From contig JAMCXQ010000005.1 in assembly GCA_023474835.1 (NCBI GenBank), forward strand, positions 1 through 56,672: 56,672 nucleotides of DNA, written 5' to 3'. The translations under genes were made by a program, and so were the position numbers. Shown one piece after another: positions 1-56,672 of this stretch. Numbering within the stretch: position 1 is the stretch's first letter; each line of letters begins with the position of its first letter. This stretch comes from Patescibacteria group bacterium. GTDB taxonomy: Bacteria > Patescibacteriota > Minisyncoccia > Minisyncoccales > CG1-02-41-26. The notes below the pieces were generated by a model. That model worked only from the letters and a program-made list of their open reading frames with translations. It was not told where the DNA came from and did not search any database.

Positions 1-1
1 G

Positions 2-1294
2 CCTTCTCGCCCAAAGAACATTTGTCGGGATACCAACAGCGACGGCTGTTTGGAATGGGGAACAAACAGCAACTGCCAAGCGGGTTTTTATTGCAGTGAA
101 AACCAGAAGGCCTGTTTACAACTGACAGATCATCCGACAACTATTTCTTTGACAGCAAGTAAAACATCCGCTAAGACAAATGAAAACATTACTTTTATTG
201 TGCAAGCCAGCGACCAGGACGGCGTTGAAAAAATTTGCTTTTTTGACAGCAATTTTTCGGCAACGCCCGAATGTGTTGACTGCACTGGAAGCTTTTGTCA
301 GAAAAGCTTTACCAAAACAAAACAGATTTCGGGCCTTTACGTTTTTTCAGCCAACGCAACAGCAAGAACGGCCCAGACTGGAACGAATTTAGTGGCGGCC
401 AATCCTGTTATCGTTTCATTTATCGCTGTGGAGGAGCCTTGCTCCAATGAGTGTTCGTCTGTTGGCCAAAGCGAATGTTTTGGCAACAGCGTGAGAACCT
501 GCCAGGCAACAAACAATGGTTGTTTGGCTTGGTTCAATACAACAGGCTGCGGAGGGGACACATACACAGATGAATACAGATGTTCAAATAATAATAATGT
601 TGCGCAAAGAAAAATCATCAGAAAAGGATGCTCTGCCAATGCCTGCTACGAAAGAGCGGAATGGGTTGATTACGATAACTGCCAGGCAAAAGGTGAAGTT
701 TGCAACCCGTCCATTAACAGATGCAATTCGCAATTTTTAGATGTTTCCTGTTTTACCGCCCCATCAATCGCCAAGAAAGGGGAGTTGGCTTGGGCTGTTG
801 CCAGGGTGGCCGGAGGAGTTGGGCCGTACCAGTATTCGTGGGGCGACGATTTTTCCGGAACAGAACAAACGGTTTCAAAAACATTTTTCAATCAGGGGAA
901 TTATACTGCTTATTTAACGGTGCAAGCCAGCGGTCAAAGCAAGTCGGCTTCCTGCCCGCTTCAGGTTTCCAATGAAACCGTAAGCTACGGCAATCACTTG
1001 GGAAACGGCAATATCTGGGTTTCCGGCGCTACGGTTTACACTGGTGAAACATTCACCGTGAGCGTTTTCGGAGCTGACGAAGACGGCGTTGACGAAATCT
1101 GGGCCTATTACCAGAACAGCTGGCATAGCCAGTCAGTAAGCGGAAATTCGGGCACAAGGAACTGGCAGATAAAAGAATACACTCCTAACAGATATTTGTA
1201 TTGCGGTAAAATAGTGGGAAAAACTATGACGGGCCAGCGGGATGTTTCTTACGCAAACCCAAGGTGCGTTGAGGTTTGGGTTCGCAGCAGATAA
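2..1294 (+). CDS. secreted Cys-rich repeat protein with PKD-like domain (5' end cut by window edge)
   Basis: The frame stays open back to nt 2 (..DGCLEWGTNSNCQAGFYC..), so the M at 50 is probably not the true start. Repeated Cys modules are present, plus a PKD-like stretch GVGPYQYSWGDDFSGTEQTVSKTF..GNYTAYLTV. Confidence 0.55.
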   Translation, partial: PSRPKNICRDTNSDGCLEWGTNSNCQAGFYCSENQKACLQLTDHPTTISLTASKTSAKTNENITFIVQASDQDGVEKICFFDSNFSATPECVDCTGSFCQKSFTKTKQISGLYVFSANATARTAQTGTNLVAANPVIVSFIAVEEPCSNECSSVGQSECFGNSVRTCQATNNGCLAWFNTTGCGGDTYTDEYRCSNNNNVAQRKIIRKGCSANACYERAEWVDYDNCQAKGEVCNPSINRCNSQFLDVSCFTAPSIAKKGELAWAVARVAGGVGPYQYSWGDDFSGTEQTVSKTFFNQGNYTAYLTVQASGQSKSASCPLQVSNETVSYGNHLGNGNIWVSGATVYTGETFTVSVFGADEDGVDEIWAYYQNSWHSQSVSGNSGTRNWQIKEYTPNRYLYCGKIVGKTMTGQRDVSYANPRCVEVWVRSR

Positions 1295-1310
1295 TTTCTA
1301 ACCTATAAAT

Positions 1311-2351
1311 TTGCCTTACTTTTTAAAAAAGATAGAGAGTTTTGGCCTATATCTGAAGATTTTATTCATACCCTGCGGCGGCAATAATTACAGGCCTAAA
1401 ATTTTGGAAGGCAAATATTTGATTTGCATTTTGCTGCTTGCCTGCGTGCTGCGTTTGAGCACTTTTTTGTTTTTTTGGCAGCTGCCAAACACCGATTTTT
1501 TCGCCGACATTTCCAAAATGATATTGATTGATAGCTTAAACCAGGAAAGAACCAGCTTTAAACTGGGGTCTTTGAAGGAAAGTACTTTATTGGATCAGGC
1601 TGCCTTTTTAAAGGCGAATGATATGATGCAAAAAGGCTATTTTAGCCATACAAGCCCTTCCGGCGTAACTCCTTGGTACTGGTTTAAAAAAGTGGGGTAT
1701 AATTACAAGTCCGCGGGCGAAAATTTGGGCATTGGTTTTGTGGATTCCCAAGAGCTGCACCGGGCCTGGGACAATTCGCCTTCGCACAGAGCGAATTTGC
1801 TGAACGGGAATTACAAAGAAATTGGTATTGCGGTTGTCGAGGGCAATTTTAACGGCTTGCCAACCACCATAGTTGTTCAGCATTTTGGAACGCCAAAAAC
1901 TAAAACATCGCAGATGCCGTCAAATACGGCTGTCTCAAACCCCCGTGCCGCGTCAAGCACTGCCTCCAACCAGGCAACAGCCAATTTAATTCATAATTTC
2001 CCTTCAACGGGGAGCGCGGTGGTGGCGGGCGCTTCAACAACTTTTACTTTTGTTTCAACCGCAACCATCGCCCAAACAGGCGAAAAACAAAATTCAGGAA
2101 TAAAGGGGTTTTGGGCCGGCTTTTTGAAATTCTTTGTTAAAGATTATAATGATTTAACCCAGATGATTGTTTTGATTTTTCTTGCCATAAACATAATCGC
2201 TTTGATTTTGAACATTGTTATTAAAATTTTTATTCAACATTACGACTTGGTTTTAAAGTCAATTCTGGTTGCTTTCTCCTTGATTTTGCTGGTTAGCATA
2301 GGCCCAGAAGAAATTATGGCTTTAGTCCAGCCCCAAGCCAGGATTTTTTAA
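1311..2351 (+). CDS. CAP/SCP (PR-1, YkwD-like) domain membrane protein
   Basis: GYFSHTSPSGVTPWYWF..AGENLG..AWDNSPSHRANLL..YKEIGIAVV matches the CAP/SCP signature. Hydrophobic segments lie at both ends. The TTG start is uncertain. Confidence 0.65.
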   Translation: MPYFLKKIESFGLYLKILFIPCGGNNYRPKILEGKYLICILLLACVLRLSTFLFFWQLPNTDFFADISKMILIDSLNQERTSFKLGSLKESTLLDQAAFLKANDMMQKGYFSHTSPSGVTPWYWFKKVGYNYKSAGENLGIGFVDSQELHRAWDNSPSHRANLLNGNYKEIGIAVVEGNFNGLPTTIVVQHFGTPKTKTSQMPSNTAVSNPRAASSTASNQATANLIHNFPSTGSAVVAGASTTFTFVSTATIAQTGEKQNSGIKGFWAGFLKFFVKDYNDLTQMIVLIFLAINIIALILNIVIKIFIQHYDLVLKSILVAFSLILLVSIGPEEIMALVQPQARIF

Positions 2352-2355
2352 GTTT

Positions 2356-3093
2356 ATGCATAAAAAGCTTGCAAAGTATTTTTTATTGTTGGCAGCTGTT
2401 CTTTTAGCGGTTTTTAATTGGGGTTATATTTCATGGCTTTTCAATTACCAGTTTTTGGGCGATAACCTGTCTTATTTGGCGGGCAAACTGGTGCGCCGTT
2501 TTGATTTATCGGTGAGTTGGGACCAATTAATGGCGCAGGCGAGTTCAAGCGGCCTGTCAATTATTCAGGCCAGCCCTCAAGCCGGCATCCAAACTGTCTC
2601 AGGAACAGCCCCGCAACCGCAGCAGCCGGCGCAGCTCGCCAGAGACTTTGCCAAACAAAATTATCAGGCAGGAAACGATTTCATTTCCATTCCGAAAATC
2701 GGAGCCAGGTCGCCGATTCTGATTACCTCGCAAAACAGCAACTCGGTTTTCCTGAATCTTTTGAAAAAAGGCGTTTTGCTCTATCCCTTGTCGGTTTTGC
2801 CGGGCAAAAGGGGAGTAACGGTTATTTTGGGGCATTCCGCGCCGCCTAAATGGCCCGGGCAGGTTGACAGAATTTTCAACCGGCTCAAGGATTTGGAAGC
2901 TGGCGATTCTGTTTTGGTTCATTTTAACGGTAAAGATTATAATTACGAGGTCAAAAGGACGTATTTCGTGGACAGGGGCGGCGAGCTTTCCGCGTTGACA
3001 TTTGATAAAAACGTGCTATTATTGGTGAGTTGTTGGCCTCCGGGCAAAAATATAAAAAGAATCGTAGTGGAGGCGGAAATAAATAACAATTAA
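2356..3093 (+). CDS. sortase family transpeptidase
   Basis: N-terminal membrane anchor, then His (VILGHSAPP), Cys (LLLVSCWPPG, TLxTC-like) and Arg (KRIVVEAE) in sortase order. Confidence 0.7.
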   Translation: MHKKLAKYFLLLAAVLLAVFNWGYISWLFNYQFLGDNLSYLAGKLVRRFDLSVSWDQLMAQASSSGLSIIQASPQAGIQTVSGTAPQPQQPAQLARDFAKQNYQAGNDFISIPKIGARSPILITSQNSNSVFLNLLKKGVLLYPLSVLPGKRGVTVILGHSAPPKWPGQVDRIFNRLKDLEAGDSVLVHFNGKDYNYEVKRTYFVDRGGELSALTFDKNVLLLVSCWPPGKNIKRIVVEAEINNN

Positions 3094-3116
3094 CATTTAA
3101 CGCTTAACAATTGGCT

Positions 3117-4448
3117 ATGAACAAAATTATTTCTTCAAAAAAAGTTTTAGCTTCAGCTGTTTTAGTTTTATCAGTGTTGGGTTTGGTATTTTTTTCATTG
3201 CCCGTTAAAGCCGACTTAGTTTCTATTTATACCCATCCGCCAGCTGACATTACCGCTAATTCCGCGATTGTCAGCGGAGAATTAAGCAATCTGGCCGGGA
3301 GAAACTCTGCCAGTATTTGGTTTGAATACGGCTTGACGGAGAGTTACGTCTCAAGAACAAATAATCAGGTAATGAATAACACAGGCACTTTCCAGGCCAC
3401 TTTGTCGGGGCTAAATTCCTGCACTCTTTATCATTACAGGGCAGCCGGAGACAATGGCGACGGCGTTGTCTATGGCATTGACAGAACTTTTTCCACTCTT
3501 TGTTCAACCAATGAAATAAGAGTTACTTTGGAGGCGGTTCCTTATTCAGGGCCTGCTCCCCTGGATAATGTTGACTTAAAAGCAGATGTTTACGGCAGAC
3601 AGGCAGGGGATGTCCATTATTGGTTTGACTGCAAAAACGACGGTTCCTGGGACAAAGAATTGACAATATATCAAGGCCCTTCGTCTTCTTATACTTCTGA
3701 CAATTTGTGCAATTATTCTTCTGTCGGGACATACACTGCGAGAGTAAGAGTTGAACGTTTCGGTTTAACAGCCGAAAATACAGCCTCTGTTACTGTCACG
3801 GGAACCCAGTCGCCCGTCCAGACCGGCGGCCAATATACTTTAAATGTTCAAAAAACGGTTCAAAATATAACAAGCGGCAGTTCGTTTGTCGATTCTGTCA
3901 ACGCTAATTTCGGCGACGAATTAAACTATAAAATTGTTATTACTTCTTCCGGCCAGGTTTCGGCCCCCGCCGTTTATGTAAAAGACGCAATGCCCGCTGG
4001 CATAAGCTATTCGGGCGGGTTGATAATTGACGGGGTGACCGACGGCCGAAGCATAATCGACGGAATTCTTCTTGACGATATCCCCGCAGGCACTGTAAAA
4101 ACCATTACCTACAGGGCAAAAGTTAAAACGCAAGAGTTTTTCAACCTGGGCGCAAATAATCTGGTGAACTCGGCCCTGGTTTATAACACGGGGCTTTCAA
4201 TAAGCGATACGGCCACCGTTATCGTGGTGAAGGGGGTCGTAGCGGGAGCGGCAACCAATGTGAGCACCGGTTTGGTTGACAGCCTATTCGGTTCTTTACT
4301 TTTGCCTTTGCTTTTGGCCGGGCTTGCGGTTTGGATATTCAAGTCGCAGATTATCGGTTTTGACCGGTGGGTTGATAAAAGAAAAATGGTTGTGGACGAT
4401 TTTCGGGCCAACCAAAAACTGGCCAGTTTAATCAGGCGCAGAAAGTAG
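3117..4448 (+). CDS. cell-surface protein with DUF11-like repeat and C-terminal membrane anchor
   Basis: Signal/anchor peptide, DUF11-like segment GDELNYKIVITSSG..VYVKDAMPAGISY, and a C-terminal hydrophobic helix followed by a basic tail. ATG at 3117 (the track uses TTG at 3111). Confidence 0.6.
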   Translation: MNKIISSKKVLASAVLVLSVLGLVFFSLPVKADLVSIYTHPPADITANSAIVSGELSNLAGRNSASIWFEYGLTESYVSRTNNQVMNNTGTFQATLSGLNSCTLYHYRAAGDNGDGVVYGIDRTFSTLCSTNEIRVTLEAVPYSGPAPLDNVDLKADVYGRQAGDVHYWFDCKNDGSWDKELTIYQGPSSSYTSDNLCNYSSVGTYTARVRVERFGLTAENTASVTVTGTQSPVQTGGQYTLNVQKTVQNITSGSSFVDSVNANFGDELNYKIVITSSGQVSAPAVYVKDAMPAGISYSGGLIIDGVTDGRSIIDGILLDDIPAGTVKTITYRAKVKTQEFFNLGANNLVNSALVYNTGLSISDTATVIVVKGVVAGAATNVSTGLVDSLFGSLLLPLLLAGLAVWIFKSQIIGFDRWVDKRKMVVDDFRANQKLASLIRRRK

Positions 4449-4455
4449 TTTGTCT

Positions 4456-4492
4456 AAAAAAAACAGCTGTGCATATGCACAGCTGTTTTTCT
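4456..4492 (+). terminator. rho-independent terminator (palindrome ACAGCTGTGCATATGCACAGCTGT plus T-run)
   Basis: Perfect palindrome flanked by an A-run and a T-run, directly after the stop at 4448. Confidence 0.7.
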
Positions 4493-4525
4493 TTAAACAA
4501 ACAGTTATAATTAGAAAATAAAAGT

Positions 4526-5629
4526 ATGAGAAAAAAAATTTTCATATCTGCTGTATTCTTTCTGGCGTTATCTGCGCTTATTGCCAGCCAGCCGGTTTCA
4601 GCGATAACAATTGACGAGTTAAAAGCGCAAATTGCGGCTTTACAAGCGCAAATTGCGCAATTAACCCAGCAGCTTAGCCAAATACAAGGCGACACAACTG
4701 CTTGGTGTTATACTTTTAATGTTAATTTGGGCATTGGCTCTGGCGGAGGCGAAGTTAATGCTTTACATTCAATATTAAGCAAAGAAGTTATAGCCGGAGA
4801 TTTTGGCTGGGCTGGTGATAATTTTGACGAAGACACAGCTTCTTATGTTGTTGCTTTGCAAGAAAAATATGCCAGCGAAATTTTGAAGCCCTATGGCTTG
4901 GCGCACGGCACCGGCTATGTGGGCAAATCCACCCGAGCCAAATTAAACAAATTGTATGGCTGTGGTAACAATAAGGTTTGTGCAATGGATGCCAAACAAT
5001 GTTCGGACGGCTCTTATGTTAGCCGAACAGGCCCCAACTGCGAATTTGCCCAGTGCCCAATTACTGCTTGTGTTAAAGAAGGAGAAACCTATTCTTCTTC
5101 CAATAAGTTGGTATGTTGTAATTCTTTTGCGGGTGTTTTGGATGCTTCTGTAAGAGAAGATAGCCAATGTATTTTTAAATCTGGCTCTGCCTATCAGGGA
5201 AGTATCTATGTATGCACGAATTGTGGCAACGGTGTTTGCGGCAATGGCGAAAACCAGTGCAATTGCCCACAGGATTGCAAGAAAAAGTCAATGACTGTCA
5301 TTTACCCCAATGGCGGGGAAACTTTGTATTTTGGAAATACCTACACTATTAAATGGACGTCTTGGGGGGTGGAAAAGGCAGTGGTTTATCTGTGGTTTTC
5401 TGACGGCGGCACATGCTTATTGGGTTCCGTTCCTGCTTCGCAGGGCAGTTACACGTTTAAGCCCGAGGAAAACAAGGGTTGCCCGAATCTCGCCAAGGGG
5501 CTTACCTCCGGCCAGTATAAAGCATATATCGTAACAGAAGACGCCGACTTGGGAGTTGGAGGGGCAGGCGCTCAAGATTCAAGCGACAATTATTTCAGTA
5601 TCACAGCGTCAACAGCAACGACACAATAA
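4526..5629 (+). CDS. secreted protein with coiled-coil, peptidoglycan-binding-like domain and Cys-rich region
   Basis: Signal peptide, ELKAQIAALQAQIAQLTQQL coiled coil, and a PG_binding_1-like stretch (EVNALHSIL..TASYVVALQEKY..GYVGKSTRAKLNKLYG). Confidence 0.6.
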   Translation: MRKKIFISAVFFLALSALIASQPVSAITIDELKAQIAALQAQIAQLTQQLSQIQGDTTAWCYTFNVNLGIGSGGGEVNALHSILSKEVIAGDFGWAGDNFDEDTASYVVALQEKYASEILKPYGLAHGTGYVGKSTRAKLNKLYGCGNNKVCAMDAKQCSDGSYVSRTGPNCEFAQCPITACVKEGETYSSSNKLVCCNSFAGVLDASVREDSQCIFKSGSAYQGSIYVCTNCGNGVCGNGENQCNCPQDCKKKSMTVIYPNGGETLYFGNTYTIKWTSWGVEKAVVYLWFSDGGTCLLGSVPASQGSYTFKPEENKGCPNLAKGLTSGQYKAYIVTEDADLGVGGAGAQDSSDNYFSITASTATTQ

Positions 5630-5688
5630 TGGTGTTTTATTATTCAGATTGTGGATAAATTGTGCAAAACTAAATAGCTAAAAATAGC

Positions 5689-5724
5689 AAAAACCCTGAT
5701 TTTATAAGTAAAATCAGGGTTTTT
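5689..5724. terminator. bidirectional-type hairpin AAAAACCCTGATTTTA/TAAAATCAGGGTTTTT
   Basis: 16-bp perfect stem with a 4-nt loop and A/T runs on both sides, about 60 nt after the stop at 5629. Confidence 0.65.
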
Positions 5725-5779
5725 GGTTTGTGGGGCATAGTATTTGACTAATGGCAGATTTTAGGGCATAATGGCGATG

Positions 5780-5830
5780 TGTGGGAAATTGTGGATAACT
5801 GTGGGATAACTCTGATTTTCTGTGGATAAC
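5780..5830 (+). promoter_or_regulatory. MraZ-box-like direct repeats TGTGG(G/A)(A)TAA upstream of mraZ
   Basis: tgtgggaaat (5780), tgtggataac (5790), tgtgggataac (5800) and tgtggataac (5821). Spacing is 10, 10 and 21 nt, ending 14 nt before the mraZ ATG. A further gtggataaattgtg lies at 5651. Confidence 0.6.
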
Positions 5831-5843
5831 ATTACCGCGTTCT

Positions 5844-6275
5844 ATGTTTTTAGGCGAATACCAATATTCAATAGATGACAAGAAACGTTTGGCTATACCG
5901 GTAAAGTTCCGGCCTTCTTTGGGCAGAAAAGCGGTGATTACGCGAGGGCTGGATAATTGTCTGTTTATGTTTCCGCTTAAAGAGTGGGGGATATTGGCCG
6001 AGAAATTAAGCAAGCTGCCTCTGTCGCAATCAGACGCGCGGGGGTTCAGCCGTATTATGCTGGCAGGCGCTATGGAGGTTGATTTGGACGCAATGGGCAG
6101 AATTTTAGTGCCTGATTATCTGAAACAATACGCGGGCTTGGCAAAAAAAGTTGTGCTGGCCGGTCTTTTCAACCGGGTGGAAATATGGGACGAAGCCAAA
6201 TGGCAGGAATACAAAGAAAAAACCGAAAAAGAAGCGGGAAACATAGCGGAACGGCTGAAAGAATTGGGAGTATAG
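5844..6275 (+). CDS. mraZ: transcriptional regulator MraZ
   Basis: MFLGEYQYSIDDKKRLAIPVKFR plus a second RILVP repeat, with the typical size and position before rsmH. Confidence 0.93.
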   Translation: MFLGEYQYSIDDKKRLAIPVKFRPSLGRKAVITRGLDNCLFMFPLKEWGILAEKLSKLPLSQSDARGFSRIMLAGAMEVDLDAMGRILVPDYLKQYAGLAKKVVLAGLFNRVEIWDEAKWQEYKEKTEKEAGNIAERLKELGV

Positions 6276-6287
6276 ACACGGAAATTA

Positions 6288-6403
6288 CCAATTTCTAATT
6301 ACTAATTTCTAAATAATGTCTAATGACCAAATCCCAATGTCCAAATTAGTCATTTGTTAATTGGGGTTTATTTAGAAATTAGAAATTAGAGCAATTAGAA
6401 ATT
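6288..6403. repeat. long AT-rich imperfect inverted repeat built from TAATTTC/GAAATTA units
   Basis: The left arm CCAATTTCTAATTACTAATTTCTAAATAA (6288-6316) pairs with the right arm TATTTAGAAATTAGAAATTAGAGCAATTAGAAATT (6369-6403). The right arm ends at the rsmH start. Confidence 0.6.
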
Positions 6404-6406
6404 TTG

Positions 6407-7285
6407 ATGAGCCATACTCCGGTTTTACTCAAAGAAGTTATTGAATTATTAAATCCTCAGGCCAACGAGAATTTCATTGACTGCACTTTGGGTTTTGCCG
6501 GGCACGCAAAAGCGATATTAGAAAGAAACAAGCCCAAGGGCAAAGTGCTGGGCATTGAATGGGGTAAAGAAAAATTAAAAATTCAAAGTGAAAAATTAAA
6601 AACCGAACAGAGATTAGTGGTTGTCAATGACTCTTATGTGAATTTACAGGAAATTGTCCGGCGAGAAAGTTTTTATCCGGTCAACGGCATCTTAATGGAT
6701 TTGGGAATGTCTTCCTGGGATTTGGAAAATTCGGGCAGGGGATTTTCCTTTCAAAAGGACGAGCCGCTTGACATGAGGTATGGGGTGCAAGATTTAACGG
6801 CAGAGGAGATTATAAATAAGTGGCCGGAAGAGGAGTTGGCAAGGATTTTTCGAGATTACGGCCAGGAGCGTTTTGCCCAAAATATCGCCAGAAATGCTGT
6901 TGAAGTCCGACTTCAACAGCCAATTGAAACGACTTTTCAGCTTGTTGAAATAATAAAAAAAAGTTTTCCCCGAAGCTACAAGTTTGGCAGGCAGCATTTT
7001 GCAACCAAAGTTTTTCAGGCGTTGCGGATTGCGGTTAATCGCGAGTTTGAAAATCTGGAAGCTGTTTTGCCGCAAGCCCTGGAAGCTTTAAGCCCGGGGG
7101 GTAAAATGGCAGTTATTTCGTTCCATTCGCTGGAAGACAGAATAGTCAAAAATTTTTTCCGCAACAAGTCAAAAGAGCAAAAATTAAAAATTATCACCAA
7201 AAAGCCAATAACTCCTTTATTTGAGGAAATTAAAAACAATCCTCGTTCAAGGTCGGCGAAATTAAGGTTGGCGCAAAAACTTTAG
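6407..7285 (+). CDS. rsmH: 16S rRNA (cytosine1402-N4)-methyltransferase RsmH
   Basis: HTPVLLKEVIELL, DCTLGFAGH, GILMDLGMSS, AVISFHSLEDRIVK and PRSRSAKLR. Confidence 0.93.
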   Translation: MSHTPVLLKEVIELLNPQANENFIDCTLGFAGHAKAILERNKPKGKVLGIEWGKEKLKIQSEKLKTEQRLVVVNDSYVNLQEIVRRESFYPVNGILMDLGMSSWDLENSGRGFSFQKDEPLDMRYGVQDLTAEEIINKWPEEELARIFRDYGQERFAQNIARNAVEVRLQQPIETTFQLVEIIKKSFPRSYKFGRQHFATKVFQALRIAVNREFENLEAVLPQALEALSPGGKMAVISFHSLEDRIVKNFFRNKSKEQKLKIITKKPITPLFEEIKNNPRSRSAKLRLAQKL

Positions 7286-7300
7286 AATTAGAATCAAAAT

Positions 7301-7579
7301 ATGTCATCAAACAGAACAGGAATCATTGCGTTTTTCGTGCTCGGCGTTTTTCTGTTTTTTCTTGTAGGGCTGTATCTGGTGCAGATTGAAAACTTAACCG
7401 AAATCGGTTATCGCTTGGAGGCCTATCAAAGCCAGCCAAGAAACATTTCCGGTAATACGAACCAAAACAAGCTTTCTTTGGAGCAGCTTGAACAGCAGGC
7501 TCAAACAATGGAACTGGCAAAAGTTATTGAAGTGAAATACATTGATTCAGCGGGCGAGCCGATAGCCAAAGCCAAATAA
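7301..7579 (+). CDS. small bitopic membrane protein, FtsL-like by position
   Basis: Single N-terminal TM helix and a coiled-coil-like tail. It sits between rsmH and the PBP gene, as ftsL does. Confidence 0.5.
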   Translation: MSSNRTGIIAFFVLGVFLFFLVGLYLVQIENLTEIGYRLEAYQSQPRNISGNTNQNKLSLEQLEQQAQTMELAKVIEVKYIDSAGEPIAKAK

Positions 7580-7597
7580 TAAGCCCGGTTTTCTCTT

Positions 7598-9322
7598 ATG
7601 AAGGCTAAGATTTACCTCGTTTTTGTTTTTTTTGTTGTTTTGAGCGGCTGGATTGTTTTTAACCTTTATTGCCTGCAGATTCAAAAGGGTGATTATTACA
7701 AGGCCTTGGCATTGGGGCAGCAAATTTCCTTTGGCTCGGATTCAGCGGGCCGGGGAAATATTTTTTTTAGCGATGGAAAAACGGTTTTGGCATCCACGCG
7801 GGGAAAAATCATCGCCTATGTTTTCCCGAACAAAATAACCGGCGATTTTGCTTCTTCAGTTGATACCATTGCTGACATTTTGGGCGAAGGCAAAGCGGAA
7901 TTTTCGGACCTTTTGAAAAAAGGCGACGTTATAAAGCGTGAAATATCCGTAGAGCAGCAGCAGGAAATTCAAAAACAAAAAATTGATTTTGTCCAGTCTC
8001 AAGAAACCACCGTTCGTCTATACCCGCAGGGCGCGCTTGGCGCGAACGTTCTTGGCTTTGTCAATGAAGAAGGGCAGGGCCAGTACGGGGTGGAAGCATT
8101 TTACGATAAAACCCTCAAACCGGAATCAACAACCATTTTAAGCCCCAAGGGGCCTTTCGGCAAACTGGTTTCTTTTTTGGAGTTTGAGGGTAAAAGCCAA
8201 AAGAGTTCCAGTGGAGCTTCTTTATGGCTGTCGCTGGATAAAAATCTCCAATACGCGGCGGAAAAACTGCTTGCAAAAGGCAAAACCGACTTTGACTTTG
8301 ATTCGGCCCAAATTATAGTGGAAGAACCTTCAAGTGGCAGGATTTTGGTTTTGGCTGTCTGGCCCGGATTCAACGCCAACGAATACGGCCAAACCAAAGA
8401 CCTGTCTGTTTTTTTGAATCCGGCTGTGCAGAGCATTTTCGAGCCCGGTTCTGTTTTCAAGCCCTTTACCATGGCTGCCGGGCTTGAAGAAAAACTGGTT
8501 ACTCCCGAAACAGAATACGTTGACACGGGCTCGGTGTCGCTGGGCGGGCCTTTGATTTTGAATTTTGAGCAAAGAACGTTCGGCGAGCAGACAATGGCCG
8601 ATGTTTTGGAAAAATCAATAAATACCGGCGCTGTTTTCGTTGAACAGAAATTGGGAGGCAGCTTGTTTTTGAAGTACCTTGACAGCTTCGGATTTTTCAG
8701 CAAAACCGGCATTGATTTGTCGGGCGAAGTCGCCTCCACCAACAGCACCTTAAAGCATGGCTATCCGCGGGATTTCGCTTCGGCCGCTTTCGGCCAGGGT
8801 ATTGAAATAACGCCGATACAAATGGTTCAGGCGTTTGGCGCTTTGGCAAACAAAGGCAAAATGATGAAGCCGTTTATCGTTGACAAAATCGTTCAGGCCA
8901 ACGGCAAAGAAACAATTACGCAGCCCGTAATGGAACGGCAGGTGATTAGCGGGGACACTGCCGCAGCCCTGGCCTATATGCTTAGCAGGGTTGTTTGCAA
9001 TGGTTCGGGTATAAGAACAAAAATAACCGGTTATGCCATTGCCGGAAAAACAGGCACTGCCCAGGTGGCCGGAACTTCCGGCGGCTATCAGCAGGGCAAA
9101 ACCACGCAAAGTTTTATCGGTTTTTTTCCGGCGGAAAGTCCGCGGGCCTTGATTTTGGTGAAACTGGACAATCCCAAAGGCGTTTCCCAGGCAAGCAGAT
9201 GCGCCGTGCCCATGGCAAAGGAAATGATAAAATACATTTTGGATTTATGGCAAATTCCGCCCTCGGGTTACGAGGTTTTGCCCTGGCCTGGCCAGCTTAC
9301 CCAGCCGGTTGCGAACCATTGA
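7598..9322 (+). CDS. ftsI: penicillin-binding protein 2/FtsI-type transpeptidase
   Basis: N-terminal anchor, SxxK (GSVFKPF), SxN-like region and KTGTA motif, in the dcw position. Confidence 0.88.
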   Translation: MKAKIYLVFVFFVVLSGWIVFNLYCLQIQKGDYYKALALGQQISFGSDSAGRGNIFFSDGKTVLASTRGKIIAYVFPNKITGDFASSVDTIADILGEGKAEFSDLLKKGDVIKREISVEQQQEIQKQKIDFVQSQETTVRLYPQGALGANVLGFVNEEGQGQYGVEAFYDKTLKPESTTILSPKGPFGKLVSFLEFEGKSQKSSSGASLWLSLDKNLQYAAEKLLAKGKTDFDFDSAQIIVEEPSSGRILVLAVWPGFNANEYGQTKDLSVFLNPAVQSIFEPGSVFKPFTMAAGLEEKLVTPETEYVDTGSVSLGGPLILNFEQRTFGEQTMADVLEKSINTGAVFVEQKLGGSLFLKYLDSFGFFSKTGIDLSGEVASTNSTLKHGYPRDFASAAFGQGIEITPIQMVQAFGALANKGKMMKPFIVDKIVQANGKETITQPVMERQVISGDTAAALAYMLSRVVCNGSGIRTKITGYAIAGKTGTAQVAGTSGGYQQGKTTQSFIGFFPAESPRALILVKLDNPKGVSQASRCAVPMAKEMIKYILDLWQIPPSGYEVLPWPGQLTQPVANH

Positions 9323-9471
9323 CAGCAAAGAGTTTTTTGCTAAACTGAAGTATCGTATGAAAAGCCAAACTAATCTCCGAAACTTCTTTTTCTTTTTTAC
9401 ATTTACCAGCCTGAAGAAAGGGGTTAGTTTGAGCTTTCTAAAACACTAAATAACAATTTTTTAGAAATTTC

Positions 9472-9503
9472 ACACCAGCTTCTTTCGGGGCTGGTGTTTT
9501 TTT
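9472..9503 (+). terminator. rho-independent terminator ACACCAGC..GCTGGTGT plus T7
   Basis: 8-bp stem followed by TTTTTTT, about 150 nt after the ftsI stop. Confidence 0.65.
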
Positions 9504-9536
9504 ACAAAAAAATCCCACAAAGGAGGTGATTGTATT

Positions 9537-9737
9537 ATGGTGGGAAAAAAAATTATTGTTTTGCCAAGCGGGGATTTTCCCCGTTTGGCCCGCAAGGTTT
9601 CTCTCCTTGCCGGATTGGCCGGTGAGGAGAGGCCTGATTGCCGCGGGGCCGGCAGTCAGGTTATAATCGTTTTCCTCGGGGCAATACCCGAGGGATTCAA
9701 AGAACTTATTGCCCAATTCCTTGGGATTGGGCAATAA
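9537..9737 (+). CDS. hypothetical 66-aa protein (may instead be structured RNA)
   Basis: Strong SD AAAGGAGGTGA lies 10 nt before the ATG, and the stop is followed within 5 nt by a strong terminator. However, the region is unusually GC- and hairpin-rich and I recognise no family. Confidence 0.35.
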   Translation: MVGKKIIVLPSGDFPRLARKVSLLAGLAGEERPDCRGAGSQVIIVFLGAIPEGFKELIAQFLGIGQ

Positions 9738-9741
9738 GCAG

Positions 9742-9800
9742 GAAACGTCCCGCCGCAAATGAACAAAACAGACAAGGCGGGACGTTTCTCATTTTTTTCT
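9742..9800 (+). terminator. rho-independent terminator GAAACGTCCCGCC..GGCGGGACGTTTC plus T-run
   Basis: 13-bp perfect stem, 22-nt loop and ATTTTTTT tail. Confidence 0.7.
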
Positions 9801-9826
9801 CCGCAGCACGGGCTGTGGAAAATCCG

Positions 9827-10013
9827 TTGACATTTAAAAACATTTTGCTATTATAAAATATCTTATGACAAACAGCCGACAAACCAGCCGATATTTTTTC
9901 TGCCAGATTACCCGGACATCTCAATGGAAGGAGGTTGGTTTGAGTTTAGGAAAATAAAAAAAATCGCGAATTCAGCCCAGCCCCTTTCCAGGGGCTGGGC
10001 TTTTTGTTTTTTT
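9827..10013 (+). ncRNA. candidate ~150-nt small transcript (consensus promoter to strong terminator)
   Basis: TTGACA (9827-9832), a 16-nt spacer and TATTAT (9849-9854). Terminator is GCCCAGCCCC/GGGGCTGGGC (9975-10000) plus a T-run. Only a 30-codon ORF without an SD lies inside. Confidence 0.3.
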
Positions 10014-10216
10014 ACAACCCGGTTTGGTCCAGTTGCGGTTCTTTGTTTGGCAGTTTTATTTGGCAGGTTGTCAAACAAAGGGCCGCGGTTGCGGCCAAAT
10101 CCTGTTTTCATCTCAAAAAGAAAGGAGGTGATGGAAATGGGACATAAGAATGATGCGGGGTTTTAACCCCGCGGCATTCCCACCCCCGGGGGATGTCGCA
10201 AAAAAAGGGGAAATAT

Positions 10217-10256
10217 GCAGGAACGAAAAACAGACAAATGTTCCTGCGTATTTTTT
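10217..10256 (+). terminator. terminator-like hairpin GCAGGAAC..GTTCCTGC plus T6
   Basis: 8-bp stem, 15-nt loop and a T-run at 10251-10256. It follows an SD-led 9-codon mini-ORF (10137-10166). Confidence 0.5.
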
Positions 10257-10463
10257 ATATACAGGGGGTTTATTACAAGGGCATAGTTTGGTAAAATGAA
10301 TTTAGCGATTAAACACTGTTGCCGCGGACCGTCAAGGGGCGGCCGCGGAGACGGCGGAGAGGTTAAGAGGATGGTCAGAGAGCTTCCAACCAAACCGCCG
10401 TTTTATATTGCTCTATTTTCTTTTTCAATTATATTGCTATTTGGGCGCAGTTTGATAAAATAG

Positions 10464-10684
10464 AGAATGGCCTTGTCATCTAATGGGTCAAAGCCAACTG
10501 CTTGGCTTTGACGGGAATCTTAGAAAACTCTCCGAGTTTTCGTTAAGAAATTCCCCGGCACATTATGTTTAAGCCAACTGCTTGGCTTTGACGGCCGATT
10601 TAGGAAATCGTCCCCGATTTCCGTTAAAAATCGGCCAGGCATTCCTTAATTTATTACAATATCAGGTAGTGTTACGGTAAGAAT
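10464..10684 (+). repeat. tRNA-linked structured repeat: 23-nt copy of the tRNA-Glu 5' end followed by two hairpin-pair units
   Basis: 10464-10486 is identical to 10680-10702. HP1 GTCAAAGCCAA-CTGC-TTGGCTTTGAC is at 10487-10512, with a partial copy at 10571-10592. Two-tier hairpins HP2 are at 10513-10556 and 10593-10636, followed by AGGCATTCCTTAA. Confidence 0.75.
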
Positions 10685-10757
10685 GGCCTTGTCATCTAAT
10701 GGTTCAGGATACATGGTTCTCAACCATGTCATACGGGTTCGAATCCCGTCGAGGCCG
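10685..10757 (+). tRNA. tRNA-Glu (anticodon CTC)
   Basis: Acceptor GGCCTTG/CGAGGCC, anticodon arm CATGG-TTCTCAA-CCATG, T arm ACGGG-TTCGAAT-CCCGT. No encoded CCA. Confidence 0.85.
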
Positions 10758-10759
10758 CT

Positions 10760-11830
10760 ATGTCATTCGCTTTGCAAATTTTCATTGTTTTCGCGCTTTT
10801 TGCGGTTTTAGCCGTAATTATTTTGGGCTACGTGAAAAAACTGCTGGCCAAAATAAACAAACCGGAGGATGCCGGAGTTTTTAACCTGTTCAAGCAGGAT
10901 TTGGAGGTTATTAAAAACGAAATCAAACAAACAAGGGAAAAAAACATAGAAACAATGCAAAACCAGCTCCAGGAAAGCCGGAAAATATCCCAGGAAAGCA
11001 GCCGCATTATGTTCAACGTCACCGAACGCCTGACAAAACTTGATGAAACCAACAAGCGGGTTGAAGGTTTTGCCGCCCAGATGCAGTCATTGGAGAATAT
11101 CCTGAAGAATCCAAAACAGCGGGGCATTTTGGGCGAGTATTCCTTGGAGCTTTTGCTGAAAAACGCTTTCACGCCCAGCCAGTACCAGATGCAATACGGG
11201 TTTTCCGACGGACAAATCGTTGACGCGGTTTTGTTTGTCGGCGACAAAATAATTCCCATTGATTCCAAGTTTTCTCTGGAAAATTACAATAAAATCGTCG
11301 TGGAAAAAGACGCAGCCAAAAAAGAACAGCTGGAAAAGGCGTTTAAGCAGGATTTGAAAAACCGGATTGACGAAACCGCCAAGTACATAAGGCCGGGTGA
11401 GAACACATTTGATTTCGCCTTGATGTTTATTCCGGCCGAAGGCATTTATTACGATTTGATGGTCAACGAGGTTGGCTCGGTGAAGGTCAATACAAGGGAT
11501 TTGCTGGAATACGCCGTGTGGGAAAAAAACGTGCATATTGTTTCTCCCAATTCTTTTTACGCTTATTTGCAAACCATTTTGCAGGGGTTGAGGGCATTCA
11601 AAATTGAAGATTCCGCCAAGGAAATAAAGAAAAACGTGGAAGTTTTAAGCAAACATATAGGGGCTTTTGAAAGCTATATGCAAAAACTGGGAGGCAATTT
11701 GGGCACAACGGTCAACTGCTATAACACTGCTTACAAAGAGCTGGGTAAAATAGACAAAGACGTGGTAAAAATCACGGAAGGGGAGCGCCAGATTGAGCCG
11801 CTGCAAATTGACAAACCCGGTGTTGACTAA
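10760..11830 (+). CDS. rmuC: DNA recombination protein RmuC
   Basis: N-terminal TM helix, long coiled coil, then FDFALMFIPAEGIYYD and SPNSFYAYLQTI typical of RmuC. The ATG is 2 nt after the tRNA. Confidence 0.85.
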   Translation: MSFALQIFIVFALFAVLAVIILGYVKKLLAKINKPEDAGVFNLFKQDLEVIKNEIKQTREKNIETMQNQLQESRKISQESSRIMFNVTERLTKLDETNKRVEGFAAQMQSLENILKNPKQRGILGEYSLELLLKNAFTPSQYQMQYGFSDGQIVDAVLFVGDKIIPIDSKFSLENYNKIVVEKDAAKKEQLEKAFKQDLKNRIDETAKYIRPGENTFDFALMFIPAEGIYYDLMVNEVGSVKVNTRDLLEYAVWEKNVHIVSPNSFYAYLQTILQGLRAFKIEDSAKEIKKNVEVLSKHIGAFESYMQKLGGNLGTTVNCYNTAYKELGKIDKDVVKITEGERQIEPLQIDKPGVD

Positions 11831-11865
11831 TGCGGTTTCGTGGTGTAGATTAAACCTATAAACTT

Positions 11866-12186
11866 ATGGATTTCGCTGTAATAAAAACCGGCGGAAAGCA
11901 GTATTTTGTTGAGCCGGCTAAAAAAATTAAAATTGAGAAATTGGTGGCAAAAGAGGGCGAAGAATTTATTTTCAACGATGTTTTGCTTTTGGAGAAAAAC
12001 GGCAAATTGTCAACAGGCGAACCCAAAGTCGAAGGGGCCAAAGTTGCCGCAAAAGTGCTCAGGCAGGCAAGAGCAAGAAAAATCACGATTATCAAATACA
12101 AACCCAAAAAAAGATACAGAAAAAAGCAGGGGCACCGGCAAATGTTCACCGAAGTGGAAATAACTAGAATAAGCGATAAGCAGTAA
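11866..12186 (+). CDS. rplU: 50S ribosomal protein L21
   Basis: FAVIKTGGKQYFVEPAKKIKIEKL..KITIIKYKPKKRYRKKQGHRQMFTEVEI. Confidence 0.93.
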   Translation: MDFAVIKTGGKQYFVEPAKKIKIEKLVAKEGEEFIFNDVLLLEKNGKLSTGEPKVEGAKVAAKVLRQARARKITIIKYKPKKRYRKKQGHRQMFTEVEITRISDKQ

Positions 12187-12204
12187 GCGGTAAGCAATAG
12201 AAAC

Positions 12205-12232
12205 AAAAACTCGTCTTTGACGAGTTTTTTGT
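12205..12232. terminator. bidirectional terminator between convergent rplU and recR
   Basis: AAAAACTCGTC-TTT-GACGAGTTTTTT, with an A-run and a T-run on either side. Confidence 0.7.
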
Positions 12233-12248
12233 TTTGAAAGTTGAAAAT

Positions 12249-12860
12249 TTACTTGCGGCTTTCAAAGGCGGCGGCGATTGTTTCTTCGTCGGCGTATTCA
12301 ATTTCTCCGCCCAGGGGCAGGCCCCGGCCAAGCTCCGAGATTTTCACTCCGGCCCCTTCAAGTTTTCTTTTAAGCCATAATGCGGTGTTTTTGCCCTCGG
12401 GCGTCGGGTTCAAAGCCAAAATTGTTTCTTTAACTTCATGCGTAATTTTTATGCGGTCGCATAATTTTTCAACGTTTGCTTCAAGGGTTTTTTGTTCGTT
12501 TTCTTTTTTCAAAACAGGCAAAACGCCTCCCAAAATAAAATAAAGCCCTTTGAATTGACGGGTTTTTTCAACGGTTTCCAAATCAATTTCATTTTCAACC
12601 ACGCACAAAACTTCTTTGTTGCGCCGCGTGTCAGCGCAAATGGAGCAAAGCTCTTCGCTGTTTTCGGGCTCGAACGACTTAAAACACAAAGAGCAGATTT
12701 TGATTTTACTTTTTAATTCTTCAATGGTTTCAGTCAGTTCTTTGATTTCGTCAGCCGGTTTTTTGATCAAATAAAAAACAAACCGCGAGGCGGTGCGCGG
12801 CCCCACAGTGGGGAATTTTGAAAATAATTTAATCAGTTTTTCAATACTTTTGGAATACAT
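12249..12860 (-). CDS. recR: recombination protein RecR
   Basis: MYSKSIEKLIKLFSKFPTVGPRTASRFVFYL, a C4 zinc finger (CSLC..CSIC) and a Toprim-like part. The start was moved to M40 of the track ORF, because the longer form overlaps dnaB. Confidence 0.88.
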   Translation of the reverse strand: MYSKSIEKLIKLFSKFPTVGPRTASRFVFYLIKKPADEIKELTETIEELKSKIKICSLCFKSFEPENSEELCSICADTRRNKEVLCVVENEIDLETVEKTRQFKGLYFILGGVLPVLKKENEQKTLEANVEKLCDRIKITHEVKETILALNPTPEGKNTALWLKRKLEGAGVKISELGRGLPLGGEIEYADEETIAAAFESRK

Positions 12861-12882
12861 AAGCAAAAAAAGCGATGAGGGC

Positions 12883-15729
12883 CTAGTACCCCGCTTTATC
12901 CAGATTGCGAAAAGTGGCTCTTGTTTCGTCAAAGAACAGCTCTGCTTTGCCAATCGGCCCGTTTCTGTGCTTGGCAATTAAAATGTCCGCTACATTGGGT
13001 TTTTCCGAACTTTGTTTATAGCGGTCTTCTCTGTAAATAAACATCACCACGTCCGCATCCTGCTCGATTGAGCCCGATTCACGAAGGTCGGCCAATCTTG
13101 GTATTTGCGGCACTCTTTGTTCAACCGCCCGCGATAATTGCGACAAAACCAAAACCGGAATGCAAAGTTCCTTTGCCAGCGATTTCAACGCCCGCGAGTT
13201 TTCGCTCACCTGCTGAACCATGCCGTAGTTGGGATTTTGGCTGCGCGACTCCATTAACTGCAAGTAGTCAATAATCAAAAGCCCCAAGCCTTTGTCAGCC
13301 GCTAATCGCCGGGCCATTGCCCGCATTTGCAAAATGTTTGAGCTGGATATGTCGTCAATGTAAAGAGGGGATTCGGAAAGTTCGGCCATCGCTCTTTGTA
13401 TTCTTTCAAAATCATTGCCCATGCCCTGGTCCGATAATCGTCCGGTTCGCAAACGCCACAAATCAACGTCGGCCTGGCTGGCTATGAGGCGGTCAATAAT
13501 CTGGTCTTTTGACATTTCCAGGCTAAAAACGCCCACCGGTATTTTGTATTTGACAGCCACGTTGCGGGCGATATCAAGTGCCAGTGAAGAGTTATGAATG
13601 ATGAAGTCATTGGCAATAAAGTTATGATTTTCAGATACGGTCAGGTCATAAACCTGTTTTTCTCCGATTGGGGCAATAGCCGCTATTTTATCCCAATAAA
13701 TATCGCTTTGAGCGATGTCTATTAGCTCCGTAGAATTTAAAACATAAGCCAGCTTTAAGACAGTTTCTCTGCGAGGAGAACGCCGAAAGGCGTGAATGTT
13801 ATACGAGTCGGGCAAGTGGAGTTCTTTATAAACAGACCGCCAGCTCTTTTGGCCTTTTATTTCAGAGATTTTTTCCCAGATCTTAATCGGAATGGTGTCT
13901 TGCGCCCAGCCCTGTTTGGTTTTAGTTAAGTATTTTTCGGCTTTAACAATCTTCGCTTCCTCGCGATACATACCTATTTCTCGGATAAATTTTAAAAGGC
14001 TGGGGGCGTTCATAACTTCAAGTTCGTAGGCCGTAATCTTTTTTCCGTTGATTTTTGTTCTTTTCTCTCTGGTTTTGCTCAAAACTCCAAATCTCAAAAG
14101 TAAATGTTGCACCTGTTTAATGAGTCTGTATGATCCGGAGCTATAAGATAAACGATAGTATTTTTGTTTTTTGCTTTGCCAGAAACTTCCGTCGCAGGAA
14201 AATAATCGGTTTAAAAACAAGGCCAGCGATTTTTTATTTAATTCAAACACAGCTGAAGGAATGAATTTATCAATGGCGAGTTTGCCCATTAAACCAAACG
14301 ATTGCAGCCACGCATTAATCGAATTTTTGGGTGCCAGTTTTTCATATTGTTGCAAAAGATTCTGTCGCGCAGCATTATTTATTTGAAAACTATTTATAAT
14401 TGTCAGGAAATTTTCTTTTAACGGCAAATTATGTCCGTTAAGGAATGCTGAAATACCGGCAAGGCAAATTTTCGTCTGATTTGATAATGATTTTTGGGTA
14501 ATGCCTTTTTCTTGTAAAATCAGCTTTATCTTTTGTCCCAATTCTTTTATGCCCTGGCTATCTCTTTCTTTTGTTGAAGAAACCACATAAGTAAGGCATT
14601 TATTTTGGCCTCTTTTTTTGTCAGTTCTGACTTTAACATTGGGGAATTTGGCAATTGCCGACAGAAAATCTTTTTGGATTTTTATATTGCCATTAGTGAA
14701 AGCAGGGCAGCTTTCAGTTAATCCGCCCTCGGCAATAAAATAAGCCAGTGTCTTTATTTCATAATCCGGCCAGATTTTTTCCCCAAAAACAGGGATAACT
14801 CTTGGCACTCCGACTTTTTCTCCTACTCTGATTTCTGACAGTGGCTTCCATCCGTCTATTGTCAAAAATGGATGGGTAATGGTTGTTTCCACCTCTCTTC
14901 CTGATGCAGTTTTAACTTTGTAGACCGGTTGAATGCCATTATCTATGAAAGCGCTGGCTTGAGAGGGTGCTATTTTAAAATCTTTTCCTAAACTTAGGAT
15001 ATTTTGTTTTTTTTGTTTTACCACCTCTTCAATAGAACAGACACTTCCCGGGTTTGACATAACGATTTCTGTATCTTTACTAATACATTTTCCCATACTG
15101 GGCCTGGCAGCTAAAATTATCAAATCGGATTTTTGCAAGCCGGCCAAAGTGTTGTCCAGTTCCCGAAAGCCGGTAGGCAGGCCCCTCATTCCGCCTTTTT
15201 GCTTGTGCAGTTCTTCAATCCTGCGCCAGGTTTCTTCCAGGGTGTCTTTGACGTGCACGAATTTTTGGGTTAAGGAGCGCTGGGCAATGCCGAAAATCCG
15301 CTTTTCCGCTTCGTCAAGCAAACTGTCCACATCCTCGGCTTCTTTGTAAGCCAAATGGTTGATGTCTTGGGAAGCTGAAATCAAATCCCTTAAAATTCTT
15401 TTTTCCTGCACGATTTTGGCGTAGTTCAAAATGTGCGAGGCAGTGGGCACGGCGTTGACCAGTTCGGCGAGATAAGAGCCGCCGCCGATTTCCTGCAGCT
15501 GGTTTTTTTCTTTGAGTTCGCTTGTCAAACTCAAAAGGTCAATGGGCTCCCGTTTTTCAAAGAGGCCCTGCATCGCCCCGTAAATTTTCTGGTGGTGGTC
15601 TTTGTAAAAATCGCGAAAGGTCAAAAAATCAGCCACTTTCCAAATGGCGTCCGGGTCGATCATCAAGCACCCCAGCAACGATTTTTCCGCCTCAACGTTC
15701 TGGGGCGGCAGTTTTTCAGTCTCGGGCAT
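12883..15729 (-). CDS. dnaB: replicative DNA helicase DnaB, interrupted by an intein
   Basis: PPQNVEAEKSLLGCLM N-terminal domain. Walker A is split (LAARPSMGK|C...HN|S). C-terminal motifs are IIDYLQLM, LSQLSRAVEQR and AKHRNGP. Confidence 0.93.
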   Translation of the reverse strand: MPETEKLPPQNVEAEKSLLGCLMIDPDAIWKVADFLTFRDFYKDHHQKIYGAMQGLFEKREPIDLLSLTSELKEKNQLQEIGGGSYLAELVNAVPTASHILNYAKIVQEKRILRDLISASQDINHLAYKEAEDVDSLLDEAEKRIFGIAQRSLTQKFVHVKDTLEETWRRIEELHKQKGGMRGLPTGFRELDNTLAGLQKSDLIILAARPSMGKCISKDTEIVMSNPGSVCSIEEVVKQKKQNILSLGKDFKIAPSQASAFIDNGIQPVYKVKTASGREVETTITHPFLTIDGWKPLSEIRVGEKVGVPRVIPVFGEKIWPDYEIKTLAYFIAEGGLTESCPAFTNGNIKIQKDFLSAIAKFPNVKVRTDKKRGQNKCLTYVVSSTKERDSQGIKELGQKIKLILQEKGITQKSLSNQTKICLAGISAFLNGHNLPLKENFLTIINSFQINNAARQNLLQQYEKLAPKNSINAWLQSFGLMGKLAIDKFIPSAVFELNKKSLALFLNRLFSCDGSFWQSKKQKYYRLSYSSGSYRLIKQVQHLLLRFGVLSKTREKRTKINGKKITAYELEVMNAPSLLKFIREIGMYREEAKIVKAEKYLTKTKQGWAQDTIPIKIWEKISEIKGQKSWRSVYKELHLPDSYNIHAFRRSPRRETVLKLAYVLNSTELIDIAQSDIYWDKIAAIAPIGEKQVYDLTVSENHNFIANDFIIHNSSLALDIARNVAVKYKIPVGVFSLEMSKDQIIDRLIASQADVDLWRLRTGRLSDQGMGNDFERIQRAMAELSESPLYIDDISSSNILQMRAMARRLAADKGLGLLIIDYLQLMESRSQNPNYGMVQQVSENSRALKSLAKELCIPVLVLSQLSRAVEQRVPQIPRLADLRESGSIEQDADVVMFIYREDRYKQSSEKPNVADILIAKHRNGPIGKAELFFDETRATFRNLDKAGY
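13591..15087 (-). mobile_element. 499-aa intein with LAGLIDADG homing endonuclease, inserted in the DnaB P-loop
   Basis: It begins CISKDTEIV (residue 215) and has a TxxH block (TITHPF). LAGLIDADG-type blocks are LAYFIAEGGL and FLNRLFSCDGSF. It ends FIIHN followed by the +1 Ser (residue 714). Confidence 0.88.
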
Positions 15730-15849
15730 TTTACCTATGTTTTAATAGCCCATTATATTCTTGCCTGTTTGTTTGTCAATTTTGGCTTGGGTATAAGCTG
15801 TTGATTGCCTTTTTCGTTGTTTTATAGTAAGATTTTTTAATCAAGGTAT

Positions 15850-16563
15850 ATGTCAAACAAAGAAAAACAATTGGATTTTTTTGATGATCATGTTTGGGAG
15901 TTGTCGGAAAGTATTAGAAAACAGATAGAAAAAAGAAAGAAGGTGTCAAAGAGGGGAGTAATTGCACAAGAAGAGAGGGCGACAGAACTTTTTACTGAAC
16001 AAAGCGTAAAACGCACCTCTCCATTTCAAAAAATGTTTGAGGATACAACAGAATGCATCGGGTCTCCGGTTCGCATATCTACCTCGTTGTTTAATGCGGT
16101 TTTCGAGAAGATGGAAAAAGAAAAAAGTCTAAAGAATGCTATTTTGAAAATTGACAGAACGGATTTATTAAAAGAGGCAAAGAAGTTTGGGCTGAAGGTT
16201 TATAAAGCTTACGAACGGCAGAAGAATGGACAATTATTGAAGTATCAATTCTTGCCTTTTCGACTTGAACCGTACAATGGTATGGTGGAGGTGAAAATTG
16301 GCTTGCCGTTTGAAGGCAAGGGGGGGGATATGGCTGCGTTGTTAAGAACACTCAAAAAAAGATTTGCACTTCCTGGGATAGTGGATAATGATGGGATACG
16401 GATAACCATTTTTTTGGAAGGTGAAAATATGCCGTTTTTAAAGCCACTTGATTATCGCGTAGGCAACAAAGAGTATATCACAAGAAAAGAGGCAAAAAGT
16501 TTGGGGTTCATTAAGAAAGATGGTGTGGAACCGGATATGCCCGACAACGGTGATAATGAGTAG
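15850..16563 (+). CDS. hypothetical protein
   Basis: Long ORF with a plausible promoter (TTGATT, 16-nt spacer, TATAGT) upstream. No family recognised. Confidence 0.5.
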   Translation: MSNKEKQLDFFDDHVWELSESIRKQIEKRKKVSKRGVIAQEERATELFTEQSVKRTSPFQKMFEDTTECIGSPVRISTSLFNAVFEKMEKEKSLKNAILKIDRTDLLKEAKKFGLKVYKAYERQKNGQLLKYQFLPFRLEPYNGMVEVKIGLPFEGKGGDMAALLRTLKKRFALPGIVDNDGIRITIFLEGENMPFLKPLDYRVGNKEYITRKEAKSLGFIKKDGVEPDMPDNGDNE

Positions 16564-16589
16564 TAGCAATTCTTAAAAGATATTGGGGC

Positions 16590-17030
16590 TTATTTCTTGC
16601 CCTCTTTTTCTATATGGGGGAATGGTAAATATGGTTGTCCTTCTTTCTCATCTTTTTTAATTTTTATCTGTTCTAGAAGAATCGCCTCTATTTTTTCTGG
16701 GTTTTTAATTTCTAATGACTCGAGCACCCTAAGTGCGTTTTCCAATTCTTCAAGCGTGGGCTCGTCATTATGTTTGTCGGATTTTCCTCCAAATTTATAA
16801 ACAATGGCGCTGTCGATAAAATCCCGCAAATTATCTCCTGTTAATTTGTGATCTTGACCAACGAGAAGGGCCGCCTGATTTTTTGAGTATGCCCTTTTTA
16901 TACCATCAAAACCAGCAAATCCATCAGGGGAGCCGTGCACCTCAAAAAGTATTTTTTCTCTTTTTTCGCCCTTTGTCTCTTCAGGCTTATCTTGATCAGT
17001 TTTTTCTTTGTGCAAACCAGGTGAGTTCAT
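16590..17030 (-). CDS. hypothetical protein (charged, Lys/Glu-rich ends)
   Basis: The ORF is the only evidence; no motif recognised. Confidence 0.4.
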   Translation of the reverse strand: MNSPGLHKEKTDQDKPEETKGEKREKILFEVHGSPDGFAGFDGIKRAYSKNQAALLVGQDHKLTGDNLRDFIDSAIVYKFGGKSDKHNDEPTLEELENALRVLESLEIKNPEKIEAILLEQIKIKKDEKEGQPYLPFPHIEKEGKK

Positions 17031-17101
17031 AATTTTATTTGAATTAGTTTTTTATTATTGGACCTTTTTTGAAATCTTCAACTATCCAGCCAAAGACAGT
17101 A

Positions 17102-18406
17102 TTAAACGGTTTGGCAATAATCGCCAAAGCCGTATTTTTCTTTGAGCAGGTTTATTTTTTCCACAGTTAAATTATAGTATTTGGCTCGCTGCGACATTTT
17201 ATATTCCATTACCAGGTCATCTATTGTCGGTTTGGCCAGCTCGGGCGTTTCGAGGGAGTTGCTGTTTTTGTTTTGGCGGCCCTGAAAAGTTTGCTCAATA
17301 AAAGCCTCAAGGTCGGGGAAAGACGCGGTTTCTCGGTTGTACTTTTTGCCGTATTTGGCAATTATTTTGGCGATTTCTTTTTCGTTAAATCCCAGTGCTC
17401 TTAACTGGTCAAATAAGTGCAGGGCTATTGACAGCTTGTCTTGGTTTAGGTTGTAAAAGTTTTCCCTCCCGAGCATAGGCTGATTTAAGTCGCATAAAAT
17501 TTCATAATAAGCCCCCATTGTTTGAGGGTCAGACCCTCTCTCGGCGGCGCTTTTCTCTAAAAAAAGCCATTTGTCATTTTGCATTTCTTTTTCTACCTCT
17601 TCTTTTATTTCGCTTTTATTTTTTATTGGCTGCAGATTTTTTACTTTTTTATACAAAGAAGGGCTTTCTCCTTTGGGAAATTGGCTGATGTTCGCCTGGC
17701 CTTCCAAAAGCTCGTTTTCTTGAAAATATAAAAGCATTTTTTTTAGGTAACCGTATCTTTCTTTTATCTTTGTTTTTTTGGCTGGGTTATTAGGGTTTGT
17801 TGCCATTAAAGCTTTTAATTGTTCTCGGTGGATATTTTCATGAAGTATAACAGCAGGCAGGGCTCCGAAGTGATTAAATTTCAAAAAATGTTTAAGCCGT
17901 GATTTCAAGTCAGCGGGGGTCTCTTTGAAAAAAAGATGCTGTTTCTCTTTGGGTGTTGAAGGGTTGCCGTAAAATATTTTAATTTTATCGTCTAGGGGAT
18001 TAAATGTCCCGAAACAAAGACCTTCTTCCCAAAATTCTTTTTGGTTTTTGAAGTTAAACGGGATAAACTCGGTTTCTGCGGAATAAAGTTGGGCAGATAA
18101 ATCAGGAGTTAACGGGTTTATGCCAAATTCAGCCATAGGCCGGAAAAAATCCCTCCACTGCACCAGCTCAAAAATATCTTTACACAGGGCGGATAATTTT
18201 TTCTGGCTTAAAGAATCAACAAACCGGTCAACGGCTTGCGCGTATTCTTTGAAACCGCCCAATTTTTCCAATAAGCCGCCAGCCTTCTCTTTGGCTGTTT
18301 TCAACTCTTCCCAAGACTTGTTTAATTCGTCTGTTTCCTCGCCGTTTTCTTTTTCGGAGCCTGCCGTTGGCCCTTTTTCAAAATTAAGTTTTTTGCCATT
18401 GGCCAT
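17102..18406 (-). CDS. hypothetical protein with HExxH motif
   Basis: The start was moved to MANGKKLNF (18406), which removes the 62-nt overlap with cysS. VILHENIHRE is a possible zinc-metalloprotease-type HExxH. No family recognised. Confidence 0.55.
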   Translation of the reverse strand: MANGKKLNFEKGPTAGSEKENGEETDELNKSWEELKTAKEKAGGLLEKLGGFKEYAQAVDRFVDSLSQKKLSALCKDIFELVQWRDFFRPMAEFGINPLTPDLSAQLYSAETEFIPFNFKNQKEFWEEGLCFGTFNPLDDKIKIFYGNPSTPKEKQHLFFKETPADLKSRLKHFLKFNHFGALPAVILHENIHREQLKALMATNPNNPAKKTKIKERYGYLKKMLLYFQENELLEGQANISQFPKGESPSLYKKVKNLQPIKNKSEIKEEVEKEMQNDKWLFLEKSAAERGSDPQTMGAYYEILCDLNQPMLGRENFYNLNQDKLSIALHLFDQLRALGFNEKEIAKIIAKYGKKYNRETASFPDLEAFIEQTFQGRQNKNSNSLETPELAKPTIDDLVMEYKMSQRAKYYNLTVEKINLLKEKYGFGDYCQTV

Positions 18407-18410
18407 AAAG

Positions 18411-19820
18411 TCAGTTTTGTTTAATTGTCGGGCCTTGCGCGGTATCCTCAACCTCATAGCCCAGTTTTTCAATCTTCTTTCTTATTTCGTCAGCCAATTG
18501 CCATTCTTTGGCTTTGCGAAGTTTTTCCCGTTGCTCTGCCAAATCCAAAACCTCTTTGGGTGTTTCCCGCGCTTTGATTTTGTCCAAATCCAGGCCGAAA
18601 ACTTTGTCAAAGTCCAAAGCCAGGCCGTATTTTTCCTGGTTGGCCAAGTTTTTGTCGTCAAGCATTTTCCACGTCAAAGCCAGTGCCTGCGGTATGTTCA
18701 GATCATTGTTAACAAACTCCAAAAACCTTTCTTTATAGTTTTTGGCGCGCAGAGACCACCTCTCCGCAACTTGCACAGAGGCGGTCTCTGCAACTTTTTT
18801 GTAAAAGTTATTTAGTGCGTTTTGCGCCGCCTGCAAACTTTCAAAGCTAAAAGCCAGCTTTGAGCGATAATGCGCGCTCAGGCACAAATAGCGGTAAGAC
18901 AGGGGATTGAACCCTTTTTCTTTCAAAACGTCAACAGTCAGAATATTGCCCTCGGACTTTGCCATTTTTTCGCCCCGCATATTCAGAAAATCGCCGTGCA
19001 TCCAGAAATTCGCCATCATAATTCCATAAGCCGCCTGCGTCTGGGCGATTTCATTGGTGTGGTGCACCTGGATATGGTCAATGCCCCCGCAATGAATGTC
19101 AAAGGGCAGGCCCAGTTCTTTTTTGCTCATTGCCACACACTCGGTGTGCCAGCCCGGAAAGCCGATTCCCCAGGGGCTAGGCCATTCCATTTGCCGCTTC
19201 TGGTCTTTCAATGAAAATTTCCACAAAGCAAAGTCAGCGGCGTTTTTTTTACCCTCAACCACTTCCACCCGGGCGCCGGCTTTCATTTTTGCCGGTTTTT
19301 TGTTGCCCCAAAGAACCCCGTAGTTTTTTAATTTTGTAGTGTCAAAATAAACTCCGTCGCTGATTGTGTAAGTAAAGCCCTTTCGCTCTAAAATTTTTAT
19401 AATGTCAATTTGTTCTTGTATGGTGTCGGTTGCTTTTATCCAAACATTTGGCGGCAAAACGTTTAAAGCCGCCAAATCCTTTTTGAACTGGGTAGTGTAA
19501 AACTCCGCCACTTCCCAAACTGTCTTTTTTTCCCGGGCCGCGCCTTTTTCCAGCTTGTCTTCGCCCGTGTCCGCGTCCGAAGTCAAATGTCCCACGTCCG
19601 TGATATTCATCACGTGTTTTACGGAGAAGCCGTTGTATGCCAAAATTCTTTTGAGAAAGTCCTCAAACAAATAACTGCGCAGATTGCCGATGTGCGCGAA
19701 ATAATAAACAGTAGGGCCGCAGCAGTAAAGCCGGACATCTTTTGAGGGTTTGCCCTGAGTTTGGCGAAGGGGCTTAAAAATTTGCTTTTTGCGGCCAAGA
19801 GTGTTGTATAGGGTAAGCAT
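18411..19820 (-). CDS. cysS: cysteine--tRNA ligase
   Basis: MLTLYNTLGRKKQIF start, HIGN (FAHIGNLRSY), KMAKS (KMSKS-type), and WPSPWGIGFPGWHTEC. Confidence 0.93.
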   Translation of the reverse strand: MLTLYNTLGRKKQIFKPLRQTQGKPSKDVRLYCCGPTVYYFAHIGNLRSYLFEDFLKRILAYNGFSVKHVMNITDVGHLTSDADTGEDKLEKGAAREKKTVWEVAEFYTTQFKKDLAALNVLPPNVWIKATDTIQEQIDIIKILERKGFTYTISDGVYFDTTKLKNYGVLWGNKKPAKMKAGARVEVVEGKKNAADFALWKFSLKDQKRQMEWPSPWGIGFPGWHTECVAMSKKELGLPFDIHCGGIDHIQVHHTNEIAQTQAAYGIMMANFWMHGDFLNMRGEKMAKSEGNILTVDVLKEKGFNPLSYRYLCLSAHYRSKLAFSFESLQAAQNALNNFYKKVAETASVQVAERWSLRAKNYKERFLEFVNNDLNIPQALALTWKMLDDKNLANQEKYGLALDFDKVFGLDLDKIKARETPKEVLDLAEQREKLRKAKEWQLADEIRKKIEKLGYEVEDTAQGPTIKQN

Positions 19821-19893
19821 AGGGGGTAGGGGAAACGGTTGGACCATTATAGCTCCGTTTTGCTTTTTCGCCAAGTTTTTGTTAAGATGAGCT

Positions 19894-21000
19894 ATGCCAA
19901 ATTTAGTGTTATACCGCAAATATCGTCCTAAATTGTTCAGTGAAGTAATCGGCCAGGAGCATATTATAAAAACCCTTGAGGGCGCCATTTCCGAAGGGAT
20001 TTTTGGCCACGCTTATTTGTTTTCCGGGCCGCGGGGCTGCGGCAAAACAACTGTTGCGCGGCTTTTGGCAAAGGCGCTGAACTGCCAAAAAAGAAAATCG
20101 GGCGAATTTGAGCCTTGCAACCAGTGCGATTCTTGTTTGGAAATTTCAGAAGGCCGGGCCATTGATCTTATTGAAATTGACGCGGCAAGCAACCGGGGCA
20201 TTGACGAAATCAGGGAGTTGAAAGAAGGCATCAGGTTTTTGCCTGCCAAATCAAAATTCAAGGTGTTTATTTTGGACGAGGCGCACCAGCTTTCCAAAGA
20301 CGCCGCCAATGCCCTGCTCAAAACCCTGGAAGAGCCGCCCGGCCACGCCATTTTTATTTTAGCCACCACCGAGGCGAACAAAATGATTCCCACAATTTTG
20401 TCGCGCTGCCAGAAATTCGATTTCAGAAGATTGAAACTGGGGGAGATTGTCGGCCGCCTGGAAAGCATTTTGCAGCAGGAGAAAATAAAATTTGAAAAAG
20501 AGGCGCTGAGCTTAATTGCCGCTCACGCCGCCGGCTCAAGCCGCGACGCGGAGTCATTGCTTGACGAAGCGGTAAGTTTTTTCGGCCAGGACGGCTTGAT
20601 AACAAAAAAAGAAATCGAAGTTTTGCTGGGTTTGGCCGACATTGAAGCGGTTTTTAAGTTTATCGGGTTTTTAAGCCAGAAAAAAGCCAAAGAAGCCGTT
20701 GATTTCATAGCCGATTTGATGGAGCAGGGGATTGACATCAAAGAGTTTCTGCAAACCGTTATTATGTATTTCAGGGAAATTCTGCTTTTGCACATAGACG
20801 TTGGTTTTCAGGACGATTTGCTTTTCGGCTTGTCCGAGGAAGAAAAAGCAAAACTGCGCGATTTGGCAAAAAGTTTTTCCGAACAACAGACCAAGCAGAT
20901 TTTGGAAATTTTCACTGACGCGGAAAACAAAATGAAATACGCCACGATTTTGCAGCTTCCTTTGGAAATGGCGGTGGTTGAAATCTGTATTGAGAATTAA
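19894..21000 (+). CDS. dnaX: DNA polymerase III subunit gamma/tau (short form)
   Basis: LYRKYRPKLFSEVIGQEH, GPRGCGKTT, a Cys cluster (CQKRK..CNQCDSC), ILDEAHQL and SRCQKFDF. Confidence 0.9.
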   Translation: MPNLVLYRKYRPKLFSEVIGQEHIIKTLEGAISEGIFGHAYLFSGPRGCGKTTVARLLAKALNCQKRKSGEFEPCNQCDSCLEISEGRAIDLIEIDAASNRGIDEIRELKEGIRFLPAKSKFKVFILDEAHQLSKDAANALLKTLEEPPGHAIFILATTEANKMIPTILSRCQKFDFRRLKLGEIVGRLESILQQEKIKFEKEALSLIAAHAAGSSRDAESLLDEAVSFFGQDGLITKKEIEVLLGLADIEAVFKFIGFLSQKKAKEAVDFIADLMEQGIDIKEFLQTVIMYFREILLLHIDVGFQDDLLFGLSEEEKAKLRDLAKSFSEQQTKQILEIFTDAENKMKYATILQLPLEMAVVEICIEN

Positions 21001-21042
21001 GTAAAGTAGTTTGGTGCCGGTGTTTCGGATTTATCGTCGAAA

Positions 21043-21163
21043 TTGCCGGGTCGTCTAATGGGTCAAAGCCAACTACTTGGCTTTGACGGGCGATTTAGGA
21101 AATCGCCCCCGATTTCCATTAAAAATCGCCCAGGTCTTCCTTAAAAAGTTAGGCAAATTTATT
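21043..21163 (+). repeat. tRNA-linked structured repeat: 19-nt copy of the tRNA-Gln 5' end followed by a hairpin pair
   Basis: 21043-21061 is identical to 21163-21181. HP1 GTCAAAGCCAA-CTAC-TTGGCTTTGAC is at 21062-21087 and HP2 at 21088-21131, followed by AGGTCTTCCTTAA. Same family as 10464-10684. Confidence 0.75.
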
Positions 21164-21235
21164 TGCCGGGTCGTCTAATGGTAGGACGTCTCCCTTTGGA
21201 GGAGAATATTCTAGGTTCGAATCCTAGCCCGGCAG
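21164..21235 (+). tRNA. tRNA-Gln (anticodon TTG)
   Basis: Acceptor TGCCGGG/CCCGGCA (U1-A72, as in bacterial tRNA-Gln), anticodon arm TCTCC-CTTTGGA-GGAGA, T arm CTAGG-TTCGAAT-CCTAG. Confidence 0.85.
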
Positions 21236-21280
21236 CTGATAGAAAATCTTGTTGCGAAGCAACTTAGATTTTCATCATCC

Positions 21281-21406
21281 CGAACTGAAATTGTTTTAAA
21301 ATATTCAGAACAATTCGAAACCTTAAAACAAGCCAGACACCGTGAGGCTGAAATCAAAAGCTGGCGCCGCGAAAAGAAATTAGCGTTAATGAGTCATGGC
21401 AAATAG
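21281..21406 (+). pseudogene. C-terminal remnant of a GIY-YIG (UPF0213-like) nuclease gene
   Basis: Translates as RTEIVLKYSEQFETLKQARHREAEIKSWRREKKLALMSHGK*, which resembles only the last ~40 aa of small GIY-YIG proteins. There is no start codon or N-terminal GIY-YIG part. Its stop overlaps the MTase start. Confidence 0.45.
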
Positions 21407-22502
21407 TAATCTTACTAACGCGAAACAGGCAAAGAATGATGAGTTTTACACGCAATATGGCGATATTCAAAAAGAGATTGAGGCGTATTTGGAATTTAAC
21501 CCAAATGTATTTCGGGGCAGGGTTGTGTATTGCAACTGCGACGATCCGTTTGAAAGCAATTTTTTTCGCTATTTTACGCTTAATTTCAACAAGCTTGGCT
21601 TAAAACAGCTTATTACCACAAGCTACAAGCCCTCGCCCGTAGCCAACACGCAACTGAAATTGTTTGGCGATGATAAAACCCTTACAAAATCAAAGGGCCG
21701 CCCCAAGATAACCGCCAATAAATTTATTATCAATGAAGTAGCTGATATGGACAGCGATGGCGATTTTGATTTAAAGGACATTGCCAAGCAGTTAAAGGCG
21801 AATAAGCACAATGAATGGACGCCGCTTGAGAAAGACGGCGATTTTAGAAGTTCCGAATGCGTAAAATTATTGAAGCAATCAGACATCGTGGTAACAAATC
21901 CGCCGTTTAGTTTGTTTCGTGAATACGTGAAACAACTTATTGAGTATAATAAAAAGTTTGTGATTATCGGCAACAAAAATTGCGTGACATACAAGGAAAT
22001 TTTCCCATTGATTAAAGACAACAAAATGTGGTCTGGCAAAACAGAATGGTCTGGCGGGTTATGGTTCGTAACCATGGATGATGGCGATGTAGATAAAGTA
22101 GTCAATGGCGTTAATATGAAGAATGTGTCTTCTGTTTGGTTTACCAACATAGACCACGGCAGGCGGCATCAGCCATTGCCGCTTATGACAATGGAAGAAA
22201 ATTTGAAATACAGCAAACACAAAGAAATTCAAGGCAAATCGTCGTATGACAAATATGACAACTACGACGCCATAGAAGTGCCCTTTACTGACGCTATCCC
22301 AAGCGATTATAGCGGCGTAATGGGTGTGCCCATCAGTTTTTTGGATAAATATAGCCCCGAACAATTTGAGATTGTTGGGATGGCAGAGGATAATGGCAAA
22401 GGTTTCTCTGGCGGAATTTGGGACGGCAAAAATCCTCACTGTGTCATAAACGGAGAAAATAAGTTCAAGCGAATTTTTATTAAGCATAAGAAAGTTAAGT
22501 AA
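21396..22502 (+). CDS. N6-adenine DNA methyltransferase, EcoRI-methylase-like family
   Basis: N-terminal KNDEFYTQY, catalytic IVVTNPPFSLF (NPPF), and no adjacent restriction endonuclease recognised. Confidence 0.75.
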   Translation: MANSNLTNAKQAKNDEFYTQYGDIQKEIEAYLEFNPNVFRGRVVYCNCDDPFESNFFRYFTLNFNKLGLKQLITTSYKPSPVANTQLKLFGDDKTLTKSKGRPKITANKFIINEVADMDSDGDFDLKDIAKQLKANKHNEWTPLEKDGDFRSSECVKLLKQSDIVVTNPPFSLFREYVKQLIEYNKKFVIIGNKNCVTYKEIFPLIKDNKMWSGKTEWSGGLWFVTMDDGDVDKVVNGVNMKNVSSVWFTNIDHGRRHQPLPLMTMEENLKYSKHKEIQGKSSYDKYDNYDAIEVPFTDAIPSDYSGVMGVPISFLDKYSPEQFEIVGMAEDNGKGFSGGIWDGKNPHCVINGENKFKRIFIKHKKVK

Positions 22503-22508
22503 AAAAAT

Positions 22509-23018
22509 ATGGCAACAAAAAGACAAGTTTTTTACAGTTTTCATTACAAACCAGATTGTTGGCGAGCTTCCCAAGTTCGAAATATTGGAGCCATTGAAGG
22601 GAATAAACCAGCACCTGATAATGATTGGGAAACTATTATAAGAAGTGGCGATGACGCTATTAAAAAATGGATTAAAGATCAAATGAAATACCGATCATGC
22701 ACGGTTGTGCTTGTCGGCGAAAATACTGCTAATCGCAAATGGATAAATCATGAAATAGTTGAATCATGGAATGCAGGAATGGGAGTTGTTGGAATTTGTA
22801 TTCATGGTTTAAAAAATCAAGATGGATATATTGCAAATCAAGGACATGATCCATTCAATTACATTACATATGGCGATAGCGGTAAAAAATTATCATCAAT
22901 AGTAAAATGTTATAATCCGTCAGGAAGTAATAGTAAAGAAAGATATGATTGGATTTATCAATATATTTCTGATGCTGTTGAAGAAGCTATAAGAATTAGA
23001 AATAATTATTCAAAATAA
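22509..23018 (+). CDS. TIR-like protein (DUF1863/ThsB-type)
   Basis: RQVFYSFHYKPDCWRASQVRN, TVVLVGENTANRKWINHEIVESW and GVVGICIHGLKN, a pattern I associate with ThsB-type TIR-like domains. Confidence 0.7.
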   Translation: MATKRQVFYSFHYKPDCWRASQVRNIGAIEGNKPAPDNDWETIIRSGDDAIKKWIKDQMKYRSCTVVLVGENTANRKWINHEIVESWNAGMGVVGICIHGLKNQDGYIANQGHDPFNYITYGDSGKKLSSIVKCYNPSGSNSKERYDWIYQYISDAVEEAIRIRNNYSK

Positions 23019-23021
23019 AAT

Positions 23022-23459
23022 ATGGAAAATCCAACTGAATACAAACATTGTCCAAATAAAATTGCACACTTGCAGATGATTCAAGGTGTTATTGATCGTA
23101 TGGCCGGAAATTTATTTTATCTAAGGGGGTGGGCGATTACGCTACTTGCTGGGCTTTTTGCCATTTCTACTTCGGAAGCGTTAAGCCTCGCAAAGTGGGT
23201 TCCGTTATTATTTTTTGTTTTATTGATTTTATTTTGGATTTATGACGGATATTTTCTTTCTTTGGAGCGTAAATTTAGAGGTTTATATGATAAGATTAGG
23301 AAATTTCCGGAAGAGGAAATTGATTTTTCAATGAATATTGGAGAATTTAAAACTCATGCTGACAAAACGATGTTTGCTACAATATTATCTCCGACGCTAT
23401 TAGGATTTTACGGCATTCTAAGTTTGGCTATGCTGGTAATTATTAAATTTATTTTATAA
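23022..23459 (+). CDS. small membrane protein (3 predicted helices), candidate effector
   Basis: Hydrophobic helices lie at about aa 36-56, 59-78 and 119-143, with a charged linker SLERKFRGLYDKIRKFPEEEIDF. It is embedded between the two TIR-like genes with 3-nt and 1-nt gaps. Confidence 0.65.
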   Translation: MENPTEYKHCPNKIAHLQMIQGVIDRMAGNLFYLRGWAITLLAGLFAISTSEALSLAKWVPLLFFVLLILFWIYDGYFLSLERKFRGLYDKIRKFPEEEIDFSMNIGEFKTHADKTMFATILSPTLLGFYGILSLAMLVIIKFIL

Positions 23460-23460
23460 A

Positions 23461-24135
23461 ATGGCAAGAAAAATTTTCATTAGCTATAAATACGGAGATA
23501 CCGGCGTTCAACATATACCGCGCTATGGCGAATATGATGCAACGACAGCACGACATTATGTTGATGTTTTGCAAACAAAATTGGATGTGGCAGATCATAT
23601 CAATAAAGGGGAAAACGACGGCGAGGATATGAGTAAGTTTAAGGACGAAACGATAGAATCAAATTTGAGAAATAAAATTTTTGACAGTTCAATTACGATT
23701 GTCCTGATATCTAAAAATATGAAAGACCCCTATCTTGCCGAGGATGACCAGTGGATTCCTTGGGAAATTGCATACTCAATGAAAGAAATTACGCGCAACG
23801 GAAGAACAAGCGGAACAAATGCGATGCTAGCCGTCGTCCTCCCTGATGAGAATGGAAATTATTCGTATGTTGTAAATCACTATCAATGCGTAACTGTTTG
23901 GAATGTCGCATCTTTGTTTAAAATTATAGAAAGCAATATGTTTAATCGAAATCAGAAAAATTTAATTCGCTGCGTAACCTGCGGCGGTATTCATCATACA
24001 GGACAAGACCATTCATATATTCATCCAGTCAAATGGTGCGACTTCATTATTAACATTGATGGATATCTTAATCATGTTATTGGGCATCAAAGTAATCTTG
24101 ATAGTTTTGATATTGTAAAAGAAATAACGCATTAA
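23461..24135 (+). CDS. second TIR-like protein with Cys/His-rich C-terminal part
   Basis: ARKIFISYKYGD, ITIVLISKNMKD, QWIPWEIAYSM and a C-terminal CVTCGGIHHTGQDHSYIHPVKWCDF. Confidence 0.6.
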   Translation: MARKIFISYKYGDTGVQHIPRYGEYDATTARHYVDVLQTKLDVADHINKGENDGEDMSKFKDETIESNLRNKIFDSSITIVLISKNMKDPYLAEDDQWIPWEIAYSMKEITRNGRTSGTNAMLAVVLPDENGNYSYVVNHYQCVTVWNVASLFKIIESNMFNRNQKNLIRCVTCGGIHHTGQDHSYIHPVKWCDFIINIDGYLNHVIGHQSNLDSFDIVKEITH

Positions 24136-24145
24136 TTAAAAAAAT

Positions 24146-24199
24146 ATGAAAGCAATTTTAAAAAGCGACACTACTGTTAAAGATATTTGCGAGGGGTGA
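24146..24199 (+). pseudogene. 17-codon remnant of a DUF262-type gene start
   Basis: MKAILKSDTTVKDICEG* compared with [18 protein letters not shown] at 24930; 42 of 52 nt are identical by hand alignment. It starts 10 nt after the TIR gene stop. Confidence 0.6.
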
Positions 24200-24297
24200 A
24201 AATTATAGGCAATGGCGGGATTAAGTTGGAAAATTGAACTACCGAGGAATCCTCGGTAGTTCAAAAAACTTCGAATAAATTAGTTGAATAATAAGTT

Positions 24298-24699
24298 ATG
24301 GAGAAAGAAAATTATAAAAAAGAGTTTGATAAATGGAATATCCAAAAAAAGATTACTCACAATAGTGAAAATAAAAAAACTTTTCACGAACAAGAAATTT
24401 GGTTTATTAAAATTGGCGAGAATATTGGTTTTGAACAAGACGGAAAGGGCGAGGATTTTTTAAGGCCAGTTATTGTTTACAAAAAATTTTCAAAAAATGT
24501 TTTTTTGGGCATACCTTTAACAAAAGCAATAAAAGAAAATAAGTTTTATAAGGTATTTGATTTTCATGGAGAAAAAAGCAATGCAATTCTGTCGCAAATA
24601 AGACTTTTTGATTCAAAGAGATTAAAATATAAAATTGGAAAAATGAGTTCTGTTGATTTTGCTTCTGTAAAAGAAAAACTCATCCAGTTGATTAGATGA
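24298..24699 (+). CDS. MazF/PemK-like toxin, no adjacent antitoxin gene seen
   Basis: EIWFIKIGENIGFEQDGKGEDFLRPVIVYKKF..FLGIPLTKAIKE..AILSQIRLFDSKRL fits the PemK/MazF family pattern. Confidence 0.65.
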   Translation: MEKENYKKEFDKWNIQKKITHNSENKKTFHEQEIWFIKIGENIGFEQDGKGEDFLRPVIVYKKFSKNVFLGIPLTKAIKENKFYKVFDFHGEKSNAILSQIRLFDSKRLKYKIGKMSSVDFASVKEKLIQLIR

Positions 24700-24786
24700 G
24701 TTTTCCCTGTTTTTACTCCCCATAAGGGGAGAGAGTCCTAATGGACATTTATATTGTAATATTACCATATTTTAAAGTTAAAAGTC

Positions 24787-24907
24787 AATAGTAGGACTTA
24801 CGCGTTTGGGCATTTTTTCTCAAAAATCGCGTGAAATATGGCCTTATTTCGTGGCCTCATTGCACAAAAAATGGCTAAAACTGGCCAAACGCGTAAGTCC
24901 TAAATAG
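24787..24907. mobile_element. MITE-like element: 18-bp perfect terminal inverted repeats with 5-bp AATAG flanking duplication
   Basis: TAGGACTTACGCGTTTGG (24792-24809) and CCAAACGCGTAAGTCCTA (24885-24902) enclose a 75-nt non-coding core. AATAG occurs at 24787-24791 and again at 24903-24907. Confidence 0.55.
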
Positions 24908-24929
24908 TTTAAAAAAGTGAAAAAACAAT

Positions 24930-26099
24930 ATGAAAACGATTTTAAAAACCAATATTACCGTTAGAGAAATTTGCGACGGGTTTGTTTATAACGAGCTTGA
25001 GGGCAAAGGCTTGTTTGGCTTGTCTGGCAAATTGACTATTCAGCCGGAATATCAACGCAACTATATCTATGCTTCCGATGGGGGCAAAAAAGAAATTGCT
25101 GTTATTGGCTCAATTCTTAAGGGCTATCCAATTGGCTTAATTTATTTTAATAAGGTTTCTGAAAATAACCTGGAAGTTTTAGACGGGCAACAACGGATTA
25201 CCAGCTTAGGGCGGTTTATAACCGATAAATTTGCCATTAAAGATGCAAACAATATGGAGCAATATTTTAATGGTATGGCGAAAGACAAACAAGCCAAAAT
25301 TTTGGAAACCAAACTTTTGATTTACGAATGCGAAGGCACGGAAAGCGAGATAAAAGAATGGTTTAAAACGATTAATATTGCCGGCGTGCCGCTTAATAAT
25401 CAGGAATTGCTTAATGCTGTTTATTCTGGGCCGTTTGTAACGCTCGGCAAAGAAGAGTTTAGCAACAGCCAAAACGCCAATATCCAGAAATGGAGCGCCT
25501 ATATATCGGGCAGCGCTAACCGGCAGGACTTTTTGGAACGCGCTTTGGATTGGGTAAGCAAAGGAAATATCGGGGACTATATGAGCCACCATCGTTTTGA
25601 TAAAAATATCACTGAGCTCAAAAAATATTTCAACAGCGTGATTGATTGGGTTTCTGCTATATTTATTGATGTGGAAAGCGAGATGCGCGGGCTGGAATGG
25701 GGCAGATTATACGAACAGTATCATAAGAAAGCGTATGACCCCGTCAAAGTCTCAGCCGAAGTGCAAAAGCTTTACGCTGATCCGTATGTAAAAAATCGCA
25801 GGGGGATTTTTGAGTATATTCTCGGCGGTTCCGTTGACACGAAATTGCTTGATGTTAGAGTTTTTGACGAAGCAACCAAGAAAGCTGTTTATACAACGCA
25901 AACTGCTGCGGCCGGAAAGAAAGAAAAGTCAAACTGCCCGCATTGCGCCATTGGGCACGACGCCAACAAGAGCAAAATTTGGAGTTTTGGTGAAATGGAC
26001 GCCGATCACGTAGCGGCCTGGAGCAAGGGAGGCGCAACTACAGCTAAGAATTGTCAGATGCTTTGCAAGACACATAATCGAGCGAAAGGTAATCGATAA
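24930..26099 (+). CDS. DUF262 (ParB/GmrSD-N-like) plus HNH nuclease fusion protein
   Basis: [16 protein letters not shown] (the DGQQR motif of DUF262). C-terminal [31 protein letters not shown] is an HNH motif. Confidence 0.75.
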
Positions 26100-26250
26100 T
26101 TTTATCTATGCAGGGTTACCTAATATGCCCGGATCGATTATTGAGCCCGAGCTTCCAAAAAAGACGAAAAAAGATTAGAATCGATATAATCTCGAGTTAA
26201 TTGTTAGGGGTTCGGGGTATAAATATACCCGCATTGTTGCTGAAGTATAT

Positions 26251-26277
26251 TTCTAGCATTTACCAACTCTCGCAGCA
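26251..26277 (+). repeat. 27-nt direct repeat, left copy (TTCTAGCATTTACCAACTCTCGCAGCA)
   Basis: Matches 27488-27514 at 24 of 27 positions. Each copy is followed by a short hairpin using CAACTC/GAGTTG. Confidence 0.6.
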
Positions 26278-26379
26278 GAGTTTGCAAGAGTTGACAGAGA
26301 ATAGAAGGGAAAACTGACAAAAGTTTACAAGTTATCTTTGTGGGTCAACTAATAATTAATTTTAATAAATTTAATCAAT

Positions 26380-26742
26380 ATGGTATCTCCTCAACTTTGG
26401 TTAGAAATATTATCTCTTACAAAAGCTCTTTTTGATGCTATTAAGTCGGGCGCAGATCTTCTTGCGAGCTATCAGAAGCATAAACAAGAAAAAGAAACAG
26501 TTCAGGAGTCTCAGAGGGTAAGCGAAGTATTTTCTACCTACTCAGAAAATGAAGTAAAAAAGATTCTTTTACGATTAGAACAATGTCGGGATCGATTTAT
26601 TAAACAAGGTGGTGGTACGGATAGAGCGTCCTGTTTATGTAGTATATTGAATGAGGTTAAGATTGGTAATGGAGGTCAGCTTCCTATTATAGATGATTGG
26701 GCTAATATTTATCGTCAACTAGGGTGTGGTACTCATCAGTAA
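26380..26742 (+). CDS. hypothetical protein (120 aa)
   Basis: AT-rich ORF in the island; no motif recognised. Confidence 0.45.
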   Translation: MVSPQLWLEILSLTKALFDAIKSGADLLASYQKHKQEKETVQESQRVSEVFSTYSENEVKKILLRLEQCRDRFIKQGGGTDRASCLCSILNEVKIGNGGQLPIIDDWANIYRQLGCGTHQ

Positions 26743-26810
26743 TATTGATTCTAATCGAGACTAATGTTGCTAGAGGAGTTAAAAATAAACATAAATTTTT
26801 TTATAGAAAC

Positions 26811-27458
26811 ATGCAAAGTTTATTAGATACAAATCTAGAAAGAATTAAATCAGAAATACAACAAAATTCTTGGAATAATAAAGATATAGTTTCTTTAATG
26901 AATTTTTTTAGGCATATTTTAGAGTCAAGCAAATCTCAAGGAAAATATAAATATATTAATCTCTATTCTAATTGGGTATTTCACACGGAGATAACTAAAA
27001 ATTCAGTAGCAATGGATATTCTGGATATTTTGACTGATTCAATGATCAAACATAACGTTAATCCTAAAGATGGAAAGTGGGTTAACGATGCGATTATTGA
27101 AGGACTTTCACTTCATCTATTAAGAGAAGAAATTTTGTCATTCTCAAAAGAATTTAATCTTGGTACAGATGTTAACATTTACGAATTTAATAATTGGAAA
27201 AATTTTGCAGTGTCCTTAATAAAGGAATTATTAAATAAACCCTTGAAAGTCATTCAAAATAAGACGATATATAATAACCTTATCGATAAAGCAAATAAAT
27301 CAGGGTATATCGGCAATGCAGTATTAGCAATATATTTTTGGGTAGATAATAATGGGATTGTCCATTGGAAAATCGATACACCAGAAAGTTTAAGAAAGGG
27401 CGTTTCAGTAATTGGCCCGATGAGTATAATTTCTCAGCAGATGATCGATGGTTGTTAA
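26811..27458 (+). CDS. hypothetical protein (about 216 aa)
   Basis: ATG at 26811. The track's GTG at 26724 would overlap the upstream gene. No motif recognised. Confidence 0.45.
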   Translation: MQSLLDTNLERIKSEIQQNSWNNKDIVSLMNFFRHILESSKSQGKYKYINLYSNWVFHTEITKNSVAMDILDILTDSMIKHNVNPKDGKWVNDAIIEGLSLHLLREEILSFSKEFNLGTDVNIYEFNNWKNFAVSLIKELLNKPLKVIQNKTIYNNLIDKANKSGYIGNAVLAIYFWVDNNGIVHWKIDTPESLRKGVSVIGPMSIISQQMIDGC

Positions 27459-27487
27459 GCGGAAATTGAAGAGTTTGCCATTAAAAT

Positions 27488-27514
27488 TCTTCTAACATTT
27501 ACCAACTCTCGTAA
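27488..27514 (+). repeat. 27-nt direct repeat, right copy (TTCTAACATTTACCAACTCTCGTAACA)
   Basis: See 26251-26277. Confidence 0.6.
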
Positions 27515-27557
27515 CAATCGTGGACTTTTTGAGTTCGGGAATGCAAATATAGCTATA

Positions 27558-29240
27558 ATGAAAATAAATAATACTTTTAAGCTTGTTATCGCTGTCGTCG
27601 TTTCCGAACTTGCCGGCATTATCGGCTCGGTGTTTACGGCGCCATCTATTACCGGCTGGTATACAGAATTGGTTAAACCGGCCCTGAATCCTCCGGCGTG
27701 GGTGTTTGGTCCAGTCTGGACGACGCTGTTTGCTCTGATGGGCATTGCGGCGTTTCTGGTATGGAAGAAAGGGCTAAATCGTAAAGATATTAAAATCGCC
27801 CTTGGCATATTTATCGGTCAGTTGGTTTTGAATACTCTTTGGTCAATTATATTTTTCGGCTTGCACAATCCTGGCTTGGCATTTGTTGAGATTATTTTCC
27901 TTTGGTTTGCCATTCTTGCCACTGTTATCGCTTTCGCCAGAATTTCCCAATGGGCCGTATGGCTTTTGGCGCCCTATATTCTCTGGGTAAGTTTTGCCGG
28001 CTATCTCAATTATTCCATTTGGCAGGTTAATGCCGGCCCTTTGGCAAATACTGAACAAGTTGCGGTCAAAACTGTTGTTGAAAGTTTCGGCCATTCGCTA
28101 AAGAACGTTTCTTTGCTTTCTCCTACGGCCAGTCAGGACATTGAAATAAATTATAAGGACTTTCTCGACCCTGCTTTGCTGGCTCAATGGAAGGCCGACC
28201 CTTCAAAAGCATTGGGCAGACTGACTTCCAGCCCCTGGCCAGAGAGCATTGAGGTTGAAAGCATCAATAAATTCGGTTCTGGCGCTTATGATGTGAGCGG
28301 AAAAATCATAGATATGACCAGCACTGGCATAGCGGGATCGCAGGCAGTCCAAATAGGCGTTGTTAAATTCGGCGGCCGCTGGCTCATAACCGGAGTTTCG
28401 GTAATTTCTCCGGAAGGAAACGAGCTTTGGAAAGAACATAGCAGCAACGGCGTTTCTTTCCAGTATCCGGAAAAATTAACCGCTAAATATGTTTTTAGCC
28501 AGGGATGGCCGCCGACAGTTAAGGTGGAATCGGGCAGTTTTTCTTGCATAGAAACGCCGCAGGAAAAAAGCAGCATGCTTGAAATAACCAGCCAGAGATT
28601 GGTTGATAACAGAATTTACTGCGTTAACGTTAAAAACGAGGGGGCGGCAGGGAGCGTTTATTCTTCTTACGTTTACACTACTTCCATGAGAGGAAAAATG
28701 GTTTCAGTAAGCTTTGTTTTGCGTTATTCAAATTGCGCCAATTACGACGAGGAGCAGAATCAGGCCTGCACGAGCGAGCGGGAGGCCTTTGACCTTGACG
28801 CAACAGTGGACCGTATGGTTCAGACCGTCAGCTGGGATTCAGCTTTCAGTGAAGACACCTTATCCAATCAAATATCCAAGTGTCTGGTATTGAGCTATTC
28901 GGGAGACAAAGAAAAATGCGATGAACTTTTAAAACAGATTACCGATTTTGATTCCTGCGTTATGGCCGGTTTTTCGATATTAAAATCCAATCCAGCTCAA
29001 TGCCAAACAATTGACGGAAGAACCTTTGTCCAGGAAACAAACAGCACTTGGGAGCAGGCGTTATTGACTGTCAATAACTGCGAGGCTGAAAAAGCTTTCC
29101 AGACTCATAGCAGATTAGTAACCCTTACACTGAAAAACGGCAACAAGCTAATTGCCAAAGAACCGCAGATTGATGATATAATTGATATAATCAGAGCCGC
29201 AGAGTCGAAGTGCGGCAAAATTCCAATAGGAACAGAGTAA
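27558..29240 (+). CDS. TspO/MBR family membrane domain fused to a ~400-aa C-terminal extramembrane domain
   Basis: GWYTELVKPALNPPAWVFGPVWTTLFALMGIAAFLVW and LAPYILWVSFAGYLNYSIW are TspO-like across 5 TM helices. The remainder is soluble, Cys-containing and unassigned. Confidence 0.7.
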   Translation: MKINNTFKLVIAVVVSELAGIIGSVFTAPSITGWYTELVKPALNPPAWVFGPVWTTLFALMGIAAFLVWKKGLNRKDIKIALGIFIGQLVLNTLWSIIFFGLHNPGLAFVEIIFLWFAILATVIAFARISQWAVWLLAPYILWVSFAGYLNYSIWQVNAGPLANTEQVAVKTVVESFGHSLKNVSLLSPTASQDIEINYKDFLDPALLAQWKADPSKALGRLTSSPWPESIEVESINKFGSGAYDVSGKIIDMTSTGIAGSQAVQIGVVKFGGRWLITGVSVISPEGNELWKEHSSNGVSFQYPEKLTAKYVFSQGWPPTVKVESGSFSCIETPQEKSSMLEITSQRLVDNRIYCVNVKNEGAAGSVYSSYVYTTSMRGKMVSVSFVLRYSNCANYDEEQNQACTSEREAFDLDATVDRMVQTVSWDSAFSEDTLSNQISKCLVLSYSGDKEKCDELLKQITDFDSCVMAGFSILKSNPAQCQTIDGRTFVQETNSTWEQALLTVNNCEAEKAFQTHSRLVTLTLKNGNKLIAKEPQIDDIIDIIRAAESKCGKIPIGTE

Positions 29241-29245
29241 TAAAT

Positions 29246-29509
29246 ATGAATTTCAAATGTGATTTACAAAAAATTCCCGGAGTTGGCAAAAGTATTTCCC
29301 AAGACTTACAGAATATAGGCATTCAATCCATTGCGGATTTAAAAGGTAAAAATCCAGAGAAACTATATGAAAAATCCAATCAATTTGAAGGGATTACGCA
29401 GGACAGATGTTTGCTGTATATATTTCGTTGCGCGGTTTATTTCGCTGGACACAAAAATCCAAATCCAGAAAAATTGAAGTGGTGGAATTGGAAAGATAGG
29501 CGGAAATGA
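29246..29509 (+). CDS. helix-hairpin-helix protein (Cdd1 'pathogenicity locus' family-like)
   Basis: DLQKIPGVGKSISQDLQNIGIQSIADLKGKNPEKLYE..DRCLLYIFRCAVYF. Start set at the ATG at 29246. Confidence 0.6.
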   Translation: MNFKCDLQKIPGVGKSISQDLQNIGIQSIADLKGKNPEKLYEKSNQFEGITQDRCLLYIFRCAVYFAGHKNPNPEKLKWWNWKDRRK

Positions 29510-29516
29510 TTCAGCG

Positions 29517-29622
29517 GGGAATAAACTTCAAGGTTTTGATGGTTGTTGCGGCCGGAGAAGGCGAGGATATCTGGACGATATCGTTCAATGATATCGCCGG
29601 CAGTTTTAGCTTAAAAAAGTAA
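29517..29622 (+). pseudogene. C-terminal fragment paralogous to the 35332-35955 gene
   Basis: GINFKVLMVVAAGEGEDIWTISFNDIAGSFSLKK* compared with GVNFKILMVVIAGQGEDVWVLSFN..YNIAGSFSLKK* at 35332-35955. There is no N-terminal part. Confidence 0.6.
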
Positions 29623-29735
29623 CTTTGCGCAGGATTTTTGCCTTTCTTGCTTTCTATTTTTTCAGTTTTATTTTTACCTATTTTGACAACGAAAATTTAA
29701 AGAGCTAAAATAATGATAATCATAAAAATAAATAT

Positions 29736-32700
29736 ATGGATACAAAAAGAATTATCGCATATTCGTTAGCAGGAATTTGCGCAATAATCGCCGGGGTTAT
29801 TCTATGGAATAATCGGGCGGTGGTGGTCAAACAAATTGCCCAGCTGCCTTCAAAAATATTTGAAGCGTCCATTGTGCCAGCCACAAGCTCTATCGTATTG
29901 GACGCTTCAAAGGACGGTCCCATTTATGGCGATCCGGTTGGCTTGCAAAGGGTTCGTGATTTGGAAACCGAACTTCACAACATGGTTATCAGGCCGGACC
30001 ACCCAAGGTTGTTCATTACCAAAGAGACATTGCCAACTTACCAGGCGAGGGTTAAAATGCCCCAGCTCGCCGCTTACTGGGCGAACATAAAAAAGGCGGC
30101 TACGAGCACAAACACAAACGTTCCTTTTGTTTATGACAATATGGTGAACGCCGCCTTTGCTTATTTGATGCTGAAAGACGACAATCCGGCCGCCGCAGCC
30201 GTTTACTCCAACATAGTAATCAATAGATTAAAAACATTAAATCCGACTCCCTGGCCGTTAGACAATACCAACCTGAAAAGAAACGAGGTTGCCAATATGG
30301 CGCTTGCTTTTGACTGGGTTTATTCCGCTATGACTCCGGCGGACAGGGCGACGATTGCCAATAAAATAGGGGTGGCCGCAAATATTGCCGTCACCGCCCA
30401 GGGCATACGCAATGGCGAAAGGATTCAGGGCGAATCGTTCCATCGCGAAGAATGGATGGATAAATACACGTTGGCGTATCCAACCTTGGCTTTGGCCGGA
30501 GAATTTCCCGATGCCGACTTTTGCTTTAAGGCCTGGTGGGGATATGATTGGATTGTCGGGGACGCGGTGAGAACGTTTGCTTATCTGGGCGATGGCTCTT
30601 TCCCGAACGACGGCTATTATGAAGGGCCCGACGGCGCTGAATGGCTGTTGCTGCTGAAATCCGCAACAGGAATCAATTTGGTTGACGGCCCGAAGTGGTC
30701 CTGGGCGAAAAAAACGGCTGATCAGTTTTTTTATCACACCGATTTTTGGGACAGAAAACGGGAAATTTTTCACCATGGCGTTTTGGGCGAATGCGCGGTC
30801 GGTTTAATGACTTTGTTTAATTACAGCTCATCTTTTGATCCTTCGAAATTGCAGAAAGAACAAGGCAGAGGAATGGCTTTGAATATGAACAGCAACCCTT
30901 ATTATCGCTGGCACCTCGGCAATCTTTTGGAAAACAAATTTGATTTCGGCGTGGGCTTAAACGCCAATATCAGCCAGATTATGTTTAACGATCCAGCAGT
31001 GTCGCCAAAAGATCCCCAAGGCGCCACTTATGCCGAATTGCCGATGAGTTTGTATATGCCTGACGGCAACGAGGTGTATATGCACAGCGCCTGGCTGCCC
31101 AAGAGCGTGATTGCCGGCTTCAGGGCAAGCCCGGCTTTTACCAAATCAAGCCATGGCGACTACGATACCAATAGTTTTATGATTTATCGGGACGGCAACC
31201 TTTCCGCTGACACGGGATTTTACGATGCATATCTGGGCGGGCAGGCAAACACCAAACATTATCAAAAAATAACATTGTCCCATAACGATATTTTGGTAAT
31301 AGACCCCACAAGACCCCAGGATTTCAGCCAGTGGGCAGGCATGGAAGACCGTGGCGGGGTTGAGCACGTGAGCACGAAGAATTTCAGCGCCAGTCCGGCT
31401 ACCGACGGGTTGCGCACGGTTTTCGCCCTGCAGCCCCAGGCGAATTACAGCGACATTGTCAAATATGAAAGCACTCCCGAATACGATTACGCGGTAGGCG
31501 AAGCAGCGGCAGCTTATGGTTTGGGGTCAAAAGCGCGGTTAAACGAATATTACCGCAACGTTGCCTTTTTAAGAAAGGGCACCAAGGCCTATATGATTGT
31601 TTTTGACAGGATAGAGTCGGTTAACAAAGACGCTGAAAAAAAATGGCTGATGCACTTTGTAAGCGAACCAACCGTGAGCGGAAATAAAATATCCGAACAG
31701 GTTTCAGGCCAGGTTGACGCATATGACGGAGATTACACGGTGGCCCGCAATGTTTATAATACCTCGGCGGTTTATGTAAAGACTCTCTTGCCCGTCCAGC
31801 ATAAAATCCGAAGAGTCGGCGGCACGGGTTTTGAATTTGCCGTGGAAAACGCTAACGGCACTTTTACAAACTGGCCTGTTCCTCAAACCCAGTTAGCGAA
31901 ATATGAAGCCCGCCAAGGCGGCCCCTGGCAGGAAGGCGGCACCTGGCGAATAGAACTGTCTCCGACTACCAGACAAAACCGCGATTATTTTTTGAATGTA
32001 ATGTATGTCGGCGACGCCGGAGAAACTATGGTGCCAGTGCAATACATTGAAGAAAACGGTATGGCTGGCGTGATTATTAATGATCCGGCCTTGCCCAAGA
32101 ACAAAATTTTGTTCACTAAAACCGGCGATCCGAATGCGGTTTTCACCAACTCTTCCGTTTCCGCTGATACGATTCTTCCTGCGCCGATCAGCCAGTTATC
32201 TTATAGCGGCTTGACCTACAATTCGGTTAACCTTTCCTGGACGGCGGTCGGCGATGACGGCAATACGGGAACAGCAACAAGATATGATTTGCGTTATTCG
32301 AAAAGCGCGATTACGTCAAGTAATTTTGATTCGGCCCTAAACGTTAATTCCGCTCCTACCCCAAAGCCGGCCGGCCAGACAGAGATAATGCTTTTAACCG
32401 GTTTGGAGCCGCTGACTACTTATTATGTGGCCGTAAGGGCGATTGATGATTACAACAATAAAGGAGGGATATCCAACGTGGTTTCTTTTGCCACTCCTGC
32501 CGTTCCCAGCGACACGCAACCTCCCGCCAAGCCCCTGGGATTAAAGGCCACCGCTCAATTAAGCACAGCTATTTTGCTTTCCTGGGCTGCTTCAACCGAC
32601 AATACGTCGGTGGCTGGTTATAATGTTTACCGTGACAACGTTAAAATAGCCAGCGTTGGCAACCCTTACTTTACCGACAGCGGGCTTGCCGCTTCAACGG

Positions 32701-34289
32701 ATTATGTTTACCAGGTTTCGGCATACGATGGCGCCAATAACGAGTCTGCCAAATCCGATCCGGTAACCGGCACAACAAAAAGCATAACAGACCAGCCCGG
32801 CGGTTCGCTGTTGTCTGACAATTTTGACGATAATGATATGGAAGGCTGGACTGTCGTTGATGAGGGCATCATCGTCAAGCCCTCCAAATGGTACGCCGGA
32901 AACGGCAAATTGCATCAGGACTCGGATATTTACGGCCCGGCCTATTCCGCCGCAGACCATCGCAAAGGCACTTTTGCTTACTGGAACAATCCGGCCGCTT
33001 TTGCCTGGAAAGATTACTCAATGGAGTATACTTTTAACACCACGGACATCGATGGCGTAGGGTTCATGTTTTATTACCAGGACAAAAGCAACTACTACAA
33101 AATAGACATTGACTATCAAAAGAAGTTTAGCAAACTTTTCTTGATGAAAAACGGAGTGGAAACCACCTTGGCAACTTCAAGCAAATACTATACCCGCTTT
33201 GTCGATCAAAACCTTAAAGTTTCCATAAACCAGGGGGCCATTACAGCCTCTCTGAACGGAGACGATATCTTTTCAACTGTTATCACGAATAACAGTTTAG
33301 CCCAGGGCACAGCGGCCATTTATTGCTGGGGCAGCGGGCCGATAACGTTTGACGATGTCAAAATCGTTCCGCAGGGAAGCGCGGTTGAAGCAGATACAAT
33401 TCCGCCCAGCAGGCCCACCGGGCTTTCTGCAGCGGTTTCATCAACGTCCACCATATCTTTGATTTGGACGCCTTCCACTGATAATATCGGGGTAGCGGGT
33501 TATAATATTTACCGCGATAATGTCAAAAAAGCCGAAAGCAGCAGCCCTTCATACACGGATATCGGTTTAACCGCCAGCACAACCTATGCTTACCAGGTTT
33601 CAGCATACGACGGGGCCAATAACGAATCAGTGAAATCCGATTTTGCCCAAGGGACTACCCTTGGTATCGTAAACAACGCCTTGAATATAGAGTTCAAGTT
33701 TGATGAAAATGCCGGGCTGGCAACCGCTGATACTGTTGGCGGCAATAATGGAATTTTAACCAACGGCCCTGTCTGGCAGACCGGCTTTTCCTGCCAGTCC
33801 GGTTCCTGCCTGCGGTTCGATGGCATAAACGATTATGTAAAAGTCAATGATAATGATAGTTTAAGCTTTTCCAATTTGACGGTTTCGGCCTGGGTAAAAT
33901 TCAATAAATTGGCGCTGTCAGGAATAGTCAGCAAGAGAAATTATTTGGGTTCGCAAGACGAATATAATCTTTTTTATAACGCGTCTAACAGGCATTTCAT
34001 TTTCAGGGTTGCGGGCAAGTCGGGGACAGGGCAATATGCTTACTATTCCATCAATCCAAGTTTGGATACCTGGTATCACATCGTGGGCACTTTTGACGGC
34101 GTCAATACTAAAATTTATGTTAACGGGGTTAAGGGGGTTGACGGAACGCCGAAAGCATCTTTAAACAACGGCACAGCCACCCTGAAGATAGGCTCCGTAG
34201 ATTCTGCTTACTTTTTCAACGGTTTGATTGACGATGTACGCATATACAATTACGCGCTTACTCCCCAGGAAATATCGCAGCTGCCATAA
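29736..34289 (+). CDS. 1517-aa secreted multidomain protein (heparinase II/III-like, FN3 repeats, LamG/concanavalin-like domains)
   Basis: N-terminal anchor and a consensus promoter upstream. SSHGDYDTNSFMIYRDGNLSADTGFYD is heparinase II/III-like. Three FN3-like repeats are present (..VAGYNVYRDNVK..YVYQVSAYDGANNES..). The C-terminal LamG-like part has LIDDVRIYNYALTPQEI. Confidence 0.75.
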   Translation: MDTKRIIAYSLAGICAIIAGVILWNNRAVVVKQIAQLPSKIFEASIVPATSSIVLDASKDGPIYGDPVGLQRVRDLETELHNMVIRPDHPRLFITKETLPTYQARVKMPQLAAYWANIKKAATSTNTNVPFVYDNMVNAAFAYLMLKDDNPAAAAVYSNIVINRLKTLNPTPWPLDNTNLKRNEVANMALAFDWVYSAMTPADRATIANKIGVAANIAVTAQGIRNGERIQGESFHREEWMDKYTLAYPTLALAGEFPDADFCFKAWWGYDWIVGDAVRTFAYLGDGSFPNDGYYEGPDGAEWLLLLKSATGINLVDGPKWSWAKKTADQFFYHTDFWDRKREIFHHGVLGECAVGLMTLFNYSSSFDPSKLQKEQGRGMALNMNSNPYYRWHLGNLLENKFDFGVGLNANISQIMFNDPAVSPKDPQGATYAELPMSLYMPDGNEVYMHSAWLPKSVIAGFRASPAFTKSSHGDYDTNSFMIYRDGNLSADTGFYDAYLGGQANTKHYQKITLSHNDILVIDPTRPQDFSQWAGMEDRGGVEHVSTKNFSASPATDGLRTVFALQPQANYSDIVKYESTPEYDYAVGEAAAAYGLGSKARLNEYYRNVAFLRKGTKAYMIVFDRIESVNKDAEKKWLMHFVSEPTVSGNKISEQVSGQVDAYDGDYTVARNVYNTSAVYVKTLLPVQHKIRRVGGTGFEFAVENANGTFTNWPVPQTQLAKYEARQGGPWQEGGTWRIELSPTTRQNRDYFLNVMYVGDAGETMVPVQYIEENGMAGVIINDPALPKNKILFTKTGDPNAVFTNSSVSADTILPAPISQLSYSGLTYNSVNLSWTAVGDDGNTGTATRYDLRYSKSAITSSNFDSALNVNSAPTPKPAGQTEIMLLTGLEPLTTYYVAVRAIDDYNNKGGISNVVSFATPAVPSDTQPPAKPLGLKATAQLSTAILLSWAASTDNTSVAGYNVYRDNVKIASVGNPYFTDSGLAASTDYVYQVSAYDGANNESAKSDPVTGTTKSITDQPGGSLLSDNFDDNDMEGWTVVDEGIIVKPSKWYAGNGKLHQDSDIYGPAYSAADHRKGTFAYWNNPAAFAWKDYSMEYTFNTTDIDGVGFMFYYQDKSNYYKIDIDYQKKFSKLFLMKNGVETTLATSSKYYTRFVDQNLKVSINQGAITASLNGDDIFSTVITNNSLAQGTAAIYCWGSGPITFDDVKIVPQGSAVEADTIPPSRPTGLSAAVSSTSTISLIWTPSTDNIGVAGYNIYRDNVKKAESSSPSYTDIGLTASTTYAYQVSAYDGANNESVKSDFAQGTTLGIVNNALNIEFKFDENAGLATADTVGGNNGILTNGPVWQTGFSCQSGSCLRFDGINDYVKVNDNDSLSFSNLTVSAWVKFNKLALSGIVSKRNYLGSQDEYNLFYNASNRHFIFRVAGKSGTGQYAYYSINPSLDTWYHIVGTFDGVNTKIYVNGVKGVDGTPKASLNNGTATLKIGSVDSAYFFNGLIDDVRIYNYALTPQEISQLP

Positions 34290-34373
34290 ATTATCGGGAA
34301 TGTGATTTTTGAAATCCGTAAAAAAGCGGAACATTATAAGCAAAGGTCGGAGAATAATAACAGCAAAAGCAAT

Positions 34374-34835
34374 ATGGCAAAAAAAGCAATTGTTTGGCTG
34401 GCAGTGTTTGCGGGTTTGGCTGTTGCGTCAATTGCGCTTGTCCAGACTTCAACCAGCCAGGCGGCGACATCTTCCGTTTCCGCGGCAGCTTCAAGCACTG
34501 CGGCAAAAATTGCCTGCGTGGGAGCGGCGGTTAACGCTCGCGAGCAAGCAATAGGCGCGGCAATGACAACTTATACGGTTGCTGTCAACGCGTCTTACAG
34601 CACCCGCGCAGCAGCTCTCCAGCAGGCATACGCGCAGACAACTTCGAAAGGCGTGAAAGCGGCCGTGAAAACGGCCTGGTCCGCTTTCAAAATATCAATG
34701 CAAAGCGCCCGCAAGGCCTGGCAAACAAGCCGCAACGCAAGCTGGGCAAGTTTCAGAAAAGCCGCGGCTGCCTGCAAGGCGCCTGTGGGGGTCAGCGACA
34801 GCGGAAATTCCGGCTTAGAGGCATCCGGCCAGTAA
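34374..34835 (+). CDS. secreted Ala-rich helical protein
   Basis: Start set at MAKKAIVWLAVFAGLAVASIALVQ (signal peptide). A terminator lies downstream. Confidence 0.55.
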   Translation: MAKKAIVWLAVFAGLAVASIALVQTSTSQAATSSVSAAASSTAAKIACVGAAVNAREQAIGAAMTTYTVAVNASYSTRAAALQQAYAQTTSKGVKAAVKTAWSAFKISMQSARKAWQTSRNASWASFRKAAAACKAPVGVSDSGNSGLEASGQ

Positions 34836-34854
34836 AAGCCCAAAACATAATCAA

Positions 34855-34885
34855 AAAAGAGGGGATTCATCCTCTTTTTTGTTTT
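34855..34885 (+). terminator. rho-independent terminator AAGAGGGGATTCATCCTCTT plus T-run
   Basis: Hairpin followed by TTTTTTGTTTT, directly after the stop at 34835. Confidence 0.65.
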
Positions 34886-34952
34886 GGCAATTTTTGGTAT
34901 AGTGTATTAAGCTGTTTGAGACAAATGAATTGAATTTACACAATTTCAAAAT

Positions 34953-35316
34953 GTGGCTCTAAAAATCAATAAAAATAAATTTGAGATTTTTTTGGAGGTT
35001 GTGGAAGAATTGAACAGCCGTTTTAATATTGTTCCTGTTCTTTACGGTTCGCTGGGGCTTTATCGGCGAATAGGGGAATTTGGGAAATCAAACGATGTTG
35101 ATATTTTGGTTCCCAGTAGTTTGATTAACGAAAAGTGGAAAGAGCTTGTTAAACTTAAAAGTAAAATTCAGGCAGCTTTTGCCCGAGCAGTATCTTTTAG
35201 TTTATAAATTTATGCTTCGGGACAACTATCGGCAGGAAAAGCGGGGAAGCGCCGATAAGGAGAAAATTGTATTAATTGAAAAGTTTCTCTATGGCAAGGT
35301 CTGTGCAAAAAATTAA
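34953..35316 (+). pseudogene. nucleotidyltransferase-fold gene with internal deletion
   Basis: The N-terminal 84 aa carry YGSLGL..NDVDILV (the GS..DxD NTase hallmark). A stop follows, then a separate 34-codon tail frame (MLRDNYRQEKRGSADKEKIVLIEKFLYGKVCAKN*). The middle of the gene is missing. Confidence 0.45.
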
Positions 35317-35331
35317 ACAATCGTAAAAGAT

Positions 35332-35955
35332 ATGAAAAACAAAACAATAACAATTATCGTTTTAATCATTTTGGTTGTTGTTTTGGCAGTGTCAATTAGC
35401 GTTTATTTTATCAAGCGAACGCCGGCGGTAAATCAAAAAGGAACAAAAAGCGGCGCGGAAGCGGGCAACCAAGCAAATGCCGGACAGCCGCAAAATAAGC
35501 TGATAACCGATGATTTTTCAGTTAATCTTCCCGCGGGCTGGAAACAGACAGCTCCTGCTATCGGGGCTTCGGCAATGGCCGTTTACGCGGATGAGAATAT
35601 CGCTGACCCGCAAGTTCAAAAAATAAATTTCAAAAGCTATTTCGCGGTGAGCTACGACACCCTTCAGGGGAAAAGTATGAACGATTATCTGCAAATCGTT
35701 AAAAACGGGCTTTTGCAAACCATTCCAAACGTTATTTTCACCAAAGAGCAGGATATAATGATAGGCGGCAGACCCGCCCGAGCGATGGAGGCGGAATTAA
35801 CCCAGCAGGGGGTAAATTTCAAGATTTTGATGGTGGTAATTGCCGGGCAAGGAGAAGATGTTTGGGTTCTGTCTTTTAACACAACCAAGGGCAGTTGGGA
35901 CGGATATAAAGAAATGTTTTATAATATAGCCGGCAGCTTTAGTTTGAAAAAGTAG
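35332..35955 (+). CDS. membrane-anchored extracytoplasmic protein, unknown function
   Basis: N-terminal TM helix and a soluble alpha/beta-like domain. A paralogous fragment lies at 29517-29622. Confidence 0.6.
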   Translation: MKNKTITIIVLIILVVVLAVSISVYFIKRTPAVNQKGTKSGAEAGNQANAGQPQNKLITDDFSVNLPAGWKQTAPAIGASAMAVYADENIADPQVQKINFKSYFAVSYDTLQGKSMNDYLQIVKNGLLQTIPNVIFTKEQDIMIGGRPARAMEAELTQQGVNFKILMVVIAGQGEDVWVLSFNTTKGSWDGYKEMFYNIAGSFSLKK

Positions 35956-36021
35956 TTGACGAGTATACAATAAAATTAAAAAGAAGTATAATTGTCAAAG
36001 GGAACGGAAATATCGCTGAAT

Positions 36022-37266
36022 ATGTTTGATAAAAAAGGCAAAGAAAAAAAGGTTTTGGAATCTTCGGGCAATATCATTTTAAAGTCCCGAAACGCTGTCC
36101 AAATTGGCGAAACACCCGCCAAAATAGTTTTGGGAAAAGAAAATTTCTCTGTTTTCCCTGAAAACCAGGGAATTTATTTGTTTTCTTATCGGGAGGTTAT
36201 TGATTTAATCCCCGCGGATTACCAGTTAAAACTTCTGTTCGACAAAAAAGAGCTGGTTATTTCCAAGCTTGGCTACCAATACGAAGATTTTGTGAGAATT
36301 TTCGTTAAATTGCGCAATGAAACAATTTTGAAAGACCTTTTGTTTCAGGAAACCCTGAAAAAAGCGGGGCTGGAGGCGGAGTTTTCTTATTTTGGCGCCG
36401 GGGGCGCCTTAAAACAGCAGGGGAAGGCGGAATTCAGGTTTTACCAAACCTCTTTGGCTGTTTTGCCCGAAAGCGGGGAGCTGATAAAGATTCCTTTGAG
36501 CGACGTTTCGGAAACGAAAACCGATAATTTCCAGATTGAAATCAGCATGGAAGGGGGCGAGAAAATCGTTATTGCCAAATTGGGAGAAAAATTTGATTTG
36601 TTTAAAGAAGCTTTGCGGGGCTGCCTTAACGAGCTTTCTTTGAACGTTCAGAATTTTGTTAAAGGGATTTGGCCGGAAATTGATTTTTCAGCTTTGAATG
36701 AAATTTCCCTACTGATAAAGGAAGGAAAAGCAACGAGCAAAAAAGCCATTGAAGCGGTTTCTCCTGATCTTTTCAAAAAACTGGAAGCGGCGCTAATGAA
36801 AACCGAAGTAAAAGAAGAATACGGTTTTTTGAAATCGCAGGGCAAGCAGGATAAAAGTGATATCGGTTTCAAAAAGGGGCTGATGGGCAAGCTAACCGGC
36901 GATTATTTTTGGTTTTTCATTCCCGTTTGCGGCAATGCCGTTGCCTTTGAAACAGCCGGCGAAAAAGAAACCGGCAGAGCGACCTATTTTTTCAGAGCGG
37001 GAGCAGCCAGCCAGACAGACGATTTAATTAAAAAAATCAACAGGGGCCTTTCGGCGATTAATTTCAGGAGAGAGCCGATTTATCTGCCCGAAGAAAAGCT
37101 GGAAGAGCCTGAATACGCCAAATATAAATTTTCCATGGCGAAAATTCCGGAAATCAAACTGATGAGAGAGCTTTTTATCGGCCGGATTATTCATAAAGAC
37201 GACAAACAATGGCAGGCGGACGTGAAAAAATTGCTTGAATTTAACGTTAAAGGTCGGGTTATTTAA
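36022..37266 (+). CDS. hypothetical cytoplasmic protein
   Basis: Long ORF. ATG at 36022 is preferred over the TTG at 35992. No family recognised. Confidence 0.55.
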   Translation: MFDKKGKEKKVLESSGNIILKSRNAVQIGETPAKIVLGKENFSVFPENQGIYLFSYREVIDLIPADYQLKLLFDKKELVISKLGYQYEDFVRIFVKLRNETILKDLLFQETLKKAGLEAEFSYFGAGGALKQQGKAEFRFYQTSLAVLPESGELIKIPLSDVSETKTDNFQIEISMEGGEKIVIAKLGEKFDLFKEALRGCLNELSLNVQNFVKGIWPEIDFSALNEISLLIKEGKATSKKAIEAVSPDLFKKLEAALMKTEVKEEYGFLKSQGKQDKSDIGFKKGLMGKLTGDYFWFFIPVCGNAVAFETAGEKETGRATYFFRAGAASQTDDLIKKINRGLSAINFRREPIYLPEEKLEEPEYAKYKFSMAKIPEIKLMRELFIGRIIHKDDKQWQADVKKLLEFNVKGRVI

Positions 37267-37349
37267 TAAAGAGGAGCCGCAGAGTTTTCCATGTTTTCCA
37301 TAACCAATGGCAGGCTCGGATTGAAAAGCTCCGCGTTTCCTCAATAAAT

Positions 37350-37808
37350 ATGCATTCAAAAGGTCTTTTAGCCACGATTATAATAATCATCGCCATTGCG
37401 GTTGTTGTTGTGATTTTATGGAGGGGCGGATTTCTGTGGAAAGGCGCTGAAGAAACAATGCCTGTTTCTCCCACGTCAACCGAGGGGGCAGTAATGCCGC
37501 CAGCCGAAGACGAGGGGCAAACCAACGGAGGAGCGGGCGGACAAACAACAGCAGTAACGGGAGGCGACACCGGCAAGGTGACCGACGATATCTATGTGGA
37601 GATATTGGCCCAGAGTTCAACGCTGCAAGTGCAGACCGACCCAAAGGGTTGGGCCGCGCATATGAAGGATTTATACGCGCAATACGGCATAACCGAAGAG
37701 AACATCAGGGCCTATGGGGAGGAATTAGCCAAAGATCCCCAGCGCGCCCAGGAAGTTTCGCAAAGGTATATGCAACGGGCTTTGGAGCTGCGGCAAGCCG
37801 GACAATAA
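37350..37808 (+). CDS. membrane-anchored hypothetical protein
   Basis: N-terminal TM helix (LLATIIIIIAIAVVVVILW), a low-complexity linker and a helical C-terminal domain. Confidence 0.55.
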   Translation: MHSKGLLATIIIIIAIAVVVVILWRGGFLWKGAEETMPVSPTSTEGAVMPPAEDEGQTNGGAGGQTTAVTGGDTGKVTDDIYVEILAQSSTLQVQTDPKGWAAHMKDLYAQYGITEENIRAYGEELAKDPQRAQEVSQRYMQRALELRQAGQ

Positions 37809-37819
37809 TTTTTCGGTTC

Positions 37820-37871
37820 AGGAACAGGATGCGCCGGTTTTTCCGGCGTATCCTGTTCCTTAAAATTTTTT
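37820..37871 (+). terminator. 18-bp hairpin AGGAACAGGATGCGCCGG/CCGGCGTATCCTGTTCCT followed by T-rich tail
   Basis: 17 Watson-Crick pairs plus one G-U pair, with a TTTTT loop. It lies 12 nt after the stop at 37808. Confidence 0.65.
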
Positions 37872-37891
37872 GGCGACATTTTTCAAACAAT

Positions 37892-40084
37892 ATGACAACA
37901 AAAATAAAAATTTATTTGGCTTGCGCGGCTGTGCTTGCCGGCGGCCTATTGGGTAATTTCGTTTTTGCCCAGCAGGCCCTGCCTTCGGGCGGCGGGGATT
38001 TTACGCAAGCGGCGGCAATCGGGTATGGGGCATACCAGGGTACGCTTGCTCCGGGAGCTGACTTTTATTACCAAACAGAAGTAAAAACCGGCCAGGAAAT
38101 AAATATTAAAGGCGGTTTCGGCTTGGCGGGAGGTGAAAATATGTATTCGTGGGGCAATGTGTACGTTTATGACAAAAACAAACAGGAATTGTTCAGCGAA
38201 TACGGCGCAGGGGGAACAATGGGGCCTTGGTTGAGCAAGTCCGACCAGATTTTGTATATTAGAATGTTAAACGAACAAACCGAAGACATCCTTACTTATG
38301 ATTTGGAAATTACCCTGCAGAACCGTTTTGACGCAGCCAGCCAGACCGACGCGGGCGACACTTTTGAAAAGGCACTTCCGATTGCTTTTGGCAGCTATAC
38401 CGGATATCTGGCCGGCGTGAGCGTTATGCAGACGCCGTACGGAGACGATTTCAGGGATTATTATAAAATTTCAGTGAAAAAAGGAATATCTTACGAATTT
38501 AAATTAACGCCGTTGTCAGCCGAAGACGAAGCCATACTGGAATTATACAACGCAAACAGGGAATTAATAGATGAAAAAACTTCTCCAAACAAAGGGGCTG
38601 TTGCTTCTTTGTCGCTGACGCCCCAGGCCAATACCAGTGTTTATCTGGCTGTTGGCTGCGGTTATAAGGCCGGAATTTTCAGCTACAAACTGGAAGCCAA
38701 ATCTTCGGCTGTTTTAACGAAATTCTATAACTGCAAAGACAGCGTTTGCGGGTTTGCCGGAAGCTATTCTTCTTTGCAGGAATGCCAGCAGGCAACTGCA
38801 AAAGCCTGCTATCAAACTTCGGATTGCGCCGGAAAGTGCAAGGGGGCTGAGCCGGTTGCCTGCTCTTCGGATTCCGATTGTCCGGCAGATTATCCTTCCT
38901 GTGTAGGCGGCAAGTGCGTTGATATGGGAGAAAAACCCCCTGTCGGCGTTTGCCAAAGCGAATGCAACTCGGGGCAGACAAAATGTTTTGATAATTTTAA
39001 TTACTATAAATGCGGCGATTACAACAAAGATGGCTGTTTTGAATGGGCTTCACCGGTTTACTGCGGCGAAGGTAATAAATGCGCCAGCGGAAAATGCGCC
39101 AAAGCGCAGGGATGCCAGTGTTCGCAGTGGCAGGGCGCGGAATGCGGAGCTTCCGGGTGCGCGCAAGATCAAACGGCCGAAACCAGAATTTGCGCGCCAG
39201 CCGCCTGTGATATTGAAAAAATATGCCAAAGCGACGCTTCCTGCCAAATTATGCCTCCGCCCCTTCCGCCCTCCGGCATTGATGTTGGCACGGGCACGGG
39301 GGCAGGCTGGTTCAAATCGTTTCGCAGCGGTTTTAATGTTTGGCATTGGTTCGGCGGGTTTTATATAATTTTTTGGATTTTAATTTACGTGTACTCGTCC
39401 TTTTGCCTGCAAACTTTGGCCAGGAAAACAGGCACAAAAGACGGCTGGATGGCCTGGGTGCCGTTTGCCAATATCTTTCTGGCGCTTCGCATCGCCCAAA
39501 AACCATTGTGGTGGTTCATATTGGTTTTGATTTCAATCGTTAACATCGTTGTTGGAGTTATCGTCTGGATGAAAATAGCCGAAAGAAGGGGCAAACCGGA
39601 CTGGTGGGGGATTTTAATGATTATTCCGGTTGTCAACATTGTTGTTCTTGGCTGTTTGGCGTTTTCCAACGGCTCGGGCGGCGGGCAAAAAACAGCGCCT
39701 GCCCCGTATGCGGAACAGGCAGGAGGAACGCAGGAAGCGAATAAGCCGGTTGTCGGCTATAAACACGCCTGCAAATACTGCGATAAACTGATTCCGCCCA
39801 ACTCCAACATTTGCCCTTTTTGCAAAAAGTCAAATCCCCTGGGGCCTTGTCGCTGCCCCAAGTGCCGCGAACCAATAGAAAAAGAGTGGCAGGTATGCGC
39901 GAAGTGCAACCAGGATTTGCGCATTGTCTGCCCTTTTTGCAAAAAGGTTACTTTTTTCGGCGACCATTGCGAGGACTGCGGCGCCCGGCTTTTAATAACT
40001 TGCCCTAATTGCGGCCAGGAACAGCCGCCCTTGGGCGACAAGTGCATCAAGTGCGGCCAGGCGCTTGAGAAGCCGGATAAGTAA
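37892..40084 (+). CDS. 730-aa membrane protein: secreted N-terminal domains, Cys-rich module, polytopic segment, cytoplasmic tandem zinc ribbons
   Basis: Start set at MTTKIKIYLACAAVLAGG (signal peptide), because the track's upstream extension crosses a terminator and the previous gene. The C-terminus has CKYC..CPFC, CRCPKC..CAKC, CPFC..CEDC and CPNC..CIKC. Confidence 0.65.
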   Translation: MTTKIKIYLACAAVLAGGLLGNFVFAQQALPSGGGDFTQAAAIGYGAYQGTLAPGADFYYQTEVKTGQEINIKGGFGLAGGENMYSWGNVYVYDKNKQELFSEYGAGGTMGPWLSKSDQILYIRMLNEQTEDILTYDLEITLQNRFDAASQTDAGDTFEKALPIAFGSYTGYLAGVSVMQTPYGDDFRDYYKISVKKGISYEFKLTPLSAEDEAILELYNANRELIDEKTSPNKGAVASLSLTPQANTSVYLAVGCGYKAGIFSYKLEAKSSAVLTKFYNCKDSVCGFAGSYSSLQECQQATAKACYQTSDCAGKCKGAEPVACSSDSDCPADYPSCVGGKCVDMGEKPPVGVCQSECNSGQTKCFDNFNYYKCGDYNKDGCFEWASPVYCGEGNKCASGKCAKAQGCQCSQWQGAECGASGCAQDQTAETRICAPAACDIEKICQSDASCQIMPPPLPPSGIDVGTGTGAGWFKSFRSGFNVWHWFGGFYIIFWILIYVYSSFCLQTLARKTGTKDGWMAWVPFANIFLALRIAQKPLWWFILVLISIVNIVVGVIVWMKIAERRGKPDWWGILMIIPVVNIVVLGCLAFSNGSGGGQKTAPAPYAEQAGGTQEANKPVVGYKHACKYCDKLIPPNSNICPFCKKSNPLGPCRCPKCREPIEKEWQVCAKCNQDLRIVCPFCKKVTFFGDHCEDCGARLLITCPNCGQEQPPLGDKCIKCGQALEKPDK

Positions 40085-40126
40085 TAATTTCGTAATTTAG
40101 AAATTAAAAATTAAAAATTTTAGCAT

Positions 40127-40795
40127 ATGGCTTTACAACCTTTTACCGACAATTTCGCCGACAATTCAACGGAAGCGGGGTTCCAGTTCACTTTCTTTTG
40201 CGCCATCTGCAAAGAGGGCTACAAAACAAAGTTCATCGCCTCAAAATCATACAGCAAAGGCAGGTTTTTGAAGGGGCTTGGCGGAATTTTGGGGGCGGCC
40301 GCCCAGATAGCGGGCAGATCGGGCATTGGCTACGGGATTGAAAAGGGAACCGACGTCGTCAGTGAAAGATTTTCCGGTATGTCTCCGGAATGGCAAAAAG
40401 AGCACGACGCGGCTTTTGAAAGCGCCCAGGTTGAAGCAAAGGCGCATTTTTTCCGCTGTCCAAAATGCACCGCATGGGTTTGTGAAAACGACTGGAACGA
40501 ACAGGAAGGCCTTTGCACAAGCTGCGGCCCAAGGGAAGCCGTTGAAGTGGCTTCGGCCAGAGCGAAGAAAAAATCCAAGGATATTGCGGCCAAAGCCGAG
40601 GCAACCCAGGTTTTCACCGGCCCCATAGAAAGCAAACAAACCCTGTGCCCGGCCTGCGGGAAACCGGCCGGAACAGGCAAATTCTGTATAAACTGCGGGA
40701 CTTCTTTGAAGCTGGTTGAATGCGCGAAATGCGGAGCGAAAAATCTGGCGGGTACCGGCTTTTGCGGCGAATGCGGGAAAAAGCTTTCAAAATAA
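40127..40795 (+). CDS. zinc-ribbon-rich protein
   Basis: CAIC, CPKC..WVC..CTSC, CPAC..CINC and CAKC..CGEC pairs. Confidence 0.6.
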   Translation: MALQPFTDNFADNSTEAGFQFTFFCAICKEGYKTKFIASKSYSKGRFLKGLGGILGAAAQIAGRSGIGYGIEKGTDVVSERFSGMSPEWQKEHDAAFESAQVEAKAHFFRCPKCTAWVCENDWNEQEGLCTSCGPREAVEVASARAKKKSKDIAAKAEATQVFTGPIESKQTLCPACGKPAGTGKFCINCGTSLKLVECAKCGAKNLAGTGFCGECGKKLSK

Positions 40796-40832
40796 ATTTC
40801 CAATTTACATTAGCTCTAATGGCAAATTTGCG

Positions 40833-40866
40833 GCAGGCGGGGAGAGTCCCCGCCTGCTTTATTTTC
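40833..40866 (+). terminator. rho-independent terminator GCAGGCGGGGA-GAG-TCCCCGCCTGC plus TTTATTTT
   Basis: 11-bp perfect GC-rich stem followed by a T-rich tail. Confidence 0.75.
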
Positions 40867-40922
40867 ATTATTTTTCAGTTTGATTTGTGAATTAAATTTG
40901 GTAAAATGATAGAATATAAAAT

Positions 40923-41516
40923 ATGGCAAAAGTAGAAATTCTGGTTAAAGGTTACGCAAAAGAAAAAAACGGGGAAGAGTTTGCTTCCTCCGCAGTTACT
41001 TTAATTCAGGAAAATAATCTGAATATGATTGTTGACCCCGGAATGGACAGGGGAGCGTTGTTAGCTGGTTTAGTAGGGGCGGGATTAAAACAAGAAGATA
41101 TCAATTTTGTCATTGTGACCCATACTCATTTAGACCACTCTCTTTTGGCTGGTATTTTTGAAAATGCTGAAATTTTAGACGATAGCAATGTGTATTTTTT
41201 TGACGGCAAGATAGCTGGGCACGAAGGCAAAATTCCGAATACCGGCATAGAAATTATTAAAACACCCGGACATGGCCAATTCCATTGTTCTGTTTTGGTG
41301 GAAACAGAGAATTTGGGTAAAGTGGTTATTGCCGGCGATGTGTTTTGGTGGCTAGATGAAGAAGAACAAAAAACAGACAAACAAAGTTTATTGGAGCATA
41401 AAGACCCTTATGTAAAAGACGAAAAAGCATTAAAGGAGAGCAGAGAAAAAATTCTAAATCTGGCCGGCTATATTGTTCCCGGGCATGGCGAGATGTTTAA
41501 GGTTGGAAAAACGTAA
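40923..41516 (+). CDS. MBL-fold metallo-hydrolase
   Basis: VIVTHTHLDHS (HxHxDH), TPGH, and a later GHG. Confidence 0.75.
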   Translation: MAKVEILVKGYAKEKNGEEFASSAVTLIQENNLNMIVDPGMDRGALLAGLVGAGLKQEDINFVIVTHTHLDHSLLAGIFENAEILDDSNVYFFDGKIAGHEGKIPNTGIEIIKTPGHGQFHCSVLVETENLGKVVIAGDVFWWLDEEEQKTDKQSLLEHKDPYVKDEKALKESREKILNLAGYIVPGHGEMFKVGKT

Positions 41517-41526
41517 AATGACAAAG

Positions 41527-41576
41527 CCGGTTAAATTAAAACTGCAAAAAACAATCAGAGTTAAGCCGGCAAAGCC
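41527..41576 (+). repeat. 50-nt direct repeat, left copy, flanking pyrD-pyrK
   Basis: 44 of 50 nt are identical to 43364-43413. It lies inside a 27-codon ORF (41518-41601, MTKPVKLKLQKTIRVKPAKPRVRFQYQ*). Confidence 0.6.
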
Positions 41577-41606
41577 GAGGGTTCGATTTCAATATCAATA
41601 AAATTG

Positions 41607-43208
41607 ATGAAACATAAATTTTTCAATAAAGAAATCACCGGAATATTTACGATACCTTCCGGCATTATTTCAACCGAAGTATCGGTGATTGAGAAAATCG
41701 CCAAAGAGATTCCTGAAGTCGGTATACTTACTACAAAAAGCATTGGGTTAAAACCAAAAAAAGGAAACAAAGAGCCGATTATAGCGGAGTATGCGCCATT
41801 TTCCTTTATTAATGCCGTCGGGCTTTCCAACCCGGGGGTAGAAGAATTTGAAAAAAAACTATCAAAGATAAAAACTCCCGATGATAAATTTTTATTAATA
41901 TCGGTTTTCGGGGACAGCGTCAATGAATTTAGAGAAATCGCAGAAAGGTTATACAATTGGGCAGATGGTTTTGAATTAAACATTTCCTGCCCCCACTCCG
42001 AAAAATATGGTCAGGTCATAGGGCAGGATGAAAAATTAGTGGGAGAGATAACGAAAAAAGTTGTTTCTCTTGGGAAGCCGGTATTTGTTAAGATTTCAGC
42101 AGGTTTAAATATCAAAGGGATTGTGGAATGTGTCGTGAGAAAGGGCGCTTCCGGGATAACAGCGATAAACACCAAGGGCCCAGAATTATTTTTGCGCAAT
42201 AATTCTCCGATTCTTTCCAATAGAACAGGCGGAATTTCCGGGAAGGCGATTTTAGAACTTGGTTTAAAAAGCGTAAAAGAGATAAGGCGCATTACGAACT
42301 TGCCCGTGATAGCATGTGGTGGCATTACGACGGCTGAAGATGTGAAAAGCTACAAGCAGGCTGGAGCGGACTTTTTTGGGGTAGGTTCCGCATTAGCGGG
42401 AATGAATACAGAAGAAATAAAACAGTATTTCCACCAATTGTTTTTGGATTTAGAAAAAGAAACGAACAACGCGACTGCCCTGTTAAAAGATAAGTTGAGA
42501 ATGGGATATAAAGAGTATAGAGTAATGGAAAATCAACGAATATCTGAAGATTTATTTATTTTAAAGTTAGATAGCGGCATAAATACAGAAACAGGGCAAT
42601 TCATTTTTGCTTGGTTGTCGGGAACAGGAGAAAAACCATTTTCTATTTTCGACGATGACCCTTTGACTTTGCTTGTTCAAAAAAGGGGCTGCTTTACGAA
42701 TGCGTTATCAAAATTAAATAGTGGGGATAATTTATATATAAGAGGACCATACGGAAACTCTCTAAACATAAACGGGAAAATTTTGTTGGTGGGTGGTGGA
42801 ACCGGTATCGCAGCGCTTTACCTGTTTGCTAAAAGGAATAAGAAAATAACTGCCATATTAGGGGCAAAGGATAAGAATCACTTGCTTTATGCTGAAAGGT
42901 TTAAGTTGGTATGTGAAGAACTTTTCTTTGCCACAGAAAATGGCGAAGTGGGTTATAAGGGTTTGGTGACGGATAAATTGGAAGAGATTATAGAGAAAAC
43001 ACGGCCTGAGTATTGCATAAATTGCGGCCCGGAACCTATGGTAAGAAAAGCCATAAAAAAGGAAAGTAAATATATGAATCCGGAGAAAATTTATTCTTCA
43101 ATAGATTTTTTAACGAAATGCGGGGTTGGCTTATGCGGAAGTTGTGCGACTTCAAAAGGTTATAGAAGCTGTATTGACGGTAATTTTTTAAAAAATGAAC
43201 AAATTTAA
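41607..43208 (+). CDS. pyrD: fused dihydroorotate dehydrogenase (class 1B-like catalytic PyrD) and PyrK-like electron-transfer subunit
   Basis: N-terminal part: NAVGLSNPGV, ELNISCPH, ITAINT and IACGGI. C-terminal part: LLVGGGTGIAALY and an Fe-S ligand cluster, CGVGLCGSC. Confidence 0.75.
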   Translation: MKHKFFNKEITGIFTIPSGIISTEVSVIEKIAKEIPEVGILTTKSIGLKPKKGNKEPIIAEYAPFSFINAVGLSNPGVEEFEKKLSKIKTPDDKFLLISVFGDSVNEFREIAERLYNWADGFELNISCPHSEKYGQVIGQDEKLVGEITKKVVSLGKPVFVKISAGLNIKGIVECVVRKGASGITAINTKGPELFLRNNSPILSNRTGGISGKAILELGLKSVKEIRRITNLPVIACGGITTAEDVKSYKQAGADFFGVGSALAGMNTEEIKQYFHQLFLDLEKETNNATALLKDKLRMGYKEYRVMENQRISEDLFILKLDSGINTETGQFIFAWLSGTGEKPFSIFDDDPLTLLVQKRGCFTNALSKLNSGDNLYIRGPYGNSLNINGKILLVGGGTGIAALYLFAKRNKKITAILGAKDKNHLLYAERFKLVCEELFFATENGEVGYKGLVTDKLEEIIEKTRPEYCINCGPEPMVRKAIKKESKYMNPEKIYSSIDFLTKCGVGLCGSCATSKGYRSCIDGNFLKNEQI

Positions 43209-43228
43209 AAACAATTTTTCCATTAAAT

Positions 43229-43576
43229 ATGATTGAAAAAACTTTTAACGACAAAAAATATTACGGATTGACCGAAGAAGAATGCAGGAAACTTTTGAAG
43301 CTTGGGGGCGAGGCGATAAAGAATACTTATCCCGAAAGCAAACAAGGCTTTTCCGTTGCTTTACCGATAAAATTAAAACTGCAAAAAACAACCAGGGTTA
43401 AGCCAGCAAAACCCTTTGCTTTTGACCCGACTTTCCACAAACCCGACCATTTTACCTCGGGGGATAACTACTGGGAGCCGGGCGTTCGCTGGCAAGCCTG
43501 GAATTGGCAGGGGAAATGCCTTGGCATTAAGTTTTCAAACAAAGGAACCGCGCTGCCAGTCCGCTTGTTGAAATAA
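43229..43576 (+). CDS. hypothetical protein (possibly degenerate)
   Basis: The ORF contains the right copy of the 50-nt repeat (43364-43413, PIKLKLQKTTRVKPAKP). The DNA that follows (43577-43860) reads as broken frames. Confidence 0.35.
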   Translation: MIEKTFNDKKYYGLTEEECRKLLKLGGEAIKNTYPESKQGFSVALPIKLKLQKTTRVKPAKPFAFDPTFHKPDHFTSGDNYWEPGVRWQAWNWQGKCLGIKFSNKGTALPVRLLK

Positions 43577-43883
43577 AGATTTACGCCAAAGACAAGTTGG
43601 CGGGAGATTTTGTTGATTCACTGGTTGGAGAAATAAAATATCTCTATAATTTTGATTTAGACCTTGCTGATTTTTACAAAATTGTTTTTTGGCCGCAGCC
43701 CGGATAATCCCGCGCCGGTTGAAAAACTGCTGAGGCATTTTGGAAAGTACGGAAAATACAAGCAGCTTGTCGTGCACTATATCTGGGAAGATTTGTTCTG
43801 GAAAAGAAAAAATGAAAAAATCCCGTGGCTGAAAAAAGAAATCCGCGTTTAACGGCGTGCTGCGCCGTTTTCTTTTTAAAGAT

Positions 43884-44440
43884 ATGAAGAAATCAATCTG
43901 GGGCAAAGGCGATAAAATTACGCTTTCTGTTCTACGGAAACTAAAACCGCGAGGCGCGTGGCTTGACCTTGCGGCCGGAGACGGACGTTACGCGCCAACG
44001 TTGCTTAAAACAGTTAATTCTTTAGTTGTCGCGGATAAGGACAAAAAAATCTTCAAACTTTAAAAACTCGCGTAAGCCCAGAAAACGTCCACAGCAAGAC
44101 ATTGGATATAACGAAAGAACTTCCTTTTCAAAACGAGGTTTTCGATGGTGTTTTCTGTGCCGGAACACTGCACCTTTTTACGTTTAACATCCTGCGACGA
44201 ATATTTTCTGAAATAAACAGAGTGCTTCGACCGGGAGGCCTCCTGATTTTTGACTTTGCCGTGGACATCAAACGGCAGTATATAAAACCAACAGCCAAAA
44301 AGGAAAAGTCGCTGTATTCATACAGAAAAGCAAAGAGTATAATTTTAAAAAACCTAAAGGGCTATCGTATCAACACGAGCAAATCCCGTTTCTTTGACGA
44401 TTTGTCTGGAACTCCCGGATACTACCGAATCACAACTTGA
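43884..44440 (+). pseudogene. class I SAM-dependent methyltransferase disrupted by a frameshift in an A7 tract
   Basis: Frame 0 gives AWLDLAAGDGRY (motif I), then ..VVADKDKKIFKL*. Frame 2 continues ..NLQTLKTRVSPENVHSKTLDITKELPFQNEVFDGVF..LRPGGLLIFDF. Adding one A at 44043-44049 fuses the two frames. Confidence 0.7.
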
Positions 44441-44565
44441 TCAAAATTCTTCTTATAATTAAGATTTACAGTATTCGGCTTGAGTCCTCAAAAAAGCATT
44501 ATGTTTTATTTGGGGAGTTAAAGATTAAAAAAGGATAAATCCGCCGTTATTTAAAGGAAGAGGTA

Positions 44566-44593
44566 TTGACATTTGTAGTAAATTTATTACACT
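44566..44593 (+). promoter_or_regulatory. near-consensus promoter with near-palindromic operator-like spacer
   Basis: TTGACA (44566-44571), a 16-nt spacer and TACACT (44588-44593). The spacer GTAGTAAATTTATTAC is nearly palindromic. The ATG at 44599 lies about where the transcription start would fall. Confidence 0.5.
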
Positions 44594-44598
44594 TGATT

Positions 44599-44934
44599 AT
44601 GAAAGTTAGTTTGAGAGAAATACGCAATTATCAAACCGTATCAAACGATATTCCGTTCAGAGAGTGGTTATTTTCGCTCAAAGACAAAAAAGCTCGTGCC
44701 GCAATTTATGCGCGGATTGACCGTTTACGTCAGGGAGATTTCGGCGATTATAAAAGTTTGGGAGGGGAGATAAATGAATTAAGAATCCACTACGGCTCCG
44801 GTTTCCGTCTTTACTTTGGCGAATTGGGGCATACGATTATCATTTTGCTTTGCGGTGGAGCCAAAAAGTCGCAAAAACGCGACATAAAAAGAGCCGAAGA
44901 ATACTGGCAAGACTTTAAAAATCGCAATTTATGA
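44599..44934 (+). CDS. higB: RelE/ParE-superfamily addiction module killer protein (HigB-like)
   Basis: IPFREWLFSLKDKKARAAIYARIDRLRQGDFGDYKSLGGEINELRIHYGSGFRLYF..IIILLCGGAKKSQKRDI. Confidence 0.8.
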   Translation: MKVSLREIRNYQTVSNDIPFREWLFSLKDKKARAAIYARIDRLRQGDFGDYKSLGGEINELRIHYGSGFRLYFGELGHTIIILLCGGAKKSQKRDIKRAEEYWQDFKNRNL

Positions 44935-45272
44935 ACAAAAAATTATACAACAGAATATTAAGAAACACCGCCAGCTATCAGGAAATGTTCACAAATGACT
45001 TGAAAGATAAAGAGTTCGCCCGAATTTATCTTGAAGCCGCTTTTGGAGAATATCAAAAAGACGGCAACACCAATGCTTTGTTATTGGCGATGAAAGATGT
45101 GGCTCAAGCTCAGGGCGGAGTTGGCAAGTTAGCTAAAAAAACCACTATCAGTCGTGAACATCTTTACGATATTTTGGCGAGTAAACATAACCCTCGTTTG
45201 GACAATTGGCTGAATATTATTTTAGGACTCGGTTTTCGTATTCGTTTGGAATCGCAAGATGCCGTTGTTTAA
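44931..45272 (+). CDS. higA: addiction module antidote protein, HigA-type HTH
   Basis: The ATGA overlap with the toxin gene, plus YLEAAFGEYQKDGNTNALLLAMKDVAQAQGGVGKLAKKTTISREHLYDIL. Confidence 0.8.
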   Translation: MNKKLYNRILRNTASYQEMFTNDLKDKEFARIYLEAAFGEYQKDGNTNALLLAMKDVAQAQGGVGKLAKKTTISREHLYDILASKHNPRLDNWLNIILGLGFRIRLESQDAVV

Positions 45273-45286
45273 AACAAACAAAAATT

Positions 45287-45883
45287 ATGCAACACAACCG
45301 ACAAAAATATCTTGAAGCAATAAAGGCCCAGCTGGAGCCGAACATTTTTAACCATTCCTTGGCTTTGGAGGCGTGTATGGGAGCGATTTACGATTATTTG
45401 CAGGAAAAAGGGGAATTGAAAGCAGAGGAGCCGGCAAAAGAAGAGTGGTGCTTGGCCGGACTAATCCACGACGCTGATTTTGGCGGCGAGTTTAAAGCCG
45501 AGCATCCGCGAAAAACCAAAGAAGCCTTGGCCAAATACGGCTTGGAGTTGCCGGAAGTTTTGGAAAAAATCGTTAAAGCGCACGCTCCCGAGCTGACCGG
45601 AGTCAAGCCCGTTTCCAAAGCCCAGTGGGCGATAATGTGCGCTGACAGCCTGACCGGCCTAATCGCGGCCGTGGCTTTTATTTATCCTTCCAGAAAGCTG
45701 GCCGATGTGAAGTTGTCTTCGGTTTCAAAAAGATTTTTAAAAGAGCCGAAATTTGCCGCGGGCACCCGAAGAGACGAAATAGCTTTGGCTGCCAGGCCCG
45801 ACGGTTTGAACATACCAGTGGAAAAATTTATCGAGATTTGCCTTGCGGCAATGCAAAGCATTGCCGGACAAATCGGGCTTTAA
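45287..45883 (+). CDS. HD-domain protein
   Basis: Start set at MQHNRQKYLEAI. The HD dyad is LAGLIHDADFG. Confidence 0.65.
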   Translation: MQHNRQKYLEAIKAQLEPNIFNHSLALEACMGAIYDYLQEKGELKAEEPAKEEWCLAGLIHDADFGGEFKAEHPRKTKEALAKYGLELPEVLEKIVKAHAPELTGVKPVSKAQWAIMCADSLTGLIAAVAFIYPSRKLADVKLSSVSKRFLKEPKFAAGTRRDEIALAARPDGLNIPVEKFIEICLAAMQSIAGQIGL

Positions 45884-45888
45884 CAAAT

Positions 45889-46251
45889 ATGTCCTATATC
45901 AATTCAGCGCATTTTGGCGAAATTATAATTGACAATAAAAAATACGGCCAGGTTTTGATTATTGGCGGAAACGTTTCGGAAAGAAACACGGCAAAACTGG
46001 AAAGTATCTACGGCTCAACTCATAAAATAGGGGATTGGGAGGTTAAAGAGCTTGTTGGCGGCCAGCCTGACACGATTATCGTTGGCACGGGCTGGGATGG
46101 CGCTTTGGAGGTAGGCGGCGAGCTGAAAGAAAAAGCGCGAAGTTTTGGCATTAAGCTTATTGTAGAGAAAACACCGCAGGCAATGCAATCGTTTAACCAA
46201 AAAGCGCAATCCAATAAAAAGGTTAACGCTTTAATCCATACTACATGTTAA
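45889..46251 (+). CDS. Mth938-like (DUF498) domain protein
   Basis: Start set at MSYINSAHFGEIIIDNKKYGQVLIIGG. Also IIVGTGWDGALEV and LIVEKTPQAMQSFN. Confidence 0.6.
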   Translation: MSYINSAHFGEIIIDNKKYGQVLIIGGNVSERNTAKLESIYGSTHKIGDWEVKELVGGQPDTIIVGTGWDGALEVGGELKEKARSFGIKLIVEKTPQAMQSFNQKAQSNKKVNALIHTTC

Positions 46252-46261
46252 TCAATGTTTT

Positions 46262-46876
46262 ATGGCTAAAACAATCATTATTTTTATCGTTATTATAATT
46301 GTCGCTGCTGCTGGAACCGGCGGTTATTGGGTTTGGCATAAAAGCCAAAAAACAACAATTACCGCAAGTCCGGTCCAGCCAGCTGAAAGCTCGATGGAAA
46401 ACCAAATAAACAACAACCAGAACGACAGCCAGCCCGTTTTTAAAATATCCAGCACTTCGTTTGGCAACAACGACGTTTTGCCTGTAAAGTTCACCTGCGA
46501 CGGAACAAACGTAAATCCTGAAATCAACATTGAGGGGGTGCCTGCCAACGCGCAAGGTTTGGCTTTGGTGGTGAACGACCCGGATGCTCCGGCCGGAAAT
46601 TTTATCCACTGGCTGGTTTGGAATATTCCCGCTTCAACGCAAAAAATAGCGGAAAATTCAACGCCAGGCAAGAGCGTGGTTGGCGTGAACGGTTTTGGCA
46701 AAAATAAATACTCGGGTCCCTGCCCGCCTAGGGGCTCGTCGCACCGCTATATTTTTACGCTTTACGCCTTGGACAGGGCGCTGGACATACCAGGCAGCAG
46801 CAATAGCATTAATGCGGCAACAACAAACCATATTATTGCCAAAGCAAGGTTAACGGCTGTTTATAAAAGAGAATGA
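46262..46876 (+). CDS. YbhB/YbcL family Raf-kinase-inhibitor-like (PEBP) protein, membrane anchored
   Basis: VVNDPDAPAGNFIHWLVWNIP, GPCPPRGSSHRYIFTLYALD. Confidence 0.85.
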   Translation: MAKTIIIFIVIIIVAAAGTGGYWVWHKSQKTTITASPVQPAESSMENQINNNQNDSQPVFKISSTSFGNNDVLPVKFTCDGTNVNPEINIEGVPANAQGLALVVNDPDAPAGNFIHWLVWNIPASTQKIAENSTPGKSVVGVNGFGKNKYSGPCPPRGSSHRYIFTLYALDRALDIPGSSNSINAATTNHIIAKARLTAVYKRE

Positions 46877-48630
46877 AACAAAACACCAAACAAACGTTAA
46901 AATACTTTTGGCAGGCGAGCAGCCGGTATAAAATCTCGGTGTTTTTTATTTTTGTTTCGGTTGTCGGGGGCTCTTTGGCCGGAATGATAACCCCGCTTTT
47001 TTTCCGGGAATTTTTTAACGTGCTGGCTGCCGGGCTGGACAAAGTTTTGGCCGTTAAGCAGCTGGTTAAAATTTTAATTTTCATAGCCGGCGTGAGTTTG
47101 GTTGAATGGGCTTTTTGGAGGGTGTCCGGGTTTATAACCGTGCATTTTCAGTCCCGGGTAATCGCCGACCTTAACAACCAGTGCTTTGAATATCTGCACA
47201 AACATTCTTATTCGTTTTTCAACAACAGTTTTGTAGGCAGCCTGGTTAAAAGGGTGAAATGGTTCGGCAAAGCGTTTGAGCACATTGCCGATAAAATTTG
47301 TTGGAATATTCTGCCCTTGACGGTAAGCATCGTGGTTGCCACTTGGATTTTGCTGAAAAGGAACATCTGGCTGGGGCTTGGCATTTTGGCCTGGACCGCG
47401 GTTTTTTTGATTTTGAACTGGCTTTTTGCCCGGTACAAGTTGAAATACGACATTGAAAGGGCCAGCAAAGAAACCGAAACAACCGCTGTTTTGGCGGATA
47501 CCATCACCAACAACGCGAACGTCACTTTGTTTGGCGGCTATCAAAGGGAAGTGAAACTTTACCGACAGGTAATGGAGGCCTGGCGGAAAATCACAAAATT
47601 TTCCTGGAATTTGAGCACGTGGTTTGAGGCGTTGCAGGGCCTTTTGGTAAGCGCTTTTGAGATAGGGGTTTTTTACGCCGCCATTGTTTTGTGGCAGAGA
47701 AACGTTTTGACTTTGGGCGATTTTATTTTGGTGCAGGCTTACCTGATAACTATTTTTAACCGGGTGTGGGATTTCGGCAAGGTTGTAAGGACAATTTACG
47801 AAAGTCTGGCTGACGCAGAGGAAATGACCGTTATTTTGCAAACCCCCCATGAAATTCAGGACATTCCCAAAGCCAAAAAGCTGGTTGTCTGCGAGGGTAG
47901 AATTGAATTCAAAAACGTTGATTTTTACTACCACCAAACCAGAATGGTTCTGCGGAATTTCAATTTTGTTGTTTTGGGCAAAGAAAAGGTGGCTTTAATC
48001 GGGCCTTCGGGCGCGGGGAAAAGCACGGTGGCGAAGCTGGTTTTGCGTTTGCACGACGTTTCGGCCGGAGAAATTTTAATTGACGGGCAGAACATCGCCA
48101 AAGTCGCGCAGGAATCCCTGAGGCAAAACATTGCCTTTGTGCCCCAAGACCCGATTTTGTTCCACCGGACGTTGATGGAAAACATCAGGTACGGCCGGCC
48201 CCAGGCCGTTGACCAGGAAGTTATCAAAGCAAGTAAAATTGCCCATTGCCACGAATTTATCAGGGATTTGCCGCAGAGATACGCCACTTTTGTAGGCGAG
48301 CGGGGAATAAAACTGTCGGGCGGGGAGCGCCAGAGAGTGGCCATTGCCCGGGCAGTTTTGAAAAATTCTCCGGTTTTGATTTTGGACGAAGCCACCTCCA
48401 GCCTGGATTCCGCTTCGGAAAAACTAATTCAGGAAGCGATAACCGAGCTGATGAAAAATAAAACCGTGGTTATCATTGCCCACCGGCTTTCAACCATACG
48501 CAAAATGGACAGGATTGTGGTGATTGACAACGGCGGCATAACCGAGCAGGGCACCCACCACCAGCTTGCCCGGATAAAGGAGGGCCAGTACAGAAAGCTT
48601 TGGGAATTGCAGGCCGGCGGCTTCAAATAA
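46873..48630 (+). CDS. ABC transporter permease/ATP-binding protein (MsbA-type exporter)
   Basis: 6-TM N-terminal domain, GPSGAGKST, LSGGERQRVAIARA and ILILDEATS. ATGA overlap with the upstream gene. Confidence 0.88.
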   Translation: MKQNTKQTLKYFWQASSRYKISVFFIFVSVVGGSLAGMITPLFFREFFNVLAAGLDKVLAVKQLVKILIFIAGVSLVEWAFWRVSGFITVHFQSRVIADLNNQCFEYLHKHSYSFFNNSFVGSLVKRVKWFGKAFEHIADKICWNILPLTVSIVVATWILLKRNIWLGLGILAWTAVFLILNWLFARYKLKYDIERASKETETTAVLADTITNNANVTLFGGYQREVKLYRQVMEAWRKITKFSWNLSTWFEALQGLLVSAFEIGVFYAAIVLWQRNVLTLGDFILVQAYLITIFNRVWDFGKVVRTIYESLADAEEMTVILQTPHEIQDIPKAKKLVVCEGRIEFKNVDFYYHQTRMVLRNFNFVVLGKEKVALIGPSGAGKSTVAKLVLRLHDVSAGEILIDGQNIAKVAQESLRQNIAFVPQDPILFHRTLMENIRYGRPQAVDQEVIKASKIAHCHEFIRDLPQRYATFVGERGIKLSGGERQRVAIARAVLKNSPVLILDEATSSLDSASEKLIQEAITELMKNKTVVIIAHRLSTIRKMDRIVVIDNGGITEQGTHHQLARIKEGQYRKLWELQAGGFK

Positions 48631-48820
48631 GTGCGCGCATATTAGATTTTTAATCATATGGATTCATACAAAATAATGTCGTTTTGCATTCTGCTTATCG
48701 CGGTTTTCGCTATCGTGGCGTTTTTCAGCAAATAAGCGGGGCATCCGTTAAGCTTTCCGGCAACTCGCTTACCGGAGGTTTTTTGTTGCGCAAAAACATT
48801 GAAAGTAGTAGAGTAAAGTA

Positions 48821-50035
48821 ATGGAAACAAAAAAACAAAACAAACAGCCGCTGGCTGACAGGATGAGGCCCGAAACGCTGAACGATTTTTTGGGCCAGGA
48901 TGAAATCGTTGGGCAGGGCAAGCTTTTGCGGGAAGCGATATCTCAGGATAAAATTCCGTCAATGATTTTCTGGGGGCCGCCGGGCAGCGGCAAAACAACC
49001 TTGGCTTTGATAATCGCCGGACAAACCCGGGCCGATTTTATCAGGTTCAGCGCGGTAACGTCGGGCTTAAAGGATTTGAGAGAAGTGATTAAAAAAGCCA
49101 AAACAAACGAATGGCAGAGCAAACGGACCGTTTTGTTTATTGATGAAATCCATAGATGGAACAAAACCCAGCAAGACGCCCTGCTCCCTCACGTGGAAAA
49201 CGGGCTGATAACTTTAATCGGCGCCACCACCGAGAACCCGAGTTTTGAAGTGCGGGGCGCTTTGTTATCCAGATGCCGTGTTTTTGTGCTCAAACAACTG
49301 ACTAACGGGCAGATTGCCAGCATTTTACAGCGGGCGATAAAAGACAAAGACAGGGGGTTGGCCGATTTGAATTTGCAGATAGAAAACGATGTTTTAAGTA
49401 AAATCGCGCAAATGTCAAATGGTGATCCGAGAATTGGCTTGAACGTTTTGGAGTATGCTTCAAGCATTTCCCGAAAAATAACTTTTGCGATTGTTAAAGA
49501 GGCGTTTCAGAAATCGTATTTGCTTTACGACAAAGACGGCGACGAGCACTACAACATTATTTCCGCTTTGCACAAGTCAATGAGAGGGGGAGACGCCAAT
49601 GCCGCTTTGTATTGGCTTTCAAGAATGTTGGAAGCCGGGGAGGACCCGCTCTATATCGCCCGGAGGCTTATCAGGTTCGCTTCAGAAGATATCGGTTTGG
49701 CAAATTCAAAGGCGTTGGAGCAGGCGGTAGCGGCTTTTACCGCGTGCCACTACATCGGCCCGCCTGAATGCAACGTTATTTTAGCCCAGGTTGTTGTTTA
49801 CAATTCGTTGTGCAAAAAATCCAACGAGCTTTACATTGCTTACGGAAAAGCCAAAAAAGACGTGGAGGATTTCGGCAACTTGCCTGTGCCTTTGCATATA
49901 CGCAACGCCCCGACAAAGCTGATGAAAGACCTGGGCTATGGCAAAGATTACAAATACAGCCCCAATTACAATTACCAGGAACAGCAGGAATATTTTCCCG
50001 AGCAATTAAAGGGCAGAAAATATCTGAAATTTTGA
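48821..50035 (+). CDS. rarA: replication-associated recombination protein A
   Basis: PLADRMRPETLNDFLGQDEIVG, GPPGSGKTT, LFIDEIHRWNK, ATTENPSFE and HYNIISALHKSMRGGDANAALYWL. Confidence 0.92.
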   Translation: METKKQNKQPLADRMRPETLNDFLGQDEIVGQGKLLREAISQDKIPSMIFWGPPGSGKTTLALIIAGQTRADFIRFSAVTSGLKDLREVIKKAKTNEWQSKRTVLFIDEIHRWNKTQQDALLPHVENGLITLIGATTENPSFEVRGALLSRCRVFVLKQLTNGQIASILQRAIKDKDRGLADLNLQIENDVLSKIAQMSNGDPRIGLNVLEYASSISRKITFAIVKEAFQKSYLLYDKDGDEHYNIISALHKSMRGGDANAALYWLSRMLEAGEDPLYIARRLIRFASEDIGLANSKALEQAVAAFTACHYIGPPECNVILAQVVVYNSLCKKSNELYIAYGKAKKDVEDFGNLPVPLHIRNAPTKLMKDLGYGKDYKYSPNYNYQEQQEYFPEQLKGRKYLKF

Positions 50036-50040
50036 ATCTT

Positions 50041-51882
50041 ATGAAAGAGAAAAAACTTACTTTTAATTTGTGGCTTAATATTGTTTTGGCTATTGCCTTG
50101 ATTTTGGCTTTGGTTTTTTATTACGCGAAAATCGTGGCAGTGAGCCAGACGGTTTTTATTGCGCTGTCGTTTGCCGGGCTTTTGCCTGTTCTAGCGAACA
50201 TTGCTGTTTCTTTTAAGAAAAAGAAAATGGGCATTGATTTTTTGGCTTTGGTGGCTTTGGTTTTCGCTTTTCTTGCCGGGGAATGGAGACCGGCGGCTTT
50301 TATCAACTTGATGCTGGTTTTTGCCCGTATTTTTTCTTTATGGACGGAACAACGGGCCAAAAACATTGTCGAGCTTTTGTTCAAATACCGGCCGGAAAAA
50401 GCAAAAATTGAAAGAGATGGCAAGGTTGTTGAAATACTGGTTGACGAAATAAAAATAGGGGATTTGGTTGTCATTGAAGCGGGTGACAGGGCTCCGGTTG
50501 ACGGGCCGGTTATTTCGGGCCAGGCAAGCTTAAACGAGTCGGCCATCACCGGCGAAAGCGAGCTCTCTGTTAAAAAAGCGGGAGATTATGTTTTAAGTTC
50601 CTCGCTGAACGAGTCCGGGTCTTTGGTGATAAAAGCCAAAAAAACCGGCGGGGAAAGCCTGGTCGCAAAAATTATCGCTTTGGTGAGCCAGGCAATCGGC
50701 AAAAAAGGCCAAAAGGAAAGGCTGGCGGGGAAATTCACTTTTTGGTATGTTTTTGCCACTTTGGTTTTGGGGGCCGGCCTTTGGTTTTTATGGGGCAGTT
50801 CCGATATGGTGCTTTCAGTGCTTCTGGTGGCCTGCGCCGACGACATTGCCGTGGCTATTCCTCTGGCTTTGACCGTGGCAATGGTCAAAACAGCCCAAAG
50901 GGGCGTTTTGGTGAAGGGCGGGGGAGCGGTTGAGAATCTGGCGGATATTAAATTTTTCATTTCCGACAAAACCGGCACTCTTACCCTGGGCCGGCCGAAA
51001 GTAAAAGAAATAAAAACAGCGGGCTCTGTCAGTGAAAAAGATTTTCTGGTTATGGCGGGCAGCCTGGCTTCGGTGTCGCACCATCCGGTTAACCAGGCGA
51101 TTATCCGTTTTTTAAACCATAAACAGGTGGGTTCGCTTGTTCCCGAAGAATTCAATGAAATTCCCGGGGAGGGGATTGCGGCGAAAATCAGCGGCAAAAA
51201 AGTTTTCTGCGGCAAGATTGATTTTTTATCGGAGCAGGGAGTCGTTATGAGCGAAAGCGATTTGCAAACTGCAAACGATTATTATCAGAAAGGTTTCAGC
51301 TTGGTCGGTTTTGCCCGAGAAAATGAATTTTTGGGTTTTATCGCGCTGGAAGACGAAATCAGGCCGAAAACAAAAGAGGTCATAGAAGCCACGAAAAAAC
51401 TGGGGGTGAAACAATGGTTTGTTTTGACCGGCGATAACCGGGCGGCGGCGCAAAAAGTGGCTGGCGAGCTCGGCATTAAAAATTTTTACGCCGGGCTGAA
51501 ACCGCAGGACAAACTGGCTGTTATTGAAAAAATCAAAAAAGAAAACAAAGGAGTTGTGGCAATGATGGGCGACGGGGTCAACGACGCTGCCGCCCTTGCT
51601 TTGGCCGACGTGAGCGTGGCAATGGGCAAAATCGGCTCGGACGCCGCCATTGAAACGGCCGACATCGCTTTAATGAACGACGACTTGCGCAAACTGCCCC
51701 AGGCAATGTCCGTTGCCAAAAGCGCGGTGAAGATTATCAAACAAAATTTCTGGCTCTGGGGGGTTATCAATTCCGTGGGTTTTGTTTTGGTGTTTGCCGG
51801 AGTTCTCCACCCCCAGGAAGCGGCTTTGTATAATTTTCTTTCCGATTTTATCCCGATAGCCAACGCTTTCAGGGTAAGGTAG
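50041..51882 (+). CDS. P1B-like P-type ATPase without N-terminal metal-binding domain and without a CPx motif
   Basis: Start set at MKEKKLTF, because the track's extension overlaps rarA. Motifs: ITGES, FISDKTGTLT, SHHP and GDGVNDAAAL. The TM6 position reads VACADDIAVAIP instead of CPC. Confidence 0.85.
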   Translation: MKEKKLTFNLWLNIVLAIALILALVFYYAKIVAVSQTVFIALSFAGLLPVLANIAVSFKKKKMGIDFLALVALVFAFLAGEWRPAAFINLMLVFARIFSLWTEQRAKNIVELLFKYRPEKAKIERDGKVVEILVDEIKIGDLVVIEAGDRAPVDGPVISGQASLNESAITGESELSVKKAGDYVLSSSLNESGSLVIKAKKTGGESLVAKIIALVSQAIGKKGQKERLAGKFTFWYVFATLVLGAGLWFLWGSSDMVLSVLLVACADDIAVAIPLALTVAMVKTAQRGVLVKGGGAVENLADIKFFISDKTGTLTLGRPKVKEIKTAGSVSEKDFLVMAGSLASVSHHPVNQAIIRFLNHKQVGSLVPEEFNEIPGEGIAAKISGKKVFCGKIDFLSEQGVVMSESDLQTANDYYQKGFSLVGFARENEFLGFIALEDEIRPKTKEVIEATKKLGVKQWFVLTGDNRAAAQKVAGELGIKNFYAGLKPQDKLAVIEKIKKENKGVVAMMGDGVNDAAALALADVSVAMGKIGSDAAIETADIALMNDDLRKLPQAMSVAKSAVKIIKQNFWLWGVINSVGFVLVFAGVLHPQEAALYNFLSDFIPIANAFRVR

Positions 51883-52030
51883 CCATGCAAACTTATAATT
51901 ATATTTATTTCCGCTTATCAGTCAAGATTATGAGGCTTGACTTATTAGCATTCCTGTAATTTAATGATGTTGAGGTTGCATAAAGCCCAACCGTTTTGGG
52001 TTTTTTATTTTGTTTGTCCAGGAACAGGTT

Positions 52031-52816
52031 ATGGTGTCGCCAAGCATATCAATCAAAGCGGAAGAAATTTTTCAGGCGGGCGGTTTCGCTCTTTCCAATT
52101 CTTTTTTGTTGCTGATTATCGTTTGCTGTTTGCTTGCCGTTTTGGCCCTGGTTTTCAAAAAACAGTTCACTTTGATTCCGGAAAAATTCCAGGCAATAGT
52201 TGAAATCGGCGTTGAAAAAATGCTCGGGCTGATGGATTCCTGCCTGGGTTCTAGGGTGCAATCGGAGAAATATTTGCCTTTTATCATTACCATTTTCGTT
52301 TTTATCTTGTTCGCGAACCTGGCCGGTCTTTTCCCCGGAGTTGGCTCCATCGGCTGGAAGCACGGAGACGAATTCAAACCTTTTTTAAGGGCGCCCACAG
52401 CCGACATTAACTTTACTTTGGCTCTGGCTTTGATTTCCGTTATCCTGACCAACATTTTCGCTTTCCGGGAAATAGGTTTTAGCCATCACGCCGCCAAGTT
52501 CGTCAATTTTAAGGGACCGATCCAGTTTTTCGTGGGGATACTGGAGTTAATTTCCGAGCTTTCCCGGGTTGTTTCTTTCACTTTCCGGCTTTTTGGCAAC
52601 ATTTTTGCGGGCGAGGTTTTGCTTTTGATTGTCTCGGTTTTGCTGCCTTTGGCCGGCCCCATTCCGTTTTTCTTTTTGGAGATATTCGTCGGGTTTATAC
52701 AGGCGTTTGTTTTTGCTATGCTTACTTTGGTTTTCCTGGGGCTGCATTTGCAGCACGGAACACTGGAAGAAAACCATCAATTTAATAAGGTCGAAAAATT
52801 AAAAATTAAAAATTAA
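52031..52816 (+). CDS. atpB: F0F1 ATP synthase subunit a
   Basis: FTFRLFGNIFAGEVLL and FLEIFVGFIQAFVFAMLT. ATG at 52031 (the track uses TTG at 52010). Confidence 0.9.
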   Translation: MVSPSISIKAEEIFQAGGFALSNSFLLLIIVCCLLAVLALVFKKQFTLIPEKFQAIVEIGVEKMLGLMDSCLGSRVQSEKYLPFIITIFVFILFANLAGLFPGVGSIGWKHGDEFKPFLRAPTADINFTLALALISVILTNIFAFREIGFSHHAAKFVNFKGPIQFFVGILELISELSRVVSFTFRLFGNIFAGEVLLLIVSVLLPLAGPIPFFFLEIFVGFIQAFVFAMLTLVFLGLHLQHGTLEENHQFNKVEKLKIKN

Positions 52817-52832
52817 AAATTATTTAAAGAAT

Positions 52833-53060
52833 ATGGACGTAGAATCAATGCGGTTATTAGCCACAGCTTTGGTTATGGCTTTTGGGGCCGTTGGCCCGGC
52901 TTTGAGCATCGGTTTTATCGGCGCCAAGTCGGTTGAAGCAATGGGCAGAAACCCGGAAGCGGCTCCAAAAATTCAGACAATGGCCATTTTAGCCATTGCT
53001 TTTTGCGAAGCAATTGCCATTTACGCTTTGGTCATCGCTTTAATTGAAAAGTTCGTTTAA
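52833..53060 (+). CDS. atpE: F0F1 ATP synthase subunit c
   Basis: 75-aa two-helix hairpin with GRNPEA loop and AFCEAIAIYALVIAL. Confidence 0.9.
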   Translation: MDVESMRLLATALVMAFGAVGPALSIGFIGAKSVEAMGRNPEAAPKIQTMAILAIAFCEAIAIYALVIALIEKFV

Positions 53061-53072
53061 GGCCGGACAATA

Positions 53073-53588
53073 ATGGGAGATTTTGTTCAACAATTCGGCG
53101 TCAATTGGAAGCTTTTGCTGAGCCAGATAGCGAGTTTTTTCGCCCTGTTTTTTTTGCTTAAATTTTTGGTTTTAAAGCCCGTGCTCGGCGCTTTAAAAAC
53201 GAGAAAAGAAAAAATTGAAGAAGGGCTGGCAAAAGCGAAAGAAGCCGATGTCCGCCTGGAAGAAGTCGGCGTAATCGCAAAAAACAAATTAAAACAGGCG
53301 GAAAACGAAGCCCAGAATGTTCTGCACGAAGTAAAACAAAAAGCCAAAACAATAGAAAATGACCTGCTGCAAAAAACCGCCCAGAAGCAAAACGAGGCGC
53401 TGAAAAAAATCGACGCACTTTATTTGGGCAAACAGCAAGAAATGGAAACAGCCATACAGGCAAAAGCCGTTGAGCTGGTAAAAAACATTGCGGCAAAAAC
53501 CGTTGGGCTCTCTCCCGAAGCGATTGACGGAAAGCTGGTTGACAGGGCAATTGATTTATTGAAAAAAAATGCCGAAATATCATCCTAA
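53073..53588 (+). CDS. atpF: F0F1 ATP synthase subunit b
   Basis: N-terminal TM helix plus a long charged helix, in the operon position. Confidence 0.8.
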   Translation: MGDFVQQFGVNWKLLLSQIASFFALFFLLKFLVLKPVLGALKTRKEKIEEGLAKAKEADVRLEEVGVIAKNKLKQAENEAQNVLHEVKQKAKTIENDLLQKTAQKQNEALKKIDALYLGKQQEMETAIQAKAVELVKNIAAKTVGLSPEAIDGKLVDRAIDLLKKNAEISS

Positions 53589-53952
53589 AATTTATTCCCA
53601 GGCCCTGGGTTTTTTGCTGGGACAGGCAAAAAACCCAGCCAGCCAGGAAAAAACAATCGATAATTTTTTGCTTTTGGTCAAAAAAAACCGCGACCAAAAA
53701 TGCCTGAAAAAAACGCTGTTTTTTACCGAAAAGTTTTTGCTCAAAAAATTCGGTTTGAACAAATTTACGGTTGCCAGCGCCAGAGAATTGTCCGTTGGGC
53801 AAAAAAAGGCGATCGGAGCCGCTATAAAGGAAGAAGGCCGCCTGGACTGGCAGATTGAACCGAAGCTAATTGCCGGGCTGAAAATCACAAAAAACTACAA
53901 CCAGGAATTAAACTTGTCGTTTAGCCATTTACTTGGTAAACTGTTCAATTAG
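53569..53952 (+). CDS. atpH: F0F1 ATP synthase subunit delta (short)
   Basis: Position between atpF and atpA, with the LIAGLKI motif near the C-terminus. It is only 127 aa. Confidence 0.6.
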
Positions 53953-53953
53953 T

Positions 53954-55480
53954 ATGTCTTTTGCAATTATTGAAAAATTAAAAAAAGCCATTGCCGATTA
54001 TAAAGACGATGCCAACTGGCAGGAGGTCGGTTCTGTGGTTGAAGTTGGGGACGGAATCATTAAGGTTATGGGGCTGGATAACTTGATGAACCAGGAAGTC
54101 GTTCTGGTGGAAAGCGGCGGGAAAGCGGTTTTGGCTTTGGCTTTGAATTTGGAAGAAGATTCGGTCGGCTGTTTGTTGCTGGAAGAAACAGAAGCGGTTA
54201 AGGCCGGGGACAGCGTCAAACGCACCAAACAAATACTTTCCATTGCCGTTGGCAATGAAATTTTAGGCAGAGTGGTAAGCCCCCTGGGCAGCCCCTTGGA
54301 CGGGCAGGGCGAAATTTTCCAGGAAAAAAGCGAAACTGTTTTTCAGGCTTTGGAAAACAAAGCGCCTTCGGTTTTGGACAGAGAATCGGTTAAAAAACCG
54401 CTGCACACGGGCGTGAAAGTGATTGATTCAATGATTCCCGTTGGCAGAGGACAGCGAGAGCTGATTATCGGCGACCGGCAAATCGGCAAAACCGCCCTGG
54501 CCATAGACACCATCATTCATCAGCAGTTTGACAACCCCGACAATCCGATAATATGTATTTACGTCGCCGTGGGCCAGAAAGAATCAAAAATCGCCAAAAT
54601 AATTGAAACTTTGCGCCAGAACAACGCTCTTGGTTATTCGGTGGTGGTGTCCGCTCCGGCTTCCAGCCCGGCCGCCATGTGGTATCTGGCGCCTTTCGCA
54701 GGCGCGGCAATAGGCGAATATTTCAGGGACAGGGGCAAAGACGTCTTGGTGGTTTATGACGATTTAACCAAACATGCCTGGGCTTACCGCCAGATATCCC
54801 TTCTTTTGAAAAGGCCGCCGGGCAGAGAGGCTTATCCGGGCGACATTTTCTATCTGCACTCGCGGCTCCTGGAAAGAGCCGCCAAAATGTCATTGGAAAA
54901 GGGCGGAGGCTCTTTGACCGCCCTGCCCATTATTGAAACGCAGCTGGGGGACGTTACCAGCTATATTCCCACAAACGTCATTTCAATCACCGACGGGCAA
55001 ATTTACCTGGAAAGCGATTTGTTTTATCAGGGTGTAAGGCCCGCTCTGAGTATCGGGCTTTCGGTGTCGCGGGTCGGCTCGGCCGCCCAAACCAAGGCAA
55101 TGAAAAAAGTGGCGGGAAAATTGCGGCTTTTGCTGGCCCAGTTCAGGGAATTGCAGGCCTTCGTGCAGTTTTCTTCCGACGTGGACGAAACAACCAAAAA
55201 GCGGATAAAACAGGGCCAGACATTAACCGAAATTTTAAAGCAAAACGATTTAAGCCCGATGCCGTTTGAAAAGCAGGTTGCGGTTTTATACGCGGCCTTG
55301 AACGGACATTTTGACAATTTGGAACTTAACCAGGTTAAGTCCGCAGAAGAAAAGCTTTTGGAGCATTTGGAAACTTTCAGCCAGGAAATTTTGGAGGAAA
55401 TAAAAACTACGGGCGATTTGGTTGAAAGCACGGAACAAGGGTTAAAAAAAGCAATTACCAATTTTATGTCGAAACAATAA
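53954..55480 (+). CDS. atpA: F0F1 ATP synthase subunit alpha
   Basis: GDRQIGKTA Walker [23 protein letters not shown] and [12 protein letters not shown] at 53954, immediately after the atpH stop. Confidence 0.93.
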
Positions 55481-55527
55481 TTTTATTCGCAGCATTCGGA
55501 TAAATTCGTAGATTAGGATTATATTTT

Positions 55528-56493
55528 ATGGAGTCAACGCAAATTTTGAAAAAACGGCTGAAAACCGTGGCCAATATCTGCCATATAACCAAAGCAATGG
55601 AACTGGTGGCGGCCACCAAAATGCGCAAATCGCAGGAAATTGCCATAAATTCCAGGCCTTACAGCTTAACCGCCCTTGATTTGCTGGCGAATTTATCGCG
55701 CCAGCAAATACCAGAAGAAAAAATGCCGCTGATTTTGGAAAAAAGGCCTGTTAAAAAAACCCTTCTGGTCCTCTCCGGGTCGGACAAGGGGCTGGTCGGC
55801 TCGTTTAACAGCAATGTTTTCAGAACTTTTGAGAATTATTTGAAAGAAAATAAAATCGACTTAAAAAGTAACGATTATTTGTGCCTGGCTGTTGGCGAAA
55901 AATCCTTCAATTTTCTGCAAAAAAAATCGGCAAATATCATCGATAAATTCACGAGAACGGGCGATTTCGTTTCAATAGAACAAACCCGGCCAATCGCCGA
56001 TTTTCTGATTGAAGGATTTTTACAAAAGCGGTTTGACGAAGCTGTTCTGTTTTCAATGAATTTCCAGTCGGCTTTTTACCAAAAACCGATAGCCCAGAAG
56101 ATTTTTCCGGTTGATTTTGAAAACATCAAAAAAACTTTCAGGGATATCATTCCCCAAAGCGGCAGGTTTGCCGATTTGCTCAAAGAAAAAAATATTTCTT
56201 CGGGTGGTGAGTACGGTCGAACCATTTTGGCAGACGATTCTTCAATTTATGATTTTGAGCCGTCTTTGGAAAAAACAATTGATGAATTGACGCGCCATTT
56301 GATAAAAATGCACGTTTATCATTTGATTTTGGAGGCAAACGCGTCGGAACACTCTTCCAAAAGAATGGCAATGAAAAACGCTTTTGACAACGGCAAAGAG
56401 CTTTCCGACAAGCTCGTTATTTCGTACAATAAATCGCGCCAGGCCGCCATTACCAACGAGTTGATAGAAATCAACGGCGCCAGCCAATTATGA
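55528..56493 (+). CDS. atpG: F0F1 ATP synthase subunit gamma
   Basis: ILKKRLKTVANICHITKAMELVAATKMRK and a C-terminal RQAAITNELIEI. Confidence 0.9.
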   Translation: MESTQILKKRLKTVANICHITKAMELVAATKMRKSQEIAINSRPYSLTALDLLANLSRQQIPEEKMPLILEKRPVKKTLLVLSGSDKGLVGSFNSNVFRTFENYLKENKIDLKSNDYLCLAVGEKSFNFLQKKSANIIDKFTRTGDFVSIEQTRPIADFLIEGFLQKRFDEAVLFSMNFQSAFYQKPIAQKIFPVDFENIKKTFRDIIPQSGRFADLLKEKNISSGGEYGRTILADDSSIYDFEPSLEKTIDELTRHLIKMHVYHLILEANASEHSSKRMAMKNAFDNGKELSDKLVISYNKSRQAAITNELIEINGASQL

Positions 56494-56520
56494 GCCGGCG
56501 AATTTAACCATTATATTTTT

Positions 56521-56672
56521 ATGCAAGGAAAAATCACGCAAATTATCGGCCCGGTTGTTGATGTGGAATTTCCCGAGGGCGAACAGCTGCCTGAAATTTT
56601 TACGGCTTTGAAAGCGGATAACCAGGGCAAAGTTTTAATTTTGGAAGTGATTGAGCCTTTGTTGGTCGAAGC
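56521..56672 (+). CDS. atpD: F0F1 ATP synthase subunit beta (3' end beyond window)
   Basis: [30 protein letters not shown]. Confidence 0.88.

Follow-up and report, generated by a model that had tools for sequence, protein, structure and literature searches.

Type V Thoeris, which consists of the TIR protein ThsB and the "DUF2270" effector ThsF, has been validated experimentally (Yirmiya et al., bioRxiv 10.64898/2025.12.03.692087). According to the same preprint, ThsF has three membrane-spanning helices and was modelled as a ring-shaped homo-heptamer with positively charged pockets between the protomers. In the validated system, ThsB alone makes 3'cADPR upon infection, the 3'cADPR sponge Tad1 lowers defence, and addition of 3'cADPR to cells carrying the system leads to toxicity; one variant of type V did not respond to 3'cADPR. 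The authors also describe type XI Thoeris, in which the effector is a HIT hydrolase and for which they detected no known signalling molecule. Type V Thoeris is an already known system, published in December 2025 and catalogued earlier by PADLOC as PDC-M50, a computational candidate without a described mechanism; our literature search found no papers naming "PDC-M50".

The window analysed here, a whole stretch of 56,672 nt from a Patescibacteria group bacterium MAG, contains a gene for a 145-aa protein flanked by two ThsB genes (Table 1). We consider it highly probable that this gene encodes the membrane effector of a type V Thoeris system, a protein of the ThsF family. The first-pass annotation, made from the DNA alone, had given the position and length of this ORF exactly and had described both flanking genes as TIR-like, a description now borne out by their ThsB matches. 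The spacing that it reported is also correct, with 3 nt between the ThsB1 stop and the ORF and 1 nt between the ORF and the ThsB2 start. In addition to the matches listed in Table 1, ThsB1 is recognised in PADLOC as ThsB (3e-66) and PDC-M50B (2e-63), and ThsB2 in Pfam as ThsB_TIR (5.4e-7). Both component HMMs of PDC-M50 therefore match genes of the window, and the two matched genes are neighbours.

Table 1. Features of the window and further modules nested in restriction-modification (R-M) genes
Feature	Position	Strand	Evidence or remark
EcoRI-type N6-adenine DNA methyltransferase	21396..22502	+	Pfam EcoRI_methylase 1.1e-119
ThsB1, short TIR, 169 aa, predicted signal-producing sensor	22509..23018	+	Pfam ThsB_TIR 2.4e-27
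Candidate ThsF-like three-TM effector, 145 aa	23022..23459	+	ATG start; PADLOC PDC-M50A 1.5e-40
ThsB2, long TIR, 224 aa, second predicted sensor	23461..24135	+	PADLOC ThsB 6.7e-76
PemK/MazF-like toxin gene	24298-24699		Pfam 1.4e-7; 162 nt past ThsB2
GmrSD_N (DUF262) + HNH nuclease	24930..26099	+	Pfam GmrSD_N 4.8e-21, HNH 3.8e-6
Two overlapping ORFs, 120 and 244 aa	26380-27458		Low-GC island
R-M-nested modules	L001 4438-11404; L005, L008, L016, L018-L022, L024, L026, L030; window 21396-26099		

The genes around this cassette are of several kinds. The EcoRI-type methyltransferase, whose stop codon lies 6 nt before ThsB1, is apparently the first gene of the operon and belongs to the context, outside Thoeris proper. 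Its probable restriction partner is the GmrSD_N-HNH nuclease, which PADLOC matches as REase_II (3.5e-82) and which we likewise treat as a context gene. No antitoxin gene was identified in the window beside the PemK/MazF-like gene, and the two overlapping ORFs further downstream, for which Pfam, NCBIfam and PADLOC gave no match, may likewise serve in defence. The GC content is 0.30-0.35 at ~22500-27500, compared with ~0.46 in the flanking housekeeping region (cysS, dnaX), and this drop suggests that the segment, which also holds the PemK/MazF-like gene and the GmrSD_N-HNH nuclease, is a horizontally acquired defence island. Scanning 20.9-26.4 kb yielded 29 promoter-like sites versus 17.7 expected and no terminator inside the cassette, a scan that is uninformative in such AT-rich DNA.

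The 145-aa protein is predicted to cross the membrane three times. Kyte-Doolittle hydropathy in 19-aa windows peaks at residues ~31-56 (1.6), 53-81 (2.3) and 121-145 (2.3), and an AF2 monomer model built on 135 diverse homologs (pLDDT 93.7, pTM 0.84) places helices at residues 11-49, 60-94 and 124-144, in agreement with the three hydrophobic helices proposed at first. The first two helices of the model are long, each running on past the membrane, the last is the third TM helix, and all three TM helices lie inside the conserved core of the family. The N-terminus had been described as amphipathic and the segment following the second helix as a charged linker. Both descriptions are accurate, but in the model the former region is the cytosolic continuation of the TM1 helix and the latter consists of a helical extension of TM2 (81-94) plus a loop. 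The predicted topology places the N-terminus in the cytoplasm and the C-terminus outside.

Conservation is concentrated on the predicted cytosolic face, the outer loop and the N-tail being unconserved. The conserved positions are K13, H16, Q21, R26 and N30 in the cytosolic N-terminal helix; F32, K35, G36 and W37 at the start of TM1; F71, W72, D75 and L79 at the cytoplasm-proximal end of TM2; E82, R83, R86 and Y89 in the TM2 extension; and D101, F102 and M104 in a short loop motif. Six conserved basic positions (K13, H16, R26, K/R35, R83 and R86) lie on one face, an arrangement that would fit a site for a negatively charged nucleotide. A Foldseek search of the model against the PDB gave nothing meaningful (best E 2.5) and thus no homolog of solved structure.

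Although scans of the protein against Pfam (E<=0.1) and NCBIfam returned no match, it belongs to a very large family. A single-sequence search found 530 homologs at E<=1e-3, clustering at 50% identity gave 4,806 representatives, of which 2,974 reach E<=1e-10, and a profile of the type V-clade subfamily matched >6,267 proteins, all of which lack a Pfam label. These numbers are far beyond chance, and the ORF is real. No recognisable member from the Bacillus cereus group was present in the top 120 matches of the subfamily profile. In PADLOC, the family corresponds to component A of the candidate system (PDC-M50A).

The ThsF-like/TIR module is abundant in Patescibacteria. Members of the family are also found on 131 plasmids, 82 of them conjugative, where their annotation is always "hypothetical protein", as well as in a few phage records, on one viral contig and in one filamentous prophage. 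On the viral contig (L092, 1464-3178), a member and its TIR partner lie near terminase and portal genes, and another such pair (L140, 4001-5117) resides inside a Photobacterium filamentous prophage with Zot and Phage_GPA. Vibrio phages contribute three 14-kb records (PQ189363, PQ189372 and PQ189378), each with a family member. The TM module further occurs in fusions. In the 378-aa protein P0208, an N-terminal SLOG domain (LD_cluster2, 1.7e-15; residues 10-198) precedes the TM module at 242-376, a fusion that supports an effector function of the TM domain in nucleotide signalling. In another protein, P0151 (362 aa), an N-terminal domain of ~220 aa to which we could assign no identity is fused to the same TM module.

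The assignment of the 145-aa protein to ThsF is indirect and runs via the partner TIRs, the labels in Table S1 of the preprint and a fold match to a DUF2270 protein. ThsB1 shares 85% identity over 152 aa with IMG 2700921483, which is labelled "DUF2270 - Type V" in Table S1 (bioRxiv 10.64898/2025.12.03.692087), and several more rows with this label are of the same TIR type as ThsB1. The label is also given to the long TIR type to which ThsB2 belongs (cluster 2742576382), and ThsB2 itself shares 35% identity with a TIR that carries the type V label there. With the validated ThsB of B. thuringiensis DAR 81934 as a query, the closest metagenomic relatives were 60% and 52% identical, and members of our family lie directly downstream of them (1.4e-36 to 4.6e-28). 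The same arrangement was seen in four plasmid loci (L086-L089), and a family member was present in 31 of the 55 loci of validated-ThsB relatives. When the window protein was aligned with the proteins encoded beside these relatives, R26, N30, W72, D75, E82 and F129 were invariant.

The similarity to DUF2270 itself is distant. Among the viral predicted structures of BFVD, the best fold match to the model is A0A3G4ZN31, a DUF2270 domain-containing protein; the match has a probability of 0.97 and a TMq of 0.65, but a Foldseek E-value of 0.55. A lenient Pfam scan of 135 diverse members gave weak DUF2270 matches in 27 of them (best 1.4e-5), which cover positions ~23-72 of the PF10028 profile, corresponding to the TM1-TM2 region; DUF3278 matches were also weak. 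The PF10028 gathering threshold of 25 bits was reached neither by the window protein nor by any member scanned individually, namely 10 divergent representatives, 5 proteins from plasmids or viruses and 10 encoded beside type V-clade TIRs, among which the best score was 16.9 bits. The PF10028 profile has 184 positions, compared with ~135-145 aa for the family studied here. ThsF-like is therefore the most fitting name for the family, whose relation to DUF2270 is only a distant one. Table S1 also lists a "3TM" effector class, which we do not equate with this family; the table gives no effector sequences, and the class was set apart by its TIR partner, which belongs to a different clade (FISHSW...YSVP).

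Taken feature by feature, the locus resembles type V Thoeris in having a small three-TM protein encoded next to ThsB genes of type V TIR clusters, in the same orientation and at distances of 3 nt and 1 nt. The conserved basic residues on the cytoplasmic face are likewise as expected for the positively charged pockets described for ThsF. Unlike in the published systems, the host is a Patescibacteria MAG, an R-M operon surrounds the module, the two ThsB genes on either side of the effector belong to different clades, and PF10028 misses the protein.

The association with TIR genes extends to other genomes. We fetched 80 species-level loci, with adjacency counted over 82 loci, from Patescibacteria, Proteobacteria, Acidobacteriota, Myxococcota, Cyanobacteria, Bacteroidota and two archaeal MAGs, and labelled the neighbouring ORFs by iterated HMMs seeded on ThsB1 and ThsB2 of the window. 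A ThsB-like gene adjoins the TM gene in 76 of the 82 loci, usually 1-13 nt downstream. This recurrent co-occurrence with TIR-like genes is what the first-pass annotation would have led one to look for, and the role proposed there, that of the killing or arrest effector of the TIR cassette, is the best supported and right in outline. In 9 of the 82 loci no TIR neighbour of the TM gene was called; one of these is a truncated contig, and in three the TIR gene lies one gene away. The commonest architectures are TM-shortTIR (38 loci) and TM-longTIR (15 loci), followed by shortTIR-TM-longTIR, the type found in the window (8 loci), TM-longTIR-shortTIR (6 loci) and a few others.

Some loci contain further genes. 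In 7 of 59 loci, the gene immediately upstream of the module codes for a small HTH protein of the MerR family, which may be a dedicated regulator. On the Streptomyces plasmid NZ_CP108986.1, a member at 208211-208588 adjoins or overlaps an annotated HIT domain gene, and effectors of the type V and type XI kinds may share one locus or one TIR there. In Flavobacterium sp. SUN052 (L139, 1093-6411), a gene-dense stretch holds a member with an adjacent ThsB_TIR gene together with several unlabelled genes of ~145 aa and ~260 aa. The stretch may correspond to the multi-ThsB/ThsF island that the preprint describes for Psychrilyobacter. More generally, the TIR partners of the family come from at least three clades.

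A W..E motif is kept in both TIRs of the window, as WINHEI in ThsB1 (residues 78-83) and as WIPWEI in ThsB2 (residues 98-103), and we take it to be the position of the catalytic glutamate in ThsB TIR NADases. ThsB2 is 48% identical over its full length to a TIR encoded on a B. cereus plasmid beside a SIR2 family gene. The context of this relative looks like that of type I Thoeris, which uses 3'cADPR, and may hint at 3'cADPR. The ligand is nevertheless uncertain, because the TIR cluster of ThsB1 (2661146773) is common to type V rows and type XI in Table S1 (bioRxiv 10.64898/2025.12.03.692087) and because one type V variant is unresponsive to 3'cADPR. The TIR clade of ThsB1 may make a signal of a kind not yet identified.

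The published work on type V Thoeris, from which we draw every step by analogy, suggests how the cassette would act. Upon phage infection, one or both ThsB proteins would convert NAD+ to a cyclic ADP-ribose signal, which in the validated system is 3'cADPR. The signal would then bind in a basic pocket formed by the N-terminal helix (K13, H16, Q21, R26, N30), the membrane-proximal K/R35, W37, W72 and D75, and the TM2 extension (E82, R83, R86, Y89), a pocket that would probably lie at the protomer interfaces of a ring-shaped homo-oligomer. Binding would open or reorganise the oligomer, so that the membrane would be breached or depolarised and both the infected cell and the phage would be stopped. 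The first-pass annotation had reasoned that a protein without a separate sensor domain would have to sense the signal itself or bind the TIR proteins directly; the former agrees with the published type V data.

Many of the modules are associated with R-M genes. Among co-directional upstream neighbours within 200 nt, ~25 of 59 are DNA methyltransferases, and HsdS accounts for 10 of 40 downstream neighbours. A type I R-M nesting, hsdM-[ThsB]-TM-ThsB-hsdS-hsdR, is found in many loci (Table 1), and the set made up of an EcoRI-type methyltransferase, the TM and TIR genes and a GmrSD-HNH gene recurs on the P0112 contig and in L004. The R-M kinds around the module vary (type I, EcoRI-like with GmrSD/HNH, N4/N6 and C5), and many loci, plasmids and prophages carry the TM and TIR genes without an R-M gene nearby. 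A suicide-type defence gene inserted between R-M subunit genes has a precedent in PrrC, which guards EcoprrI. The hsdM-[ThsB]-TM-ThsB-hsdS-hsdR order resembles that case in that the module lies between R-M subunit genes. It could accordingly be imagined that the Thoeris module is wired to the host R-M operon, being co-transcribed with the methyltransferase as a second-line abortive backup; it would then fire when a phage escapes restriction or inhibits the R-M enzyme. We regard this wiring as improbable and a guard-type coupling of the module to R-M as unlikely. In contrast to PrrC and EcoprrI, insertion hot-spots or shared transcription may be all that lies behind the nesting. The word "restriction" is absent from the preprint of Yirmiya et al. 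(bioRxiv 10.64898/2025.12.03.692087).

A different role for the 145-aa protein would be that of a membrane anchor or adaptor which binds both ThsB proteins, the TIRs themselves killing by NAD+ depletion. Such a role would be in keeping with the lack of a separate sensor domain and with the position of the gene between two TIR genes at near-zero distances, an arrangement suggestive of a stoichiometric complex, and an NAD+-depleting effector role is known for some bacterial TIRs. Yet in validated type V Thoeris exogenous 3'cADPR is by itself toxic to cells carrying the system, and both the effect of the Tad1 sponge and the production of 3'cADPR by ThsB alone upon infection speak against the anchor role. 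Moreover, only one TIR, which may be of the short or the long class, is present in the commonest architecture, and partners drawn from three or more clades are easier to reconcile with a diffusible signal than with a specific protein contact. We thus consider the anchor role very unlikely and retain the ThsF-like effector as the preferred reading.

The first-pass annotation had also proposed a SLATT-like topology, in other words that the protein is a two-TM effector of the SLATT class. This would put it on a par with ThsH of type VII Thoeris and the SLATT proteins of CBASS. The protein does resemble these effectors (ThsH; CBASS SLATT/DUF4231) in size, at 145 aa, and in being a small membrane protein apparently controlled by the nucleotide messenger of a neighbouring enzyme, and TIR+SLATT systems that defend against phage exist. 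The association with SMODS, SLOG or TIR signalling that is typical of SLATT is likewise seen here, in the TIR adjacency and in the SLOG fusion of P0208, but it is common to many non-SLATT effectors. At the level of homology the two groups differ. The window protein has no match to the Pfam SLATT or DUF4231 models at E<=0.1, and SLATT was not among the top Pfam families of the 135 diverse members at E<=1. For comparison, genuine SLATT effectors were collected from plasmids through a search with a validated type VII TIR; one of these, a Staphylococcus SLATT that is also 145 aa long and lies beside a type VII-like TIR (L143), scored 84 bits with DUF4231 and 41 bits with SLATT_1. Aligning a six-sequence SLATT alignment to the 135-sequence profile of the family with hhalign gave a probability of 1.0%, and among the viral fold matches the first SLATT protein appeared at rank 14 (prob 0.18, TMq 0.37). 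The helix count and the conserved motifs differ as well, since the core of the family has three TM helices, by hydropathy and AF2, in place of two. The SLATT reading is therefore largely refuted, with scarcely any probability left to it, and the resemblance is functional only. The earlier proposal is in this sense partly supported, being right on the role of the protein as the membrane effector of a TIR cassette and wrong on its family.

Finally, it is hardly credible that the 145-aa protein is primarily an accessory membrane part of the host R-M system, regulating or localising the methyltransferase or nuclease, with the TIR linkage secondary: the frequent methyltransferase and HsdS neighbours and the EcoRI-type methyltransferase next to ThsB1 would be expected of such a part, but the adjacency to TIR genes is far stronger than that to R-M genes, the R-M types vary, and many TM+TIR loci, plasmids and prophages have no R-M gene nearby.

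The ThsF-like reading has several consequences. Thousands of ThsF-like proteins have no Pfam or NCBIfam match and are named "hypothetical protein" by PGAP, which constitutes an annotation gap; since these databases miss the family, type V Thoeris is likely to be under-counted by any detection that relies on the DUF2270 model. The map of conserved residues (K13, H16, Q21, R26, N30, K35, W37, W72, D75, E82, R86 and Y89) provides targets in the proposed pocket. The frequent nesting among R-M genes is a lead on the co-regulation of defence systems and leaves the published picture of type V Thoeris unchanged. For Patescibacteria, we found no paper on Thoeris beyond incidental mentions and no literature on TIR-signalling immunity in the lineage. 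With the window, a genome of the Patescibacteria (CPR) would contain a complete and compact cassette of type V Thoeris, and, in a milder and likewise improbable version of the link to R-M, such compact three-gene cassettes on R-M operons would be the main route along which TIR immunity spreads in these bacteria with tiny genomes.

Follow-up and report, generated by a model that had tools for sequence, protein, structure and literature searches.

A relic nuclease gene start at the border of two stacked cargoes in a methyltransferase–DUF262-HNH operon

A short nuclease-like reading frame behind a TIR operon probably marks the place where a two-gene operon, consisting of an EcoRI-family methyltransferase (M) and a DUF262-HNH nuclease (R), was split by defence cargo at the M-R junction and where the R allele was replaced, leaving a stub. 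The locus lies in a window of 56,672 nucleotides from a Patescibacteria group bacterium, the window being the whole stretch of DNA that was analysed. It is a variant of a known construction of defence islands and not a new nuclease arm of a TIR system. The annotation of the island is corrected in that the methylase pairs with the nuclease 2.4 kb away, and not with the neighbouring TIR genes. The features of the locus are as follows.

21396..22502, + strand: M, an EcoRI-family N6-adenine DNA methyltransferase and conserved partner of R (Pfam EcoRI_methylase, E 1e-119)
22509..23018, + strand: cargo 1a, ThsB-like TIR protein TIR-1 (Pfam ThsB_TIR, E 2.4e-27)
23022..23459, + strand: cargo 1b, small membrane protein TM (PADLOC PDC-M50A, E 1.5e-40)
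23461..24135, + strand: cargo 1c, second ThsB-like TIR protein TIR-2 (PADLOC ThsB PDLC00428, E 6.7e-76)
24138..24199, + strand: relic copy of the M-R junction, comprising 8 nt of upstream context, R codons 1-17 and TGA
24146-24199, + strand: stub ORF within this copy, with ATG at 24146, 17 codons (MKAILKSDTTVKDICEG) and TGA at 24197-24199
24234..24264, no strand: perfect 15-bp hairpin (repeat search, 100% complementary) 3' of the stub and 5' of the MazF cassette
24276..24766, + strand: cargo 2, MazF/PemK-like gene with conserved flanks (ORF 24298-24699; Pfam PemK_toxin, E 1.4e-7, a weak match to the toxin fold)
24787..24907, no strand: MITE-like element (24792-24902) with 18-26 nt terminal inverted repeats, and the AATAG that flanks it on both sides
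24922..26099, + strand: intact DUF262(GmrSD_N)-HNH nuclease gene R (ORF 24930-26099), including 8 nt of junction-like upstream context

The stub and the two cargoes

Direct reading of the sequence placed the stop codon of TIR-2 (TAA) at 24133-24135, followed by a 10-nt gap and the ATG of the stub, as the first-pass annotation had described. The resemblance to the start of R that it had reported was reproduced: ungapped comparison with R from 24930 onward gave 42 of 52 identical nucleotides (41/51), and a repeat search recovered a match of 60 nt (24138-24197 against 24922-24981; 49/60, 82%) that covers 8 nt 5' of each ATG. All seven amino-acid differences between the two starts are conservative. 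A scan of both strands of the whole window with the 51-mer (mean 13.3, sd 3.3) gave 28/51 as the second-best match, and a nucleotide profile built from 81 family 5' ends returned two matches only from the 647-kb genome (E 6e-17 and 3e-10), namely the R start and the stub copy within the window. The source is a MAG contig, which could favour an artefact of assembly; however, analogous stubs are present in independent assemblies, and the two copies have no common k-mer long enough to mislead an assembler. Given these values, it is so improbable as to be negligible that chance or misassembly produced the similarity. The stub truly is what is left of the start of a DUF262-HNH gene, operonic in position behind TIR-2, and is most likely non-functional.

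When the stub was compared with the 81 other family copies, identities averaged 44.8 of 60 (maximum 53), and six of the 81 were closer to it than the resident R is (49/60). As judged by these comparisons, the stub is an ordinary allele of the family, no closer to the resident R than other members are, and it probably derives from a displaced R allele; divergence from R as great as that of unrelated family members fits the truncation or replacement of an earlier allele. Recombination of the stub with the live R start, through their 60-nt identity, could still remove the MazF cassette. No second copy of the 111 nt 3' of the stub was found in the genome. Comparison of the post-stub sequence with the hairpin elements that lie behind 5' stubs of tRNA genes in the same genome revealed no similarity.

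Upstream of the stub, cargo 1 consists of TIR, TM and TIR genes. TIR-1 also matched the PADLOC profiles ThsB (E 3e-66) and PDC-M50B (E 2e-63), and in one other genome its gene is placed after TIR-2 instead of before the TM gene. The TM protein, which is presumed to be the effector of the TIR system, had no Pfam match at E<=0.01, DUF2270/ThsF included. The TM gene accompanies TIR-2 in other genomes, where the closest TM+TIR-2 homologues (82-88% identity) lie in other gene contexts, and DNA homology to such pairs stops at 24122. Type V Thoeris (bioRxiv 10.64898/2025.12.03.692087) is the closest description of this cargo. The TIR component of the cargo is of the ThsB type by Pfam and PADLOC, and TM is the recognised partner of such TIRs in type V Thoeris and in PADLOC (PDC-M50A/B).

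The position of the stub 10 nt behind TIR-2, operonic and with both defence genes on one strand, would suit the earlier proposal of a nuclease arm of the MTase-TIR system, in which the DUF262-HNH protein acts or once acted, for example, as an effector downstream of TIR signalling. A survey of gene contexts has largely refuted this proposal, and we regard it as very unlikely. At ~140 other loci with this nuclease, TIR genes were absent. The closest TM+TIR-2 homologues have neither a DUF262 gene nor a stub 3' of them (six contexts, searched with the stub profile too), and neither the relatives nor these six contexts yielded the uninterrupted TIR-2-DUF262 junction that had been suggested as a check. 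The recognised partner of such TIRs is the TM protein, and the nuclease is coupled to the methylase instead (see below). Of the claim that a DUF262 gene once stood in the MTase-TIR operon and was truncated or replaced, the relic start and the divergence of the alleles were borne out, and the functional link to the TIR genes was not.

Between the two copies of the R start lie, as had been noted, the MazF-like gene and the inverted-repeat element. DNA homology of cargo 2 to copies elsewhere spans ~24276-24766. One homologue of the MazF-like gene (81%) is embedded in a type I R-M operon, with hsdM and hsdS on either side, and those in syntenic relatives adjoin dnaX. Unlike a type II toxin-antitoxin MazEF pair, the gene has no adjacent antitoxin gene, with no antitoxin-sized ORF in 24200-24297 or 24700-24929; homologues elsewhere are likewise solo. 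The MITE-like element has a second copy (81%) on another contig of the same genome (C33), and no second copy of the 15-bp hairpin was found in the genome. Both cargoes are independently mobile: TM+TIR-2 occurs without DUF262 elsewhere, and the MazF homologues are found in a type I R-M operon or next to dnaX.

The methyltransferase–nuclease pair and its junction

Pfam searches confirmed the domain layout that had been read from the R sequence, and set it apart from DUF262 plus DUF1524: GmrSD_N was matched at residues 36-165 of the 389-aa protein (E 4.8e-21), with an LDGQQR motif that is invariant across 69 homologues, HNH (PF01844) was matched at the C-terminus (E 3.8e-6), as was HNH_5, and there was no match to DUF1524. 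The protein also aligned with PADLOC REase_II PDLC03418 (E 3.5e-82) over profile positions 4-371 of 372. The searches that had been recommended were less informative beyond these domains. Single-sequence and profile searches of the PDB returned only spurious matches to triosephosphate isomerase, and an NCBIfam search with eight proteins gave no match for any. An AlphaFold2 model built from a shallow alignment of 69 sequences was poor (pLDDT 61.7) and gave only weak Foldseek matches, to ParB (CTPases) and BrxU; structural statements on R are therefore limited to the Pfam domains. R has >8000 homologues, the top 120 of which are 86-91% identical to it. Patescibacteria, Proteobacteria, Bacteroidota, Chloroflexota, Firmicutes, Planctomycetota and DPANN archaea have copies at or above 78% identity; those on plasmids (62-69%) and in a phage (79%) are less similar.

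R belongs with M, and not with the TIR genes. A homologue of M lies 5' of R in 78 of 82 related loci (80 from a genome scan and two others), and these 78 come from a broad range of bacterial phyla, from DPANN archaea, from plasmids and from a phage. The two genes are translationally coupled at 60 of the 78, through TAAtATG or an ATGA overlap, and the start of R in most relatives lies 1 nt beyond the end of the M stop codon, or 4 nt short of it. In the window they are 2,427 bp apart, and at L026 and L027 M is directly 5' of R. Pairing is retained where R identity is only 37-39%, and also in copies from a Flavobacterium phage and from plasmids of Enterococcus and Moraxella, so that a DUF262 nuclease beside a methyltransferase, which had been called odd, is the rule in this subfamily. 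At least two loci (L032 and L267) carry R without M, and a C-protein-like HTH gene lies 5' of the pair in only ~8 of 64 loci. M matched PADLOC MTase_II PDLC03297 (E 2e-100), and PADLOC scoring classes M and R as a Type II MTase/REase pair. To our knowledge, the DUF262 enzymes characterised to date are modification-dependent or phosphorothioate-sensing. No characterised member of the M-R pair, which is extremely widespread, was found in the literature searched.

The M-R junction is a hotspot for embedded cargo, with unrelated, variable genes lying between the same two conserved genes in many genomes. Varied cargo of 0.35-3.1 kb is placed exactly at the junction in 17 of the 78 loci with both genes. 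An additional sample of 39 viral and 19 Patescibacteria loci contributed more cargo (5 viral loci and 6 of the 19 from the phylum) and no new stubs. Over 10 protein families are represented, among them OLD-like ATPase (OLD/AAA_15), PIN (PIN_8), Dam, Bro-N, AntA, RhuM, DUF2130, Schlafen/HATPase_c_4, T5orf172 and GIY-YIG. Several of the cargo genes have an M-like end, '...ATTAAGAAAAAATAAT', just 5' of the R ATG, which indicates a duplication of the junction on its M side as well. The window adds a further locus with cargo at the junction, here two cargoes stacked one behind the other (TIR-TM-TIR, and the MazF-like gene with the MITE), and the stub is the border between them.

Stubs at cargo boundaries were also found at L050, L066, L089/L111 (the same stub) and L094, while most cargo loci (~25/30) have none. 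Similarity to R stops exactly after the GGG of codon 17 in the window, and likewise at L050, L066 and L089/L111; at L094 the break is at codon 11. Three independent stub lineages have the codon-17 end, followed by similar sequence, AAAAATTA(TG), a recurrence that random illegitimate recombination does not predict. The L050 and L089 stubs have a common internal insertion of 21-23 nt, so that at least those two were inherited and not re-created. A metagenome scan with the pattern ATTTGCGNNGGGN{1,3}AAAATTA returned 120 stretches, of which one (L111) was a true stub, the pattern being too loose.

Proposed history and alternative explanations

We propose that the TIR-TM-TIR (Thoeris-like/PDC-M50) cassette entered the M-R junction and gave the order M-TIR1-TM-TIR2-R. 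A later recombination would have imported the MazF-like cassette together with a different R allele that carried its own junction-derived start, severing the old R after codon 17 and leaving the 17-codon stub. The MITE may then have inserted at AATAG, 22 nt 5' of the R start. No relative with an uninterrupted TIR-2-R arrangement was found, and we therefore infer the M-TIR-R intermediate from the position of the stub only; a single genome does not reveal in which order the events took place. With respect to function, M would mark host DNA by modification, the ParB-like, NTP-binding DUF262 domain of R may have a sensing or switching role, and cleavage of unmarked DNA would fall to the HNH domain of R. 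The TIR and MazF cargoes could be independent defence or addiction modules that are co-inherited with a highly mobile R-M unit, and the TIR genes may gain co-transcription with this unit as well.

The recurrent end of the stubs could also reflect site-specific capture, in which the first ~52 nt of R, with ~10 nt of the end of M, form an attachment site, and small cassettes bearing this site integrate like integron cassettes or tRNA islands, such that the left copy becomes a stub and the right copy restores R. The common continuation of the window, L050, L066 and L089/L111 stubs as nAAAAATTA(TG) behind the codon-17 GGG is consistent with this, as are the inclusion of junction context 5' of the ATG in the repeats, the difference in cargo on the two sides of the stub at every locus, and the presence in the same genome of tRNA genes arranged likewise, as a 5' stub, a hairpin insertion and an intact copy. 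However, neither window positions 21000-27500 nor the inspected cargo regions of other loci contain a recombinase, the two window copies have no exact common core longer than 10 nt, and AAATTATG is a generic start context in these AT-rich genomes. The many cargo loci that lack a stub, the different break at L094 and the inherited insertion of L050 and L089 also argue against capture, which we consider rather unlikely. If true, capture would make the junction an integron-like cassette platform inside a highly mobile R-M unit, common to bacterial phyla, in which each capture of a small defence cassette regenerates an intact nuclease gene.

A fixed end at codon 17 would be explained without a recombinase if the stub were what remained of a complete first R gene, once in tandem with the present one, after internal deletion between copies of an 8-nt microhomology, GCGAAGGG. 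The motif lies at codons 15-17 (C-E-G) and at codons ~384-387 (R-A-K-G) of R, is found at both ends of the gene in many family members, and the post-stub sequence of L089 vaguely resembles the 3' flank of its own R. Such a deletion should have left AAT CGn TAA behind from the last codons, yet this is missing from all four stubs; the 3' flanks of R are heterogeneous, with no match to what follows the stub in the window, at L050 or at L066, and no locus with two full tandem R genes was seen among those surveyed. An origin by internal deletion is accordingly quite improbable. Selection on the stub as an upstream mini-ORF, a translational-coupling leader for expression of the cargo, is a fainter prospect still. 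The ORF is intact in the window, that of L050 continues until it overlaps the following gene at ATGA, and the L066 and L089 stubs stop 5-9 nt before the next ATG; but the next gene in the window begins 98 nt on, beyond the perfect hairpin, the L089 stub is frameshifted, the L066 stub has no ATG, and ORFs this short remain open by chance.

Comparison with known systems

Embedded defence systems have so far been described mostly for type I R-M, BREX and Hma clusters, prrC in EcoprrI being a defence gene embedded in an R-M operon. RloF and TgvAB lie between hsd genes of type I R-M systems (PMC11411939), and Hma-embedded candidates of Payne et al. are cited in the same source. The M-R loci resemble these operons in that unrelated defence or toxin genes lie inside a restriction operon, co-oriented with its genes and often translationally coupled, and the cargo (RhuM, Bro-N, OLD, PIN, DUF2130, Schlafen, GIY-YIG, MazF) is also typical of type I R-M loci. 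They differ in that the host is a minimal two-gene operon with a single translationally coupled junction, and in that some of them keep relic R starts at cargo boundaries; such a junction can be a landing pad for defence genes, and the relic starts their footprints. As in integron arrays and target-restoring islands at tRNA genes, direct repeats of the target end flank the insert, the gene is intact and cargo is stacked at one site. In contrast to these, no integrase, attC-like conserved element or exact core was found here, identity between the repeats is only 82%, and a stub is missing from most cargo loci.

R shares with GmrSD, BrxU and SspE a DUF262 domain with DGQQR at the N-terminus and a His-Me finger nuclease at the C-terminus, and its model gave weak fold matches to ParB CTPases and BrxU. 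SspE provides a precedent for a DUF262 nuclease that acts with a host modification system (PMC12707154). The C-terminal domain of R is a canonical HNH in place of DUF1524, and at 389 aa the chain is much shorter than that of BrxU (580 aa). Unlike the modification-dependent type IV enzymes, R nearly always comes coupled to an m6A methyltransferase of its own. If methylation blocks R, a GmrSD-type sensor domain would have been recruited into a classical R-M system. In keeping with type II R-M systems, M and R are adjacent and co-oriented, have full-length PADLOC MTase_II and REase_II matches and occasionally a C-protein-like HTH gene 5' of them, and are spread widely by horizontal transfer, including on plasmids and in a phage. 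They differ from such systems in that mean pairwise identity, in a sample biased by selection on R, is higher for R (81%) than for M (62%), the opposite of the usual R-M pattern.

A relic nuclease start behind the TIR genes

Upstream of the gene for the 389-aa DUF262-HNH nuclease (R, 24930-26099) lie an EcoRI-family methylase gene (M, 21396-22502), two TIR genes with a small membrane protein gene (order TIR-1, TM, TIR-2) and a MazF-like gene. The following features lie between TIR-2 and R.

24146-24199, + strand: 17-codon ORF (the stub), from ATG at 24146 to TGA at 24197-24199, MKAILKSDTTVKDICEG
24234-24264: perfect 15-bp hairpin, beyond the stub and ahead of the MazF cassette, TTGAACTACCGAGGA/TCCTCGGTAGTTCAA
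24792-24902: inverted-repeat (MITE-like) element with AATAG at both flanks; a second copy is on C33, another contig of the same genome

The stub begins ten bases beyond the TIR-2 stop codon (TAA, 24133-24135). The 42 of 52 identical nucleotides that the first-pass annotation had counted by hand between the stub and the start of R were reproduced in an ungapped alignment, and the similarity exceeded chance, the next-best match of the 51-mer on both strands of the entire window being 28/51 and the mean 13.3 identities (sd 3.3). A repeat search gave a match of 60 nt at 82% identity (24138-24197 against 24922-24981), and thus the 8 nt 5' of each ATG are part of the repeat; those before the stub ATG form a junction-like context. 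When a nucleotide profile of 81 family 5' ends was searched against the 647-kb genome, only the stub and the R start were matched (E 6e-17 and 3e-10). The window sequence comes from one MAG assembly; in it the similarity breaks off sharply past GGG(T) at codon 17, and the stub sits at the border between the TIR genes (cargo 1) and the MazF-like gene with the MITE (cargo 2).

The stub was identical to the resident R at 49 of 60 positions, compared to a mean of 44.8 and a maximum of 53 for 81 other family members, six of which were nearer to the stub than the resident R. In its 3' half the stub has the consensus of the family, VKDICEG, while the resident R has VREICDG, and every difference between the two is conservative. 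Judged by its sequence, the stub was not copied recently from the resident start. Its pattern is that expected of a once-functional allele rather than a decayed duplicate.

A methylase as constant partner of the nuclease

The domains reported earlier for R were confirmed: Pfam GmrSD_N (DUF262) with LDGQQR, a C-terminal HNH and no DUF1524 match. R homologues are extraordinarily common and conserved, with >8000 proteins, the best 120 being 86-91% identical and nearly all 389 aa long. Species-representative genomes held at least 589 R loci, and the best 80 of these (78-88% identity) came from Patescibacteria, Omnitrophota, Gamma- and Deltaproteobacteria, Bacteroidota, Chloroflexota, Firmicutes, Planctomycetota, Verrucomicrobiota, Armatimonadota and DPANN archaea.

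At the first two loci inspected, an EcoRI-family methylase gene lay 1 nt upstream of R and was preceded by a small HTH gene. We surveyed 82 loci by tblastn with the window proteins, extending methylase ORFs to the stop codon, and found a homologue of M upstream of R in 78. The junction was canonical in 60 of the 78 (...AAGAAAAAATAAtATGAAAAC or an ATGA overlap), carried an insert of 0.35-3.1 kb in 17 and was degenerate in one. The pairing was kept in IMG/VR contigs, down to R homologues of 37-39% identity, and in a fresh sample of Patescibacteria, where R occurred in 33 of 401 genomes. The pair is also present on Enterococcus faecium megaplasmids (e.g. L242, pBN83-1), on the 9-kb Moraxella osloensis plasmid pSKB0120-6 (L244) and, as a moron adjoining the tape-measure gene, in Flavobacterium phage vB_FspS_laban6-1 (L243, 10219-12581); this cultured phage and the plasmids of cultured hosts offer accessible experimental material. 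PADLOC assigned M to MTase_II (E 2e-100) and R, over its full length, to REase_II (E 3.5e-82). The methylase is thus the constant partner of the nuclease, and a DUF262 nuclease beside a methylase, previously called odd, is the rule in this subfamily.

We infer that M would methylate adenine in host DNA and R would cleave unmarked DNA, with the DUF262 NTP-binding domain as switch and HNH as nuclease. This prediction rests on the near-obligate, translationally coupled pairing, matches to REBASE-derived models, an occasional controller-like HTH (about 8/64 loci) and carriage by phage and plasmids. Against it stand rare R genes without M: in L032:3417-5623 and L267:5127-7173, R lies behind RhuM or Bro-N cargo, and the 4-6 kb upstream contain no EcoRI-family methylase; hosts of these loci may tolerate R alone, or a different methylase may take the place of M. 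The characterised DUF262 nucleases GmrSD, BrxU and TgvAB are modification-dependent and SspE is phosphorothioate-sensing (PMC4619093, PMC12707154, PMC11411939), which also argues against it. A further point against is that R was more conserved than M: across the 69 loci in which both genes are complete (L026-L106), mean pairwise identity was 81% for R and 62% for M, a contrast inflated by choosing the sample on R identity. This contrast, with the weak correlation of the distance matrices (r = 0.38), suggests that the junction is a point at which alleles of M and R are reshuffled. The structure prediction for R was too poor to be informative (pLDDT 61.7), the best fold matches being ParB (E 4e-3) and BrxU (E 1.6e-2). 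No description of an EcoRI-family methylase paired with DUF262-HNH was found in the literature searched, and this uncharacterised, very mobile pair is worth pursuing, as is the recurrence at codon 17 described below.

Cargo at the methylase-nuclease junction

Cargo in the 17 loci comprised OLD-like AAA_15/TOPRIM ATPases, a PIN_8 protein, a ParB-like protein with a Dam methylase, Bro-N, AntA, RhuM, DUF2130, Schlafen/HATPase_c_4, T5orf172, GIY-YIG and several unknowns, the same gene set as is typical inside type I R-M operons. These genes are mostly coupled to their neighbours. Several begin exactly where the displaced R start was (TAAtATGAAA...), and several end M-like, ...ATTAAGAAAAAATAAT, right before the R ATG; short junction pieces are thus duplicated on either side of the cargo. 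Defence genes embedded in restriction operons are already known; the present case varies this pattern, in that the host operon has two genes, the embedding is at their sole junction and relic gene starts are left there.

With an M-R gap of 2,427 bp, the window is one more cargo locus, and both its cargoes are independently mobile. Elsewhere, TM+TIR-2 pairs (82-88% identity) lie behind other methylases, by HNH_2/Bro-N genes or close to dnaJ or rpsT; DNA homology between them and the window stops at 24122, and in G088 the order is TM-TIR2-TIR1. PADLOC labelled TM and TIR-1 as PDC-M50A/B and both TIRs as ThsB. Among published systems type V Thoeris (bioRxiv 10.64898/2025.12.03.692087) comes closest, yet the window TIR cargo has no Pfam match to DUF2270.

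The MazF cassette is bounded by DNA homology at about 24276-24766. In one type I R-M operon (L234:2091-8204) an 81% homologue lies 2 nt behind hsdM and ahead of hsdS, and a 76% homologue lies behind dnaX in relatives that share synteny with the window. The L234 operon has a second PemK-like gene ahead of hsdR, and its contig a TspO gene; in the window a TspO gene lies downstream. The C-terminal half of a small GIY-YIG gene (21269-21391; aa 39-79, 56% identity) lies just past tRNA-Gln and immediately before the methylase ATG, and two syntenic relatives (L235, L237) have the whole gene behind the MazF-like gene, after dnaX; pieces of one MazF-GIY-YIG unit thus flank the M-TIR block. The hairpin at 24234-24264, single-copy in the genome and without a T-run on the + strand, may terminate the M-TIR transcript or mark the end of a cassette.

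Probable nuclease replacement and the recurrent end point at codon 17

The simplest history has three steps. A TIR cassette would have joined M-R to give M-TIR1-TM-TIR2-R; the old R would then have been swapped out from codon 18 on for a segment that brought MazF together with a different R allele; and the MITE would have inserted last. The order is inferred because the intermediate was preserved in no relative found. The earlier suggestion of truncation or replacement is supported, in that the stub points to replacement at a cargo hotspot within a methylase-nuclease operon. The nuclease as original fifth gene of the operon fits the proposed intermediate, but a functional tie to TIR is not supported: TIR, TM and MazF homologues occur in none of the other ~140 R loci, and neither a DUF262 gene nor a stub follows any of the closest TM+TIR-2 pairs.

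With the profile, extra R starts were also detected at four further loci (L050, L066, L089, L094; L111, a metagenome copy of the L089 stub, was counted with L089), each between two different cargo units. Stubs are rare, at about 5 of ~140 loci and about 5 of ~30 cargo loci. In L050, L066, L089 and the window, stub similarity ends past GGG of codon 17, followed by nAAAAATTA(TG). The L050 (1446-1526) and L089 (5041-5123; also L111) stubs, although of different lineages, have a common 21-23 nt insertion after codon 11 and are therefore related by descent, with different cargo on both sides. This insertion is partly palindromic, CCCTGCCTCGTTGGCAGGCAGG-like, and the L094 stub ends at the same point. 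There the stub stops at codon 11, matches the full copy of the locus at 36/38 positions and is followed by a 143-aa GIY-YIG gene inserted within the R 5' end (L094:19-660) with a 38-nt duplication of -7 to +31 of R; this insertion resembles the event in the window and appears to be recent.

Random breakage would not predict an end point shared by at least three lineages. The shared end point may reflect one old event followed by cargo swaps through homologous exchange, flanked by M and the stub or R; it may mark a preferred recombination site; or it may stem from deletion between GCGAAGGG microhomology at both R ends. In these AT-rich genomes, AAATTATG is also a generic start context.

The window has two tRNA genes (regions 21043-21236 and 10464-10758), and each is preceded by a copy of its own first ~19 nt and then a hairpin-rich element. 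No sequence similarity was seen between these elements and the post-stub DNA; the layout of stub, insert and intact gene is formally like that of the R stub.

Follow-up and report, generated by a model that had tools for sequence, protein, structure and literature searches.

The question raised by this locus is why two genes without a recognisable motif should be bracketed by a nearly perfect 27-nt direct repeat inside a defence island. The window analysed is a stretch of 56,672 nucleotides from a patescibacterial genome (all data considered here are metagenome assemblies), and the first-pass annotation offered two readings of its repeats, att-like scars of an inserted two-gene module or a shared regulatory element, together with the proposal that the genes form a two-component defence or toxin-immunity module. 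In Patescibacteria, whose genomes are very small (about 0.5–1 Mb) and contain few recognised mobile elements, the acquisition of accessory and defence genes is poorly understood. The reading favoured here, with a probability of about 0.68, is that the 27-mers are the recombinase-derived arms of two att junctions that arose as elements inserted site-specifically, one after the other, at the 3′ end of a tRNA-Gln gene. The att-like idea is supported in kind and the two-component defence idea is not; the two genes do not co-occur in any other locus examined. The features are collected in Table 1.

Table 1. Features of the tRNA-Gln region of the window, in order of position.
Feature	Position	Strand	Description
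tRNA-Gln(TTG)	21164-21236	+	ARAGORN and Rfam; 3′ end ...CCCGGCAGCT, the putative target of integration (attB side)
3′ remnant of a small GIY-YIG gene	21272-21394	+	Directly behind tRNA-Gln; matches the C-terminus of the L007 GIY-YIG protein (40 aa, 53% identity, E = 1e-11)
Cargo of the putatively newer, tRNA-proximal insert	21396-26099	+	EcoRI-like methylase, ThsB-TIR / PDC-M50A membrane protein / ThsB, MazF-like protein, DUF262-HNH nuclease; Pfam and PADLOC; low G+C
Conserved non-coding stretch	26099-26206	.	Downstream of the recombinase stop codon in recombinase (minus) orientation; 84-86% identical to L030 and L031
Detached LSR 3′ tail	26210-26278	-	LLRELVNARNILQQQCGYIYTPNP then stop; six-frame match; 23 codons
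27-mer copy A	26251-26277	+	Nine tail codons beside the homology break; ends CGCAGCA
Dyad at copy A junction	26264-26293	.	CAACTCT-CGCAGC-AGAGTTtG, extended by ...CAAGAGTTG; fold -17.6 kcal/mol, z = -2.8
ORF1-ORF2 cassette left end	26278-26345	+	GAGTTTGCAAGAGTTGACAGAG...TGACAAAAGTTTACAA
ORF1, 120 aa	26380-26742	+	All-helical; four conserved Cys (C69, C85, C87, C116)
ORF2, 215 aa	26811-27458	+	Confident alpha/beta fold; family without a Pfam model
27-mer copy B	27490-27516	+	Bare recombinase-tail arm, cassette right end; ends CGTAACA
Displaced native tRNA-Gln downstream flank	27517-27545	+	TGGACTTTTTGAGT at 27521-27534

Both repeats are real and agree at 24 of 27 positions, as first described; copy A lies where it had been placed, while copy B is offset by 2 nt from the 27488-27514 originally assigned to it. 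A pair of such identity arose in 0 of 100 shuffles of the window, and the similarity between the copies ends at about 27–29 nt. Across the whole 647-kb genome, a 16-mer search allowing two mismatches and nhmmer profiles returned these two copies only; the 27-mer is thus not a common intergenic motif. The two ORFs between the repeats, 120 aa and, counted from its ATG, 215 aa, are as annotated, as is the low G+C of the interval (0.26–0.35). Of the hairpins said to follow each repeat, that of copy A is borne out, while the fold at copy B lies at background (z = -0.8).

Each 27-mer consists of nine minus-strand codons (LRELVNxRN) that belong to the 3′ end of a gene for a large serine recombinase (LSR). 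Three intact LSRs end in exactly this tail peptide, P0184 (545 aa), P0185 (538 aa) and the G549 ORF (552 aa), and all three carry Resolvase, Recombinase and Zn-ribbon domains by Pfam. The 27-mer is a portion of a core of about 72 nt in which substitutions follow a period of three (entropy by phase 0.47/0.53/0.93), and the minus-strand frame is free of stops in 25 of 25 copies of this core. The conserved stretch beyond the stop codon contains a 17-codon plus-strand mini-ORF (26126-26179); its counterpart is a separate 5′ part in L035 and L033, and in L112 the conserved downstream block comes after the stop codon of P0185. In this LSR family, the last ~26 codons and ~55 nt downstream behave as a detachable unit whose homology always breaks, at the upstream edge, at a conserved Trp codon, with dozens of tail copies ending at that same codon. 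As the sequence just upstream of the tail differs even among intact LSRs, this sharp break may in part be a natural conservation boundary and not the crossover point.

Other origins of the peptide were considered and rejected. A small protein on the minus strand would have no conserved start codon or N-terminus, and a stop lies immediately upstream in several copies; matches to threonyl-tRNA synthetase have chance-level E-values and are internal to that protein; and the core is absent from viral contigs, which speaks against a phage origin. Nor is the element related in sequence to the two-hairpin repeat with a tRNA stub at 21043-21163 and 10464-10680.

The position of the tails relative to tRNA-Gln connects the repeats to insertion. 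The CGCAGCA ending of copy A is shared with the 3′ ends of tRNA-Gln in L030 and L008, the identity between tRNA end and 27-mer being limited to 7 nt. Just beyond copy B, the 14 nt of TGGACTTTTTGAGT recur without a mismatch, and at an equal offset, immediately behind tRNA-Gln in L030 (0 of 1000 shuffles), and L008 has a flank repeat of the same kind (0 of 1000 shuffles). The left end of the cassette is significantly similar to the L003 stretch that separates the end of tRNA-Gln from the ORF2 homolog (0 of 300 shuffles, and likewise 0 of 300 for the comparison of L003 with L007); in L003 this conserved left end abuts the tRNA-Gln end itself. In L007 the gene order is tRNA-Gln, GIY-YIG, ORF2 homolog and 27-mer, and the same 27-mer arm stands 3′ of the ORF2 homologs in both loci. 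Compared with L003 and L007, the unit of ORF2 and 27-mer keeps its ends (26802-27511) and both of its outer flanks differ. The region thus has the features by which tRNA-targeted islands are recognised, namely a start at the tRNA 3′ end, a repeat of that end at the distal border and then the native flank. No integrase gene is found inside the island, the 23-codon tail being the only recombinase sequence in it. The relatives compared for an empty site belong to different genera and have no synteny upstream of TspO.

Two insertions in succession would produce this layout. In the first, a circle carrying ORF2 (and ORF1) with one tail arm would recombine with the tRNA-Gln end, giving the order tRNA-Gln, cassette left end, ORF1, ORF2, 27-mer and native flank, with copy B as the right-hand junction. 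In the second, an element with the restriction-modification, Thoeris, MazF and DUF262-HNH genes and a complete recombinase tail would enter the same tRNA end, pushing the first cassette outward and creating copy A; ORF1-ORF2 (26278-27516) would then be the older insert and the 5-kb restriction-modification/Thoeris island the newer. Copy A belongs to this neighbouring island and not to the ORF1-ORF2 cassette. Joined to the left end of the older cassette, it would restore a dyad-symmetric, attP-like site, and it is as such a site that the dyad underlying the annotated hairpin is read here. Copy B and the tRNA junction are hybrids, the form expected for attL and attR, with a crossover dinucleotide that cannot be placed from sequence alone. 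The junction of an excision circle would join the 27-mer to GAGTTTGCAAGAGTTGACA.

As no LSR body with a matching tail is present in this genome, the recombinase would have to act in trans. Since the only partner that LSRs normally accept for attP is attB, a further insertion at a tRNA end that has already been used needs explaining. No site remnant lies between ORF1 and ORF2, and their sharing of one cassette is left without explanation by stepwise insertion. On the stepwise scheme, ORF1 and ORF2 would be the cargo of one accretion step and not a co-evolved pair.

The proteins themselves bear on this last point. ORF1 has about 30 homologs and an AF2 pLDDT of 88.8, with no fold match in the PDB; the ORF2 family has 244 representatives at E ≤ 1e-3 and an AF2 pLDDT of 93.9, with no PDB match by fold or profile. 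In keeping with the annotation's failure to recognise a motif, neither protein matches Pfam, NCBIfam, PHROGs, PADLOC or the PDB, and both are predicted to adopt confident folds without a known relative. A role for ORF1 as a recombinase accessory or directionality factor was rejected, with a serine recombinase nearby in only 2 of 8 contexts. Being uncharacterised yet confidently folded, and sitting in a defence island beside a restriction-modification system, Thoeris-type TIR genes, MazF and a DUF262-HNH nuclease, the two proteins invite the reading that they form a module dedicated to defence or toxin immunity, with two components that travel together and with the 27-mers as its own att scars; homologs of ORF1 are also sometimes found amid defence-type genes (SMODS and DUF6119 in L114, AIG2 and HATPase_c_3 in L012). 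This reading is very improbable and is largely refuted by the lack of co-occurrence, the very test by which the first-pass annotation had proposed to judge it: ORF1 and ORF2 stand together in no other locus examined (three distinct ORF2 contexts and eight ORF1 contexts). The closest ORF2 homologs, at 80% and 69% identity, have no ORF1 nearby, and in L008 and L010, the two loci compared directly, the genes downstream of ORF1 are unrelated to ORF2 (E > 1). The families are unequal in size, and the 27-mer is spread across the phylum instead of being private to the pair. The att-like scars first proposed are supported in kind, as recombinase-gene-derived arms at insertion junctions behind tRNA-Gln, but not as private marks of a two-gene module, since copies of the LSR tail occur phylum-wide. 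ORF1 and ORF2 are better treated as two independent cargo genes than as a candidate paired defence system.

Two further explanations of the repeats were weighed, the first of which could coexist with the att reading. In this one, the repeat would belong to a short transcribed element that punctuates operons, either an sRNA gene or a transcriptional insulator, and its duplication would reflect one regulatory RNA or promoter serving the two downstream genes. Both window copies do lie 5′ of a gene, and in the arrays a conserved block containing an extended -10-like box (TGATAnnAT; in the window TATAAT at 26186-26191) stands ahead of each core and a hairpin with a T-run comes after it, the preceding gene having its own terminator. 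Such a unit is nevertheless quite unlikely: no Rfam family is found at the element in the window and 10 related loci at gathering or permissive thresholds, RNAalifold on 47 copies gives an energy of 0 on both strands, the same as shuffled columns, and the conservation shows codon periodicity on the opposite strand, in a sequence that can be shown to form the 3′ terminus of recombinase genes. Copy B, at 27 nt only, lacks the promoter-like and terminator-like parts altogether. The shared regulatory element of the first-pass annotation is not supported, on the same grounds of Rfam, structure and coding periodicity. A helix drawn by eye (TTGTGGAC/GTCCACGA) is limited to one subfamily, and as a structured RNA it was rejected.

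Alternatively, the tails could be the passive debris of many decayed recombinase genes, with the 27-mers related by descent, homologous recombination or gene conversion and no site-specific event here. Of the ~80 tails in the phylum sample, only about 1–2 are joined to a long ORF, the variability upstream of the tail extends to intact genes, and copy B resembles copy A more closely than do its counterparts in L003 and L007, perhaps through gene conversion. This too is unlikely, as random decay would not give dozens of copies a common truncation codon or a regular placement between co-oriented cassettes behind tRNA genes, nor would it hold cassette ends constant while the flanks change or bring the native flank of the tRNA to the far side of copy B.

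The wider distribution of the tails is in line with site-specific insertion. Detached tails occur in 42 of 401 genomes of the order and 45 of 401 of the phylum sample (about 11%), usually in same-strand arrays with a spacing of 0.6–1.6 kb and co-oriented accessory genes in between, among them radical SAM, GDSL lipase, NUDIX, RibD_C, Ham1 and lamin-tail domain proteins. The arrays start behind tRNA-Gln in the window, L030 and L107 and behind tRNA-Asn in L096, and tRNA-Gln anchors the equivalent region in L003 as well as in L030 and L107. It is conceivable, though somewhat short of probable, that Patescibacteria possess an integron-like mode of cassette accretion run by LSRs that carry the attachment site within the 3′ end of their own coding sequence, each insertion behind a tRNA gene leaving a detached tail and the tails punctuating tRNA-anchored arrays of recombinase-less accessory and defence cassettes, of which the window pair would be one small instance. 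A literature search for cassette arrays or integrons in Patescibacteria returned nothing relevant.

Parallels can be drawn to several known systems. In the SCC/SCCmec composite islands of staphylococci, Ccr large serine recombinases act at the 3′ end of rlmH/orfX; the present locus shares with them the class of recombinase, a conserved gene whose 3′ end serves as the insertion point, the build-up of several cassettes in tandem at one site, and many cassettes without their own recombinase that are bounded by short direct repeats of integration-site sequence. Here, however, the target is the end of a tRNA gene in Patescibacteria, the boundary derives from the 3′ coding end of the recombinase gene (about 26 codons and downstream sequence) instead of the host target gene, and recombination is inferred from sequence. 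Like tRNA-targeted genomic islands and prophages, the island starts exactly at the tRNA 3′ end, repeats the last tRNA bases at its distal border, displaces the native flank and is rich in defence genes; those elements usually use tyrosine integrases, whereas the serine family is implicated here, with a tRNA-like repeat of about 7 nt, a recombinase tail without its body and multiple nested junctions. SSV1-type integrases of archaeal viruses have attP inside the int gene, so that integration splits the gene; an attachment site within the recombinase ORF and a separated gene fragment that stays as a fossil by a tRNA gene are common to both, but the archaeal enzymes are tyrosine recombinases split nearer the 5′ end, and here only the last ~26 codons of a bacterial serine recombinase are detached.

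Integrons and CALINs resemble the arrays in their co-oriented, mostly single-gene accessory cassettes, usually without an adjoining recombinase, and in a conserved element of ~70–130 nt just 3′ of each gene; they differ in that the boundary element here is a fragment of a serine-recombinase gene and the anchor is a tRNA gene, not attI/intI. An attC site was rejected, as none of 13 inter-cassette regions is bounded by the RYYYAAC...GTTRRRY core pair, and the element has no consensus fold or conserved hairpin.

If LSR-run accretion is correct, it would supply a specific and testable explanation of how genes accrue across the phylum, namely in tRNA-anchored arrays bounded by detached serine-recombinase 3′ ends, and would be a main route of gene gain in these minimal genomes. 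The tail peptide (...IVDNVRTIIQRQxEYIYIPDL) would then serve annotators as a tag for variable islands and cassette borders, and genome engineering could find a use for recombinases whose compact sites are set by the end of a tRNA. An independent parallel to the tRNA-Gln case is present in the same genome, on contig C11. The sole LSR of the genome, which shares 25% identity with P0184 and has another type of tail, is linked there to tRNA-Ala and not tRNA-Gln; its 3′ end runs into the convergent tRNA-Ala gene, and its last ~40 codons are present a second time, in a copy that leads on into a related tail (W followed by CLLEKVRTHFEQNPD).

Both 27-nt direct repeats (copies A and B) bracketing ORF1 and ORF2 are present, the second at a slightly different position from the 27488-27514 of the first-pass annotation, and no shuffle of the window held a comparable pair. 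Similarity between the copies ends after ~27-29 nt. The genome to which the window belongs, as contig C7, measures 647 kb, a size fitting Patescibacteria/CPR, and is 94% complete. Pattern searches and nhmmer profiles recovered exactly two copies of the 27-mer in it; the common intergenic motif considered at the outset is thus not what is seen in this genome. Of the hairpins described behind each repeat, the one following copy A stands (-17.6 kcal/mol, z = -2.8), whereas folding behind copy B is at background level only. The earlier account of the surroundings (tRNA-Gln, methylase, ThsB genes, MazF-like, DUF262-HNH) matches the annotation.

Scanning public contigs with the 20-nt core of the 27-mer shows that a longer conserved stretch, at ~26099-26283 in the window and also present in other low-G+C contigs, ends in copy A; copy B has just the 27 nt in common with it. 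A core of ~72 nt is found in 42 of 401 genomes of the order and in 45 of 401 from a phylum-wide sample. It is unmatched in Rfam, and neither strand yields a consensus secondary structure. Substitutions along it show a periodic pattern (phase entropies 0.47/0.53/0.93), and one minus-strand frame is stop-free in 25/25 copies, encoding W-LRIVDNVRTIIQRQNEYIYIPDL (LLRELVNARNILQQQCGYIYTPNP in the window) with a stop within a few codons. As the copies have no conserved start codon and nothing conserved N-terminally, the core is the end of a gene and not a gene. A padded search scoring this tail alone against ~5.8 billion proteins returned a 545-aa and a 538-aa protein that terminate in exactly the tail peptide; both are large serine recombinases (LSRs) with Resolvase, Recombinase and zinc-ribbon domains, and the DNA beyond their genes is the same conserved downstream block as beside detached tails. 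A third intact tail-bearing LSR, of 552 aa, is present in another genome (G549). Since the tail is an exact LSR C-terminus, the 27-mer is nine codons (LRELVNxRN) of the 3' end of a recombinase gene, namely those that border the position at which all other homology is lost. In the phylum sample, only one or two of ~80 tail copies are joined to a long ORF. The region directly upstream of the tail is variable even between intact LSR genes, and the sharp break there may in part be a natural conservation boundary.

The copy A stretch, which follows the DUF262-HNH gene, also holds a mini-ORF of 17 codons (MPGSIIEPELPKKTKKD; 26126-26179, plus strand); 7 of its 10 codon differences from the copy in L030, a tRNA-Gln locus, are synonymous by hand count, and its frame is disrupted by an indel in L031. 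In L035 (2275-2820) a 120-aa glyoxalase-like gene lies between the 5' and 3' parts of the stretch, and in a Candidatus Paceibacterota MAG (L033, 984-1048 and 5891-5916) the parts are 4.8 kb apart; given these splits, the stretch may hold a second insertion point.

Features of the window and of the loci compared
Feature	Location	Remarks
tRNA-Gln(TTG)	window 21164-21236	among surroundings of repeat pair
GIY-YIG remnant	window 21272-21394	
EcoRI-like methylase		among surroundings of repeat pair
ThsB-TIR, PDC-M50A membrane protein, second ThsB		among surroundings of repeat pair
MazF-like protein		among surroundings of repeat pair
DUF262-HNH nuclease		among surroundings of repeat pair
Copy A	window 26251-26277	TTCTAGCATTTACCAACTCTCGCAGCA
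ORF1	window 26380-26742	120 aa, between 27-mer copies
ORF2	window 26811-27458	215 aa, between 27-mer copies
Copy B	window 27490-27516	TTCTAACATTTACCAACTCTCGTAACA
TspO-fusion gene	window 27558	after repeat pair
Tail array (distant family)	L107	GIY-YIG, tRNA-Gln(TTG), four tail-bounded cassettes
Tail array	L096	tRNA-Asn, four tail copies
Tail locus	L030	tRNA-Gln(TTG), LexA-like and OLD-like genes, tail
GIY-YIG genes	L107 5762-6007; L108 6901-7152; L007 233-499	
LSR gene of own genome	L113 1483-3024	
Perfect inverted repeat, 122 nt	L113 1217-1338 / 2861-2982	last ~40 codons of LSR
tRNA-Ala	L113 2977-3052	minus strand, convergent with LSR gene

Detached tails typically stand in same-strand arrays with a spacing of 0.6-1.6 kb; in the four arrays examined, the intervening genes are oriented opposite to the tail, which often starts 11-27 nt beyond the preceding stop codon. 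The cargo is a mixture of accessory enzymes (radical SAM, GDSL lipase, NUDIX, RibD_C, Ham1) along with a lamin-tail domain protein. The arrays start behind tRNA genes (L107, L096, L030), and the window is built on the same tRNA-anchored plan, GIY-YIG remnant included. As the elements are without attC core sites, an integron identity of the arrays was ruled out. tRNA genes are over-represented close to detached tails: 9 tRNA matches fall in ~29 kb of tail flanks (L079 1381-1608, L075, L084, L092, L077), where by our own estimate chance would give ~2, and in L079 a long-arm tRNA begins ~40 nt past the tail. Small GIY-YIG genes (81-88 aa) or a remnant recur by tRNA-Gln or within arrays in distant genomes and may be either common cargo or participants in cassette movement. 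The window also has repeats of two hairpins each, joined to the 5' stub of a tRNA (tRNA-Gln and tRNA-Glu; 21043-21163, 10464-10680); their sequence is not related to the tail element.

The 27-mer ends in CGCAGCA at its 3' side, and the tRNA-Gln gene ends in ...CCCGCAGCA in L030 and L008 (the latter holding an ORF1 homolog) and in ...CCCGGCAGCT in the window and L003; just 7 nt are identical between the tRNA end and the recombinase-tail arm. From 27517, the right flank of copy B reads ATCGTGGACTTTTTGAGT; 14 consecutive nt in it are identical, at an equal offset, to what directly follows tRNA-Gln in L030 (0/1000 shuffles). The native downstream flank of the tRNA-Gln gene is thus now 6.3 kb away, directly past copy B. 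In L008, a flank repeat of this kind surrounds the ORF1 homolog (again 0/1000 shuffles). In L003, the ORF2 cassette has a left end that abuts the tRNA-Gln terminus and is also shared with L007; the right flank of copy A (GAGTTTGCAAGAGTTGACAGAG...TGACAAAAGTTTACAA) is similar to this end (0/300 shuffles). Across three genomes, the ends of the ORF2 unit are constant (26802-27511 in the window) and its outer flanks different; a diverged 27-mer is found at the same place after the stop codon of the ORF2 homolog in both L003 and L007, and copy B therefore travels with ORF2. What had been described as a hairpin is a dyad around the central sequence at the copy A junction, CAACTCT-CGCAGC-AGAGTTtG.

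Neither ORF has a match in Pfam, NCBIfam, PHROGs or PADLOC, nor were PDB relatives found by fold or by profile; AlphaFold models ORF1, which has four conserved cysteines, as a helical bundle (pLDDT 88.8) and ORF2 confidently (pLDDT 93.9). An exhaustive HMMER search yields 244 representatives of the ORF2 family, far above the ~30 homologs of ORF1. The two close ORF2 homologs lie right after tRNA-Gln(TTG) in a housekeeping region with DnaX and NYN (80% identity) and behind tRNA-Gln(CTG) and a GIY-YIG gene (69%); ORF1 is absent from both loci. ORF2 is likewise absent from all eight ORF1-homolog contexts examined, and the neighbours of ORF1 homologs are mutually unrelated (membrane proteins, serine recombinases, AIG2 with HATPase_c_3, SMODS/DUF6119, GGDEF). 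The earlier proposal of a two-component defence module fails this test of co-occurrence, and ORF1-ORF2 as such a pair is not supported. An extended -10-like box, TTTGATATACT, is conserved upstream of ORF1 homologs in L011, L012 and L014, and the window has it as TTTAATAAATT (within 26355-26382); in several loci it lies only ~8-10 nt ahead of the start codon, which suggests that the ORF1 mRNA leader is very short or absent.

These junctions are most simply explained by at least two site-specific insertion events at the 3' end of tRNA-Gln. The att-like reading of the repeats is supported in a more specific form, as recombinase-tail arms at tRNA-Gln junctions. A circle with ORF2 (plus ORF1) and one recombinase-tail arm would insert first, placing copy B beside the native flank; later, an element of 5 kb with a complete tail at its end would insert at the same tRNA end and give copy A. 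Where copy A meets the older cassette's left end, an attP-like dyad would be restored. Because the later element would enter at the same tRNA end, the newest cargo would be closest to the tRNA, as it is to the anchor in other accretion systems. The recombinase would act in trans, the sole LSR of this genome having a different tail. Where the crossover lay, which enzyme made it and in what order the insertions came are inferred; the available relatives proved too distant to offer an empty site. As LSRs do not usually act on a hybrid site again, the insertion model must account for repeated use, and also for an identity of only 7 nt between tRNA end and arm and for the lack of a site remnant between ORF1 and ORF2. 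Alternative readings (a regulatory or sRNA unit, passive debris, a dedicated two-gene module) are less likely; none of them explains at once why the native flank is displaced, why the cassette ends stay constant and why the tail arrays are regular.

Four known systems come closest: staphylococcal SCC composite islands, in which Ccr serine recombinases operate and cassettes lacking a recombinase accrete at the end of a single gene; tRNA-targeted islands of the classical type; integrases of the SSV1 type with attP inside int; and integron/CALIN arrays. Unlike in all four, the boundary element here is a detached 3' coding end that comes from the serine recombinase itself, and a tRNA gene serves as anchor. 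No description of recombinase-tail-bounded, tRNA-anchored cassettes in Patescibacteria was found in the literature, and the repeat pair of the window opens onto a phylum-wide pattern.

The only LSR of this genome (contig C11:2233-6504, locus L113; 513 aa) is 25% identical to the 545-aa tail-bearing LSR. Its gene's 3' end runs into tRNA-Ala and one arm of its inverted repeat stops 6 nt inside the tRNA-Ala 3' end; because the arm ends there, the protein terminates in ...NQLWW followed by TRADSNRWPPHCK, and the other arm reads on from ...NQLWW into a related tail, CLLEKVRTHFEQNPD. This looks like a recombinase gene whose tail is swappable by inversion or by integration at a tRNA end. It also offers a parallel to the insertion model, as a recombinase gene interrupted at an att site within its own sequence should have this appearance.
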